Shown piece by piece: positions 1 to 10,386 of a stretch of DNA of 10,386 nucleotides. The notes beneath the pieces are model-generated. The model did not search any database. It saw nothing but the letters and a program-made list of their open reading frames with translations, and had not been told where the DNA came from. Made by a program: the position numbers and the translations under genes. Location: positions 1 to 10,386 of the IMG/VR virus record IMGVR_UViG_2529292735_000026. The stretch is one strand, 5' to 3'. How positions within the stretch are numbered: position 1 is the first letter of the stretch; the number at the start of each line of letters is the position of its first letter. This DNA is from a virus (lineage: Duplodnaviria; Heunggongvirae; Uroviricota; Caudoviricetes).

Positions 1-369
1 ATGAATGGAATGGTGGAGAAGAATGGCACGCTGTCGAAAAAATCCAGACTGGGCGAAGCGTTCAGCTATGTACTGAATCAGTGGGACGCCCTCTGTTATT
101 ACAGTGATGACGGTCTGGCGGAGGTGGACAATAACACAGCGGAAAGAGCGCTTCGTGCAGTCTGTCTCGGAAAGAAAAATTACGTGTTCTTCGGTAGCGA
201 TCACGGCGGCGAGCGTGGAGCACTGCTGTACGGGCTGATCGGCACCTGCCGACTGAACGGTATCGATCCGGAAGCGTATCTGCGCCATATTCTGAGCGTA
301 CTGCCGGAATGGCCCTCCAACCGTGTTGACGAACTCCTGCCATGGAACGTAGTACTCACCAATAAATAA
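1..369 (+). CDS. IS66-family transposase, C-terminal fragment (5' end lies outside the window)
   Basis: Translation (…KNYVFFGSDHGGERGALLYGLIGTCRLNGIDPEAYLRHILSVLPEWPSNRVDELLPW…) resembles the conserved C-terminal region of IS66-family TnpC transposases as I recall them; ORF runs to the window edge; stop TAA at 367-369. Confidence 0.8.
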   Translation: MNGMVEKNGTLSKKSRLGEAFSYVLNQWDALCYYSDDGLAEVDNNTAERALRAVCLGKKNYVFFGSDHGGERGALLYGLIGTCRLNGIDPEAYLRHILSVLPEWPSNRVDELLPWNVVLTNK

Positions 370-399
370 GCGTCAATACGGTGCTCCGTTGACGCTTAC
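1..399 (+). mobile_element. IS66-family insertion sequence, right end (partial) with terminal inverted repeat at about 370-399
   Basis: Immediately after the transposase stop, 370-399 (gcgtcaatacggtgctccgttgacgcttac) reads in reverse complement as GTAAGCGTCAACGG…, the GTAA-initiated terminus typical of IS66-family IRs; sequence beyond 399 resumes in-frame phage tail-fibre-assembly coding sequence. Confidence 0.7.
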
Positions 400-762
400 G
401 ATAATATCATCCGCTATGTGGAAAAGGATGTGACAGCTATCAGACCGGATGGATTAAGTGTTGTTGAAGTGGCGGATATTACTGCTAACCGACGGGCGGA
501 CATTTCAGGGAACTGGATGTTTAAGGATGGCACAGTGATCAAACGAATTTATACGGCAGAGGAATTGCAACTGCAGGCAGAAAACCGGAAAGCCAGACTT
601 CTTGCAGATGCTGAATCCGTGATTTTGCCGCTAGAGCGTGCTGTCAGGCTGAACATGGCAACAGAGGAGGAGCGCACACGGCTGGAGGCTTGGGAACGCT
701 ACAGCGTTGTGGTCAGTCGTGTGGATCCTGCAAATCCTGAATGGCCGGAAATGCCGCAATAA
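400..762 (+). pseudogene. Tail fibre assembly protein (P2 G-like), 3' remnant truncated by the IS66 insertion
   Basis: Frame is open from the IS junction with no ATG or RBS (only a GTG at 418); translation ends …[34 protein letters not shown], the conserved C-terminal region of phage Tfa proteins (P2 G, lambda Tfa, Mu U); about 120 codons where an intact G-like protein is about 175 aa. Confidence 0.7.
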
Positions 763-948
763 GTTGTATGAACTCTGGTGTGAGCTTACATATCTATGGC
801 ACAGAGTAAAGCCTAATCTGACAGTCCGCTCTGTGCCAGGAGCGGAAGTTGCCAAGAGAACTCTTGCAAAGGTATGATAACGTAGGTGCTAAATAATCAT
901 GAACCATAATAAATTAAAGGTTTTTAAGTTAACTCTATGGCGTTTCTT

Positions 949-978
949 TTGCATGATGATTTTTATTTATTATATAAA
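949..978 (+). promoter_or_regulatory. Putative sigma70-type promoter for the 447-aa cargo ORF (TTGCAT, 18-nt spacer, TATAAA)
   Basis: TTGCAT at 949-954 and TATAAA at 973-978 inside a very AT-rich stretch, about 65 nt upstream of ATG 1043; pattern match only. Confidence 0.35.
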
Positions 979-1042
979 GCTTAAATATACATAATATTTA
1001 GCTTCATTTTTTTAGGTATTTTAAAGATTTAGAGGAATGTGA

Positions 1043-2386
1043 ATGGCTACTTATGCTTCTTATTTACCAGAATCACAAATTATCACTTTGTGCAAGGATT
1101 TCCCAGCGTTTACTGATCCTGAAAAATTAGATGGATTCATTAATCCAGAACAGTTTGGCGTGTTTTTTCATGAGTGGATTCATTTTCTTCACAATATTTC
1201 CACAATTAATGGGTTTTCTATTTTTTGCACGCAAAACATCCTGTGGTCTAATTTTCGCTGGGCAATGGACAATCAGGATGTATGTCTTGGTTCAAATGAC
1301 ATGGATCCAGCACATATCGAATCAAACAAAAATTTTCTCAGTTACATTCGTTCCAATAGGAGTCTGCATAAATGTAACTTACCTTATTATGTAAAAGTAA
1401 ACGACTTGTATTTTGAGGATGCAATAATCCATGACATGGAGGTTGCTGACGGTAGTGTTATATGTACATCATTAATAAAGTGTAGAATTTCTCATTCTGA
1501 AAACAAATACGATCTAGATTTAGGCGTGCTTGAAATACTTGAATCCGCAGCTTTTATGCTTGAATGTAAGTGTATTAATGCGATGAATGGCTTCCCTCAA
1601 GAGGCACCCTTTTATCCGTATCATACTATCAAGGGCTTAGCAGCGAAAATTGCTCCGTCATTAAATGATGAAGATATTATTTGTTGTATGTTAGCTTCTT
1701 TGCAATCTAATAACCCTCCCCAAGTATTATTCAATCTACTACATAAATGTGAATTATTACATTCTGATTGTAGGTATGAACATCTAGTGGCGGAGGTGAA
1801 AAAACAATTAAGCGAACAAGATCAAATAATAAGCGAGTCACTTAATCAAATAATTCAAATGATTCCTGTTGATGAACCGATGGGAAACTTTATCAAGCTT
1901 ACTCTTAACAGAATAAGTAACAATTTGAACTATAGAAAGCAAAAACCGTTTTTTGAGTTAGATATAATAAAAAAAATAGCAGAAAAAACTGAGTTTATGA
2001 ATGAAGTAATACAGAAATTCGGTGGTTGCACTATCATCCAGGTAAGACATGGAGATGATAATGAACCACAGCGTGATATTATGTATGACTTTTGCTTACC
2101 TGAAAATAATGATTCAATTTTATTTGGTTCGAAAATGCTACGCGCTTGTTTTCACTTTATATTTATTCACTTTAAACTTTCTGGTGAAATCATGAAGACA
2201 GAAGAATTAAATATTTCGCCGCGTAATAAATGCCCATTTTATACTGTTTGCTGTGCATCAATTCGAGCTAATAATAGTAATATCTGCGCTGAATCCCCTT
2301 GGAAATCAATGTCTATTGATGACAACAAAGGTTGTTATTATGCAGCAGCGATTAAAGCTACTAACCCACCAGTTTTGCCGGATTAA
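1043..2386 (+). CDS. Hypothetical protein, 447 aa; AT-rich cargo gene in the G-FI (Z/fun-equivalent) slot; HExxH motif near the N-terminus, cysteine-rich; candidate phage-exclusion or defence protein
   Basis: Long uninterrupted ORF; RBS AGAGGAA at 1029-1035 about 7 nt before the ATG; sampled 60-nt stretches are about 23-37% G+C against about 60% in the adjacent sheath gene; followed by a hairpin and an intrinsic terminator; no competing ORF on either strand between 860 and 2640. Confidence 0.85.
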   Translation: MATYASYLPESQIITLCKDFPAFTDPEKLDGFINPEQFGVFFHEWIHFLHNISTINGFSIFCTQNILWSNFRWAMDNQDVCLGSNDMDPAHIESNKNFLSYIRSNRSLHKCNLPYYVKVNDLYFEDAIIHDMEVADGSVICTSLIKCRISHSENKYDLDLGVLEILESAAFMLECKCINAMNGFPQEAPFYPYHTIKGLAAKIAPSLNDEDIICCMLASLQSNNPPQVLFNLLHKCELLHSDCRYEHLVAEVKKQLSEQDQIISESLNQIIQMIPVDEPMGNFIKLTLNRISNNLNYRKQKPFFELDIIKKIAEKTEFMNEVIQKFGGCTIIQVRHGDDNEPQRDIMYDFCLPENNDSILFGSKMLRACFHFIFIHFKLSGEIMKTEELNISPRNKCPFYTVCCASIRANNSNICAESPWKSMSIDDNKGCYYAAAIKATNPPVLPD

Positions 2387-2520
2387 GAATAGTGTTCTAT
2401 CTGATAAATATAAAATATTTAAGGTCAGGTCTGCTTATCGCTCAAAGCAGACTGTCAGATTTGATAACGTTTGGGCTATGTAAACCGTCAGTTGGAAAAT
2501 GAGTGAGTGCAAGTCAGGAC

Positions 2521-2548
2521 AGGCGGGCGGATTGCCCGCCTTTTCTTT
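2521..2548 (+). terminator. Rho-independent terminator downstream of the cargo ORF
   Basis: Perfect 8-bp GC-rich stem aggcgggc (2521-2528) / gcccgcct (2534-2541), 5-nt loop, followed by TTTCTTT. Confidence 0.6.
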
Positions 2549-2549
2549 A

Positions 2550-2640
2550 TCTGTTGTTTCATCCACTGACCAGCCAGGTCAAATAGCGCCTCATGCTCTG
2601 CACAACAGAAAATAGTTGCACCCATTAACCACGGAGTTAA
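2550..2640 (+). promoter_or_regulatory. Putative Ogr-dependent late promoter (P_F equivalent) upstream of FI
   Basis: Positional analogy to P2 P_F. A TGT-N12-cCA element (2555-2572) is a one-mismatch match to the TGT-N12-ACA dyad I recall for P2 late promoters, centred about 80 nt upstream of the FI ATG; no convincing -10 hexamer identified. Confidence 0.3.
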
Positions 2641-2644
2641 ACGG

Positions 2645-3835
2645 ATGAGTGACTATCATCACGGCGTGCAGGTGCTGGAGATTAACGACGGCACACGCGT
2701 CATTTCCACCGTATCCACTGCCATTGTCGGCATGGTCTGCACGGCCAGCGATGCGGATGCGGAAACCTTCCCCCTCAATAAACCTGTGCTGATTACCAAT
2801 GTGCAGAGTGCAATTGCAAAGGCCGGTAAAAAAGGCACGCTGGCGGCATCGTTGCAGGCCATCGCTGACCAGTCAAAACCGGTCACCGTTGTCGTGCGCG
2901 TGGAAGACGGCACCGGTGATGACGAGGAAACGAAACTCGCGCAGACCGTTTCTAATATTATCGGCACCACTGACGAAAACGGTCAGTACACCGGACTGAA
3001 AGCCCTGCTGGCGGCGGAGTCGGTAACCGGTGTTAAACCGCGTATTCTTGGTGTGCCGGGGCTGGATACCAAAGAGGTGGCTGTTGCACTGGCATCAGTC
3101 TGTCAGAAGCTGCGCGCTTTCGGATATATCAGCGCATGGGGCTGTAAGACCATTTCCGAGGTGAAAGCCTACCGCCAGAATTTCAGCCAGCGTGAGCTGA
3201 TGGTCATCTGGCCGGATTTCCTCGCATGGGATACGGTCACCAGTACCACCGCCACCGCGCATGCCACCGCCCGTGCGCTGGGTCTGCGCGCTAAAATCGA
3301 CCAGGAGCAGGGCTGGCATAAAACGCTGTCCAACGTTGGGGTAAACGGTGTTACCGGCATCAGCGCATCTGTATTCTGGGATTTGCAGGAGTCCGGCACC
3401 GATGCTGACCTGCTTAACGAGTCAGGCGTCACTACGCTGATTCGCCGTGACGGTTTCCGCTTCTGGGGTAACCGTACCTGCTCTGATGACCCGCTGTTCC
3501 TCTTTGAAAACTACACCCGCACCGCGCAGGTGCTGGCCGACACGATGGCTGAGGCGCACATGTGGGCGGTGGACAAGCCCATCACCGCAACGCTGATTCG
3601 CGACATCGTTGACGGCATCAATGCCAAATTCCGTGAGCTGAAAACAAACGGCTATATCGTGGATGCGACCTGCTGGTTCAGCGAAGAATCCAACGATGCG
3701 GAAACCCTCAAGGCCGGAAAACTGTATATCGACTACGACTATACCCCGGTGCCTCCTCTCGAAAACCTGACCCTGCGCCAGCGTATTACTGATAAATACC
3801 TGGCAAGTCTGGTCACCTCGGTTAACAGCAATTAA
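2645..3835 (+). CDS. FI: Contractile tail sheath protein (P2 gpFI-like), 396 aa
   Basis: N-terminus MSDYHHGVQVLEINDGTRVI… and length match P2 FI as I recall it; high G+C; syntenic with the following tail genes. Confidence 0.93.
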   Translation: MSDYHHGVQVLEINDGTRVISTVSTAIVGMVCTASDADAETFPLNKPVLITNVQSAIAKAGKKGTLAASLQAIADQSKPVTVVVRVEDGTGDDEETKLAQTVSNIIGTTDENGQYTGLKALLAAESVTGVKPRILGVPGLDTKEVAVALASVCQKLRAFGYISAWGCKTISEVKAYRQNFSQRELMVIWPDFLAWDTVTSTTATAHATARALGLRAKIDQEQGWHKTLSNVGVNGVTGISASVFWDLQESGTDADLLNESGVTTLIRRDGFRFWGNRTCSDDPLFLFENYTRTAQVLADTMAEAHMWAVDKPITATLIRDIVDGINAKFRELKTNGYIVDATCWFSEESNDAETLKAGKLYIDYDYTPVPPLENLTLRQRITDKYLASLVTSVNSN

Positions 3836-3847
3836 GGAGCCTGACCG

Positions 3848-4366
3848 ATGGCAATGCCGCGCAAACTCAAGTTAATGAACGTCTTTCTGAACGGCTACAA
3901 CTATCAGGGCGTCGCGAAGTCCGTCACGCTGCCAAAACTGACCCGTAAGCTCGAAAACTATCGCGGTGCGGGGATGAACGGCAGCGCACCGGTAGACCTC
4001 GGCCTTGATGACGATGCGCTGTCAATGGAGTGGTCGCTCGGTGGCTTCCCGGATTCGGTTATCTGGGAGCTTTACGCCGCAACCGGTGTGGATGCCGTAC
4101 CGATTCGTTTTGCAGGCTCTTACCAGCGCGACGATACCGGCGAAACGGTGGCCGTCGAGGTGGTCATGCGTGGACGTCAGAAAGAAATCGACACCGGCGA
4201 GGGCAAACAGGGAGAAGACACCGAGTCGAAAATCTCCGTGGTCTGCACCTATTTCCGGCTGACGATGGACGGTAAGGAGCTGGTCGAAATCGACACCATC
4301 AACATGATTGAGAAGGTGAACGGCGTCGACCGGCTGGAGCAACACCGCCGCAATATCGGCCTGTGA
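3848..4366 (+). CDS. FII: Tail tube protein (P2 gpFII-like), 172 aa
   Basis: Sits immediately downstream of the sheath gene with RBS AAGGAG; size and position match P2 FII. Confidence 0.92.
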   Translation: MAMPRKLKLMNVFLNGYNYQGVAKSVTLPKLTRKLENYRGAGMNGSAPVDLGLDDDALSMEWSLGGFPDSVIWELYAATGVDAVPIRFAGSYQRDDTGETVAVEVVMRGRQKEIDTGEGKQGEDTESKISVVCTYFRLTMDGKELVEIDTINMIEKVNGVDRLEQHRRNIGL

Positions 4367-4422
4367 TTTTCATCCGGTCAGCCTGGCTGACCGGTTAACC
4401 CCGATTCAGAAGTGAGAAAACC

Positions 4423-4698
4423 ATGAACAAAGAAAACGTCATTACCCTGGACAATCCGGTCAAACGTGGTGAGCAGGTTATCGAACAGGTCACGCTGATG
4501 AAACCCAATGCCGGGACGCTACGCGGTGTCAGTCTGGCTGCAGTCGCGAACTCCGAAGTCGATGCACTGATTAAAGTGCTGCCGCGCATGACGGCACCGA
4601 TGCTGACCGAGCAGGAAGTCGCCGCGCTGGAACTGCCTGACCTTGTGGCGCTGGCCGGTAAGGTGGTCGGTTTTTTGTCGCCGAACTCGGTGCAGTGA
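4423..4698 (+). CDS. E: Tail assembly chaperone gpE (P2 E-like), 91 aa
   Basis: Short ORF between the tube and tape-measure genes, the conserved position of tail chaperone genes; contains the slippery heptamer T_TTT_TTG at 4671-4677 near its 3' end. Confidence 0.9.
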   Translation: MNKENVITLDNPVKRGEQVIEQVTLMKPNAGTLRGVSLAAVANSEVDALIKVLPRMTAPMLTEQEVAALELPDLVALAGKVVGFLSPNSVQ

Positions 4699-4850
4699 CG
4701 TTTCCGAAAAATCTCTCGGTCGATGACCTGATGGCGGATGTGGCAGTGATATTTCACTGGCCGCCATCAGAACTGTATCCCATGAGCCTGACCGAACTCA
4801 TCACATGGCGCGAAAAGGCGCTCCGGCGAAGCGGAAACACGAATGAGTAA
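4423..4850 (+). CDS. E': gpE+E' fusion made by programmed -1 ribosomal frameshift at 4671-4677 (about 142 aa)
   Basis: The -1 frame is open from the slippery site T_TTT_TTG to a TAA at 4848-4850, overlapping the T start codon at 4843; mirrors the E/E' arrangement described for P2 and the G/GT chaperone of lambda. Confidence 0.75.
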
Positions 4851-7290
4851 CAATGTAAAATTACAGGTATTGCTCAGGGCTGTTGACCAGGCATCCCGCC
4901 CGTTTAAATCCATCCGCACAGCGAGCAAGTCGCTGTCGGGGGATATCCGGGAAACACAAAAATCACTGCGCGAGCTGAACGGTCACGCATCCCGTATTGA
5001 GGGATTTCGCAAGACCAGTGCGCAGCTCGCCGTGACTGGTCATGCACTTGAAAAGGCACGGCAGGAAGCCGAAGCCCTTGCCACACAGTTTAAAAACACC
5101 GAACGTCCGACCCGTGCTCAGGCGAAAGTGCTGGAATCCGCAAAGCGAGCGGCGGAGGACTTACAGGCGAAATATAACCGCCTGACGGATTCCGTTAAAC
5201 GCCAGCAGCGGGAACTGGCCGCTGTGGGAATTAATACCCGCAATCTTGCACATGATGAGCAGGGACTGAAAAACCGTATCAGTGAAACCACCGCACAGCT
5301 TAACCGGCAGCGTGACGCGCTGGCGCGTGTCAGTGCGCAACAGGCAAAACTTAACGCAGTAAAACAGCGCTATCAGGCAGGAAAGGAGCTGGCCGGAAAT
5401 ATGGCCTCAGTGGGCGCTGCCGGTGTGGGGATTGCGGCGGCGGGAACGATGGCCGGTGTTAAGCTGCTGATGCCCGGTTATGAATTTGCGCAGAAAAACT
5501 CAGAATTACAGGCCGTGCTCGGTGTGGCAAAAGACTCCGCCGAAATGGCCGCGCTACGCAAGCAGGCGCGCCAGCTCGGCGACAATACCGCCGCCTCGGC
5601 GGATGATGCGGCCGGTGCACAGATAATCATCGCGAAAGCGGGTGGGGATGTTGATGCCATTCAGGCGGCAACGCCGGTCACGCTGAATATGGCGCTGGCG
5701 AACCGTCGCACGATGGAAGAAAACGCCGCCCTGCTGATGGGGATGAAATCTGCCTTTCAGCTTTCAAACGATAAGGTTGCTCATATCGGGGATGTTCTCT
5801 CCATGACGATGAACAAAACCGCCGCCGATTTTGACGGTATGAGCGATGCGCTGACCTATGCCGCACCTGTGGCAAAAAATGCCGGTGTCAGCATTGAAGA
5901 AACCGCCGCAATGGTCGGGGCGCTGCATGATGCAAAAATCACAGGCTCAATGGCGGGGACGGGAAGCCGTGCCGTGTTAAGCCGCCTGCAGGCACCGACG
6001 GGAAAAGCATGGGATGCACTCAAAGAGCTTGGCGTGAAAACCTCAGACAGCAAGGGAAACACCCGGCCAATATTTACCATTCTGAAAGAAATGCAGGCCA
6101 GTTTTGAGAAAAACCGGCTCGGTACTGCCCAGCAGGCTGAATACATGAAAACTATTTTCGGGGAGGAGGCCAGCTCAGCCGCCGCCGTGCTGATGACCGC
6201 CGCCTCAACCGGAAAGCTGGACAAACTGACCGCTGCGTTTAAAGCCTCAAACGGGAAGACTGCCGAGCTGGTAAATATCATGCAGGACAACCTCGGCGGT
6301 GACTTTAAGGAGTTTCAGTCCGCTTATGAGGCGGTGGGGACAGACCTGTTTGACCAGCAGGAAGGCGCACTGCGCAAGCTCACACAGACGGCCACAAAGT
6401 ATGTGTTAAAACTCGACGGCTGGATCCAGAAAAACAAATCACTGGCGTCAACCATTGGCATCATTGCCGGTGGCGCGCTGGCGCTTATTGGCATCATCGG
6501 TGCAATTGGTCTTGTAGCCTGGCCGGTTATCACTGGCATCAATGCTATCATCGCGGCAGCAGGCGCAATGGGGGCAATCTTCACGACGGTTGGCAGTGCT
6601 GTTATGACGGCCATCGGGGCGATTAGCTGGCCGGTTGTGGCCGTGGTGGCCGCCATTGTCGCCGGGGCGTTGCTTATCCGTAAATACTGGGAGCCTGTCA
6701 GCGCATTCTTTGGCGGTGTGGTGGAAGGGCTGAAAGCGGCATTTGCGCCGGTGGGGGAACTGTTCACGCCACTTAAGCCGCTGTTTGACTGGCTGGGTGA
6801 AAAGTTACAGGCCGCGTGGCAGTGGTTTAAAAACCTGATTGCCCCGGTTAAAGCCACCCAGGACACCCTGAACCGTTGCCGTGACACGGGCGTCATGTTC
6901 GGGCAGGCACTGGCTGACGCGCTGATGCTGCCGCTTAATGCGTTCAACAAACTGCGCGGCGGTATTGACTGGGTACTGGAAAAACTCGGCGTCATCAACA
7001 AAGAGTCAGGCACGCTTGACCAGACTGCCGCCAGAACTCATGCCGCCACGTATGGCACCGGTGGTTATATTCCGGCGACCAGCTCTTATGCTGGCTATCA
7101 GGCTTATCAGCCAGTTACGGCACCGGCTGGCCGCTCTTATGTGGACCAGAGTAAAAACGAATATCACATCAACCTGACGGGCGGTACTGCGCAGGGGACA
7201 CAGCTCGACCGCCAGTTACAGGATGCGCTCGAAAAATACGAGCGGGATAAACGTGCGCGCGCCCGTGCCAGCATGATGCATGACGGTTAA
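4843..7290 (+). CDS. T: Tail tape measure protein (P2 gpT-like), 815 aa
   Basis: Long ORF with a coiled-coil-like N-terminal part, a Gly/Ala-rich hydrophobic segment (…IGIIAGGALALIGIIGAIGLVAWPVITGINAIIAAAGAMGAIF…) and position after E/E'. Confidence 0.93.
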   Translation: MSNNVKLQVLLRAVDQASRPFKSIRTASKSLSGDIRETQKSLRELNGHASRIEGFRKTSAQLAVTGHALEKARQEAEALATQFKNTERPTRAQAKVLESAKRAAEDLQAKYNRLTDSVKRQQRELAAVGINTRNLAHDEQGLKNRISETTAQLNRQRDALARVSAQQAKLNAVKQRYQAGKELAGNMASVGAAGVGIAAAGTMAGVKLLMPGYEFAQKNSELQAVLGVAKDSAEMAALRKQARQLGDNTAASADDAAGAQIIIAKAGGDVDAIQAATPVTLNMALANRRTMEENAALLMGMKSAFQLSNDKVAHIGDVLSMTMNKTAADFDGMSDALTYAAPVAKNAGVSIEETAAMVGALHDAKITGSMAGTGSRAVLSRLQAPTGKAWDALKELGVKTSDSKGNTRPIFTILKEMQASFEKNRLGTAQQAEYMKTIFGEEASSAAAVLMTAASTGKLDKLTAAFKASNGKTAELVNIMQDNLGGDFKEFQSAYEAVGTDLFDQQEGALRKLTQTATKYVLKLDGWIQKNKSLASTIGIIAGGALALIGIIGAIGLVAWPVITGINAIIAAAGAMGAIFTTVGSAVMTAIGAISWPVVAVVAAIVAGALLIRKYWEPVSAFFGGVVEGLKAAFAPVGELFTPLKPLFDWLGEKLQAAWQWFKNLIAPVKATQDTLNRCRDTGVMFGQALADALMLPLNAFNKLRGGIDWVLEKLGVINKESGTLDQTAARTHAATYGTGGYIPATSSYAGYQAYQPVTAPAGRSYVDQSKNEYHINLTGGTAQGTQLDRQLQDALEKYERDKRARARASMMHDG

Positions 7291-7304
7291 GGAGGTGACG
7301 AAAA

Positions 7305-7784
7305 ATGATGCTCGCGTTAGGTATGTTTGTTTTTATGCGCCAGACGCTGCCACACCAGACCATGCAGCGTGAATCAGATTATCGCTGGCCGTCAAATTCC
7401 TGTATCGGTAAACGGGATGCCTTTCAGTTTCTCGGTGTGGGTGAGGAAAACATCACGCTTGCCGGTGTGCTTTATCCTGAACTGACCGGCGGGAAGCTGA
7501 CGATGACCACGCTCAGGCTGATGGCAGAGGAAGGCCGGGCGTGGCCGTTGCTGGATGGCACCGGCATGATTTACGGCATGTATGTCATCAGCAGGGTGAG
7601 TGAAACAGGGAGTATTTTCTTTGCAGACGGCACACCCCGGAAAATTGATTTTACGCTGTCGCTCACCCGCGTTGATGAATCACTGGCCGCGCTTTATGGC
7701 GATATCGGTAAACAGGCGGAATCGCTCATCGGTAAGGCTGGCAGTATGGCGACTAAATTCACGGGTATGACGGGGGCGGGATAA
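7305..7784 (+). CDS. U: Tail protein gpU (P2 U-like), 159 aa
   Basis: RBS AAGGAGG upstream; syntenic position between T and D; stop overlaps the D start (ATAATG). Confidence 0.9.
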   Translation: MMLALGMFVFMRQTLPHQTMQRESDYRWPSNSCIGKRDAFQFLGVGEENITLAGVLYPELTGGKLTMTTLRLMAEEGRAWPLLDGTGMIYGMYVISRVSETGSIFFADGTPRKIDFTLSLTRVDESLAALYGDIGKQAESLIGKAGSMATKFTGMTGAG

Positions 7785-8947
7785 TGCTGGATGCACTGAC
7801 ATTTGATGCAGGCAGTACGCTGACGCCGGATTACATGCTGATGCTCGACAGCAGGGATATTACCGGCAATATCAGCGACCGTCTGATGAGTATGACCCTG
7901 ACGGATAACCGGGGTTTTGAGGCTGACCAGCTTGATATTGAACTGAACGATGCCGACGGGCAGGTCGGGCTGCCGGTTCGTGGCGCTGTCCTGACGGTGT
8001 ATATCGGCTGGAAAGGTTTTGCCCTGGTATGCAAAGGGAAATTCACCGTTGATGAGGTTGAACACCGGGGCGCGCCGGATGTGGTCACCATCCGCGCCCG
8101 GAGTGCAGATTTCCGCGGGACGCTCAATTCCCGCCGTGAAGGTTCCTGGCATGACACCACGCTCGGTGCGATTGTTGAGGCGATAGCCTCCCGTAACAGG
8201 CTGGAAGCCAGTGTCGCTCCGTCACTGGCCGGAATTAAAATCCCGCACATCGACCAGTCGCAGGAGTCTGATGCGAAATTCCTGACCCGTCTTGCAGAAC
8301 GCAACGGCGGTGAGGTGTCGGTAAAAATGGGAAAATTGTTGTTTCTCAAAGCGGGGCAGGGGGTGACGGCCAGCGGTAAGAAAATCCCGCAGGTCACCAT
8401 CACCCGCAGCGACGGCGACCGTCATCATTTTGCGATTGCTGACCGTGGAGCCTACACCGGCGTAACGGCAAAGTGGTTACACACCAAAGACCCGAAGCCG
8501 CAAAAGCAGAAGGTAAAACTGAAACGCAAAAAGAAAGAAAAACACCTGCGCGCACTGGAGCACCCGAAAGCGAAACCGGTCAGGCAGAAGATAGCGCCCA
8601 AAGTGCCGGAAGCGCGCGAAGGTGAATACATGGCCGGTGAGGCTGATAACGTTTTTGCCCTGACCACGGTATATGCCACGAAAGCACAGGCCATGCGCGC
8701 CGCTCAGGCGAAGTGGGACAAACTGCAACGGGGCGTTGCGGAGTTCTCCATCAGCCTTGCCACTGGTCGGGCTGATATTTACACGGAAACGCCGGTCAGA
8801 GTGTCAGGCTTTAAGCGCGTCATAGACGAGCAGGACTGGACAATCACTAAGGTGACACATTTTCTGAATAATAGCGGCTTCACGACGTCCTTGGAGCTTG
8901 AGGTCAGGCTTTCTGATGTGGAGTACGAAACAGAAGATGATGAGTGA
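7784..8947 (+). CDS. D: Tail protein gpD (P2 D-like), 387 aa
   Basis: Translationally coupled to U; size and position match P2 D; contains a Lys-rich segment (…KPQKQKVKLKRKKKEKH…). Confidence 0.9.
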   Translation: MLDALTFDAGSTLTPDYMLMLDSRDITGNISDRLMSMTLTDNRGFEADQLDIELNDADGQVGLPVRGAVLTVYIGWKGFALVCKGKFTVDEVEHRGAPDVVTIRARSADFRGTLNSRREGSWHDTTLGAIVEAIASRNRLEASVAPSLAGIKIPHIDQSQESDAKFLTRLAERNGGEVSVKMGKLLFLKAGQGVTASGKKIPQVTITRSDGDRHHFAIADRGAYTGVTAKWLHTKDPKPQKQKVKLKRKKKEKHLRALEHPKAKPVRQKIAPKVPEAREGEYMAGEADNVFALTTVYATKAQAMRAAQAKWDKLQRGVAEFSISLATGRADIYTETPVRVSGFKRVIDEQDWTITKVTHFLNNSGFTTSLELEVRLSDVEYETEDDE

Positions 8948-9028
8948 TGTTTTTATTTTATCTATTTGTTTTATAAGGATAAATTAACTAGAATGGCACT
9001 ATCAACAAAACCGGAAGAGGTGCTCGCG

Positions 9029-9247
9029 ATGTTTCATTGTCCTTTATGCCAGCATGCCGCACATGCGCGTACAAGCCGCTATATCACTGACACGACAAAA
9101 GAGCGTTATCACCAGTGTCAGAACGTGAATTGCAGCGCCACGTTCATCACCTATGAGTCGGTACAGAGATACATCGTGAAGCCGGGAGAAGTCCACGCCG
9201 TAAGGCCGCACCCGTTGCCGTCAGGGCAGCAAATTATGTGGATGTGA
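9029..9247 (+). CDS. ogr: Late transcription activator Ogr (zinc-finger), 72 aa
   Basis: Translation MFHCPLCQHAAHARTSRYITDTTKERYHQCQNVNCSATFITYESVQRYIVKPGEVHAVRPHPLPSGQQIMWM matches P2 Ogr as I recall it, with the C-x2-C…C-x4-C zinc finger; ATG 9029 chosen over the upstream TTG (8966) and ATG (8993) because of the GAGG RBS spacing and the canonical 72-aa length. Confidence 0.9.
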   Translation: MFHCPLCQHAAHARTSRYITDTTKERYHQCQNVNCSATFITYESVQRYIVKPGEVHAVRPHPLPSGQQIMWM

Positions 9248-9251
9248 TCAC

Positions 9252-9285
9252 AAAAATAGCCCCTCAGTTGAGGGGCTTTATTTAT
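9252..9285 (+). terminator. Rho-independent terminator after ogr (end of the late/tail transcription unit)
   Basis: 9-bp stem agcccctca (9258-9266) / tgaggggct (9269-9277) with a 2-nt loop, flanked by an A-run upstream and TTATTTAT downstream. Confidence 0.6.
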
Positions 9286-9291
9286 GGTCGA

Positions 9292-9320
9292 TGTGGACGC
9301 TATGTGGACAGCGGTTGACA
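9292..9320 (+). other. Putative integrase arm-type binding sites in attR (direct repeats TGTGGAC-G, TGTGGACA, GTTGACA)
   Basis: Three direct repeats at 9292, 9303 and 9314 with roughly one helical turn spacing; TGTGGACA is, to my recollection, the arm-site consensus of P2 integrase; located between ogr and host DNA where the attR arm is expected. Confidence 0.5.
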
Positions 9321-9375
9321 TAAATCCATTTATATCATCAGGTTAGGTGCTTTTTTGTGACACCATCCCTGTCTT

Positions 9376-9403
9376 CCCCCACATGATGTGGGGGTTTTTT
9401 TTA
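9376..9403 (+). terminator. Strong rho-independent terminator; probably host-derived (possibly the 3' end of the cpxP/CpxQ transcript) or part of the att core region
   Basis: GC-rich stem cccccaca / tgtggggg around a short loop, followed by a T8 run (9395-9402). Confidence 0.65.
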
Positions 9404-9429
9404 TCCTCAATTTGCCTGCTGCTTAATGC

Positions 9430-9456
9430 ATTGCAGATGATTTGCTTCCGTTATAC
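9430..9456 (+). promoter_or_regulatory. Possible fieF promoter (TTGCAG, 15-nt spacer, TATACT)
   Basis: Hexamer match only; spacer is short; about 30 nt upstream of the fieF ATG. Confidence 0.25.
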
Positions 9457-9483
9457 TAGCGTCAGTTGATAGCGGGAGTATTT

Positions 9484-10386
9484 ATGAATCAATCTTATGG
9501 ACGGCTGGTCAGTCGGGCGGCGATTGCTGCGACGGCGATGGCTTCGTTGCTATTGCTGATTAAAATTTTTGCATGGTGGTATACCGGGTCGGTGAGTATT
9601 CTCGCCGCGCTGGTGGATTCGCTGGTGGATATCGGCGCGTCGTTGACGAATTTACTGGTGGTGCGATATTCCCTGCAACCTGCCGACGATAATCACTCGT
9701 TTGGTCACGGTAAAGCAGAGTCCCTCGCGGCGCTGGCGCAAAGTATGTTTATCTCCGGTTCGGCACTATTCCTGTTTTTGACGGGTATTCAACATCTGAT
9801 ATCTCCAACACCGATGACAGATCCAGGCGTCGGGGTTATCGTGACAATTGTGGCGCTAATTTGTACGATTATCCTTGTCTCGTTTCAGCGTTGGGTGGTG
9901 CGCCGGACGCAAAGCCAGGCGGTGCGGGCTGATATGCTACATTACCAGTCTGATGTTATGATGAACGGCGCAATTCTGCTGGCGCTGGGGTTGTCCTGGT
10001 ACGGCTGGCATCGCGCCGATGCTCTGTTTGCATTGGGAATCGGCATCTATATTTTATATAGCGCGTTACGCATGGGATATGAGGCGGTACAGTCATTACT
10101 GGATCGCGCATTGCCTGATGAGGAACGGCAAGAAATTATTGATATCGTGACTTCCTGGCCGGGTGTTAGCGGCGCTCACGATCTTCGCACGCGGCAGTCA
10201 GGGCCGACCCGCTTTATTCAGATTCATTTGGAAATGGAAGACTCTCTGCCTTTGGTTCAGGCACATATGGTGGCGGATCAGGTAGAGCAGGCTATTTTAC
10301 GGCGTTTTCCGGGATCGGATGTGATTATCCATCAGGACCCCTGTTCCGTCGTACCCAGGGAGGGTAAACGGTCTATGCTTTCATAA
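9484..10386 (+). CDS. fieF: Cation diffusion facilitator family ferrous-iron/zinc efflux transporter FieF (YiiP), 300 aa
   Basis: Translation [49 protein letters not shown]… matches E. coli FieF/YiiP as I recall it; RBS GGGAG 5-6 nt upstream of ATG 9484; multiple TM helices followed by a cytoplasmic C-terminal domain; stop TAA at window end. Confidence 0.93.

Follow-up and report, generated by a model that had tools for sequence, protein, structure and literature searches.

Insertion of IS elements into prophage structural genes is a textbook route to cryptic prophages, and the IS knock-out of a prophage gene G that we analyse here is an event of this already known kind. In P2 itself, G is the last gene of the V-W-J-I-H-G operon, and FI opens a separate late operon. 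The G product, gpG, is needed for the assembly of the P2 tail fibres (PMC9594776). Proteins of this type (Tfa) are modular; in the passage of PMC9608196 that draws on North et al. 2019, the N-terminal domain binds the fibre while a conserved C-terminal helical domain trimerises. The intact allele of the gene described below encodes a 175-aa member of the Caudo_TAP family that aligns end to end with the Tfa (gpU) of phage Mu (PDB 5YVQ_B, E 1e-82, over all 175 residues). The copy studied here differs from TfaMu in lacking residues 1-55, which are part of the N-terminal fibre-binding domain (PMC9608196).

The Z/fun locus is recognised as variable in P2, and defective P2-like prophages with conserved defence cargo have been documented (PMC13586616). 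In these elements an inactivated core gene likewise lies beside an intact hotspot cargo. They contain multiple pseudogenes or are incomplete, however, whereas the prophage of Escherichia coli DEC14C is otherwise undecayed and has a cargo without a demonstrated defence role. Its closest intact counterpart is the prophage of APEC O2-211 (NZ_CP006834.2, about 4837167-4870356), which runs from int to ogr over ~33 kb between cpxP and fieF. The site, gene order and cargo are the same as those of the DEC14C prophage, but G is an uninterrupted gene of 175 codons, without IS2 and without ISEc47. For the insertion sequence the reference is the ISEc47 copy of E. coli 120899 (NZ_CP025916.1 414505-417045), to which both ends found in DEC14C are 99.4-99.7% identical. 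It has the same termini (GTAAGCGT...ACGCTTAC) and an 8-bp duplication, and comprises tnpA-tnpB-tnpC. The DEC14C copy differs in that it has been read in two pieces on two contigs, with 399 bp of it in our sequence, and in having an extra A in tnpC and two AAAA to AAA contractions that may be sequencing errors.

The right arm of the DEC14C prophage

The DNA analysed (the window, 10,386 nucleotides) corresponds, at 100% identity, to positions 268-10653 of contig AIHM01000068.1 in the draft assembly of E. coli DEC14C (GCA_000250455.2). The start of this contig falls within ISEc47, and the left side of the interrupted region is held on the preceding contig of the same assembly, AIHM01000067.1 (locus L007). 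The host element, a P2-like prophage, occupies a site between cpxP and fieF. Pfam matches and gene order over the window and loci L004, L007 and L010 reveal the P2-like (Peduoviridae) late-gene synteny H-G-(hotspot)-FI-FII-E-E'-T-U-D-ogr; from the open reading frames and Pfam the window is the right arm of the prophage, with the cargo gene in the G-FI (Z/fun) hotspot. All the features of the window described here lie on the + strand.

The P2-type tail-gene block (2645-8947) was assigned with Pfam and consists of FI (sheath, 2645-3835), FII (tube, 3848-4366), E (4423-4698), E' (4695-4850), T (tape measure, 4843-7290), U (7305-7784) and D (7784-8947), all of them full length, with gene lengths equal to those of intact relatives. 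The last prophage gene encodes an ogr-type late transcription activator, a 72-aa Ogr_Delta protein (9029-9247; L004 9296-9514), the counterpart of which in APEC O2-211 is annotated ogrK. The right boundary of the prophage lies between 9247 and 9418, and past it is the host gene fieF, a CDF cation efflux gene (9484-10386; Pfam Cation_efflux and ZT_dimer).

Between G and the cargo gene there is an intergenic region (763-1042), within which homology among P2-like prophages with other cargoes stops ~85-95 nt past the G stop codon. The five T residues at 960-964 are six in the relatives. A terminator and promoter scan of window 300-1100 returned nothing beyond chance; the single promoter-like site of the G-to-cargo region, at 849-878, is not above chance expectation.

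ISEc47 and the interruption of gene G

The window opens with the end of a transposase gene. The translation of 1-369 matches DDE_Tnp_IS66 (PF03050, E 6.5e-19) and DDE_Tnp_IS66_C (PF13817, E 5e-17) in Pfam, and positions 293-385 of the 387 of the NCBIfam model transpos_IS66 (NF033517). What is present here of tnpC, the gene for the IS66-family DDE transposase, is its 3′-terminal 122 codons, with the stop codon TAA at 367-369; after them comes the non-coding right terminus of the element, including its terminal inverted repeat (370-399). Together these form the right-hand 399 bp of ISEc47 (1-399, IS nt 2143-2541). Many E. coli genomes contain copies with the annotation 'IS66-like element ISEc47 family transposase', to which this stretch is 99.7% identical. 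Five complete copies of ISEc47 are all 2541 bp long, start with GTAAGCGT and share the end ...CTCCGTTGACGCTTAC (...GACGCTTAC), and every one is flanked by a perfect 8-bp duplication, of varied sequence. Because these five copies end identically, the terminus at window 399 is exact, and the order of transposase end and IS terminus proposed in the preliminary description is correct to the nucleotide. The right end ...ACGCTTAC and the left end GTAAGCGT... are complementary, and when the two ends are compared, the terminal inverted repeats agree in all of the first 8 nt and in 10 of the first 11. As to target choice, TAATAT is common to two ISEc47 sites, but no consensus holds over five.

Reference copies nearly identical to the DEC14C element carry tnpA-tnpB-tnpC. 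In DEC14C itself the element is assembled only as its left 539 nt (the start of tnpA) and right 666 nt (the end of tnpC), which align with nt 3-541 and 1877-2541 of a single reference IS at 99.4-99.7% identity; the interior, nt 542-1876 (~1335 bp), is covered by neither contig. The transposase is called in two pieces in the source contig. There is an extra A at window 9-10 (GGAATGG, compared with GGATGG in the ISEc47 copy of locus L002), and among the complete-genome matches listed the best extend over 398 nt as against the 399 nt of the query. If real, this base would shift the transposase frame just upstream of the reading frame in the window, but it is probably a homopolymer sequencing error.

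From base 400 the megablast matches change to 'tail fiber assembly protein'. Window 400-762 is 100% identical to nt 166-528 of G in APEC O2-211, with the stop codon at 760-762. The intact gene is 528 nt long (175 codons), so that G resumes at codon 56, and the window lacks 55 of its 175 codons (31%). The remnant, codons 56-175 and stop, matches Caudo_TAP (PF02413) over positions 24-131 of 131 with 102.6 bits (cut-off 22.1), and phrog_136 over positions 55-177 of 178 (E 3.9e-50). Thus ISEc47 lies inside a P2-like G at exactly the boundary where the preliminary description had placed an IS66-family insertion truncating the tail-fibre-assembly gene. That description also had G resuming in frame with neither start codon nor ribosome-binding site, and this too is borne out: the G frame coincides with the transposase frame, with the TAA of 367-369 between them, and the IS-G junction has no ATG or Shine-Dalgarno sequence, leaving the remnant without a promoter or ribosome-binding site of its own. 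Reading in frame from the junction, the earliest codons that could serve as starts are GTG at 418 and ATG at 517; no exact protein is on record for the 114-aa product starting at the GTG, while the 81-aa version from ATG 517 is recorded. The G of the window is a pseudogene fragment. A complete two-domain Tfa with its own start codon is not encoded by the G of DEC14C: ISEc47 severs codons 1-55 from the rest, and a second element, IS2, additionally separates off codons 1-37.

As both the window and its contig end within the IS, the window alone excludes nothing about what lies to the left, and ISEc47 is present in multiple copies in many E. coli. The ISEc47 end might in principle mark a deletion or inversion between two copies, with the left part of the prophage lost or moved. 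The evidence that decides this comes from the end of contig AIHM01000067.1, which contains, in order, H, G nt 1-110, IS2, G nt 106-173 and the left end of ISEc47. The second G segment ends ...GACAAAGATAATAT, including the octamer GATAATAT, and the ISEc47 left end (GTAAGCGTAAAGCC...) then runs for 539 nt to the end of the contig, oriented like the right end present in the window. The octamer GATAATAT stands immediately before the left end of ISEc47 (L007 11501-11508) and again directly after its right end (window 400-407, G nt 166-173), as the two copies of an 8-bp target-site duplication. In this way the three things that the preliminary description had suggested looking for on the left, namely the other IS end, the target-site duplication and the 5′ part of G (nt 1-110 and 106-173), are all located on one contig. 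The duplications match and G is contiguous across the element, running to nt 173 on the left and from nt 166 on the right. This is therefore a simple insertion of ISEc47 with no rearrangement. Recombination between two independent copies would have left no matching duplications, whereas here the complementary junction is in the same assembly with an identical octamer and the same orientation; moreover the late genes that precede G, capsid through H, are still there, 99.96% identical to those of the intact prophage. A rearrangement is largely refuted by these observations, and we hold it to be highly improbable. The N-terminal third of G that was said to be missing is indeed absent from the window, at 31% of the codons, but it has been displaced rather than lost, since it is found on AIHM01000067.1.

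The second insertion is a 1331-bp element of the IS3 family (L007 10110-11440), 99.7% identical to elements annotated IS3 family transposase, with AACTG on both sides as a 5-bp duplication. We take it to be IS2 from its terminal sequence. It is located at G nt 106-110, 57 bp upstream of the ISEc47 site. With both IS2 and ISEc47 in the gene, G is therefore split into three pieces. A predicted 58-aa N-terminal fragment of G was wrong, as the real product is altered by IS2 and a change in a T run; a homology search with that prediction identified P0056, a 52-aa DEC14C protein encoded at the end of AIHM01000067.1.

We infer from the matching duplications, rather than by direct reading, that one plain copy of ISEc47 bridges AIHM01000067 and AIHM01000068. 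The part of the element covered by neither contig leaves room for two ISEc47 copies that moved the DNA flanked by them, or for a further element in the unassembled 1.3 kb, and IS elements do cluster in G itself, with IS2 only 57 bp away. Such a composite or nested structure is less parsimonious, however; all five complete ISEc47 copies are plain elements of 2541 bp, and short-read assemblers break contigs at any multi-copy repeat. We regard it as very unlikely. The junction between IS and G might also be a chimeric join made at a repeat by the assembler, given that it is present in one public assembly only and that the draft has visible sequence errors. Yet the two reciprocal junctions are found, each on its own contig, and the 8-bp duplication is exact and abuts the very termini of the IS; a chimera is rejected because it would not reproduce this arrangement, and its probability is negligible.

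Tail-fibre assembly and the age of the insertions

What has happened to the prophage is thus, with high probability, a simple insertion of ISEc47 into G with IS2 upstream of it, by which the full-length chaperone has been lost and the phage made defective. We propose that a complete ISEc47 (tnpA, tnpB and a DDE tnpC) transposed into codons 56-58 of G, duplicating GATAATAT; IS2 is likewise inserted 57 bp upstream, with AACTG duplicated at nt 106-110. As the contigs of the draft end within the multi-copy IS, the window has only the right end of the element and the 3′ two-thirds of G. A gene in three pieces can yield no full-length chaperone, and a protein translated from the remnant would be missing residues 1-55 of the N-terminal domain. 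On this basis chaperone function is likely to be lost. Without gpG the gpH fibres would not be assembled, and induction of the prophage would be expected to release fibreless, non-adsorbing particles unless another Tfa, which further prophages of DEC14C may encode, were to complement in trans; the intact prophage of APEC O2-211 carries a single G. The insertions are not expected to be polar on the sheath and tube genes, since FI starts a late operon of its own.

The prophage is therefore described, as in the preliminary description, as probably defective and unable to make infectious particles, a fair inference given that G is cut twice and that gpG is required for fibre assembly in P2 (PMC9594776). 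It follows that the P2-like prophage of DEC14C is unlikely to give infectious particles, or to help P4-like satellites to spread. The locus also provides a clean worked example of a draft contig end that hides the other half of a simple insertion.

Comparison with APEC O2-211 shows how recent the event is. Apart from the insertions, the two prophages differ over ~19 kb by 2 SNPs and three 1-nt homopolymer gaps. Both SNPs and two of the 1-nt gaps fall in the 10.1 kb upstream of the IS2 site, while window 400-9300 has 0 SNPs and one 1-nt gap. The cargo gene and FI-FII-E-E'-T-U-D-ogr have zero substitutions, and in this respect the cargo and tail module are as intact as they were said to be. All nine SNPs between the window and APEC O2-211 lie at or past 9418, on the host side, within 969 bp of flanking host DNA (fieF). 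The contrast between 0 substitutions in the prophage and 9 in its flank indicates the same prophage in different host backgrounds at one cpxP/fieF site, which implies that it has spread horizontally, and recently. The disrupted G allele itself is very recent and, in the collections searched, specific to this strain.

The three gaps are A7 to A6 (L007 5192), T7 to T6 in the 5′ G fragment (L007 10084-10090) and T6 to T5 (window 960-964). The IS fragments contain, besides the extra A at window 9-10, two AAAA to AAA contractions (L007 11932 and 11945) and an N (L007 11871). Every single-base indel of the DEC14C draft relative to nearly identical sequences is a change in homopolymer length; as they stand, these indels would shift the frames of the transposase, the 5′ G fragment and the gene at the orf30 position. 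They are probably sequencing errors, and the apparent frameshifts in the 5′ G fragment (T7 to T6) and the transposase have been given no weight.

Other G alleles, the cargo gene and domestication

How widespread is the interruption of G? None of 5426 complete E. coli genomes contains the IS-G junction, and a 32-mer across it (window 387-418, exact) has no match in the GTDB species representatives or the JGI metagenomes; in the collections searched the junction was found only in the source assembly. H, G and the cargo gene are uninterrupted in 12 of the 12 complete E. coli genomes with the same arrangement of G plus cargo. Literature searches on DEC14C and on WP_000257039 returned nothing.

A different disrupted allele is found in GCA_964045455.1 (L003 7324-9904) and in the Logan assembly SRR21143704 (L006 1-30), where an IS21-family element (rve and IstB_IS21) is inserted at G nt 187-192. 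It belongs to the same type of prophage (99.86% identity over 10 kb) with the same cargo, and G is likewise split by an IS in its 5′ third. It differs from the DEC14C allele in the family of the IS, in the site, and in having a single insertion. Counting both lineages, one 90-bp stretch of G has thus been entered by three different IS elements, each of another family. This stretch has a GC content of 37%, lower than 87% of the 100-nt windows of the prophage.

The cargo ORF (1043-2386; 34% GC) is intact and encodes a protein of 447 aa. The protein has no match in Pfam, NCBIfam or the PDB sequences, nor in PADLOC-DB v2.0.0 at E values up to 1, and so is not among the known defence proteins of that collection; it is assigned to phrog_15354, a family of unknown function. 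Homologues fall into 36 clusters in Gammaproteobacteria. When the query is aligned with 26 of them, H43, E44 and H47 (HExxH) are invariant, as are four cysteines, and several glutamates are conserved. An AlphaFold2 model built from the family alignment has a pLDDT of 92 and a pTM of 0.92, and has no fold relative in the PDB or BFVD. The homologues are single genes in variable contexts, such as the cargo end of a Tn7-like transposon in Rheinheimera, a position beside a reverse-transcriptase and AAA ATPase pair and IS elements on an Enterobacter-like contig, and a place after the trp operon in Aeromonas. These contexts would fit a mobile accessory or defence gene, without proving it. The cargo is a candidate for a new metallopeptidase-like accessory or defence gene, and is a more promising target than the IS insertion.

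Has G been inactivated by selection? The preliminary description spoke of a domesticating prophage, retained for its cargo. Its adaptive form would be that loss of G was selected, keeping the cargo and ending phage production, with recurrent IS hits in G as the signature. The position of the cargo in the Z/fun hotspot agrees with this, as do the documented defective P2-like prophages with conserved defence cargo, and the occurrence of IS2 and ISEc47 in DEC14C together with the IS21-family element within 90 bp of G in two lineages. The recurrence came to light by searching with the G remnant itself, however, and is subject to ascertainment bias; the AT-rich region that is struck may be no more than a preferred target, and a second insertion is neutral once G is dead. 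G is, moreover, intact in all 12 complete genomes that have this cargo. Nor is there a differential signal of conservation, since every gene of the prophage, and not the cargo alone, is essentially identical to that of its intact relative. The cargo and all the other genes are intact because there has been no time for decay, and an event so recent leaves no signal by which selection for the cargo could be supported. Neither 'domesticating' nor selection for the cargo is upheld, the prophage being otherwise undecayed with its 2 SNPs and three homopolymer gaps. Adaptive domestication is accordingly unlikely in our judgement. We are equally doubtful of its furthest extension, in which repeated, independent IS knock-outs of G would have been selected to lock in an undescribed single-protein, metallopeptidase-like HExxH cargo, anti-phage or otherwise of benefit to the host, with a fold unlike solved structures. 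The locus is a warning that domestication should not be read from an insertion too young to bear a selective signal. The reading we prefer remains the simple ISEc47 insertion with IS2 upstream.

There are some further variants of G. Frame-shifted products are also encoded in other assemblies: in P0056 and P0057, the latter from Logan assemblies, the frame changes within the T7 run (G nt 85-91), and in P0041 it does so later, past codon 42. Either mutations really do concentrate in the T7 run or sequencing errors recur there. At L005 9803-10246 (ENA metagenome NODE_1359), G nt 85-528 is joined at the same T7 run to an unrelated module with DNA polymerase III alpha/PHP, HNH, methylase and integrase genes; this is probably a chimeric metagenome assembly and not a real junction. 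Lastly, in NZ_OZ546922.1 (420637-422747) the H-G region is ~1.2 kb longer than the query and has two genes annotated 'tail fiber assembly protein', which may reflect a fibre-chaperone cassette that has been duplicated or can invert, or else a further insertion.

Follow-up and report, generated by a model that had tools for sequence, protein, structure and literature searches.

An AT-rich single-gene cassette in the P2 Z/fun slot encodes a conserved HExxH protein with a possible role in anti-phage defence

The locus between the genes G (tail-fibre assembly) and FI (tail sheath) of P2-like phages is already named in the literature as the P2 Z/fun hotspot, and the slot is known to house anti-phage genes. 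Fun/Z of P2 is a broad Abi system which, when expressed, excludes T5 and many other phages. The textbook case of abortive infection by a metalloprotease is Lit, which cleaves EF-Tu when triggered by the Gol peptide of T4. Here we describe an occupant of the G-FI slot in a stretch of viral DNA of 10,386 nucleotides (the window, meaning the whole sequence that was analysed), the features of which are collected in Table 1. As a compositional island it is textbook cargo of a long-known P2 hotspot and nothing new; its most interesting content is the encoded protein, ORF447.

Table 1. Position and basis of the features at and around the cargo of the G-FI slot (window coordinates).
Feature	Position	Strand	Basis
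IS66-family transposase, C-terminal fragment	1-369	+	Pfam DDE_Tnp_IS66 6.5e-19, IS66_C 5e-17
Gene G (P2 tail-fibre assembly), 3' part, left conserved neighbour	400-762	+	Pfam Caudo_TAP 2.9e-29, PHROG 136
Hairpin in conserved left flank, 11-bp stem, GGCACAGAG...CTCTGTGCC	797-838		RNA fold -21.2 kcal/mol, z = -2.4
Left arm of boundary inverted repeat	815-846		32 nt, 78% complementary to 2430-2461 (repeat search)
Predicted sigma-70-like promoter, TTGCCA-N18-TATGAT	849-878	+	10/12 consensus matches
AT-rich cargo, island proper	851-2428	+	composition and homology breakpoints
AT-rich leader with A/T tracts, about 24-26% G+C	879-1042	+	sequence reading, composition
ORF447, 447 aa	1043-2386	+	open reading frame; HExxH and four-cysteine protein
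Right arm of boundary inverted repeat	2429-2461		predicted 8-bp stem
Intrinsic-terminator-like hairpin, 9 pairs (7 G-C), then TTTTCTTT	2521-2551	+	fold -20.6 kcal/mol, z = -3.2
FI tail sheath gene, right conserved neighbour	2645-3835	+	Pfam Phage_sheath_1, Phage_sheath_1C, Gp18_domIII_N

In 200-bp sliding windows the G+C content falls from 0.46-0.57 to 0.25-0.37 between about 800 and 2500 and then returns to 0.52-0.60, a significant discontinuity that bears out the AT-rich island which an earlier, sequence-only reading of this DNA had placed within a GC-richer tail gene cluster. The cargo (1,578 bp) has a G+C content of 0.328 (32.8%) against 0.561 for the tail cluster at 2645-8947. Under a maximum-likelihood model with three segments, whose log-likelihood exceeds that of a single segment by 130.7, the composition breaks at 868 and at 2422, and the 15 100-bp windows in the block have a mean of 0.329 as opposed to 0.544 for the 87 outside it (Mann-Whitney p = 1e-9). 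For FI, which that reading had put at about 60% G+C, the overall value is lower at 56% (0.562), and 60% is reached in some of its windows. Values of 0.260 and 0.341 were obtained for the non-coding DNA ahead of the ORF (851-1042) and for the ORF itself, respectively, and the span 860-1040, described as extremely AT-rich, is indeed so at 0.243. A/T tracts are evident in 940-1020. At the third codon position, the G+C content of ORF447 is 0.283, compared with 0.61-0.72 in FI, FII, T, U and D.

Comparison with seven other G-FI loci gave the same edges: P2-like homology ends at 839-851 on the left, at 850/851 in five of the seven, and restarts at 2429-2434 on the right, so that the breakpoints lie at 850/851 and 2429/2430. 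Since the step in composition and the homology breakpoints of other P2-like phages fall at the same places, the island is sharply bounded, as had been claimed, although a right edge at 2520 was about 90 bp too far; the edge is at about 2428, and the DNA beyond it (2429-2644) is conserved P2 backbone with a G+C content of 0.477.

The flanks of the slot were matched in 1,836 of 5,426 E. coli genomes, with the ORF447 cargo in only 13. Alternative cargo in other genomes includes a restriction endonuclease, SMEK, DUF4145, HTH plus acetyltransferase, or hypothetical genes, and all seven of the other cargos examined are AT-rich (0.33-0.43 G+C). The left neighbour, G, measures 528 bp where it is undisrupted, in APEC O2-211; in the window an IS66 element displaces its 5' part, and homology to intact P2-like prophages starts only at about 400. 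This IS66-G junction was present in none of 5,426 complete E. coli genomes. With a variable slot, exact breakpoints, a 99.6% identical copy in a lambdoid prophage and a hotspot established in the literature, the proposal of a horizontally acquired moron is well supported, and we consider it almost certain that the island is a swapped-in single-gene moron in the P2 Z/fun slot.

The arms of the boundary inverted repeat (815-846 and 2430-2461) align to the sequences annotated as "left" and "right inverted repeat" in GenBank AJ512685. The left arm, with its outer 10 bp AATCTGACAG and an L-type hairpin core GTCCGCTCTGTGCCAGGAGCGGA at 824-846, is conserved ahead of differing cargo in P2-like and lambdoid loci, while the right arm comprises an R-type hairpin core GTCTGCTTATCGCTCAAAGCAGAC at 2429-2452 and its outer 10 bp CTGTCAGATT. 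The cassette is mobile: it is found 99.6% identical (window positions 824-2453), with the same hairpins around it, in a lambdoid prophage of E. coli H3, at a site between DUF2254 and hokD, and in other strains an S1 peptidase, or ParA and two genes, occupies this DUF2254-hokD slot within the same hairpins. A conjugative element of Sodalis contains an array of such cassettes, including an ORF447 homologue with 75% amino-acid identity and the same promoter. These hairpin ends recur on unrelated backbones, which suggests that exchange follows one shared mechanism and is not a matter of illegitimate recombination case by case. A pattern in the left and right hairpin stems that was first read as compensatory change did not hold up: at the one position tested, the counts over 74 distinct R-type elements were ambiguous (C.A 27, C-G 22, T.G 14, T-A 4), and stem covariation was therefore dropped as evidence. 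One double change is present in the stem of the Sodalis copy.

Judged by its sequence, the cassette is a self-contained unit of a putative promoter, a leader and one gene, followed by the flank hairpin and a terminator-like hairpin. The candidate promoter is overlapped by the palindrome TTGCCAAGAG / CTCTTGCAA; the lambdoid copy has it unchanged and the diverged Sodalis cassette has kept it, and we infer that it is active as the cassette promoter. Promoter-like sites show no enrichment in the AT-rich region (6 observed versus 7.6 expected). A Shine-Dalgarno sequence, GAGGA, is located at 1032-1036, 6 nt upstream of the ATG. The terminator-like hairpin sits in the P2 backbone upstream of FI and is conserved in other P2-like loci. 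A search of positions 600-2800 against Rfam returned no known RNAs.

The product of ORF447 is a soluble, acidic protein of 51 kDa with a pI of 5.3, for which no transmembrane segment, signal peptide or hydrophobic N-terminus is predicted. Comparison with the Sodalis homologue yields a dN/dS of about 0.21, indicating, through strong purifying selection, that the gene is functional and used. An HExxH motif occupies residues 43-47, in which neither H43 nor E44 varies among 66 sequences (down to 17% identity) and H47 is kept in at least 90% of them; all three residues are invariant in 26 closer sequences. E167, within ILESxA, is invariant across the family alignment and lies in a helix (162-180) in the model, where it could be the third metal ligand. 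Four invariant cysteines (C397, C403, C415 and C431) form a C-terminal module and suggest an intracellular metal site. The AlphaFold2 model has a pLDDT of 92.3, and the N-terminal domain (residues 1-190), modelled separately, one of 86. Foldseek searches of PDB and BFVD with the full model, and of PDB with the N-terminal domain, gave no significant hit (best E-values of 1.0, 0.6 and 0.12) and no peptidase.

Sequence searches were of the same kind. There was no family match in Pfam or NCBIfam (Pfam was also empty for 26 family members) and none at E<=1 in PADLOC-DB v2.0.0, a library of 2023; PHROGs returned unknown-function families only, and a PDB sequence-profile search returned coiled-coil noise only. 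A literature search that covered HExxH defence systems and a 2026 P2/P4 study brought up no earlier description of the protein. Because neither a fold nor a peptidase match was obtained with Foldseek in PDB and BFVD, we do not file ORF447 as a zincin. By analogy we infer hydrolase activity that depends on a metal, a peptidase being the likeliest kind; that it acts through metallopeptidase chemistry is a tentative reading of the motif, for which we see clearly less than even odds.

The ORF447 family is conserved and large, with about 1,000 clusters at 50% identity, and its members are frequent among Betaproteobacteria of soil and water, in Aeromonas and in Rheinheimera. Outside phages, homologues reside in chromosomal islands, Tn7-like elements, conjugative elements and megaplasmids. 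No conserved partner gene was found across 14 homologue loci, and ORF447 is therefore regarded as a single-gene unit. The neighbourhoods are rich in defence genes: at least 7 of the 14 loci, as a raw count, have known or candidate defence genes within a few kb, and those seen near homologues comprise Shedu SduA (3e-171), Lamassu LmuA (6e-68), an E1-E2/JAB protein, PDC-S39, a PDC-M68A-like nuclease, a reverse transcriptase with an AAA_15 ATPase, and ApeA-HEPN. Tn7-like genes and conjugative elements are likewise located within a few kb of homologues, and prophage contexts occur too. We put the chances that ORF447 has an anti-phage defence function at even.

The reading that we favour, with a probability of roughly 0.55, is that of an exchangeable Z/fun cargo with its own promoter, encoding a stand-alone anti-phage metal-dependent hydrolase. 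The moron of about 1.58 kb would have entered through recombination at conserved hairpin-bearing inverted-repeat boundary elements, the same elements that lie on either side of other cargo in P2-like phages, in lambdoid prophages and in a conjugative element, and its low G+C content would be the mark of a foreign AT-rich gene pool common to all cargo of the slot. ORF447 would be expressed from the prophage via its own sigma-70-type promoter and would serve as a cytoplasmic, single-component anti-phage protein of the abortive-infection type, which may work as a metal-dependent hydrolase, most probably a peptidase, in analogy with Fun/Z in the slot and the e14 Lit protease. Weighing against this reading are the lack of any homologue in 50,697 sequenced phage genomes, the lack of a PADLOC, Pfam or NCBIfam match, and promoter-like sites that are no more frequent than expected. 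A more far-reaching version, which we regard as rather a long shot, would make ORF447 a new single-protein defence family with an unseen fold (an HExxH metal site and a four-cysteine cluster) on a promoter-carrying cassette that is swapped by hairpin-directed site-specific recombination among P2-like phages, lambdoid prophages and conjugative elements.

The low G+C content was earlier taken as pointing to xenogeneic silencing. H-NS would coat the AT-rich leader and the ORF, keeping the gene off in normal growth and on only when silencing is relieved; the G+C content of the leader (0.24-0.26) and of the ORF (0.34), well below that of the backbone, is within the range that H-NS reportedly prefers, and the A/T tracts at 940-1020 would suit such binding. 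The high-affinity motif TCGWTWAATT, however, has 2 matches versus 2.5 expected and 0 in the leader, a near-consensus promoter is kept across diverged cassette copies, and purifying selection argues for a gene in use. Fun/Z in the same slot protects broadly when expressed, and other AT-rich P2-hotspot cargo functions under its native promoters in hns+ E. coli (Rousset, 2022). Silencing by H-NS is thus unlikely in our view; calling the gene "silenced" or "conditional" is speculative, since cargo of the slot can work only if the prophage expresses it, and low G+C is the one piece of evidence. That the compositional step is itself a chance fluctuation, or an effect of coding constraint in ordinary P2 backbone with no true island, is already refuted and retains practically no probability, given the likelihood gain (130.7), the window comparison (p = 1e-9), the third-position values (0.28 versus 0.61-0.72) and the composition breakpoints falling on homology breakpoints; no support for it was found.

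Two further readings concern whom the protein serves. ORF447 might act for the phage, either as an accessory of the lytic cycle or in counter-defence, and be transcribed together with the late tail operons; its orientation is that of the flanking late operons, and G and the cargo are not separated by a strong terminator, the left hairpin having no T-run. One such role would be the proteolytic destruction of a component of a host defence or receptor. This is hard to reconcile with homologues outside phages and beside defence genes, with 0 homologues in 50,697 sequenced genomes of isolated phages, and with the persistence of this ORF447 copy in a prophage whose G is IS-disrupted, and it is accordingly improbable. 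A lysogenic-conversion or virulence factor (e.g., a host-tissue protease) or an interbacterial toxin is a very improbable identity: no signal peptide or transmembrane segment is predicted, no secretion or immunity gene is linked in the 14 loci, the homologues are common in the soil and water taxa named above, and the four invariant cysteines suggest an intracellular site. The observations in its favour are that avian-pathogenic, enterotoxigenic, Shiga-toxin-type or clinical E. coli and Salmonella make up the listed carriers, that slot ORFs are labelled "putative lysogenic conversion protein" in GenBank AJ512685 (Nilsson and colleagues), and that one homologue adjoins an RHS/TcdB-like toxin gene.

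If the favoured reading of an anti-phage hydrolase is true, ORF447 would add one more single-gene system to those known in defence, perhaps together with a metal-hydrolase fold not seen before. The 1.6-kb native-promoter cassette is a cheap and well-defined lead, belonging to a conserved, unannotated family with a model that resembles nothing solved. The hairpin boundaries, being shared, give a way into the question of how defence cargo shuttles so quickly between unrelated mobile elements, a process that was documented in a 2026 study, with the mechanism not given.

Several known systems resemble the protein or the cassette in part. Lit of e14 (peptidase family U49) and ORF447 are both prophage-borne, single-gene, cytoplasmic and equipped with HExxH; ORF447 exceeds Lit by 150 residues and has the four-cysteine C-terminal module in addition, the hhalign probability for the pair is 0.2%, and Pfam Peptidase_U49 (PF10463) had no match at E<10 among 26 family members. 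In gluzincin-type zincins, as in the model of ORF447, HExxH would lie on a long helix and a Glu (E167) on a later one, whereas in ORF447 about 120 residues separate the two and the order of strands and helices is unusual, and ORF447 matches no zincin structure and no Pfam peptidase family.

Integron cassettes are likewise short, mostly of one gene, separated by imperfect hairpin-forming repeats and able to form arrays, as in Sodalis. They have one attC each, whereas the ends of the ORF447 cassette are inverted copies; a further difference is that each ORF447-type cassette carries a putative own promoter. By inspection, no GTTRRRY/RYYYAAC cores were evident in the boundary elements, and no integron integrase lies within the window. 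Lambdoid morons (in the Juhala/Hendrix sense) are also extra DNA of atypical composition between conserved genes, and share with the ORF447 cassette a putative own promoter and a terminator-like hairpin; unlike them, the cassette ends in conserved hairpins common to unrelated backbones. Also comparable are P2 Z/fun and the Z-region ORFs of P2-like coliphages (Nilsson, Karlsson and Haggard-Ljungquist, 2004; for example AJ512685, P2-EC67). The ORF447 protein is unrelated to the other slot cargo, which is annotated as different families, and BLASTP against the 181-aa slot protein of a Peduovirus P2 record, which may not hold classical Fun/Z, gave E = 0.3. The G-FI slot and the inverted-repeat boundaries are the same, and the Z-region cargo, like that of ORF447, is a single AT-rich gene with a promoter, putative in the case of ORF447, just inside the left repeat.

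The AT-rich island between gene G and FI is real, with sliding windows, block G+C, a segment model and homology breakpoints in agreement. Sliding-window G+C falls to 0.25-0.37 between about 800 and about 2500, bearing out the discontinuity proposed in the sequence-only reading; the block 851-2428 has a G+C of 0.328 against 0.561 for the tail cluster (15 100-bp windows inside the block vs 87 outside, p = 1e-9), and third-position G+C is 0.283 in the island ORF as compared with 0.61-0.72 in the tail genes. With a three-segment likelihood model, the breakpoints fall at 868 and 2422 (log-likelihood gain 130.7). Independently of composition, homology to seven other P2-like G-FI loci ends at 839-851 (850/851 in five) and restarts at 2429-2434. 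The left edge first put at 860 stands, while the right edge at 2520 lay about 90 bp too far, in conserved backbone. As a compositional signal the island is ordinary. Milder dips in G+C (about 0.41) are seen at 8801-9100, over the last part of gene D and the stretch ahead of ogr, and at 9301-9500 in the ogr-fieF interval, where the prophage presumably ends or has its attachment region.

The window covers the right arm of a P2-like (Peduovirus) prophage, which adjoins the chromosomal gene fieF, and an intact relative with identical gene order and identical chromosomal neighbour is present in E. coli APEC O2-211. The IS66-family transposase fragment meets G at about 400 (window 1-399), a junction that a search of 5,426 complete E. 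coli genomes failed to find; the first 55 or so codons of G are thereby removed, so that tail-fibre assembly of this prophage is probably defective. The overlapping ORFs 4423-4698 and 4695-4850 (window 4423-4850) are the E/E' tail-chaperone pair usual in P2, for which a programmed frameshift is expected; the arrangement is ordinary.

Features of the window and positions of L-type and R-type (L/R) hairpin elements in the window and in other loci (L handles)
Feature	Position	Remark
IS66-family transposase fragment	1-369	
Tail-fibre assembly gene G, 3' part	up to 762	
L-type hairpin core GTCCGCTCTGTGCCAGGAGCGGA	824-846	in left repeat arm
Predicted sigma-70-like promoter, TTGCCA-N18-TATGAT	849-878	inward of L core
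Leader, ~160 nt		24-26% G+C; after promoter
Shine-Dalgarno GAGGA		6 nt ahead of ATG
Single cargo ORF	1043-2386	
R-type hairpin core GTCTGCTTATCGCTCAAAGCAGAC	2429-2452	in right repeat arm
Predicted strong intrinsic terminator	2521-2551	conserved flank, after R hairpin, before FI
FI sheath	2645-3835	
FII tube, then E/E'		between FI and T
Tape-measure gene T	4843-7290	
U, D, ogr		after T, before fieF
fieF	from 9466	
L/R elements, window	815-846, 2429-2461	
L/R elements, L026	3328-3350, 7001-7023, 8607-8630	
L/R elements, L027	902-924, 2608-2631	
L/R elements, L028	4202-4224, 6963-6986	
L/R elements, L003	6290-6312, 7745-7768, 7787-7809, 9393-9416	

An imperfect inverted repeat (815-846 vs 2430-2461) surrounds the cargo, in which neither strand holds a further convincing ORF, and Rfam finds no known RNA at the locus. 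A near-palindrome, TTGCCAAGAG-A-A-CTCTTGCAA, overlaps the -35 element and spacer of the cassette promoter at 849-869, and at the corresponding place in the copy from Sodalis the palindrome is perfect, TTGCCAAA-N5-TTTGGCAA; it is a possible operator, and no regulator gene lies inside the cassette. The AT-rich leader also contains a 31-codon ORF (899-994, + strand) that would encode the hydrophobic peptide MNHNKLKVFKLTLWRFFCMMIFIYYIKLKYT; no Shine-Dalgarno precedes it, and in DNA this AT-rich it probably arose by chance. Because of the low G+C, H-NS binding, proposed earlier as silencing, is plausible on general grounds. The high-affinity H-NS motif is not enriched in the island, and in ordinary E. 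coli, cargo of these hotspots has been found to function under its native promoters; H-NS silencing could possibly modulate the island rather than explain it.

Of 5,426 complete E. coli genomes, 1,836 contain the flanks, as do 80 phage records; the window's own cargo is present in only 13 of the genomes and in no phage record. Elsewhere the slot, known for abortive-infection genes, contains a restriction endonuclease, a SMEK-domain protein, a DUF4145 protein, an HTH protein with an acetyltransferase, or Wphi orf44, P2-EC67 ORF1 and other hypothetical genes. A further variable P2-like slot, described in the R18C paper, has the virion morphogenesis gene on one side and baseplate gene V on the other; the APEC O2-211 prophage has a reverse-oriented hypothetical gene there (locus L002, 5928-6713, minus strand).

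The cassette is also shared with other mobile elements, which together with the differing cargo of the slot makes moron the correct class. In a lambdoid prophage of E. coli H3, a segment between a DUF2254 gene and hokD is 99.6% identical to window 824-2453, the homology stopping within both hairpin cores and the ORFs differing by 1 nucleotide; other strains have an S1 peptidase, or ParA and two genes, between the same L and R elements at this site. A Sodalis conjugative element with type IV secretion carries the array [L]-glyoxalase-LysE-[R] followed by [L]-ORF447 homologue-[R], the latter cassette being 1,583 bp, the length of the E. coli H3 copy, with a promoter that aligns with that of the window, including the palindrome that covers the -35 and spacer. 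Conserved hairpins of L-type (GTCYGCTYTGTGCCARRAGCRGA) and R-type (..TCGCTCAAAGCRGAC) flank unrelated cargo in P2-like G-FI slots, at the lambdoid DUF2254-hokD site and in the Sodalis array. The R core was found in at least 120 IMG/VR viral contigs; among the matches listed, its flanks are lambdoid-type, P2-type and of other classes, and in 61 of 120 it is preceded by an L-type element at a distance of 0.84-4.2 kb. Since these elements occur on P2-like, lambdoid, conjugative and other backbones, they are cassette boundaries common to unrelated mobile elements and may represent a general cassette-exchange site. They may be site-specific recombination sites, as the title of a 2004 paper on the P2 Z region reportedly suggests, or may be short homologies doubling as terminators; stem covariation at the one hairpin position examined is ambiguous. 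In three Enterobacter-type contigs (loci L004, L005 and L006, 7034-7690), the gene for a 202-218-aa protein with no Pfam match precedes the ORF447 homologue by about 300 bp; being absent beside homologues elsewhere, it is probably a separate cassette.

ORF447, the 447-aa cargo product, is an acidic, soluble protein that lacks both transmembrane segments and a signal-like N-terminus. It has no match among Pfam, NCBIfam and PADLOC models, matches only families of unknown function in PHROGs, and is labelled "hypothetical protein" in all database copies. The exact sequence is present on 936 contigs. Members of its 90%-identity cluster include E. coli and Salmonella sequences. A word-indexed search gave 36 clusters of relatives and a full profile search 1,034 50%-identity representatives at E<=1e-3 (285 at E<=1e-30), from Enterobacterales, Aeromonas, Rheinheimera, Pseudomonas, many Betaproteobacteria and some megaplasmids; full-length relatives nearly all have 440-500 residues, aligned end to end. 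Across 66 sequences (to 17% identity), H43, E44, N51, E167, Y193, R298, C397, C403, C415, W420 and C431 are invariant, and the nearly invariant residues include H47, T54, G57, D345, H376 and R408; comparison with the Sodalis homologue gives a dN/dS of about 0.21. The AlphaFold2 model is confident (pLDDT 92.3, pTM 0.92) and places the HExxH motif (residues 43-47) on helix 35-53 and E167 on helix 162-180, with a five-strand sheet at 123-160 and a helical C-terminal half ending in the cysteine module. ORF447 carries a zincin-like motif, and we regard it as a putative metal-dependent hydrolase. Foldseek gave nothing significant for the model against PDB (best E = 1.0) or BFVD (best E = 0.6), nor when the N-terminal domain was compared with PDB by itself (best E = 0.12), and profile comparison with the e14 Lit protease was negative; ORF447 is therefore not filed in any peptidase family.

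No neighbouring gene is conserved across 14 homologue loci, which indicates, from genomic context, that the ORF447 gene works alone; in 11 of the 14 its G+C is below that of the whole locus. Shedu SduA (3e-171) lies directly upstream of one homologue, and within a few kb of homologues are found Lamassu LmuA (6e-68), an E1-E2/JAB protein, PDC-S39, a PDC-M68A-like nuclease, a reverse transcriptase with an AAA_15 ATPase and ApeA-HEPN, as well as Tn7-like and conjugative-transfer genes. Given these defence-type neighbours and the abortive-infection slot, we infer that a stand-alone anti-phage role is most likely. By analogy with Lit, a phage cue would activate a putative metal-dependent hydrolytic activity, and this hydrolysis would stop infection.

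These results add an uncharacterised, widespread family with an unmatched predicted structure and a defence-type context, and a hairpin-bounded cassette common to P2-like phages, lambdoid prophages and a conjugative element. The inverted repeat around the cargo is the counterpart of the "left/right inverted repeat" annotated in GenBank AJ512685.

What the first reader, a model, noticed from the sequence alone, without database searches (positions are those of the whole stretch)
1043..2386. Unassigned 447-aa cargo gene in the tail-fibre/sheath (Z/fun-equivalent) slot of a P2-like prophage: candidate single-gene phage-exclusion or defence determinant
Seen in sequence: one long ORF sits between the tail-fibre-assembly remnant and FI; it has its own RBS, an upstream promoter-like sequence and a downstream intrinsic terminator, and nothing else codes on either strand between about 860 and 2640. 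Established knowledge: in P2 this position holds the non-essential moron Z/fun (reported to confer T5 exclusion), and the G-FI slot of P2-like prophages is a known hotspot for diverse anti-phage cargo. Inference: this ORF is such a cargo gene, expressed from the lysogen. I cannot recognise the family; it might be P2 Fun(Z) itself or a replacement of it.
Basis: partly seen in the sequence, partly recalled or inferred. Interest (0 to 1): 0.85.

Follow-up and report, generated by a model that had tools for sequence, protein, structure and literature searches.

The report
Orphan metalloprotease-like defence candidate cassette
A single gene for an uncharacterised protein with a new predicted fold and an invariant zinc-protease-like motif sits as swapped-in cargo in the known defence hotspot among the tail genes of a P2-like E. 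coli prophage; its relatives elsewhere lie next to known anti-phage systems, so it is a good but untested candidate for a new anti-phage gene.

Summary
ORF 1043-2386 (447 aa, identical to WP_000257039.1 'hypothetical protein') is the only gene in a 1.57-kb low-GC insert (about 850-2420; GC 0.33 against 0.55) between the truncated tail-fibre-assembly gene G and sheath gene FI. It is not P2 Fun(Z): there is no similarity and no Walker A motif. It replaces Fun(Z) in a slot that held six different contents in six sampled prophages.

The protein matches nothing in Pfam, NCBIfam, PADLOC or the PDB. It does belong to a large unannotated family (1028 representatives at 50% identity, nearly all 440-500 aa). 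A confident AlphaFold model (pLDDT 92) has no significant fold match. Invariant residues are H43-E44-x-x-H47, E167, Y193, R298 and four cysteines.

Relatives have no conserved partner gene. In 11 of 22 contexts they lie within 10 kb of known or candidate defence genes (retron-type, ApeA, Gabija-type, CBASS, Lamassu, pPIWI-RE, PARIS-like, type I R-M).

My best reading is a stand-alone anti-phage determinant, probably a metal-dependent peptidase. Neither the function nor the chemistry has been tested.

Side finding: the cargo is bracketed by two conserved hairpin motifs. These delimit single-gene cassettes, in arrays joined by 18-nt linkers, in P2-like phages, ICEs, islands and plasmids.

The parts
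1..399 (+). End of an IS66-family element (transposase C-terminus 1-369) that truncates gene G; context only
   Evidence: homology to the intact prophage of APEC O2-211 begins at window 400
418..762 (+). 3' remnant of tail fibre assembly gene G (left backbone flank)
824..847 (+). Type A boundary hairpin GTCCGCT-CTGTGCCAGG-AGCGGAA (left edge of the cargo cassette)
   Evidence: 1 mismatch; 0.01 expected by chance; DNA fold -7.3 kcal/mol, z -2.4
849..878 (+). Promoter-like TTGCCA-18-TATGAT. The -35 lies in a palindrome (CAAGAG..CTCTTG) that changes on both arms in the Sodalis orthologue (TTGCCAAA..TTTGGCAA)
   Evidence: function not shown
1032..1036 (+). Shine-Dalgarno GAGGA, 6 nt before the ATG
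1043..2386 (+). Cargo ORF: 447 aa, 51 kDa, pI 5.3, no transmembrane segment; member of an unannotated family
1169..1183 (+). Codons of H43-E44-W-I-H47 (HExxH) in the middle of predicted helix 35-53
1541..1543 (+). Codon of invariant E167 on predicted helix 162-180; candidate third metal ligand
   Evidence: spatial proximity to the HExxH histidines not verified
2231..2335 (+). C-terminal Cys4 region: C397-x5-C403-x11-C415-x15-C431, all invariant, with R408 and P419-W420
2429..2452 (+). Type B boundary hairpin GTCTGCT-TATCGCTCAA-AGCAGAC (right edge of the cassette)
   Evidence: 2 mismatches; 0.00 expected by chance; z -4.3
2521..2550 (+). Intrinsic-terminator-like hairpin plus T-run; P2 backbone, also present in P2 upstream of pF
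2645..3835 (+). FI tail sheath gene (right backbone flank)

Best explanation
The ORF is a horizontally exchanged single-gene cassette in the G|FI (Z/fun) hotspot of a P2-like prophage, where it replaces Fun(Z). It encodes a soluble cytoplasmic protein of about 51 kDa. The protein is the E. coli representative of a large uncharacterised family with a new predicted fold.

The protein most likely works alone as an anti-phage (exclusion or abortive-infection) determinant for the lysogen. Its chemistry is most likely metal-dependent hydrolysis. An HExxH helix (H43, E44, H47) together with invariant E167 would bind Zn and activate water, as in gluzincin peptidases. Invariant Y193, R298 and H376 would be auxiliary residues. 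An invariant C-terminal Cys4 site would hold a second metal or an Fe-S cluster, for structure or for sensing. By analogy with Lit of prophage e14, infection would trigger cleavage of a host or phage protein.

Shown: cargo status, family conservation, the invariant residues, the absence of a partner gene, and the defence-rich neighbourhoods. Inferred: the defence function (about 0.65), peptidase chemistry (about 0.45), and the abortive-infection mode and target (about 0.3). The single confidence figure given is for 'stand-alone defence determinant acting as a metal-dependent hydrolase'.
For: Cargo status:
- GC 0.33 against 0.55.
- Boundaries at about 850 and 2420.
- Full insert in only 13 of 5426 complete E. 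coli genomes, in prophages at two or more attachment sites.
- Slot contents differ in 6 of 6 sampled prophages: RES, DUF6602, restriction endonuclease, Fun(Z)-type ATPase, DUF3800 and others.
- The hotspot is published, with validated systems.

Family:
- 36 clusters in the word-indexed search.
- 1028 representatives at E<=1e-3, full length and single domain.
- Invariant over 142-163 diverse members: H43, E44, E167, Y193, R298, C397, C403, C415, C431. At 97-99%: H47, N51, T54, H376, P419, W420.
- The HExxH lies mid-helix in a pLDDT-92 model.
- No transmembrane segment.

Stand-alone:
- The family member is the only protein shared among 9 genome loci.

Defence association within 10 kb:
- Retron-type RT with AAA_15, and MC2 with AAA_23.
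- ApeA in an ICE.
- Prok-E2 with JAB, and pPIWI_RE.
- AAA_21 with DUF4435, and type I R-M.
- Gabija-type pair, RES and HsdR.
- CBASS III and JetD.
- LmuB_C and HEPN_Toprim.
- PDC-S71, and a PDC-M54A/Avs-like protein.
- Other cassettes of the same A/B format carry PD-T7-1, PDC-S39 and TIR proteins.
Against: - No experiment supports a defence function.
- No homology to any characterised defence protein or peptidase: Pfam, NCBIfam and PADLOC empty for the query and for 89 relatives; Lit hhalign probability 0.2%.
- 6 of the 22 contexts are uninformative, including lone insertions among housekeeping genes.
- Hotspot and cassette cargo is not exclusively defence: HAD-like and GGDEF/EAL-like proteins occur in other cassettes, judged from sequence.
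- The promoter is not statistically supported.
Confidence: 0.45

Rival explanations
1. It is a defence protein, but its chemistry targets nucleic acid. The Cys4 site would be a [4Fe-4S] cluster of the kind found in DNA-processing enzymes, and the H/E/H/E residues would bind a catalytic metal of a nuclease or glycosylase that attacks phage DNA or host tRNA/rRNA.
Confidence: 0.15
2. It is a counter-defence or inter-element competition factor: a protease or other enzyme that the prophage, ICE or plasmid uses to inactivate host or rival defence or replication proteins, rather than to protect the host from phages.
For: It is always on or beside mobile elements: P2-like prophage, ICE T4SS cargo, Tn7-like element, CP4-57-like island carrying Antirestriction and RadC genes. 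Anti-defence genes also occur in P2 accessory loci (bioRxiv 10.64898/2026.02.27.708500).
Against: Neighbours are overwhelmingly defence genes, not leading-region anti-defence clusters. It also occurs as a lone chromosomal insertion. No tblastn match in 50,697 deposited phage genomes. In P2 the slot is a lysogenic-conversion slot.
Confidence: 0.12
3. It is lysogenic-conversion cargo unrelated to phages, for example a stress, metal-homeostasis or virulence factor carried by avian and diarrhoeagenic E. coli prophages.
Against: No signal peptide or transmembrane segment. The family is spread through environmental Proteobacteria and reaches Bacteroidota. Its association is with defence genes, not virulence loci.
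Confidence: 0.07
4. It is a decaying or non-functional ORF retained by chance in a defective prophage.
For: The prophage is damaged: an IS66-type insertion truncates G.
Against: The reading frame is intact and identical across strains. There are 1028 family representatives with strictly invariant residues. The AlphaFold model is confident.
Confidence: 0.01

Closest known systems
P2 Fun(Z) (Z/fun; Sll1717-family P-loop ATPase, T5 exclusion)
   Same: Same genomic slot between G and FI. Non-essential single-gene cargo. Bracketed by the same A and B hairpins in P2.
   Different: No sequence similarity (best E 1.9). 528 aa with Walker A GEKGTGKT, against 447 aa with none. Opposite strand.
Lit (prophage e14, peptidase family U49): HExxH protease that cleaves EF-Tu when triggered by the T4 Gol peptide
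   Same: Prophage-borne, stand-alone, cytoplasmic HExxH protein. It is the model for the proposed abortive-infection mechanism (the Lit mechanism is from established knowledge).
   Different: No detectable homology (hhalign probability 0.2%; no Pfam hit). 297 aa against 447 aa. Lit has no Cys4 region.
Gluzincin metallopeptidases (HExxH plus a downstream Glu; e.g. M32 carboxypeptidases, thermolysin, clostridial neurotoxins with auxiliary Arg/Tyr)
   Same: HExxH in the middle of a helix. Invariant Glu on a later helix. Invariant Tyr and Arg that could stabilise the transition state.
Validated defence genes of the P2 fun hotspot (three systems in Vassallo 2022) and PD-T7-1/PD-T7-5-like cassette cargo
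   Same: Same hotspot. PD-T7-1/PD-T7-5-like, PDC-S39 and TIR proteins occupy the same A...B cassette format in other viral contigs.
   Different: The proteins are unrelated: PADLOC is empty for the query.
Integron gene cassettes and attC sites (for the boundary hairpins only)
   Same: Arrays of mostly single-gene units separated by a short, structured imperfect palindrome. The B-18-A junction folds at -18.1 kcal/mol, z -4.5.
   Different: The motif sequence is unlike the attC sequence as I recall it. No integron integrase was seen in the annotated examples. Cargo lies in either orientation, and at least this cassette seems to carry its own promoter. Hosts are phage tail-gene slots, ICEs, islands and plasmids.

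Membership tests
P2 Fun(Z) / Sll1717-family P-loop ATPase | Sequence homology to Fun(Z) | tested here: not met
   BLASTP best E 1.9 over 10 residues
P2 Fun(Z) / Sll1717-family P-loop ATPase | Walker A P-loop | tested here: not met
   No [AG]xxxxGK[ST] in the ORF; Fun(Z) has GEKGTGKT at residue 49
Zincin / gluzincin metallopeptidases | HExxH on an alpha-helix, conserved across the family | tested here: met
   H43 and E44 invariant, H47 99%, in the middle of helix 35-53
Zincin / gluzincin metallopeptidases | Third zinc ligand (Glu) on a downstream helix, positioned next to the two His | tested here: inconclusive
   E167 is invariant on helix 162-180.
Zincin / gluzincin metallopeptidases | Zincin fold (mixed sheet, active-site helix and Glu helix) recognisable by structure comparison | tested here: inconclusive
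Zincin / gluzincin metallopeptidases | Peptidase activity and bound Zn | not testable with these tools
   Needs biochemistry
Lit peptidase (U49) | Homology to Lit / Pfam Peptidase_U49 | tested here: not met
   No Pfam hit at E<=1; hhalign of the family profile against Lit gives probability 0.2%
Known or candidate defence families in PADLOC-DB v2.0.0 | HMM match | tested here: not met
   0 hits for the query. Among 89 relatives, one marginal hit at E 0.009.
P2-like prophage hotspot cargo (moron) at Z/fun | Lies between conserved G and FI; contents vary among related prophages; atypical composition | tested here: met
Defence-island gene (guilt by association) | Homologues recurrently adjacent to known defence systems in unrelated genomes | tested here: met
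   11 of 22 contexts. No formal background statistic was computed.
Anti-phage defence system | Protects against phage when expressed | not testable with these tools
   Needs plaque and infection assays
Integron cassette | attC site and an IntI integrase | tested here: not met
   The boundary motifs are GTCCGCT-stem hairpins, unlike the attC sequence as I recall it. No integron integrase appears in the annotated examples.

The most novel reading that the evidence does not exclude
The ORF founds a new, widespread class (at least 1000 clusters at 50% identity) of one-protein anti-phage immune effectors with a previously unseen fold. The class would combine a gluzincin-like metal site with a Cys4 or Fe-S module. 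In addition, the A and B hairpins that bracket it would be the recombination sites of an unrecognised, integron-like cassette-exchange system. That system would move single defence genes among P2-like phages, ICEs, genomic islands and conjugative plasmids of Enterobacterales.
Probability: 0.25. Interest if true: 0.85.

Novelty: new variant of a known kind. Interest (0 to 1): 0.62.

Why it matters
Defence function. If it is confirmed, this would add a family with no known relatives, no Pfam domain and no structural neighbour to the anti-phage repertoire. The predicted active site (HExxH/E plus Cys4) is directly testable by point mutation. Protease-based single-gene defences are rare; Lit is the classical example. 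A new one would give a handle on how proteolysis is coupled to sensing of infection.

Cassette motifs. The boundary motifs may matter more broadly. Recent surveys stress that defence genes in P2 and P4 hotspots are swapped extremely fast, and that they reappear in other elements and in 'cryptic islands', without naming a mechanism (bioRxiv 10.64898/2026.02.27.708500). A conserved, unannotated 66-nt junction is present in about one in six complete E. coli genomes and on hundreds of enterobacterial plasmids. It is a concrete candidate for that mechanism and a practical flag for finding new cargo genes.

Tried and rejected
Tried without result:
- Pfam, NCBIfam and PADLOC on the query, and Pfam and PADLOC on 89 diverse relatives: nothing. 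The only hits were stray ones (Peptidase_M85 at E 0.0097 in one member; DUF2934 in two members).
- PHROGs returns only unknown-function families.
- PDB by sequence and by profile: nothing.
- tblastn against 50,697 phage genomes: no match.
- The afdb50 library was unavailable.
- A second word-indexed homologue search with a profile added only one new protein.
- Rfam: nothing in the window.
- Literature searches for the accession, locus tag and PHROG id: nothing.
- Nilsson et al. 2004 (Mol Biol Evol 21:1) and Odegrip et al. 2006 could not be read.

Rejected:
- Identity with Fun(Z).
- Relationship to Lit.
- A conserved small upstream partner ORF. The short ORFs upstream in distant loci share no similarity.
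- The downstream terminator as part of the cargo. It is backbone.
- A 446-aa plasmid cassette protein as a family member. It is unrelated.

Full report
**1. What is in the window**

The window is the tail module of a P2-like prophage integrated next to fieF. Positions 400-10386 are 99.9% identical to E. coli APEC O2-211. The gene order is:

- an IS66-type end (1-399) that removes the first 165 nt of tail-fibre-assembly gene G;
- the G remnant (418-762);
- the ORF in question (1043-2386);
- FI (2645-3835), FII, E/E', T, U, D and ogr;
- fieF.

**2. The observation**

The ORF is 447 aa, starts at an ATG, and has a GAGGA Shine-Dalgarno 6 nt upstream. Its product is identical to WP_000257039.1, annotated 'hypothetical protein'.

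No other ORF of 50 aa or more lies on the minus strand between 860 and 2640. No Rfam family matches.

ORF GC is 0.34 (GC3 0.28), against 0.56 (0.67) for FI. Homology with other P2-like prophages ends at about 838-852 and resumes at about 2417-2434. The foreign insert is therefore about 1.57 kb and holds one gene.

The terminator-like hairpin at 2521-2541 is real, but it is part of the conserved backbone and also occurs in P2 upstream of pF.

The promoter-like site at 849-878 (TTGCCA-18-TATGAT) is not statistically distinguishable from chance in this AT-rich stretch. It is nevertheless conserved, with the roughly 240 nt upstream of the start codon, in orthologous loci of Sodalis, Serratia and metagenomic islands. 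That conservation suggests the promoter travels with the gene.

**3. The slot**

In P2 the same interval holds fun(Z), on the opposite strand. Six P2-like prophages sampled from the E. coli collection carry six different contents there:

- a RES-domain protein;
- DUF6602 plus a hypothetical gene;
- a hypothetical gene plus a restriction endonuclease;
- the Fun(Z)-type Sll1717 ATPase;
- DUF3606/DUF8453;
- a hypothetical gene plus DUF3800.

The literature already treats this slot as a defence-enriched hotspot. Vassallo et al. 2022 found three of their validated systems there. Egorov et al. 2024 describe it as a mixed-purpose hotspot. Moura de Sousa et al. 2026 place a share of P2 defence systems within the late genes.

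The full insert described here is rare: 13 of 5426 complete E. coli genomes, in prophages at two or more attachment sites.

**4. What the protein is not**

- It is not Fun(Z). The best BLASTP E-value is 1.9. It has no Walker A motif, whereas Fun(Z) has GEKGTGKT.
- It matches no Pfam, NCBIfam or PADLOC model. It matches only PHROG families of unknown function.
- It has no match among PDB sequences, by phmmer or by family profile.
- It has no tblastn match in deposited phage genomes.
- Profile comparison with Lit, the classical prophage HExxH defence protease, gives probability 0.2%.

**5. What the protein is**

The word-indexed search found 36 clusters, all gammaproteobacterial and all unnamed. 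The exhaustive profile search found 1028 representatives at E<=1e-3 and 275 at E<=1e-30. Nearly all are 440-500 aa and match end to end. This is a sizeable single-domain-architecture family absent from the curated libraries: 89 diverse members scanned individually gave no Pfam or PADLOC assignment.

Over 142-163 members with mean column identity of about 18%, conservation is as follows:

- invariant: H43, E44, E167, Y193, R298, C397, C403, C415 and C431;
- 97-99% conserved: H47, N51, T54, H376, P419 and W420.

AlphaFold2 with the family alignment gives a confident single globule (pLDDT 92.3, pTM 0.92). The HExxH lies mid-helix (35-53). A five-stranded sheet spans 123-160. E167 sits on the next helix (162-180). 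A helical core and a C-terminal Cys-rich region follow.

The protein has no transmembrane segment; it is 51 kDa with pI 5.3.

Structure searches found nothing significant:

- Foldseek gives a best E-value of 1.5.

The fold is therefore new with respect to solved structures. The zincin question stays open.

**6. Context of relatives**

Across nine genome loci from Rheinheimera, Pseudomonas, Paraburkholderia, Cupriavidus, Rhodoferax, Azovibrio, a betaproteobacterial MAG and Odoribacter, the only protein shared between loci is the family member itself. There is no partner gene.

Of 22 independent contexts, 11 have known or candidate defence genes within 10 kb:

- the P2 hotspot itself;
- retron-type RT with AAA_15, and MC2 with AAA_23;
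- ApeA inside ICE T4SS cargo;
- Prok-E2 with JAB, and a pPIWI_RE module;
- a PARIS-like AAA_21-DUF4435 protein with type I R-M in a CP4-57-like island;
- a Gabija-type pair with RES and HsdR;
- type III CBASS and JetD;
- LmuB_C and HEPN_Toprim;
- PDC-S71, and a PDC-M54A/Avs-like giant ATPase.

Five more contexts are plainly mobile: TnsA/TnsB, an integrase, the end of a prophage or satellite, an ICE, and an Rhs/HNH island. Six are uninformative, including a clean insertion between trpA and ydjM in Aeromonas veronii.

I did not compute a background rate. Such a density of distinct defence systems around a gene with no fixed partner is the pattern used to nominate defence genes.

**7. Mechanism**

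The most economical reading is a stand-alone sensor-effector. H43 and H47 (one helical turn apart) plus E167 would bind Zn, and E44 would be the general base. This is the gluzincin arrangement, with Y193, R298 and H376 as candidate transition-state or substrate residues.

The four invariant cysteines (C-x5-C-x11-C-x15-C, with no CxxC pairs) would bind a second metal or a [4Fe-4S] cluster.

By analogy with Lit, infection would unleash proteolysis of a host or phage protein. This part is inference. What is shown is only the motif, its invariance and its helical setting. A nucleic-acid-directed Fe-S enzyme is the main mechanistic rival. A counter-defence role is the main functional rival.

**8. 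Cassette boundaries (side finding, partly followed)**

The insert is bracketed by two 24-nt hairpin motifs. They share a 7-bp stem (GTCCGCT/AGCGGAC) but have different loops:

- type A, GTCCGCT-nnGTGCCAnn-AGCGGAC, at 824-847;
- type B, GTCCGCT-nnTCGCTCAn-AGCGGAC, at 2429-2452. Here the stem is GTCTGCT/AGCAGAC, changed on both arms.

Chance expectation in the window is 0.01 for A and 0.00 for B. As single-stranded DNA the two hairpins fold with z -2.4 and -4.3.

The order A...cargo...B, with both motifs on the strand of the late operons, holds whatever the strand of the cargo gene. It recurs in P2 itself around fun(Z) and in prophages with unrelated cargo. Where there are two cargo genes, each has its own pair, joined B-18 nt-A.

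The same format surrounds the family member and its neighbours outside P2: in a Sodalis ICE, a Serratia fonticola island and a CP4-57-like island. In the CP4-57-like island three cassettes lie in a row, one of them the PARIS-like gene.

In 80 viral contigs retrieved with an exact type A pattern:

- there are 57 A->B intervals of 0.05-4 kb, all but one at least 0.5 kb;
- the B->A gap is 18 nt in 13 of 19 cases;
- the 57 intervals hold 39 unrelated protein families, on either strand;
- of 9 family representatives scanned, 3 match PADLOC families: PD-T7-1/PD-T7-5, PDC-S39 and TIR.

The 66-nt B-18-A junction:

- occurs in 898 of 5426 complete E. coli genomes, at 1-3 places each, and no annotated feature lay under any of the 25 listed matches;
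- occurs on 276 plasmids of Enterobacter, Klebsiella, Pantoea, Citrobacter and others, one example being A|AIPR|B;
- can also fold as one long imperfect hairpin (-18.1 kcal/mol, z -4.5).

Stems are mostly conserved in sequence, with few changes on both arms. Structure is therefore not independently proven.

These motifs could be recombination sites for cassette exchange, short homology anchors, or transcriptional insulators.

The title of Nilsson et al. [quoted passage not shown] I could not read that paper, so I do not claim novelty for the motifs. The recent hotspot papers I could read do not mention them.

**9. Verdict**

- The interpretation (unassigned single-gene cargo in the Z/fun slot, candidate defence determinant, not Fun(Z)) is supported as far as computation allows.
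- The gene is a new family within a known kind of system, namely prophage-hotspot defence cargo.
- Its chemistry is plausibly metalloproteolytic but unproven.

Noticed in passing
window 824-847 and 2429-2452; also L004, L018, L022-L027, L030, L032, L039-L118, L159, L160: Two conserved hairpin motifs with the same GTCCGCT/AGCGGAC stem and loops GTGCCA (type A) or TCGCTCA (type B) bracket the cargo. They delimit single-gene cassettes in arrays joined by an 18-nt linker, in P2-like phages, ICEs, islands and plasmids. The 66-nt junction is in 898 of 5426 E. coli genomes and 276 plasmids, with no annotated feature under any listed match. This may have been described already in Nilsson et al. 2004, which I could not read.
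   Followed up: partly
window 849-869 (compare L018 9811-9831): The -35 of the promoter-like site lies in a palindrome, CAAGAG-AA-CTCTTG. In the Sodalis orthologue's upstream region it is replaced by TTGCCAAA-ATAAC-TTTGGCAA. Both arms change together, as expected for an operator or a hairpin.
   Followed up: no
window 1-417: An IS66-family element end, with the transposase C-terminus to 369, has removed the first 165 nt of tail-fibre-assembly gene G. The prophage in this strain is therefore probably defective, while the cargo gene is intact.
   Followed up: partly
L001 5828-6613 and L002 5760-6545 (outside the window); L023 7001-7786: The same prophages carry a second reverse-strand 786-bp hypothetical gene between virion morphogenesis gene S and baseplate gene V. 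A gene of the same length forms its own A|B cassette in the G|FI slot of another prophage. I did not check whether they are related.
   Followed up: no
L014 11565-20877 and L159 8357-11437: In Enterobacter the stretch after the family gene runs from a type A motif to a type B motif 9 kb away. It holds metabolic genes (DMT transporter, amidohydrolase, LysR regulators). The same gene types sit beside an A|AIPR|B cassette on an Enterobacter hormaechei plasmid. Cassette sites may therefore also flank larger non-defence blocks.
   Followed up: no
window 2457-2483 versus 870-896: A weak 27-nt direct repeat (74% identity) lies just inside the left boundary of the insert and just beyond its right boundary, with TGATAACGT as its core. 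It may be a trace of the exchange event, or chance.
   Followed up: no

Follow-up and report, generated by a model that had tools for sequence, protein, structure and literature searches.

The window analysed here is the whole stretch of 10,386 nucleotides, and within it positions 400-10386 are 99.9% identical to a P2-like prophage of E. coli APEC O2-211. It contains a cargo open reading frame whose product corresponds to WP_000257039.1, annotated 'hypothetical protein', and in APEC O2-211 the gene for this protein is flanked by the genes for tail-fibre assembly and for the sheath. The features of the locus are as follows.

847..2420, no strand assigned: variable cargo segment in the P2 G/FI (fun(Z)) hotspot, delimited by breaks in homology at 846-852 (left) and 2417-2421 (right)
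849..878, + strand: sigma-70-like promoter match TTGCCA-18-TATGAT, 10/12, where the variable segment begins on its left side; it is a match to the consensus only, such sites being no more numerous here than in shuffles
1031-1036, + strand: Shine-Dalgarno sequence AGAGGA, preceding the cargo ATG at 1043
1043..2386, + strand: cargo open reading frame, 447 aa; predicted cytoplasmic, solitary, PHROG 15354 family
1169..1183, + strand: HExxH motif, H43 E44 W45 I46 H47, codons CAT GAG TGG ATT CAT, on helix 35-53
1190..1195, + strand: H50 (CAC, 1190-1192) and N51, on the same helix face as H43/H47
2521..2541, + strand: intrinsic terminator (9-bp stem, 7 GC pairs, followed by a run of T); it belongs to the conserved right flank and lies after the cargo open reading frame, ahead of the late F-operon promoter region and FI (which starts at 2645)

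Other P2-like prophages are homologous up to 846-852 and again from 2417-2421, so the segment that is exchanged is about 1.57 kb in length, with the cargo open reading frame alone inside. In other prophages the same slot is occupied by a 598-aa protein with an HNH motif, or by two small open reading frames. The GC content is 0.28-0.36 inside the segment (0.31-0.36 for the cargo gene) versus 0.50-0.59 in the flanks, and the cargo gene is present in only 13 of 5,426 complete E. coli genomes, whereas its flanks are common to about 1,000. The status of cargo given to this gene in a preliminary description of the sequence thus holds, on the basis of its low GC content and its variable slot in a P2-like prophage between G and FI.

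The corresponding slot of P2 is taken by fun(Z), a lysogenic-conversion gene that is not essential and that blocks T5. It is located immediately upstream of pF (the promoter) and FI, so the genomic slots of the two genes are identical. A passage of Vassallo et al. (2022) describes three new defence systems yielded by the hotspot, and that passage, together with the same position of P2 fun(Z), leads us to take the cargo slot to be that defence hotspot. Fun(Z) and the cargo protein are not homologous, and fun(Z) has the opposite orientation. A tblastn search with the cargo protein against 50,697 phage records, P2 included, found no match, and we therefore regard the two as unrelated.

The strong terminator at 2521-2541 precedes the pF region, and thus the cargo gene is insulated from the late tail operon. 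The segment 2521-2644 comprises the terminator and then a conserved region, whose counterpart in P2 contains the binding site of the Ogr activator and, upstream of FI, the late promoter pF. No RNA family was found in an Rfam scan of the window. Related hairpin-like repeats bracket the cargo segment at 815-846 and 2430-2461. The left copy reads AATCTGACAG-TCCGC... and the right copy ...AGCAGA-CTGTCAGATT; these are 32 nt long and 78% complementary, and one other prophage (L018) has a complete palindrome as its left copy. A direct repeat of 27 nt, with TGATAACGT in it, occurs at 870-896 and 2457-2483. Since these repeats lie at or just outside the homology breakpoints between P2-like prophages, they may be a recombination substrate for cargo swapping.

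Several further features of the prophage can be placed. The C-terminal 122 codons of a transposase open reading frame, which we take to be IS66-family-like, occupy positions 1-369 and are followed by the end of the element. Homology to APEC O2-211 starts at base 400, inside the tail-fibre assembly gene (165 nt into 528 nt), from which it follows that an insertion sequence has truncated gene G here and has probably left the prophage defective, with the cargo gene intact. The open reading frames at 4423-4698 and 4695-4850 correspond to the P2 E and E+E' tail assembly chaperones produced by -1 frameshifting, according to the P2 and APEC annotation. Within 8966-10386, the prophage ends just after ogr (about 9029-9247) and the host fieF gene starts at about 9484, so that attR must lie within 9248-9483.

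The cargo protein contains the peptide FGVFFHEWIHFLHNIST (translation of 1043-2386). Reading of the codons agrees with the earlier report of this peptide and of an HExxH motif at 1169-1183 (H43-E44-W45-I46-H47), with H50 following. Given the length of the protein and its composition (14 His, 29 Glu), the expected number of HExxH motifs is 0.028, corresponding to a chance occurrence in ~2.7% of such proteins, and 2.6% of 200,000 shuffles of the protein contained one. An earlier estimate of a percent-level chance was therefore right, and by itself the motif proves nothing. No transmembrane segment or signal peptide was found in the protein (the maximum Kyte-Doolittle value over 19 residues is 1.37), and since it is in addition Cys-rich (20 Cys), it is predicted to be cytoplasmic.

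The motif was placed in the context of its family. A homolog search over 5.8 billion proteins gave 36 homologs with 24-100% identity, from Escherichia, Sodalis, Serratia, Enterobacter, Aeromonas, Rheinheimera and metagenomes, every one of which is unnamed or 'hypothetical'. When 1.84 billion cluster representatives (50% identity clusters) were scanned with HMMER, the family comprised 1,037 clusters at E <= 1e-3, and 283 at E <= 1e-30. Among the 150 matches listed, nearly all the full-length ones are 440-540 aa in length and align from end to end. PHROG 15354 matches the cargo protein over its full length (E = 1.8e-274) and is the same family, as is PHROG 36473 for the C-terminal part; the annotation is 'unknown function'. 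In the literature searched, the DefensePredictor paper included, we found no paper that names accession WP_000257039.1 or describes such an HExxH anti-phage protein.

H43, E44 and H47 are invariant in 26 homologs, with identity down to 22%. In an alignment of 163 full-length members taken from the 1,037 clusters, with a mean column identity of about 20%, H43 and E44 are each present in 163/163 and H47 in 162/163. Complete conservation is found for H43, E44, Y193, R298, C397, C403, C415 and C431, while H47, N51, E167, P192, P419 and W420 are 99% conserved and H376 97%. Position 45 is aromatic in all of the family sequences, and the positions of E174 and E305 are Glu or Asp in 96% and 99%, respectively. 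Only two family sequences lack H47, one with H47Y (P0105) and the other with H47R in a truncated protein (P0116) that looks like a pseudogene. A homolog from Odoribacter (Bacteroidota) retains HEWIH as well as the Glu, the Arg and the P-Y motif.

Conservation across so divergent a family rules out a chance match for the HExxH motif of the cargo protein, as judged from the alignment. In zincins the Glu of HExxH is the catalytic base and not a metal ligand. E44 is as invariant as both His residues, and the pattern therefore points to catalysis over a structural site. The further histidine at position 50, which had also been remarked upon, is not a conserved ligand; this position is variable, with His in 72% and Gln in 18% across the family alignment, and H50 as the third ligand of an HExxHxxH site is rejected.

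We built an AlphaFold2 model of the cargo protein with the 26-sequence alignment. It forms a single body and is confident throughout, with a mean pLDDT of 92.1 and a pTM of 0.92. Its elements, in order along the chain, are listed here.

Residues 5-16: short N-terminal hairpin
Residues 35-53: helix with HExxH, H50 and N51, the motif lying mid-helix
Residues 55-72 and 89-106: helices
Residues 123-160: five-strand sheet
Residues 162-180: helix with E164, E167 and E174
After helix 162-180: P192-Y193 loop
Residues 195-326: seven-helix domain, with R298 at the end of helix 279-300
Between the seven-helix domain and helix 357-376: small beta element with D345
Residues 357-376: helix ending in H376
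C-terminal region: short helices and the four invariant Cys

The conserved residues outside the motif are encoded at the following positions.

1541..1543, + strand: E167, candidate third metal ligand; 162/163, on helix 162-180, invariant in a 129-sequence set
1562-1564, + strand: E174, 96% Glu/Asp, on the same helix face as E167
1619..1621, + strand: Y193 of the P192-Y193 motif, 100% conserved; candidate transition-state stabiliser by analogy
1934..1936, + strand: R298, 100% conserved; it lies where helix 279-300 ends, ahead of the P302-F303-x-E305 motif
2168..2170, + strand: H376, 97% conserved, last residue of helix 357-376
2231..2335, + strand: Cys4 module with C397, C403, C415 and C431, all 100%; plus conserved P398, R408, P419 and W420

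The preliminary description had proposed structure prediction as a check on whether the two motif histidines sit on a helix. They do so in the predicted model, with the motif in the middle of helix 35-53 at a pLDDT of 92, and an HExxH sequence with conserved His and Glu on a helix is the signature of a zincin. The same description noted that no third zinc ligand could be seen at a typical spacing. The Glu of gluzincins typically lies roughly 18-65 residues past the second His, and E167 of the cargo protein lies 120 residues after H47. The spacing is indeed atypical, which is why this candidate ligand was missed, yet E167 is near-invariant and its helix coevolves with that carrying HExxH.

This coevolution emerged from a mean-field direct-coupling analysis on the 163 sequences, with gap-rich columns removed and about 156 effective sequences. 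Among the 64 strongest long-range couplings, five connect helix 36-58 with helix 158-182, against an expectation of 0.43 (Poisson p = 8e-5); the pairs are G39-I178, F42-C177, F58-C177, F41-G161 and F42-L173. In addition W45, which lies between the two His residues, and S168, which adjoins E167, each couple with the 327-328 loop. This provides weak evidence that agrees with a location of E167 beside the HExxH site. On the invariance of E167 and the coevolution of the two helices, we regard it as the best candidate for the third metal ligand. A tyrosine stabilises the transition state in thermolysin, the M1 peptidases and the botulinum light chains, and by analogy with these Y193 is a candidate for that role.

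At the C-terminal end of the protein the four cysteines have the spacing C-x5-C-x11-C-x15-C over residues 397-431, and all four are invariant in 163/163. No Pfam model matched this module when 103 members were scanned. The Cys4 module is presumed from its sequence to be a second metal site, either structural Zn or Fe-S.

The cargo protein belongs to no described family of peptidases or of defence proteins. Pfam and NCBIfam scans of the protein gave 0 families, as did a scan against PADLOC-DB 2.0.0 at E <= 1. Scanning 103 family members singly against Pfam produced scattered noise, with one marginal match to Peptidase_M85 (E = 0.0097). Profile searches of the PDB, made with profiles of 26 and 129 sequences, brought up only coiled-coil noise located in the helical domain, and a second large-database search, with a profile of 103 sequences, yielded no further names, domain fusions or Pfam domains. 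Foldseek with the model found nothing significant in the PDB (best E 1.2) or BFVD. No significant profile match was obtained to any described peptidase family (M3, M4, M48, M78, M85, U49 and others). At the sequence level the motif shows all the properties expected of a catalytic zincin site. The suggestion that it is a zincin signature is thus upheld by the conservation of H43, E44 and H47, by their mid-helix location and by weak structural matches, which are enriched for peptidases with HExxH plus Glu, but it does not extend to membership of a described peptidase family.

Comparison with individual families is nevertheless instructive. The gluzincins thermolysin/pseudolysin (M4), the botulinum light chains (M27) and aminopeptidase N (M1) have no detectable sequence homology to the cargo protein. 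In addition to the longer spacing between the second His and the Glu, the cargo protein differs from gluzincins in having a five-strand sheet and two helices inserted between the HExxH and Glu helices, and it adds the seven-helix domain and the Cys4 module. The local motif resembles that of the M3 oligopeptidases (E. coli OpdA/PrlC, and the thimet oligopeptidase and neurolysin type), with FFHEWIHFLHNIST compared with LFHEFGHGLHHMLT, including the His at +3 after the second His, and both proteins are large, mostly helical and cytoplasmic. Membership of M3 is rejected, as hhalign with OpdA covers just 24 columns around the motif with a probability of 2%. The metzincin signature of HExxHxxGxxH and a Met-turn is likewise rejected, because the cargo sequence HEWIHFLHNIST lacks Gly at +3 and His at +6 after the second His.

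The best functional analogy for the cargo protein is Lit (U49) of the E. coli cryptic prophage e14. This too is a prophage-borne, single-gene, cytoplasmic HExxH protein, and it is annotated 'cell death peptidase'. When the Gol peptide appears in the course of T4 infection, Lit cleaves EF-Tu and thereby aborts the infection. It differs from the cargo protein in having no sequence similarity to it, in its length of 297 aa compared with 447 aa, in lacking the Cys4 module, and in belonging to another prophage and locus. Membership of U49 is rejected, since hhalign gives E 0.41 with an alignment away from the motif.

We have also examined the genomic neighbourhoods of distant homologs, which are given one per line, with the label of the locus or protein.

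Rheinheimera (P0027): Tn7 tnsABCDE cargo end
P0034: primase island with an OLD-type ATPase and UvrD helicase (Gabija-like) and a RES protein
Cupriavidus (L010): Shedu SduA and a 1,798-aa AAA/STAND-like protein
Rhodoferax (L011): Wadjet JetC/JetD and pPIWI_RE
L008: TraC region of an ICE
Odoribacter (L015): AAA ATPase and S8 subtilase pair, RHS toxin
Paraburkholderia (L009): E2-E1-JAB fusion and AAA_15/21 ATPase
L007 and P0035: integrase islands, that of P0035 also with an NB-ARC STAND protein
P0025: type III CBASS with an HTH/M78 regulator pair
L024, 4906-5955: 28% identical homolog in another P2-like phage (IMG/VR contig), beside HTH regulator and DUF4062 genes
Aeromonas (P0017): unremarkable chromosomal context

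In this qualitative survey of loci the distant homologs are recurrently found near defence systems or in mobile-element cargo slots, and qualitatively the neighbourhood pattern is that of a defence or conflict gene. There is no conserved partner gene, the upstream and downstream open reading frames being non-homologous across 11 loci. A two-gene system is rejected on this ground, and the family therefore works alone. The homolog in the other P2-like phage lies beyond the end of the tail module and not in the G/FI slot, and it is an independent capture of the cargo family by P2-like phages. Three metagenome contigs (L028, L029 and L030) carry an identical 487-aa homolog (P0164) with downstream neighbours that differ, and this suggests that it too lies at a variable locus in its organism. 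An anti-phage function had been raised as a hypothesis before this analysis. It gains from the context, namely the fun(Z) hotspot and the defence-island neighbours of distant homologs, and from this setting we infer phage exclusion itself.

Taken together, the motif, its conservation and its helical setting lead us to a mechanism for the cargo protein. The HExxH/E167 site is very probably a functional metal centre, judging by its conservation. H43 and H47 would bind the catalytic metal, probably zinc, and E44 would act as the general base that activates water. E167, on a helix predicted to pack against the HExxH helix, would be the third ligand, giving chemistry of the gluzincin type. Y193, R298 and H376 probably line the cleft. 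The four invariant Cys residues would form a second metal site at the C-terminus, and the helical domain and Cys4 module might gate the active site or sense a trigger. We slightly favour a peptide bond as the predicted substrate.

The cargo gene would be a self-contained moron that occupies the fun(Z) hotspot in a P2-like prophage and apparently has a promoter of its own. The enzyme would remain latent until infection and would then cut an essential host or phage protein, so that phage growth stops in the manner of Lit. The lysogen would thereby be protected from other phages by a single-gene system. We lean towards such an anti-phage role. The complete reading, that of a solitary cytoplasmic zincin-like metallohydrolase of a new family acting as a single-gene anti-phage protein with the catalysis, substrate and defence function proposed above, is necessarily more tentative, and we put it at somewhat below an even chance.

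Other explanations have to be considered. The site might be a true catalytic metal centre that acts on a non-peptide substrate, as a nuclease, a nucleotide or small-molecule hydrolase or an amidase, or as a carboxylate-bridged (ExxH-type) metalloenzyme; the protein would still take part in conflict between elements. We consider this unlikely, while giving it some weight.

It is rather improbable that the protein is a metalloprotease with no anti-phage role, serving as a lysogenic-conversion, fitness or virulence factor, or as an anti-defence or prophage-maintenance moron. The E. coli carriers of the gene are mostly avian-pathogenic, ETEC and STEC-type isolates, and HExxH proteases are common bacterial effectors (NleC/NleD type); moreover the marginal match of one family member to Peptidase_M85, and the ordinary chromosomal contexts of some homologs such as that in Aeromonas, would be in keeping with such a function. 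However, the absence of a signal peptide or transmembrane segment and the richness in Cys indicate a cytoplasmic protein, and no secretion system lies close by. The family occurs widely among environmental Beta- and Gammaproteobacteria, repeatedly beside defence systems and in mobile-element cargo slots, and the slot in this prophage is a recognised P2 defence hotspot.

Finally, a non-catalytic motif, forming a structural metal site or the helix-packing surface of a non-enzymatic sensor or scaffold (a pseudo-peptidase), would accord with the lack of matching enzyme families and with the loss of H47 in two members, but it is very improbable given that E44 is found in 163/163, that E167, Y193 and R298 are equally invariant, that a packing or structural site would tolerate Glu to Asp or Gln, or His to Cys, at such divergence, and that one of the two exceptions is truncated and pseudogene-like.

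Returning to the solitary anti-phage metallohydrolase, the kind of protein is a known one, an HExxH metallohydrolase carried as prophage defence cargo, and what is unusual is the arrangement of the core and the extra Cys4 site. It is possible, and we suggest it with due caution, that the family is a new zincin-like clan with a rearranged core (HExxH helix, two helices, five-strand sheet and Glu helix) joined to a helical domain and to an invariant Cys4 module (metal or redox), and at the same time a new single-gene anti-phage system across the Proteobacteria and reaching the Bacteroidota, with >1,000 clusters at 50% identity that have been missed by PADLOC, Pfam and NCBIfam.

To our knowledge few protease-based abortive-infection proteins are understood, Lit being the classic case. 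If our reading is true, a family of 1,037 clusters at 50% identity that is unnamed in annotation resources would become a testable single-gene immune protein, with clear targets for point mutation in H43, E44, H47, E167 and the four Cys residues. It would provide a second, unrelated solitary metalloprotease with which to ask what keeps a latent cytoplasmic protease in check, how infection triggers it and which target it cuts. It would also represent a new structural solution to the zincin catalytic site, and it would mean that the P2 fun(Z) hotspot still harbours uncatalogued systems.

What the first reader, a model, noticed from the sequence alone, without database searches (positions are those of the whole stretch)
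2231..2335. Cysteine-rich composition (about 20 Cys in 447 aa) with a C-terminal cluster C-x5-CC-x10-C-x15-C
Seen in sequence: …NKCPFYTVCCASIRANNSNICAESPWKSMSIDDNKGCYY… plus paired cysteines elsewhere (ECKC, IICC). About 4.5% Cys is unusual for a cytoplasmic enterobacterial protein and suggests metal (Zn or Fe-S) coordination or a redox-sensing module; no signal peptide is apparent at the N-terminus.
Basis: inference. Interest (0 to 1): 0.4.

Follow-up and report, generated by a model that had tools for sequence, protein, structure and literature searches.

The report
Prophage orphan protein: HExxH plus Cys4
The cysteine cluster is real, but only four of the twenty cysteines are conserved; with an invariant HExxH motif they mark an unnamed, widespread protein family that sits in a P2 prophage cargo slot and in anti-phage defence islands, so it is probably a metal-dependent hydrolase used against phages.

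Summary
Cys-richness itself is lineage-specific. Relatives below 55% identity have 9-13 Cys, the family median is 2.2%, and 5 Cys in 35 aa is not beyond chance (P=0.48).

The real signal is conservation. C397, C403, C415 and C431 are invariant in 163 representatives of a family of about 1,000 clusters. C404, ECKC and IICC are not conserved.

The family has no Pfam, NCBIfam, PADLOC or PDB hit. A confident AlphaFold model (pLDDT 92) has no Foldseek match.

The gene is a low-GC single-gene cassette in the P2 Z/fun slot between tail-fibre assembly G and sheath FI. Homologues have no conserved partner gene. They lie beside retron I-A, Gabija, Shedu, pPIWI-RE, STAND NTPases and ApeA, and on Tn7-like, ICE and integrative elements.

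Best reading: a stand-alone metal-dependent hydrolase with a C-terminal Cys4 metal site (Zn or Fe-S), acting in phage exclusion. Metal identity, site geometry, substrate and phenotype are untested.

The parts
1043..2386 (+). Single ORF of 447 aa (WP_000257039.1, UniProt A0A246VX28), 34% GC against 56% for the phage backbone. It belongs to an unnamed family (PHROG 15354, unknown function).
   Evidence: Every source calls it a hypothetical protein. There are no Pfam, NCBIfam or PADLOC hits.
1169..1183 (+). HExxH motif (H43-E44-W-I-H47) inside predicted helix 35-53. It is followed by N51, S53, T54 and G57.
   Evidence: H43 and E44 are 100% conserved, H47 and N51 99%, in 163 representatives. The helix assignment comes from the AF2 models.
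1541..1543 (+). E167, in the conserved G-x-x-E-I-x-E-S-x-A motif at the start of helix 162-180. It is a candidate third ligand of the HExxH metal (gluzincin-like arrangement).
   Evidence: E167 is 99-100% conserved. The ligand role is inferred from the motif only.
1616..1621 (+). The P192-Y193 dipeptide. Y193 is a candidate catalytic or transition-state residue.
   Evidence: P192 is 99% and Y193 100% conserved. The role is inferred.
1625..2020 (+). All-helical middle region (about residues 195-326), variable in sequence except L220 and R298. It is a possible regulatory or sensor region.
   Evidence: Secondary structure and conservation. The function is inferred.
2027..2170 (+). Start of the C-terminal region, containing C329 (90% conserved), D345 (87%) and H376 (97%).
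2231..2335 (+). The finding: the Cys cluster C397, C403, (C404), C415, C431. Four of the five are invariant, giving the family motif C-P-[FY]-[YF]-x2-C-x4-R-x6-C-x3-P-W-x10-C-[WY]-[YF]. This is the proposed Cys4 metal site.
   Evidence: pLDDT here is 86-93. The distant Odoribacter homologue keeps the C-x5-C-x11-C spacing.
851..2428 (.). The variable cargo cassette in the P2 Z (Z/fun) region between genes G and FI. P2-like phages share the flanks but carry other cargo here.
   Evidence: blastn breakpoints fall at about 842-850 and at 2429 against three P2-like phages whose cargo differs. PMC3091744 and PMC9519451 describe the Z/fun region.
849..878 (+). Sigma-70-like promoter candidate (TTGCCA-18-TATGAT, 10 of 12 matches) upstream of the ORF. 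A Shine-Dalgarno GAGGA lies at 1032-1036.
   Evidence: The promoter count in the region is not above the shuffled expectation, so this is a prediction only.
2521..2551 (+). Strong intrinsic-terminator-like hairpin (9 bp stem, 7 G-C pairs) followed by a T tract. It lies between the ORF and the FI late gene, inside the conserved P2 flank.
815..846 (.). Left arm of a 32-nt inverted repeat (78% complementary) lying exactly at the left edge of the cassette.
2430..2461 (.). Right arm of the same inverted repeat, lying exactly at the right edge of the cassette.

Best explanation
The ORF encodes a cytoplasmic, stand-alone metal-dependent hydrolase from a previously undescribed family. It is most likely a zinc metallopeptidase-like enzyme.

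The N-terminal domain would carry the catalytic site: H43 and H47 with E167 as metal ligands, E44 as general base, and Y193, H376 and R298 as auxiliary residues. The four invariant C-terminal cysteines (C397, C403, C415, C431) would form a second Cys4 site for a structural or regulatory metal, either Zn(II) or a [4Fe-4S] cluster. That site would hold together the small helical C-terminal subdomain.

The other roughly 15 cysteines are lineage-specific and not functional motif elements.

The gene is horizontally acquired single-gene cargo in the Z/fun exclusion and defence hotspot of a P2-like prophage. It probably protects the lysogen against other phages. By analogy with the e14 Lit protease, it would be activated on infection and cleave a host or phage target.

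Shown: sequence facts, conservation, family size, absence from databases, genomic position and neighbourhoods.

Inferred: metal binding, catalysis, and the defence role and its mode.
For: Motif conservation:
- HExxH, E167, Y193, R298 and the four Cys are 8-9 of the only 8-9 invariant columns in alignments of 104-143 sequences averaging 18-20% column identity.
- The same result holds in 163 representatives.
- The family is large and of uniform length: 1,028 clusters at 50% identity with E<=1e-3, mostly 440-500 aa.

Structure:
- The AF2 model is confident (pLDDT 92.3, pTM 0.92), with HExxH on helix 35-53 and E167 on helix 162-180.
- The N-terminal domain folds confidently on its own (pLDDT 89.4).
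- There is no signal peptide or transmembrane segment.

Position in the prophage:
- The gene is a 34% GC cassette between G and FI in 13 of 5,426 complete E. coli genomes, in prophages at different attachment sites.
- The same slot holds other cargo in P2-like phages.
- This slot is the Z/fun phage-exclusion region and the second P2 defence hotspot (PMC3091744; PMC9519451).

Neighbourhoods of homologues:
- No neighbour gene is conserved across homologous loci.
- Recognised defence genes lie close by: retron I-A RT/PtuA/PtuB and Gabija GajA/GajB; Shedu SduA_C, a STAND NTPase, an RT with an AAA_15/21 ATPase, an E2-E1-JAB fusion, a MukB-like protein and pPIWI-RE; HEPN ApeA and an NB-ARC protein.
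- The carriers are mobile elements: Tn7-like, ICE, and integrase or P4-like islands.
- The gene's GC content is below its flanks in most loci.
Against: - No fold or sequence link to any known metallopeptidase was found. Foldseek of the full model and of the N-terminal domain gives no PDB or BFVD hit better than E=0.15, and no zincin appears among the listed hits.
- Profile searches of PDB sequences find nothing.
- Pfam finds nothing for 104 members, apart from one marginal Peptidase_M85 hit at E=0.0097.
- HExxH also occurs in non-protease hydrolases.
- E167 lies 120 residues after H47, farther than in classical gluzincins.
- The Cys spacing (5, 11, 15 residues, no CxxC knuckles) is atypical for zinc fingers, so the metal is uncertain.
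- The geometry of either site could not be measured.
- No PADLOC model matches, and no paper or supplement searched mentions the protein. The defence role therefore rests on guilt by association only.
- Some loci show no defence neighbours, for example Aeromonas, where the gene follows the trp operon.
Confidence: 0.45

Rival explanations
1. The Cys4 site binds a [4Fe-4S] cluster rather than zinc. It would act as a sensor (redox state, or nucleic-acid binding as in the Fe-S loop of DNA glycosylases) that gates the hydrolase, which is close to the first reader's 'Fe-S or redox-sensing' idea. This differs from the main reading only in the metal and its role.
For: - The ligand spacing is long and irregular (C-x5-C-x11-C-x15-C), with no CxxC knuckle.
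- A conserved Cys-Pro, flanking aromatic residues (F399, Y400, W420, Y433) and a conserved Arg (R408) surround the Cys.
- The segment is built of short helices.
- From general knowledge, these features are more typical of Fe-S sites than of zinc ribbons.
Against: - There is no match to any known Fe-S motif, Pfam family or solved structure.
- Nothing here distinguishes Fe-S from a structural Zn(Cys)4 site, which is a known accessory in some metallopeptidases.
Confidence: 0.3
2. The protein is a mobile-element cargo gene with a role other than defence. Candidates are a counter-defence or inter-element competition factor that degrades a host or rival immune protein, or a lysogenic-conversion factor acting on host physiology.
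For: - The cargo slots of P2-like phages also hold non-defence genes; NUDIX and HAD hydrolases occupy the same slot in other phages.
- Some homologues lie next to Rhs/PAAR toxin loci or T4SS genes.
- No anti-phage phenotype has been published.
Against: - Neighbourhoods in unrelated Beta- and Gammaproteobacteria are dominated by bona fide defence systems rather than anti-defence or virulence genes.
- The Z/fun slot is documented as an exclusion and defence hotspot.
- There is no secretion signal.
Confidence: 0.2
3. The HExxH site catalyses a non-proteolytic reaction, for example nucleotide or nucleic-acid hydrolysis, or it is purely structural. The protein would then not be a peptidase at all.
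For: - No zincin fold was detected by Foldseek, even for the isolated N-terminal domain.
- There is no peptidase Pfam hit.
- From general knowledge, HExxH occurs in WLM/DUF45-type nucleotidases and in peptide deformylase.
Against: - The combination of HExxH on a helix, an invariant Glu in an E-S-x-A context on a later helix, and an invariant Tyr is the classical gluzincin peptidase signature.
- The single marginal Pfam hit is to a zinc protease (Peptidase_M85).
Confidence: 0.2
4. The cysteine richness is a compositional by-product of an AT-rich, fast-evolving gene, and the C-terminal pattern has no functional meaning.
For: - Base composition predicts 3.1% Cys (P=0.066).
- The local cluster is not significant on shuffling (P=0.48).
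- 14 of the 20 Cys are poorly conserved, and in relatives they are often Ser or Ala.
Against: Four of the five cluster Cys are 100% conserved at about 20% overall identity, including in GC-rich Betaproteobacteria. The spacing of the first three is kept in a Bacteroidota homologue.
Confidence: 0.05

Closest known systems
Lit protease of the e14 prophage (Peptidase_U49): a single-protein, prophage-encoded HExxH zinc metalloprotease that aborts T4 infection by cleaving EF-Tu
   Same: Both are prophage-borne, single-gene cytoplasmic proteins with an HExxH motif and no partner gene. The Lit mechanism is taken from general knowledge. It is the model for how this protein could work.
   Different: No homology was found: hhalign of the family profile against Lit gives probability 0.1%, and there is no Peptidase_U49 hit in 104 members. 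This protein is 447 aa against 297 aa for Lit. Lit has no Cys4 module. The predicted fold here has no match.
P2 Z/fun and the other cargo genes of the P2 Z-region (second P2 defence hotspot)
   Same: The position is identical, between tail-fibre assembly gene G and sheath gene FI. The flanks are conserved and the cargo is swapped (PMC3091744; PMC9519451).
   Different: The cargo is unrelated in sequence. tblastn against 50,697 phage records finds no homologue, and no PADLOC model matches, including the candidate systems in that library.
Gluzincin metallopeptidases (HExxH plus a downstream Glu, as in the thermolysin or M48-like clans)
   Same: HExxH lies on a helix, an invariant Glu lies in an E-S-x-A context on a later helix, and there is an invariant Tyr.
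   Different: A beta-sheet and two helices (120 residues) separate the motifs. No sequence or Foldseek similarity to any solved zincin was found.
Archaemetzincins (peptidase family M54): zincins with an additional structural Zn(Cys)4 site
   Same: The concept is the same: a catalytic HExxH zinc plus a second site formed by four conserved Cys (from general knowledge).
   Different: The M54 motif is HExxHxxGxxH, with its Cys pairs immediately downstream and including CxxC. Here H50 is only 72% conserved, there is no Gly at the corresponding position, and the Cys lie 350 residues away without any CxxC.

Membership tests
Zincin / gluzincin metallopeptidase | HExxH motif on an alpha-helix | tested here: met
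   H43-E44-x-x-H47 is 99-100% conserved and lies in predicted helix 35-53.
Zincin / gluzincin metallopeptidase | Third metal ligand (Glu) on a following helix, positioned next to the two His | tested here: inconclusive
   E167 is invariant and sits at the start of helix 162-180.
Zincin / gluzincin metallopeptidase | Zincin fold recognisable against solved structures | tested here: not met
   Foldseek of the full model and of residues 1-205 against the PDB gives a best E of 0.15-1.5, with no metallopeptidase among the listed hits. BFVD likewise gives nothing.
Zincin / gluzincin metallopeptidase | Match to a curated peptidase family profile | tested here: not met
   Pfam and NCBIfam give no hit for the query. 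Of 104 members, only one has a marginal Peptidase_M85 hit, at E=0.0097.
Lit / Peptidase_U49 | Sequence or profile homology to Lit | tested here: not met
   hhalign of A2 against E. coli K-12 Lit gives probability 0.1%.
Cys4 zinc ribbon / treble-clef zinc finger | Two CxxC (or CPxC) knuckles | tested here: not met
   The invariant Cys are spaced 5, 11 and 15 residues apart, and no CxxC is conserved.
Ferredoxin-type or glycosylase-type [4Fe-4S] site | CxxCxxCxxxCP or Cx6Cx2Cx5C signature | tested here: not met
   Only a conserved Cys-Pro dipeptide (C397-P398) resembles these signatures. There are no Fe-S Pfam hits.
Metal-binding Cys4 site in general | Four Cys invariant across the family | tested here: met
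   C397, C403, C415 and C431 are 100% conserved in 163 representatives and in alignments A2 and A3.
Metal-binding Cys4 site in general | The four thiolates converge in space (Sγ-Sγ about 3.5-4 Å) and metal is present | not testable with these tools
   Structure prediction returns no coordinates, and no metal-site predictor is available. pLDDT of the segment is 86-93.
P2 Z-region (Z/fun) hotspot cargo | Located between G and FI, with conserved flanks and variable content among P2-like phages | tested here: met
.
Anti-phage defence system | Match to a known defence protein model | tested here: not met
   PADLOC-DB 2.0.0 gives no hit at E<=1.
Anti-phage defence system | Recurrent co-location with known defence systems in unrelated genomes | tested here: met
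   Retron I-A and Gabija. Shedu, a STAND NTPase, RT plus ATPase, E2-E1-JAB, a MukB-like protein and pPIWI-RE. ApeA-HEPN and NB-ARC. That makes at least 7 of about 16 distinct loci.
Anti-phage defence system | Protection phenotype against phages | not testable with these tools
   This needs an experiment. No report was found.

The most novel reading that the evidence does not exclude
This is the founding member of a new, structurally unprecedented class of single-protein anti-phage effectors. It would be an HExxH hydrolase with no detectable relative among solved folds, whose activity is gated by a C-terminal Cys4 [4Fe-4S] or Zn sensor module. The family is spread across Proteobacteria, with distant relatives in Bacteroidota, on P2 prophages, Tn7-like transposons, ICEs and defence islands.
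Probability: 0.25. Interest if true: 0.75.

Novelty: new variant of a known kind. Interest (0 to 1): 0.55.

Why it matters
If correct, about 1,000 sequence clusters of 'hypothetical proteins' acquire a testable function. A new single-gene defence candidate would be added to the P2 Z/fun hotspot, and a new metallohydrolase fold with an accessory Cys4 site would be defined.

The conserved residues give an immediate mutagenesis plan: H43, E44, H47, E167, Y193, R298, H376, and C397, C403, C415 and C431.

For annotation practice, the result shows that raw Cys percentage was a misleading cue. It is lineage-specific drift in an AT-rich gene. The conservation pattern isolates the four residues that matter.

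Tried and rejected
- Pfam, NCBIfam and PADLOC scans of the query gave nothing. A Pfam scan of 104 family members gave no family. The first attempt, with 143 members, exceeded the size limit.
- phmmer and profile searches of PDB sequences with the query, A1 and A2 returned only coiled-coil noise.
- Foldseek of the full model against PDB and BFVD, and of the isolated N-terminal domain against PDB, gave no hit below E=0.1 and no zincins. All structure jobs are now used.
- None are exposed.
- tblastn against 50,697 phage genomes found no match.
- hhalign against Lit showed no relationship.
- A profile search of the 5.8-billion-protein database with A3 returned the same set of proteins. The search for related loci with A3 failed because no stretch was conserved enough.
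- A search for a conserved partner gene by all-against-all blastp of flanking ORFs found none. A toxin-antitoxin or multi-gene system is therefore rejected.
- Rfam found no ncRNA in the window, so a retron-like arrangement is rejected.
- Literature and supplement searches for the accession, for HExxH anti-phage proteins and in the DefensePredictor paper found no mention.
- Secretion or a membrane location is rejected on hydropathy.
Full report
1. THE OBSERVATION

ORF 1043-2386 (+) encodes 447 aa with 20 Cys (4.47%). The protein has no signal peptide or hydrophobic segment; the maximum 19-residue hydropathy is 1.37.

The composition is high compared with the neighbouring phage proteins, which have 0-1.3% Cys. 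The exception is Ogr, a small protein with 4 Cys. However, the gene is AT-rich (34% GC against 56% for the backbone), and its base composition alone predicts 3.1% Cys (P=0.066). Five Cys within 35 residues is reached in 48% of shuffles of the protein. Neither the richness nor the clustering is compelling by itself.

2. WHAT IS CONSERVED

A first search gave 36 homologues at 24-100% identity. An exhaustive HMM search of 1.84 billion cluster representatives gave 1,028 clusters with E<=1e-3 and 275 with E<=1e-30, nearly all full-length at 440-500 aa.

In an alignment of 163 full-length representatives, conservation is as follows:
- C397, C403, C415 and C431: 100%.
- C329: 90%.
- C404: 4%.
- C175 and C177 (ECKC): 6% and 8%.
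- C214 and C215 (IICC): 17% and 45%.
- The remaining Cys: 39% or less.

Cys counts fall from 19-20 at 72% identity or above, to 14-18 at 60-70%, and to 9-13 below 55%. The family median is 2.2%. The 'Cys-rich composition' is therefore a feature of one enterobacterial lineage. A four-Cys motif is a feature of the family: C-P-[FY]-[YF]-x2-C-x4-R-x6-C-x3-P-W-x10-C-[WY]-[YF]. A distant Bacteroidota homologue (Odoribacter) keeps HEWIH and the C-x5-C-x11-C spacing.

Residues 43-47 are H-E-W-I-H, and this HExxH is invariant (H43 and E44 100%, H47 99%). It is followed by N51 (99%). Other near-invariant positions are E167 (99-100%, in G-x-x-E-I-x-E-S-x-A), P192-Y193 (99% and 100%), R298 (100%) and H376 (97%). 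Together with the four Cys, these are essentially the only invariant columns in alignments whose mean column identity is 18-20%.

4. STRUCTURE AND DATABASE STATUS

AlphaFold2 on the 36-sequence alignment gives a confident model (pLDDT 92.3, pTM 0.92). Its elements are:
- an N-terminal beta-hairpin;
- helix 35-53, which carries HExxH;
- two more helices;
- a five-stranded sheet (residues 123-160);
- helix 162-180, which carries E167;
- a helical middle region (residues 195-326);
- a C-terminal region in which the Cys lie among short helices, with pLDDT 86-93.

Foldseek finds nothing better than E=0.6 in PDB or BFVD. The N-terminal 205 residues fold confidently alone (pLDDT 89.4) and also find nothing, with no zincins among the listed hits.

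Sequence searches are also empty:
- Pfam, NCBIfam and PADLOC give no hit for the query.
- Pfam gives no family for 104 members, with one marginal Peptidase_M85 hit.
- Profile searches of PDB sequences give nothing.
- The only library hit is PHROG 15354, 'unknown function'.
- All public names are 'hypothetical protein'; the exact sequence was seen on 936 contigs.
- hhalign against the Lit protease is negative.

I cannot file the protein in any peptidase family. The metallohydrolase reading rests on the motif, its helical setting and its invariance. Model coordinates are not exposed.

5. GENOMIC SETTING

The window is the right arm of a P2-like prophage. In order it contains:
- an ISEc47 (IS66-family) end at about position 399, which truncates the tail-fibre assembly gene G;
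- the ORF;
- FI, FII, E/E', T, U, D and ogr;
- the host gene fieF.

The gene occurs in 13 of 5,426 complete E. coli genomes at 99.7% identity or above. It always lies between G and FI, in prophages integrated at different sites (next to fieF or pflB).

Comparison with P2-like phages puts the cassette borders at about 850 and 2429. Those phages share the flanks but carry other cargo there, such as two small hypothetical genes on the opposite strand, or NUDIX plus HAD hydrolases. A 32-nt inverted repeat (815-846 and 2430-2461) sits exactly at the two borders.

The ORF has a good Shine-Dalgarno sequence (GAGGA, 6 nt upstream of the ATG) and a promoter-like site at 849-878. A strong terminator-like hairpin lies at 2521-2541. 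No Rfam RNA is present in the window.

This slot is the P2 Z/fun 'phage exclusion' region, one of three regions where P2-like phages carry horizontally acquired genes (PMC3091744). It was also noted as a second defence-enriched P2 locus (PMC9519451).

6. NEIGHBOURHOODS OF HOMOLOGUES

No flanking gene is conserved among loci, so this is a stand-alone gene. The contexts are:
- Enterobacter: a retron I-A (RT, PtuA, PtuB) upstream.
- A metagenomic integrative element with ANT, Toprim and DUF927: Gabija GajA and GajB, plus a RES protein.
- Sodalis: cargo of a T4SS element, next to an ApeA-HEPN protein and an IS.
- An integrase island with a 900-aa NB-ARC protein.
- A DUF5906 primase-type island next to fis-dusB.
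- Rheinheimera: directly beside TnsA, TnsB and TnsC of a Tn7-like element.
- Pseudomonas migulae: integrases.
- Paraburkholderia: an RT plus an AAA_15/21 ATPase on one side and an E2-E1-JAB fusion on the other.
- Cupriavidus: Shedu SduA directly upstream and a 1,798-aa STAND-like ATPase downstream.
- Rhodoferax: a MukB-like protein upstream and pPIWI-RE downstream.
- Aeromonas: solitary.
- Serratia: next to HNH and Rhs genes.

The gene's GC content is lower than that of its flanks in most loci. This is the typical signature of a mobile, single-gene defence module, but it is association and not proof.

7. MECHANISM

Shown: the sequence, the conservation, the family, the position and the neighbourhoods.

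Inferred:
(a) H43, H47 and E167 bind a catalytic metal, with E44 as general base. Y193, H376 and R298 assist. This is a gluzincin-like logic.
(b) C397, C403, C415 and C431 bind a second metal that organises the C-terminal subdomain. Zn is the default. The irregular spacing without CxxC, the Cys-Pro, the flanking aromatics and the conserved Arg keep [4Fe-4S] a live alternative.
(c) The protein acts in phage exclusion, most simply Lit-like: infection-triggered cleavage of a host or phage target.

My confidence that the four Cys form a functional metal site is about 0.7-0.8. It is about 0.55-0.6 for a metal-dependent hydrolase, about 0.5-0.55 for a defence role, and about 0.45 for the combined statement.

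8. NOVELTY AND VERDICT

The finding as written, 'Cys-rich, hence metal or redox', is half right. It is right about the C-terminal site and wrong about the bulk composition, and it missed the HExxH.

The object is an undescribed, widespread family with a confidently predicted fold that matches no solved structure. It sits in a known defence hotspot. I rate it a new variant of a known kind (a prophage-borne single-protein HExxH effector), with interest 0.55.

The most novel reading is a new effector class with an Fe-S or Zn sensor. I give it a probability of 0.25.

Noticed in passing
window 1-399 (junction at about 399-400): The 3' end of an IS66-family element (ISEc47-like transposase C-terminus, terminal ...TGACGCTTAC) abuts the prophage. 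The tail-fibre assembly gene G (418-762) lacks about its first 61 codons, so the prophage in this strain is disrupted while the cargo gene is intact.
   Followed up: partly
window 815-846 and 2430-2461: A 32-nt inverted repeat (78% complementary, with a perfect core AATCTGACAGTC/GACTGTCAGATT) lies in the conserved P2 flanks, exactly at the two breakpoints of the variable Z-region cassette. It could mark where cargo is swapped, or it could be a pair of structural or terminator elements.
   Followed up: partly
window 870-896 and 2457-2483: A 27-nt direct repeat (74% identity, ...GATAACGT...GCTA..TAA) lies just inside and just outside the cassette borders. It may be a remnant of an earlier recombination joint.
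   Followed up: no
window 9029-9247: ogr (P2 late-gene activator, 72 aa) has 4 Cys (5.6%). It is the only other Cys-rich product in the window, and from general knowledge it is a zinc-binding protein.
   Followed up: no
window 9250-10386; L002 17205-19344: The same prophage type, with the same cargo, abuts fieF in this window and in APEC O2-211, but abuts pflB in strain 2013C-3492. These are different attachment sites, so the cargo travels with the phage.
   Followed up: partly
L001 2644-3429 (outside the window): In intact copies of this prophage, a second unannotated gene (WP_001504911.1, 261 aa, opposite strand) occupies the orf30 slot between the virion morphogenesis gene and baseplate gene V. 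This is another variable cargo region of P2-like phages.
   Followed up: no
window 4423-4850: The tail chaperone pair E and E+E' is present. The annotation of identical prophages shows a 'GpE family' ORF overlapping the end of E (window about 4695-4850), consistent with the known programmed frameshift.
   Followed up: no
L011 7899-9200 (Odoribacter laneus): A distant Bacteroidota relative (about 25% identity over the N-terminal half) keeps HEWIH, the ME-S-A Glu motif and HPYH. Its C-terminus has six Cys (C-x5-C-x11-C-x5-C-x5-C-x13-C), suggesting a variant of the metal site.
   Followed up: partly

What the first reader, a model, noticed from the sequence alone, without database searches (positions are those of the whole stretch)
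9286..9410. attR region: TGTGGACA-type direct repeats and a host-like terminator mark the prophage-host junction next to fieF
Seen in sequence: repeats at 9292-9320 followed about 55 nt later by a strong hairpin plus T8 terminator. Established knowledge, as I recall it: P2 integrase binds TGTGGACA arm repeats, and in E. coli K-12 cpxP lies immediately upstream of fieF on the same strand, with the small RNA CpxQ derived from its 3' UTR. Inference: the prophage is integrated between cpxP and fieF and the att core may overlap or reconstitute the cpxP/CpxQ 3' end (roughly 9349-9403). I do not see the canonical P2 locI core as I remember it, which suggests a different core specificity.
Basis: partly seen in the sequence, partly recalled or inferred. 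Interest (0 to 1): 0.45.

Follow-up and report, generated by a model that had tools for sequence, protein, structure and literature searches.

The report
WPhi-type prophage attR at cpxP–fieF
This is the right-hand junction (attR) of a P2-family prophage of the known WPhi integration type, inserted between cpxP and fieF inside the 3' part of the small RNA CpxQ; the site is published and common, so the finding is correct but ordinary.

Summary
Two ATGTGGAC repeats lie 11 bp apart at 9291-9309, and a strong hairpin plus T8 lies at 9376-9402.

The window carries P2-type tail genes and ogr, then attR, then fieF.

The att core is 47 bp (9359-9405). It is identical in phage WPhi attP, in the attL of related lysogens next to int and cpxP, and in unoccupied cpxP-fieF sites apart from one loop SNP. 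It covers CpxQ nt 15-58 plus 3 nt.

The repeats and the stretch after them align to the Int P-arm and IHF sites annotated in the P2 record.

The site is published: WPhi attB at MG1655 4104392, and "cpxP-fieF: Wphi1 (P2)" in the E. coli W genome paper. It is occupied in 789 of 5426 complete E. coli genomes.

One small addition comes from the loop SNP at 9386:
- attL: always the phage allele A (0 of 789 carry C).
- attR: C in at least 152 genomes (19%).
- Empty sites: C in 20%.

Strand exchange therefore lies left of 9386, not in the terminator loop. The likely place is the first CpxQ stem-loop, GACA|CCATCCC|TGTC (9359-9373). The working CpxQ in lysogens ends in phage DNA, and the window holds the displaced host 3' part.

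Novelty: already known. Interest is low.

The parts
9029..9247 (+). ogr (late-gene activator), the last prophage gene before the junction
   Evidence: Pfam Ogr_Delta, E = 1.1e-21. Annotated as ogrK in genomes identical over this stretch.
9258..9285 (+). Intrinsic terminator of ogr and the F operon (hairpin 9258-9277 plus T-rich tail)
   Evidence: Terminator scan. Folds at -15.8 kcal/mol, z = -4.4. Aligns to the terminator annotated in the P2 record AF063097.
9288..9315 (+). Int arm-type binding region (P arm), with two direct ATGTGGAC repeats at 9291-9298 and 9302-9309
   Evidence: Repeats found. The stretch aligns to the 'protein_bind Int, P arm' feature of P2. It is conserved in WPhi, R18C, P2SIAC10 and Salmonella phage FSL SP-004. 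The published consensus is tgTGGaCa (PMC3448106).
9318..9351 (+). Probable IHF site; TATCATCAGGTTA at 9333-9345 fits WATCANNNNNTTR
   Evidence: Pattern match. The stretch aligns to the annotated P2 IHF site and is conserved among attP sites. Binding itself was not tested.
9359..9405 (+). 47-bp att core, GACACCATCCCTGTCTTCCCCCACATGATGTGGGGGTTTTTTTTATC, equal to CpxQ nt 15-58 plus ATC
   Evidence: Identical in the window's attR, in the attL of WP3-S18-ESBL-09, M217 and GPEC1366, and in WPhi attP. K-12 attB differs by one base. Prophage-free genomes match the window from 9359. Phage records match up to 9405.
9359..9373 (+). Proposed strand-exchange region: 4-bp inverted repeat GACA/TGTC around the 7-nt CCATCCC (9363-9369). 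This is the first stem-loop of CpxQ.
   Evidence: Inferred. The SNP survey puts the exchange left of 9386. The distance from the second arm repeat to the centre of the P2 core site (61.5-63.5 nt) lands at 9364-9366 here. The RNA fold shows the stem-loop.
9376..9402 (+). cpxP/CpxQ intrinsic terminator (8-bp stem, 3-nt loop, T8). Host-derived in this junction. The loop SNP lies at 9386 (A here, C in K-12).
   Evidence: Terminator scan, fold, alignments and allele counts.
9406..9483 (+). Unaltered host sequence upstream of fieF
   Evidence: Identical to prophage-free genomes.
9484..10386 (+). fieF (CDF cation-efflux transporter), a host gene
   Evidence: RefSeq annotation of matching genomes.

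Best explanation
Window 9286-9410 is attR (POB') of a P2-family (Peduovirus) prophage that uses the integrase specificity of phage WPhi.

The phage attP has this layout: ogr terminator, two Int arm-type sites (TGTGGAC repeats), an IHF site, a 47-bp core, a spacer where P2 has its Cox sites, two more arm-type repeats, then int. The 47-bp core equals the last 44 nt of the host small RNA CpxQ (the 3' UTR of cpxP) plus 3 nt.

Int, bridging arm and core sites on DNA bent by IHF, recombines the phage core with the identical host sequence between cpxP and fieF.

Strand exchange takes place in the left part of the core. It is certainly left of position 9386. It is most likely in the 7-nt CCATCCC flanked by GACA/TGTC, which is the first stem-loop of CpxQ. 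This resembles the way other integrases use a tRNA anticodon stem-loop.

The consequences are as follows. At attL the cpxP-CpxQ unit is rebuilt, with its 3' two-thirds and terminator supplied by phage DNA. At attR, which is in this window, the original host 3' part of CpxQ is left behind the phage P arm, cut off from cpxP and lacking CpxQ nt 1-14. There it acts at most as a second terminator, after the ogr terminator, that shields fieF from phage transcription.

Shown: the identity and extent of the core, the location, the alignment of the arm and IHF regions to the sites annotated in P2, and the side of the SNP on which exchange occurs.

Inferred: the exact 7-bp overlap, IHF binding, and the insulating role.
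For: Core and junctions. The same 47 bp occurs in the window's attR, in the attL of three lysogens, in WPhi attP and, with one loop mismatch, in K-12 attB. The core is invariant in four attP sequences, one of them from a phage of another genus.

Boundaries. Prophage-free genomes match from 9359. Phage genomes match up to 9405.

Context. P2-type sheath, tube, tape-measure, U, D and ogr genes lie upstream. In related genomes int, C and cox lie next to cpxP at the other end. The Int of one lysogen is 98% identical to WPhi Int.

Sites. Window 9288-9315 aligns to the Int P-arm site annotated in P2 and 9318-9351 to its IHF site.

Literature. WPhi integrates at MG1655 4104392 (PMC3448106, Table 1). 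'cpxP-fieF: Wphi1 (P2)' is listed for E. coli W (PMC3032704, Table 2). The arm consensus is tgTGGaCa (PMC3448106).

CpxQ. It is 58 nt long and has U7 and C11 (PMC6755755, PMC10250213). Only a start at L001 1187 fits these, which places the core at CpxQ nt 15-58.

Crossover. Of 789 attR junctions, 382 are perfect with A and 152 with C. Of 528 + 261 = 789 attL junctions, none is perfect with C. Strain M217 has A at attL and C at attR. Of 43 phage records, 35 match arm plus core perfectly with A. Of 4591 empty sites, 908 (20%) match the K-12 sequence, which carries C, exactly.
Against: The exact overlap region rests on geometry and a short 4-bp inverted repeat. I did not verify the position of the P2 crossover, only the extent of the annotated P2 core site.

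The lysogens surveyed are not independent, because many belong to the same clones. The 0-of-789 count therefore overstates the number of separate integration events.

Perfect-match counting misses junctions that carry C together with another mismatch.

The window's source genome carries an IS66 element in the tail-fibre region, so this particular prophage may be defective and its attR may no longer be used.
Confidence: 0.9

Rival explanations
1. Strand exchange is centred on the terminator hairpin. Its 8-9-bp perfect inverted repeat (9376-9394) would be the pair of Int core-type sites, and the loop would be the overlap region.
For: It is the strongest inverted repeat in the core (I6). Symmetric hairpins are typical integrase targets.
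Against: If the loop base 9386 lay in the overlap, the heteroduplex would leave the host allele C at attL in about half of the lysogens made in C hosts. None of 789 attL junctions is perfect with C, while at least 152 attR junctions carry C, and M217 shows A at attL with C at attR. The hairpin centre also lies about 82 nt from the second arm repeat, against 61.5-63.5 nt in P2.
Confidence: 0.04
2. The repeats and hairpin are only a chance resemblance or a decayed remnant, and the region is not a working recombination site.
For: TGTGGAC three times in the window is not significant on its own: 17 of 200 shuffles reach that count. The source genome has an IS66 fragment in the prophage.
Against: Arm plus core is 100% identical over 84 nt to the attP of isolated, viable phages such as WPhi, L-413C and fiAA91-ss. 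It aligns to the sites annotated in P2. The matching attL is intact in the closest genome.
Confidence: 0.03
3. The attR copy of the CpxQ 3' part is itself expressed, through read-through of the ogr terminator or processing at the U-rich stretch 9351-9356, and acts as a phage-linked CpxQ-like small RNA or Hfq decoy.
For: The copy keeps the first stem-loop, the C-rich stretch and the terminator with its U-tail. It lies downstream of ogr and the late F operon, whose transcripts end at the terminator just upstream (annotation). A U-rich stretch precedes it, as in the host.
Against: A strong terminator lies between ogr and the copy. The scan found no promoter on the + strand in 8900-9600. The copy lacks CpxQ nt 1-14, the 5' seed used for nhaB and cfa (PMC6755755). 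No expression data were available.
Confidence: 0.05

Closest known systems
Phage WPhi attP/attB (Peduovirus Wphi; also L-413C, fiAA91-ss and many P2-like prophages)
   Same: The 47-bp core is identical, and the 84 nt of P arm plus core are identical. The chromosomal location, cpxP-fieF, is the same (PMC3448106, PMC3032704). The Int of a related lysogen is 98% identical to WPhi Int.
   Different: Nothing essential differs. There are two single-base differences in the P arm (9312 and 9319). Some relatives carry another version of the spacer between the core and the P' arm, but the genome closest to the window has the WPhi version.
Phage P2 attP (locI specificity)
   Same: The layout is the same: ogr terminator, two TGTGGAC arm repeats, IHF site, core, Cox region, two arm repeats, int. 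The sequence aligns from ogr through the IHF region.
   Different: The core is unrelated: 27 bp, AAAAAATAAGCCCGTGTAAGGGAGATT, in P2 against the 47-bp CpxQ-derived core here. The host site is therefore different. The spacing from core to P' arm is about 20 bp longer in WPhi.
Integration into the 3' part of tRNA, tmRNA and small-RNA genes (186 at tRNA-Ile, Fels-2 and SopEPhi at ssrA, P2-type prophages at rybB and cyaR)
   Same: The phage carries a copy of the 3' part of a structured host RNA gene and rebuilds the gene on the int side. The block of identity runs from a stem-loop to the end of the RNA. The other P2-type sites in E. coli W, rybB and cyaR, are also small-RNA genes (PMC3032704, Table 2).
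   Different: The target here is a small RNA processed from an mRNA 3' UTR, not a stand-alone RNA gene. In the library I searched, no paper names this site as CpxQ.

Membership tests
WPhi-type att site of P2-family phages | Core sequence shared by attP, attB, attL and attR | tested here: met
   The 47 bp are identical in the window's attR, three attL junctions and WPhi attP. K-12 attB differs at one polymorphic loop base.
WPhi-type att site of P2-family phages | Chromosomal position between cpxP and fieF (MG1655 4104392) | tested here: met
   fieF lies directly downstream in the window. cpxP lies at the other prophage end in related genomes and directly upstream of fieF in K-12. See also PMC3448106 Table 1 and PMC3032704 Table 2.
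WPhi-type att site of P2-family phages | P2-type arm repeats (tgTGGaCa), two on each arm | tested here: met
   P arm repeats at 9291-9309. P' arm repeats GTGTGGACACTATGTGGACAC in attL and attP. The P arm aligns to the Int site annotated in P2.
WPhi-type att site of P2-family phages | Cognate tyrosine integrase encoded next to the P' arm | tested here: met
   Not in the window. In related lysogens int lies beside attL. One of them was compared and is 98% identical to WPhi Int.
WPhi-type att site of P2-family phages | Int, IHF and Cox binding, and recombination activity | not testable with these tools
   Supported only by alignment to the sites annotated in P2.
P2 locI-type att site | 27-bp P2 core sequence | tested here: not met
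   The P2 core does not align with the window's core. Alignable sequence ends within the IHF region, and the megablast match ends at 9309.
CpxQ small RNA gene (3' UTR of cpxP) | Complete 58-nt sequence contiguous with the cpxP coding region, including the 5' seed and the RNase E processing site | tested here: not met
   The window copy starts at CpxQ nt 15. Upstream is the phage P arm, not cpxP. The complete gene lies at attL.
CpxQ small RNA gene (3' UTR of cpxP) | First stem-loop and intrinsic terminator with U-tail | tested here: met
   The fold of 9349-9402 gives the same two hairpins as K-12 CpxQ.
Rfam RF02628 Hrs1 | Score at or above the gathering threshold (56.4 bits) | tested here: not met
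   31.8 bits in the window and 41.4 bits in K-12, both on the minus strand.

The most novel reading that the evidence does not exclude
The 47-bp core may be more than a recombination target. The copy carried by the phage and left at attR (CpxQ nt 15-58: first stem-loop, C-rich stretch and a terminator of the kind needed for Hfq binding) could be transcribed by read-through from ogr or the late F operon. Transcription of int running antisense across attL could also interfere with cpxP/CpxQ. Either way, P2-like phages would tune the Cpx envelope-stress response of their host. What is shown here is smaller: lysogeny replaces the 3' two-thirds of CpxQ with phage DNA, which changes the loop base from C to A in at least 152 sequenced genomes.
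Probability: 0.06. Interest if true: 0.55.

Novelty: already known. Interest (0 to 1): 0.18.

Why it matters
It matters little as a discovery. The WPhi attachment site between cpxP and fieF has been known for more than a decade, and WPhi integrase is already used in E. coli integration plasmids (pIT5 series; PMC12765450).

Three points are still useful.

First, annotation. About one in seven complete E. coli genomes (789 of 5426) carries a prophage here. In those strains the working CpxQ ends in phage DNA, and a truncated second copy of CpxQ sits in front of fieF. This can mislead small-RNA annotation, read mapping and probe design.

Second, the natural loop SNP gives a free genetic mapping of the crossover side for WPhi Int.

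Third, the site is another case of P2-type phages integrating at small-RNA genes; rybB and cyaR are the other P2-type sites listed for E. coli W.

Tried and rejected
Rfam at E <= 1 gave no family at gathering score. The only suggestive hit, Hrs1, is on the opposite strand and looks like a reversed CpxQ homologue.

I scanned one genome per species (genome contigs) with the 20-mer next to the core, hoping for lysogens in species whose CpxQ differs, to narrow the crossover. It gave a single unrelated chance hit in a Desulfocapsa MAG.

The promoter scan of 8900-9600 found no promoter on the + strand upstream of the truncated CpxQ copy. The TTGACA at 9315-9320 has no properly spaced -10 element, and it is not conserved (TTGATA in WPhi).

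I considered the degenerate third repeat GGTTGACA (9313-9320) as a third Int site and rejected it because it varies among attP sequences.

Three primary papers were not available in the library: Karlsson 2006, Chao and Vogel 2016, and the WPhi att papers. I therefore derived the CpxQ coordinates from the 58-nt length and the U7 and C11 positions given in PMC6755755 and PMC10250213. My recollections that the WPhi core is described as 47 nt and that CpxQ has a second seed region are left as unverified memory.

The GenBank entry AJ245959 (WPhi int region) carries no att annotation.

PADLOC and Pfam gave nothing for the 447-aa ORF.

Full report
**1. The observation**

The sequence is as described. 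ATGTGGAC occurs at 9291-9298 and 9302-9309, 11 bp apart. A hairpin with an 8-bp stem, 6 G-C pairs and a 3-nt loop, followed by T8, lies at 9376-9402.

TGTGGAC three times in the window is not significant on its own: 1.05 are expected, and 17 of 200 shuffles reach three. The context removes the doubt, as section 4 shows.

A second terminator hairpin lies at 9258-9277, right after ogr.

**2. Context**

Upstream, the window encodes P2-type tail sheath, tube, assembly chaperone, tape measure, gpU, gpD and Ogr (Pfam). Downstream lies fieF, starting at 9484.

In K-12, cpxP is followed directly by fieF on the same strand.

I checked the int-proximal end in three lysogens that share this junction. In each, the order int, attL, cpxP, cpxR, cpxA is found about 32-38 kb away:
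- WP3-S18-ESBL-09.
- M217.
- GPEC1366, the genome closest to the window at 100% identity over 400-10386.

**3. The junction and the core**

Prophage-free genomes match the window only from 9359 rightwards. Phage genomes match only up to 9405.

The 47 bp in between are GACACCATCCCTGTCTTCCCCCACATGATGTGGGGGTTTTTTTTATC. They are identical in:
- the window's attR;
- the attL of all three lysogens;
- the attP of phage WPhi.

K-12 attB differs at one base, the third loop nucleotide of the terminator (window 9386: A here, C in K-12).

The core is invariant in the attP of WPhi, R18C, P2SIAC10 and Salmonella phage FSL SP-004, which belongs to another genus. The Int of one lysogen is 98% identical to WPhi Int.

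**4. Comparison with the annotated P2 attP**

The P2 record AF063097 annotates, in this order: the ogr/F-operon terminator, Int (P arm), IHF, Int (attP core), Cox, and Int (P' arm).

The megablast match between P2 and the window runs from ogr through both arm repeats, up to 9309. The alignment stays close through the IHF region and is lost before the core.
- Window 9288-9315 corresponds to the P2 Int P-arm site.
- Window 9318-9351 corresponds to the P2 IHF site. It contains TATCATCAGGTTA at 9333-9345, which fits WATCANNNNNTTR.

The degenerate third repeat GGTTGACA varies among phages. It lies at the edge of the P2 Int site, so I do not count it as a site.

The int-side arm, seen in attL and attP, carries GTGTGGACACTATGTGGACAC in the same orientation.

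**5. Relation to CpxQ**

CpxQ is a 58-nt RNA cut by RNase E from the cpxP 3' UTR (PMC9438474, PMC6755755). Published position numbers are U7 (PMC10250213) and C11 (PMC6755755). Together with a 3' end at the last U of the terminator, these fit only a start at L001 1187: UUUUCCUUGCCAUAGACACC...

The core therefore equals CpxQ nt 15-58 plus ATC. The 5' seed used for nhaB and cfa (PMC6755755) lies outside the core.

Folding gives two hairpins in both the K-12 RNA and the window copy: AGACA/CCAUCCC/UGUCU, and the terminator.

**6. Where the exchange happens**

I used the loop SNP as a natural marker, with 99-nt junction queries against 5426 complete E. coli genomes.

| Junction | Genomes | Perfect with A | Perfect with C |
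|---|---|---|---|
| attR | 789 | 382 | 152 |
| attL, WP3-type P' arm | 528-530 | 327 | 0 |
| attL, WPhi-type P' arm | 261 | not queried | 0 |
| Empty attB | 4591 | not queried | 908 (20%; exact match to the K-12 sequence) |

In addition:
- 528 + 261 = 789, the same as the number of attR junctions.
- Strain M217 has A at attL and C at attR in the same genome.
- Of 43 phage records, 35 match the 84-nt arm plus core perfectly with A.

So the base at 9386 comes from the phage at attL and from the host at attR. That places strand exchange to its left, within 9359-9385, and rules out the terminator loop as the overlap region.

Three things point to GACA|CCATCCC|TGTC (9359-9373):
- It is a short inverted repeat around 7 nt.
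- The block of identity begins exactly at its left arm.
- The distance from the second arm repeat to the centre of the P2 core site (61.5-63.5 nt) lands at 9364-9366 in the window.

This last step is inference.

**7. What the window holds**

The window holds attR (POB'). It consists of the phage P arm, a few phage-derived core bases, and then the original host 3' part of CpxQ with its terminator and the untouched region upstream of fieF.

The functional cpxP-CpxQ unit is rebuilt at attL, with phage DNA supplying roughly nt 19/26-58.

The attR copy lacks the 5' seed and has no detectable promoter. Most likely it serves only as a second terminator in front of fieF.

**8. What is known**

- WPhi's site is listed at MG1655 4104392 (PMC3448106, Table 1).
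- E. coli W is listed with 'cpxP-fieF: Wphi1 (P2)' (PMC3032704, Table 2).
- An O157:H7 strain has a 31-kb prophage between cpxP and fieF (PMC7609406, Table 3).
- WPhi integrase is used in integration plasmids (PMC12765450).
- The arm consensus tgTGGaCa is published (PMC3448106).

In the library I searched, no paper connects CpxQ with an integrase or att site. The overlap follows directly once both sets of coordinates are known.

**9. Verdict**

The feature is a member of a known and common class. The only additions are the exact core limits, the mapping onto CpxQ nt 15-58, and the SNP-based placement of the crossover left of the terminator loop. Interest is low.

Noticed in passing
window 1-369 and 418-762: The window starts inside the C-terminal part of an IS66-family transposase (Pfam DDE_Tnp_IS66 and IS66_C). 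It abuts a tail-fibre assembly gene. The best-matching genomes match only from window position 400, so this IS insertion in the prophage tail-fibre region is specific to the source genome and the prophage may be defective.
   Followed up: partly
window 1043-2386 (+): A 447-aa ORF lies between the tail-fibre genes and the sheath gene FI. From memory, this is the position of the P2 Z/fun cargo slot. It has no Pfam hit and no PADLOC hit, so it may be an uncharacterised cargo or defence gene.
   Followed up: partly
window 9336-9402 (-) and L001 1172-1244 (-): Rfam RF02628 Hrs1 (Hfq-regulated sRNA 1) matches the CpxQ region on the opposite strand: 41.4 bits for K-12 CpxQ and 31.8 bits for the truncated attR copy, both below the gathering score of 56.4. 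The model consensus reads as the reverse complement of a CpxQ homologue. No sense-strand CpxQ family was reported by Rfam 15.
   Followed up: partly
L005 449-2883 (E. coli M217), between fieF/attR and ogr: 789 genomes have the attR junction, but only 623 match the 361-nt ogr-to-fieF stretch over at least 80% of its length. In M217 a hypothetical gene and an IS150 lie between the ogr terminator and the P arm, which suggests an extra cargo or insertion spot right next to attR.
   Followed up: partly
L003 12776-12700 (-), L004 22597-22677, L012 attL: The spacer between the core and the P' arm repeats, where P2 has its Cox sites, exists in two clearly different versions. The WPhi type is in 261 genomes and the WP3/R18C/FSL SP-004 type in about 528. 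In the three genomes examined, the two versions go with different Cox proteins (WP_000453534.1 and WP_001308179.1).
   Followed up: partly
NZ_JBQJRQ010000002.1 (hit H30): A separate 32,330-bp record of strain 2020N21-246-1 matches only the core part of the query (window 9361-9405). It may be an excised or episomal copy of the phage carrying attP.
   Followed up: no
5426 complete E. coli genomes, cpxP-fieF site: 4591 genomes have an empty site and 789 have a WPhi-type prophage junction. About 46 genomes fit neither query, so another element or a rearrangement may occupy the site there.
   Followed up: no
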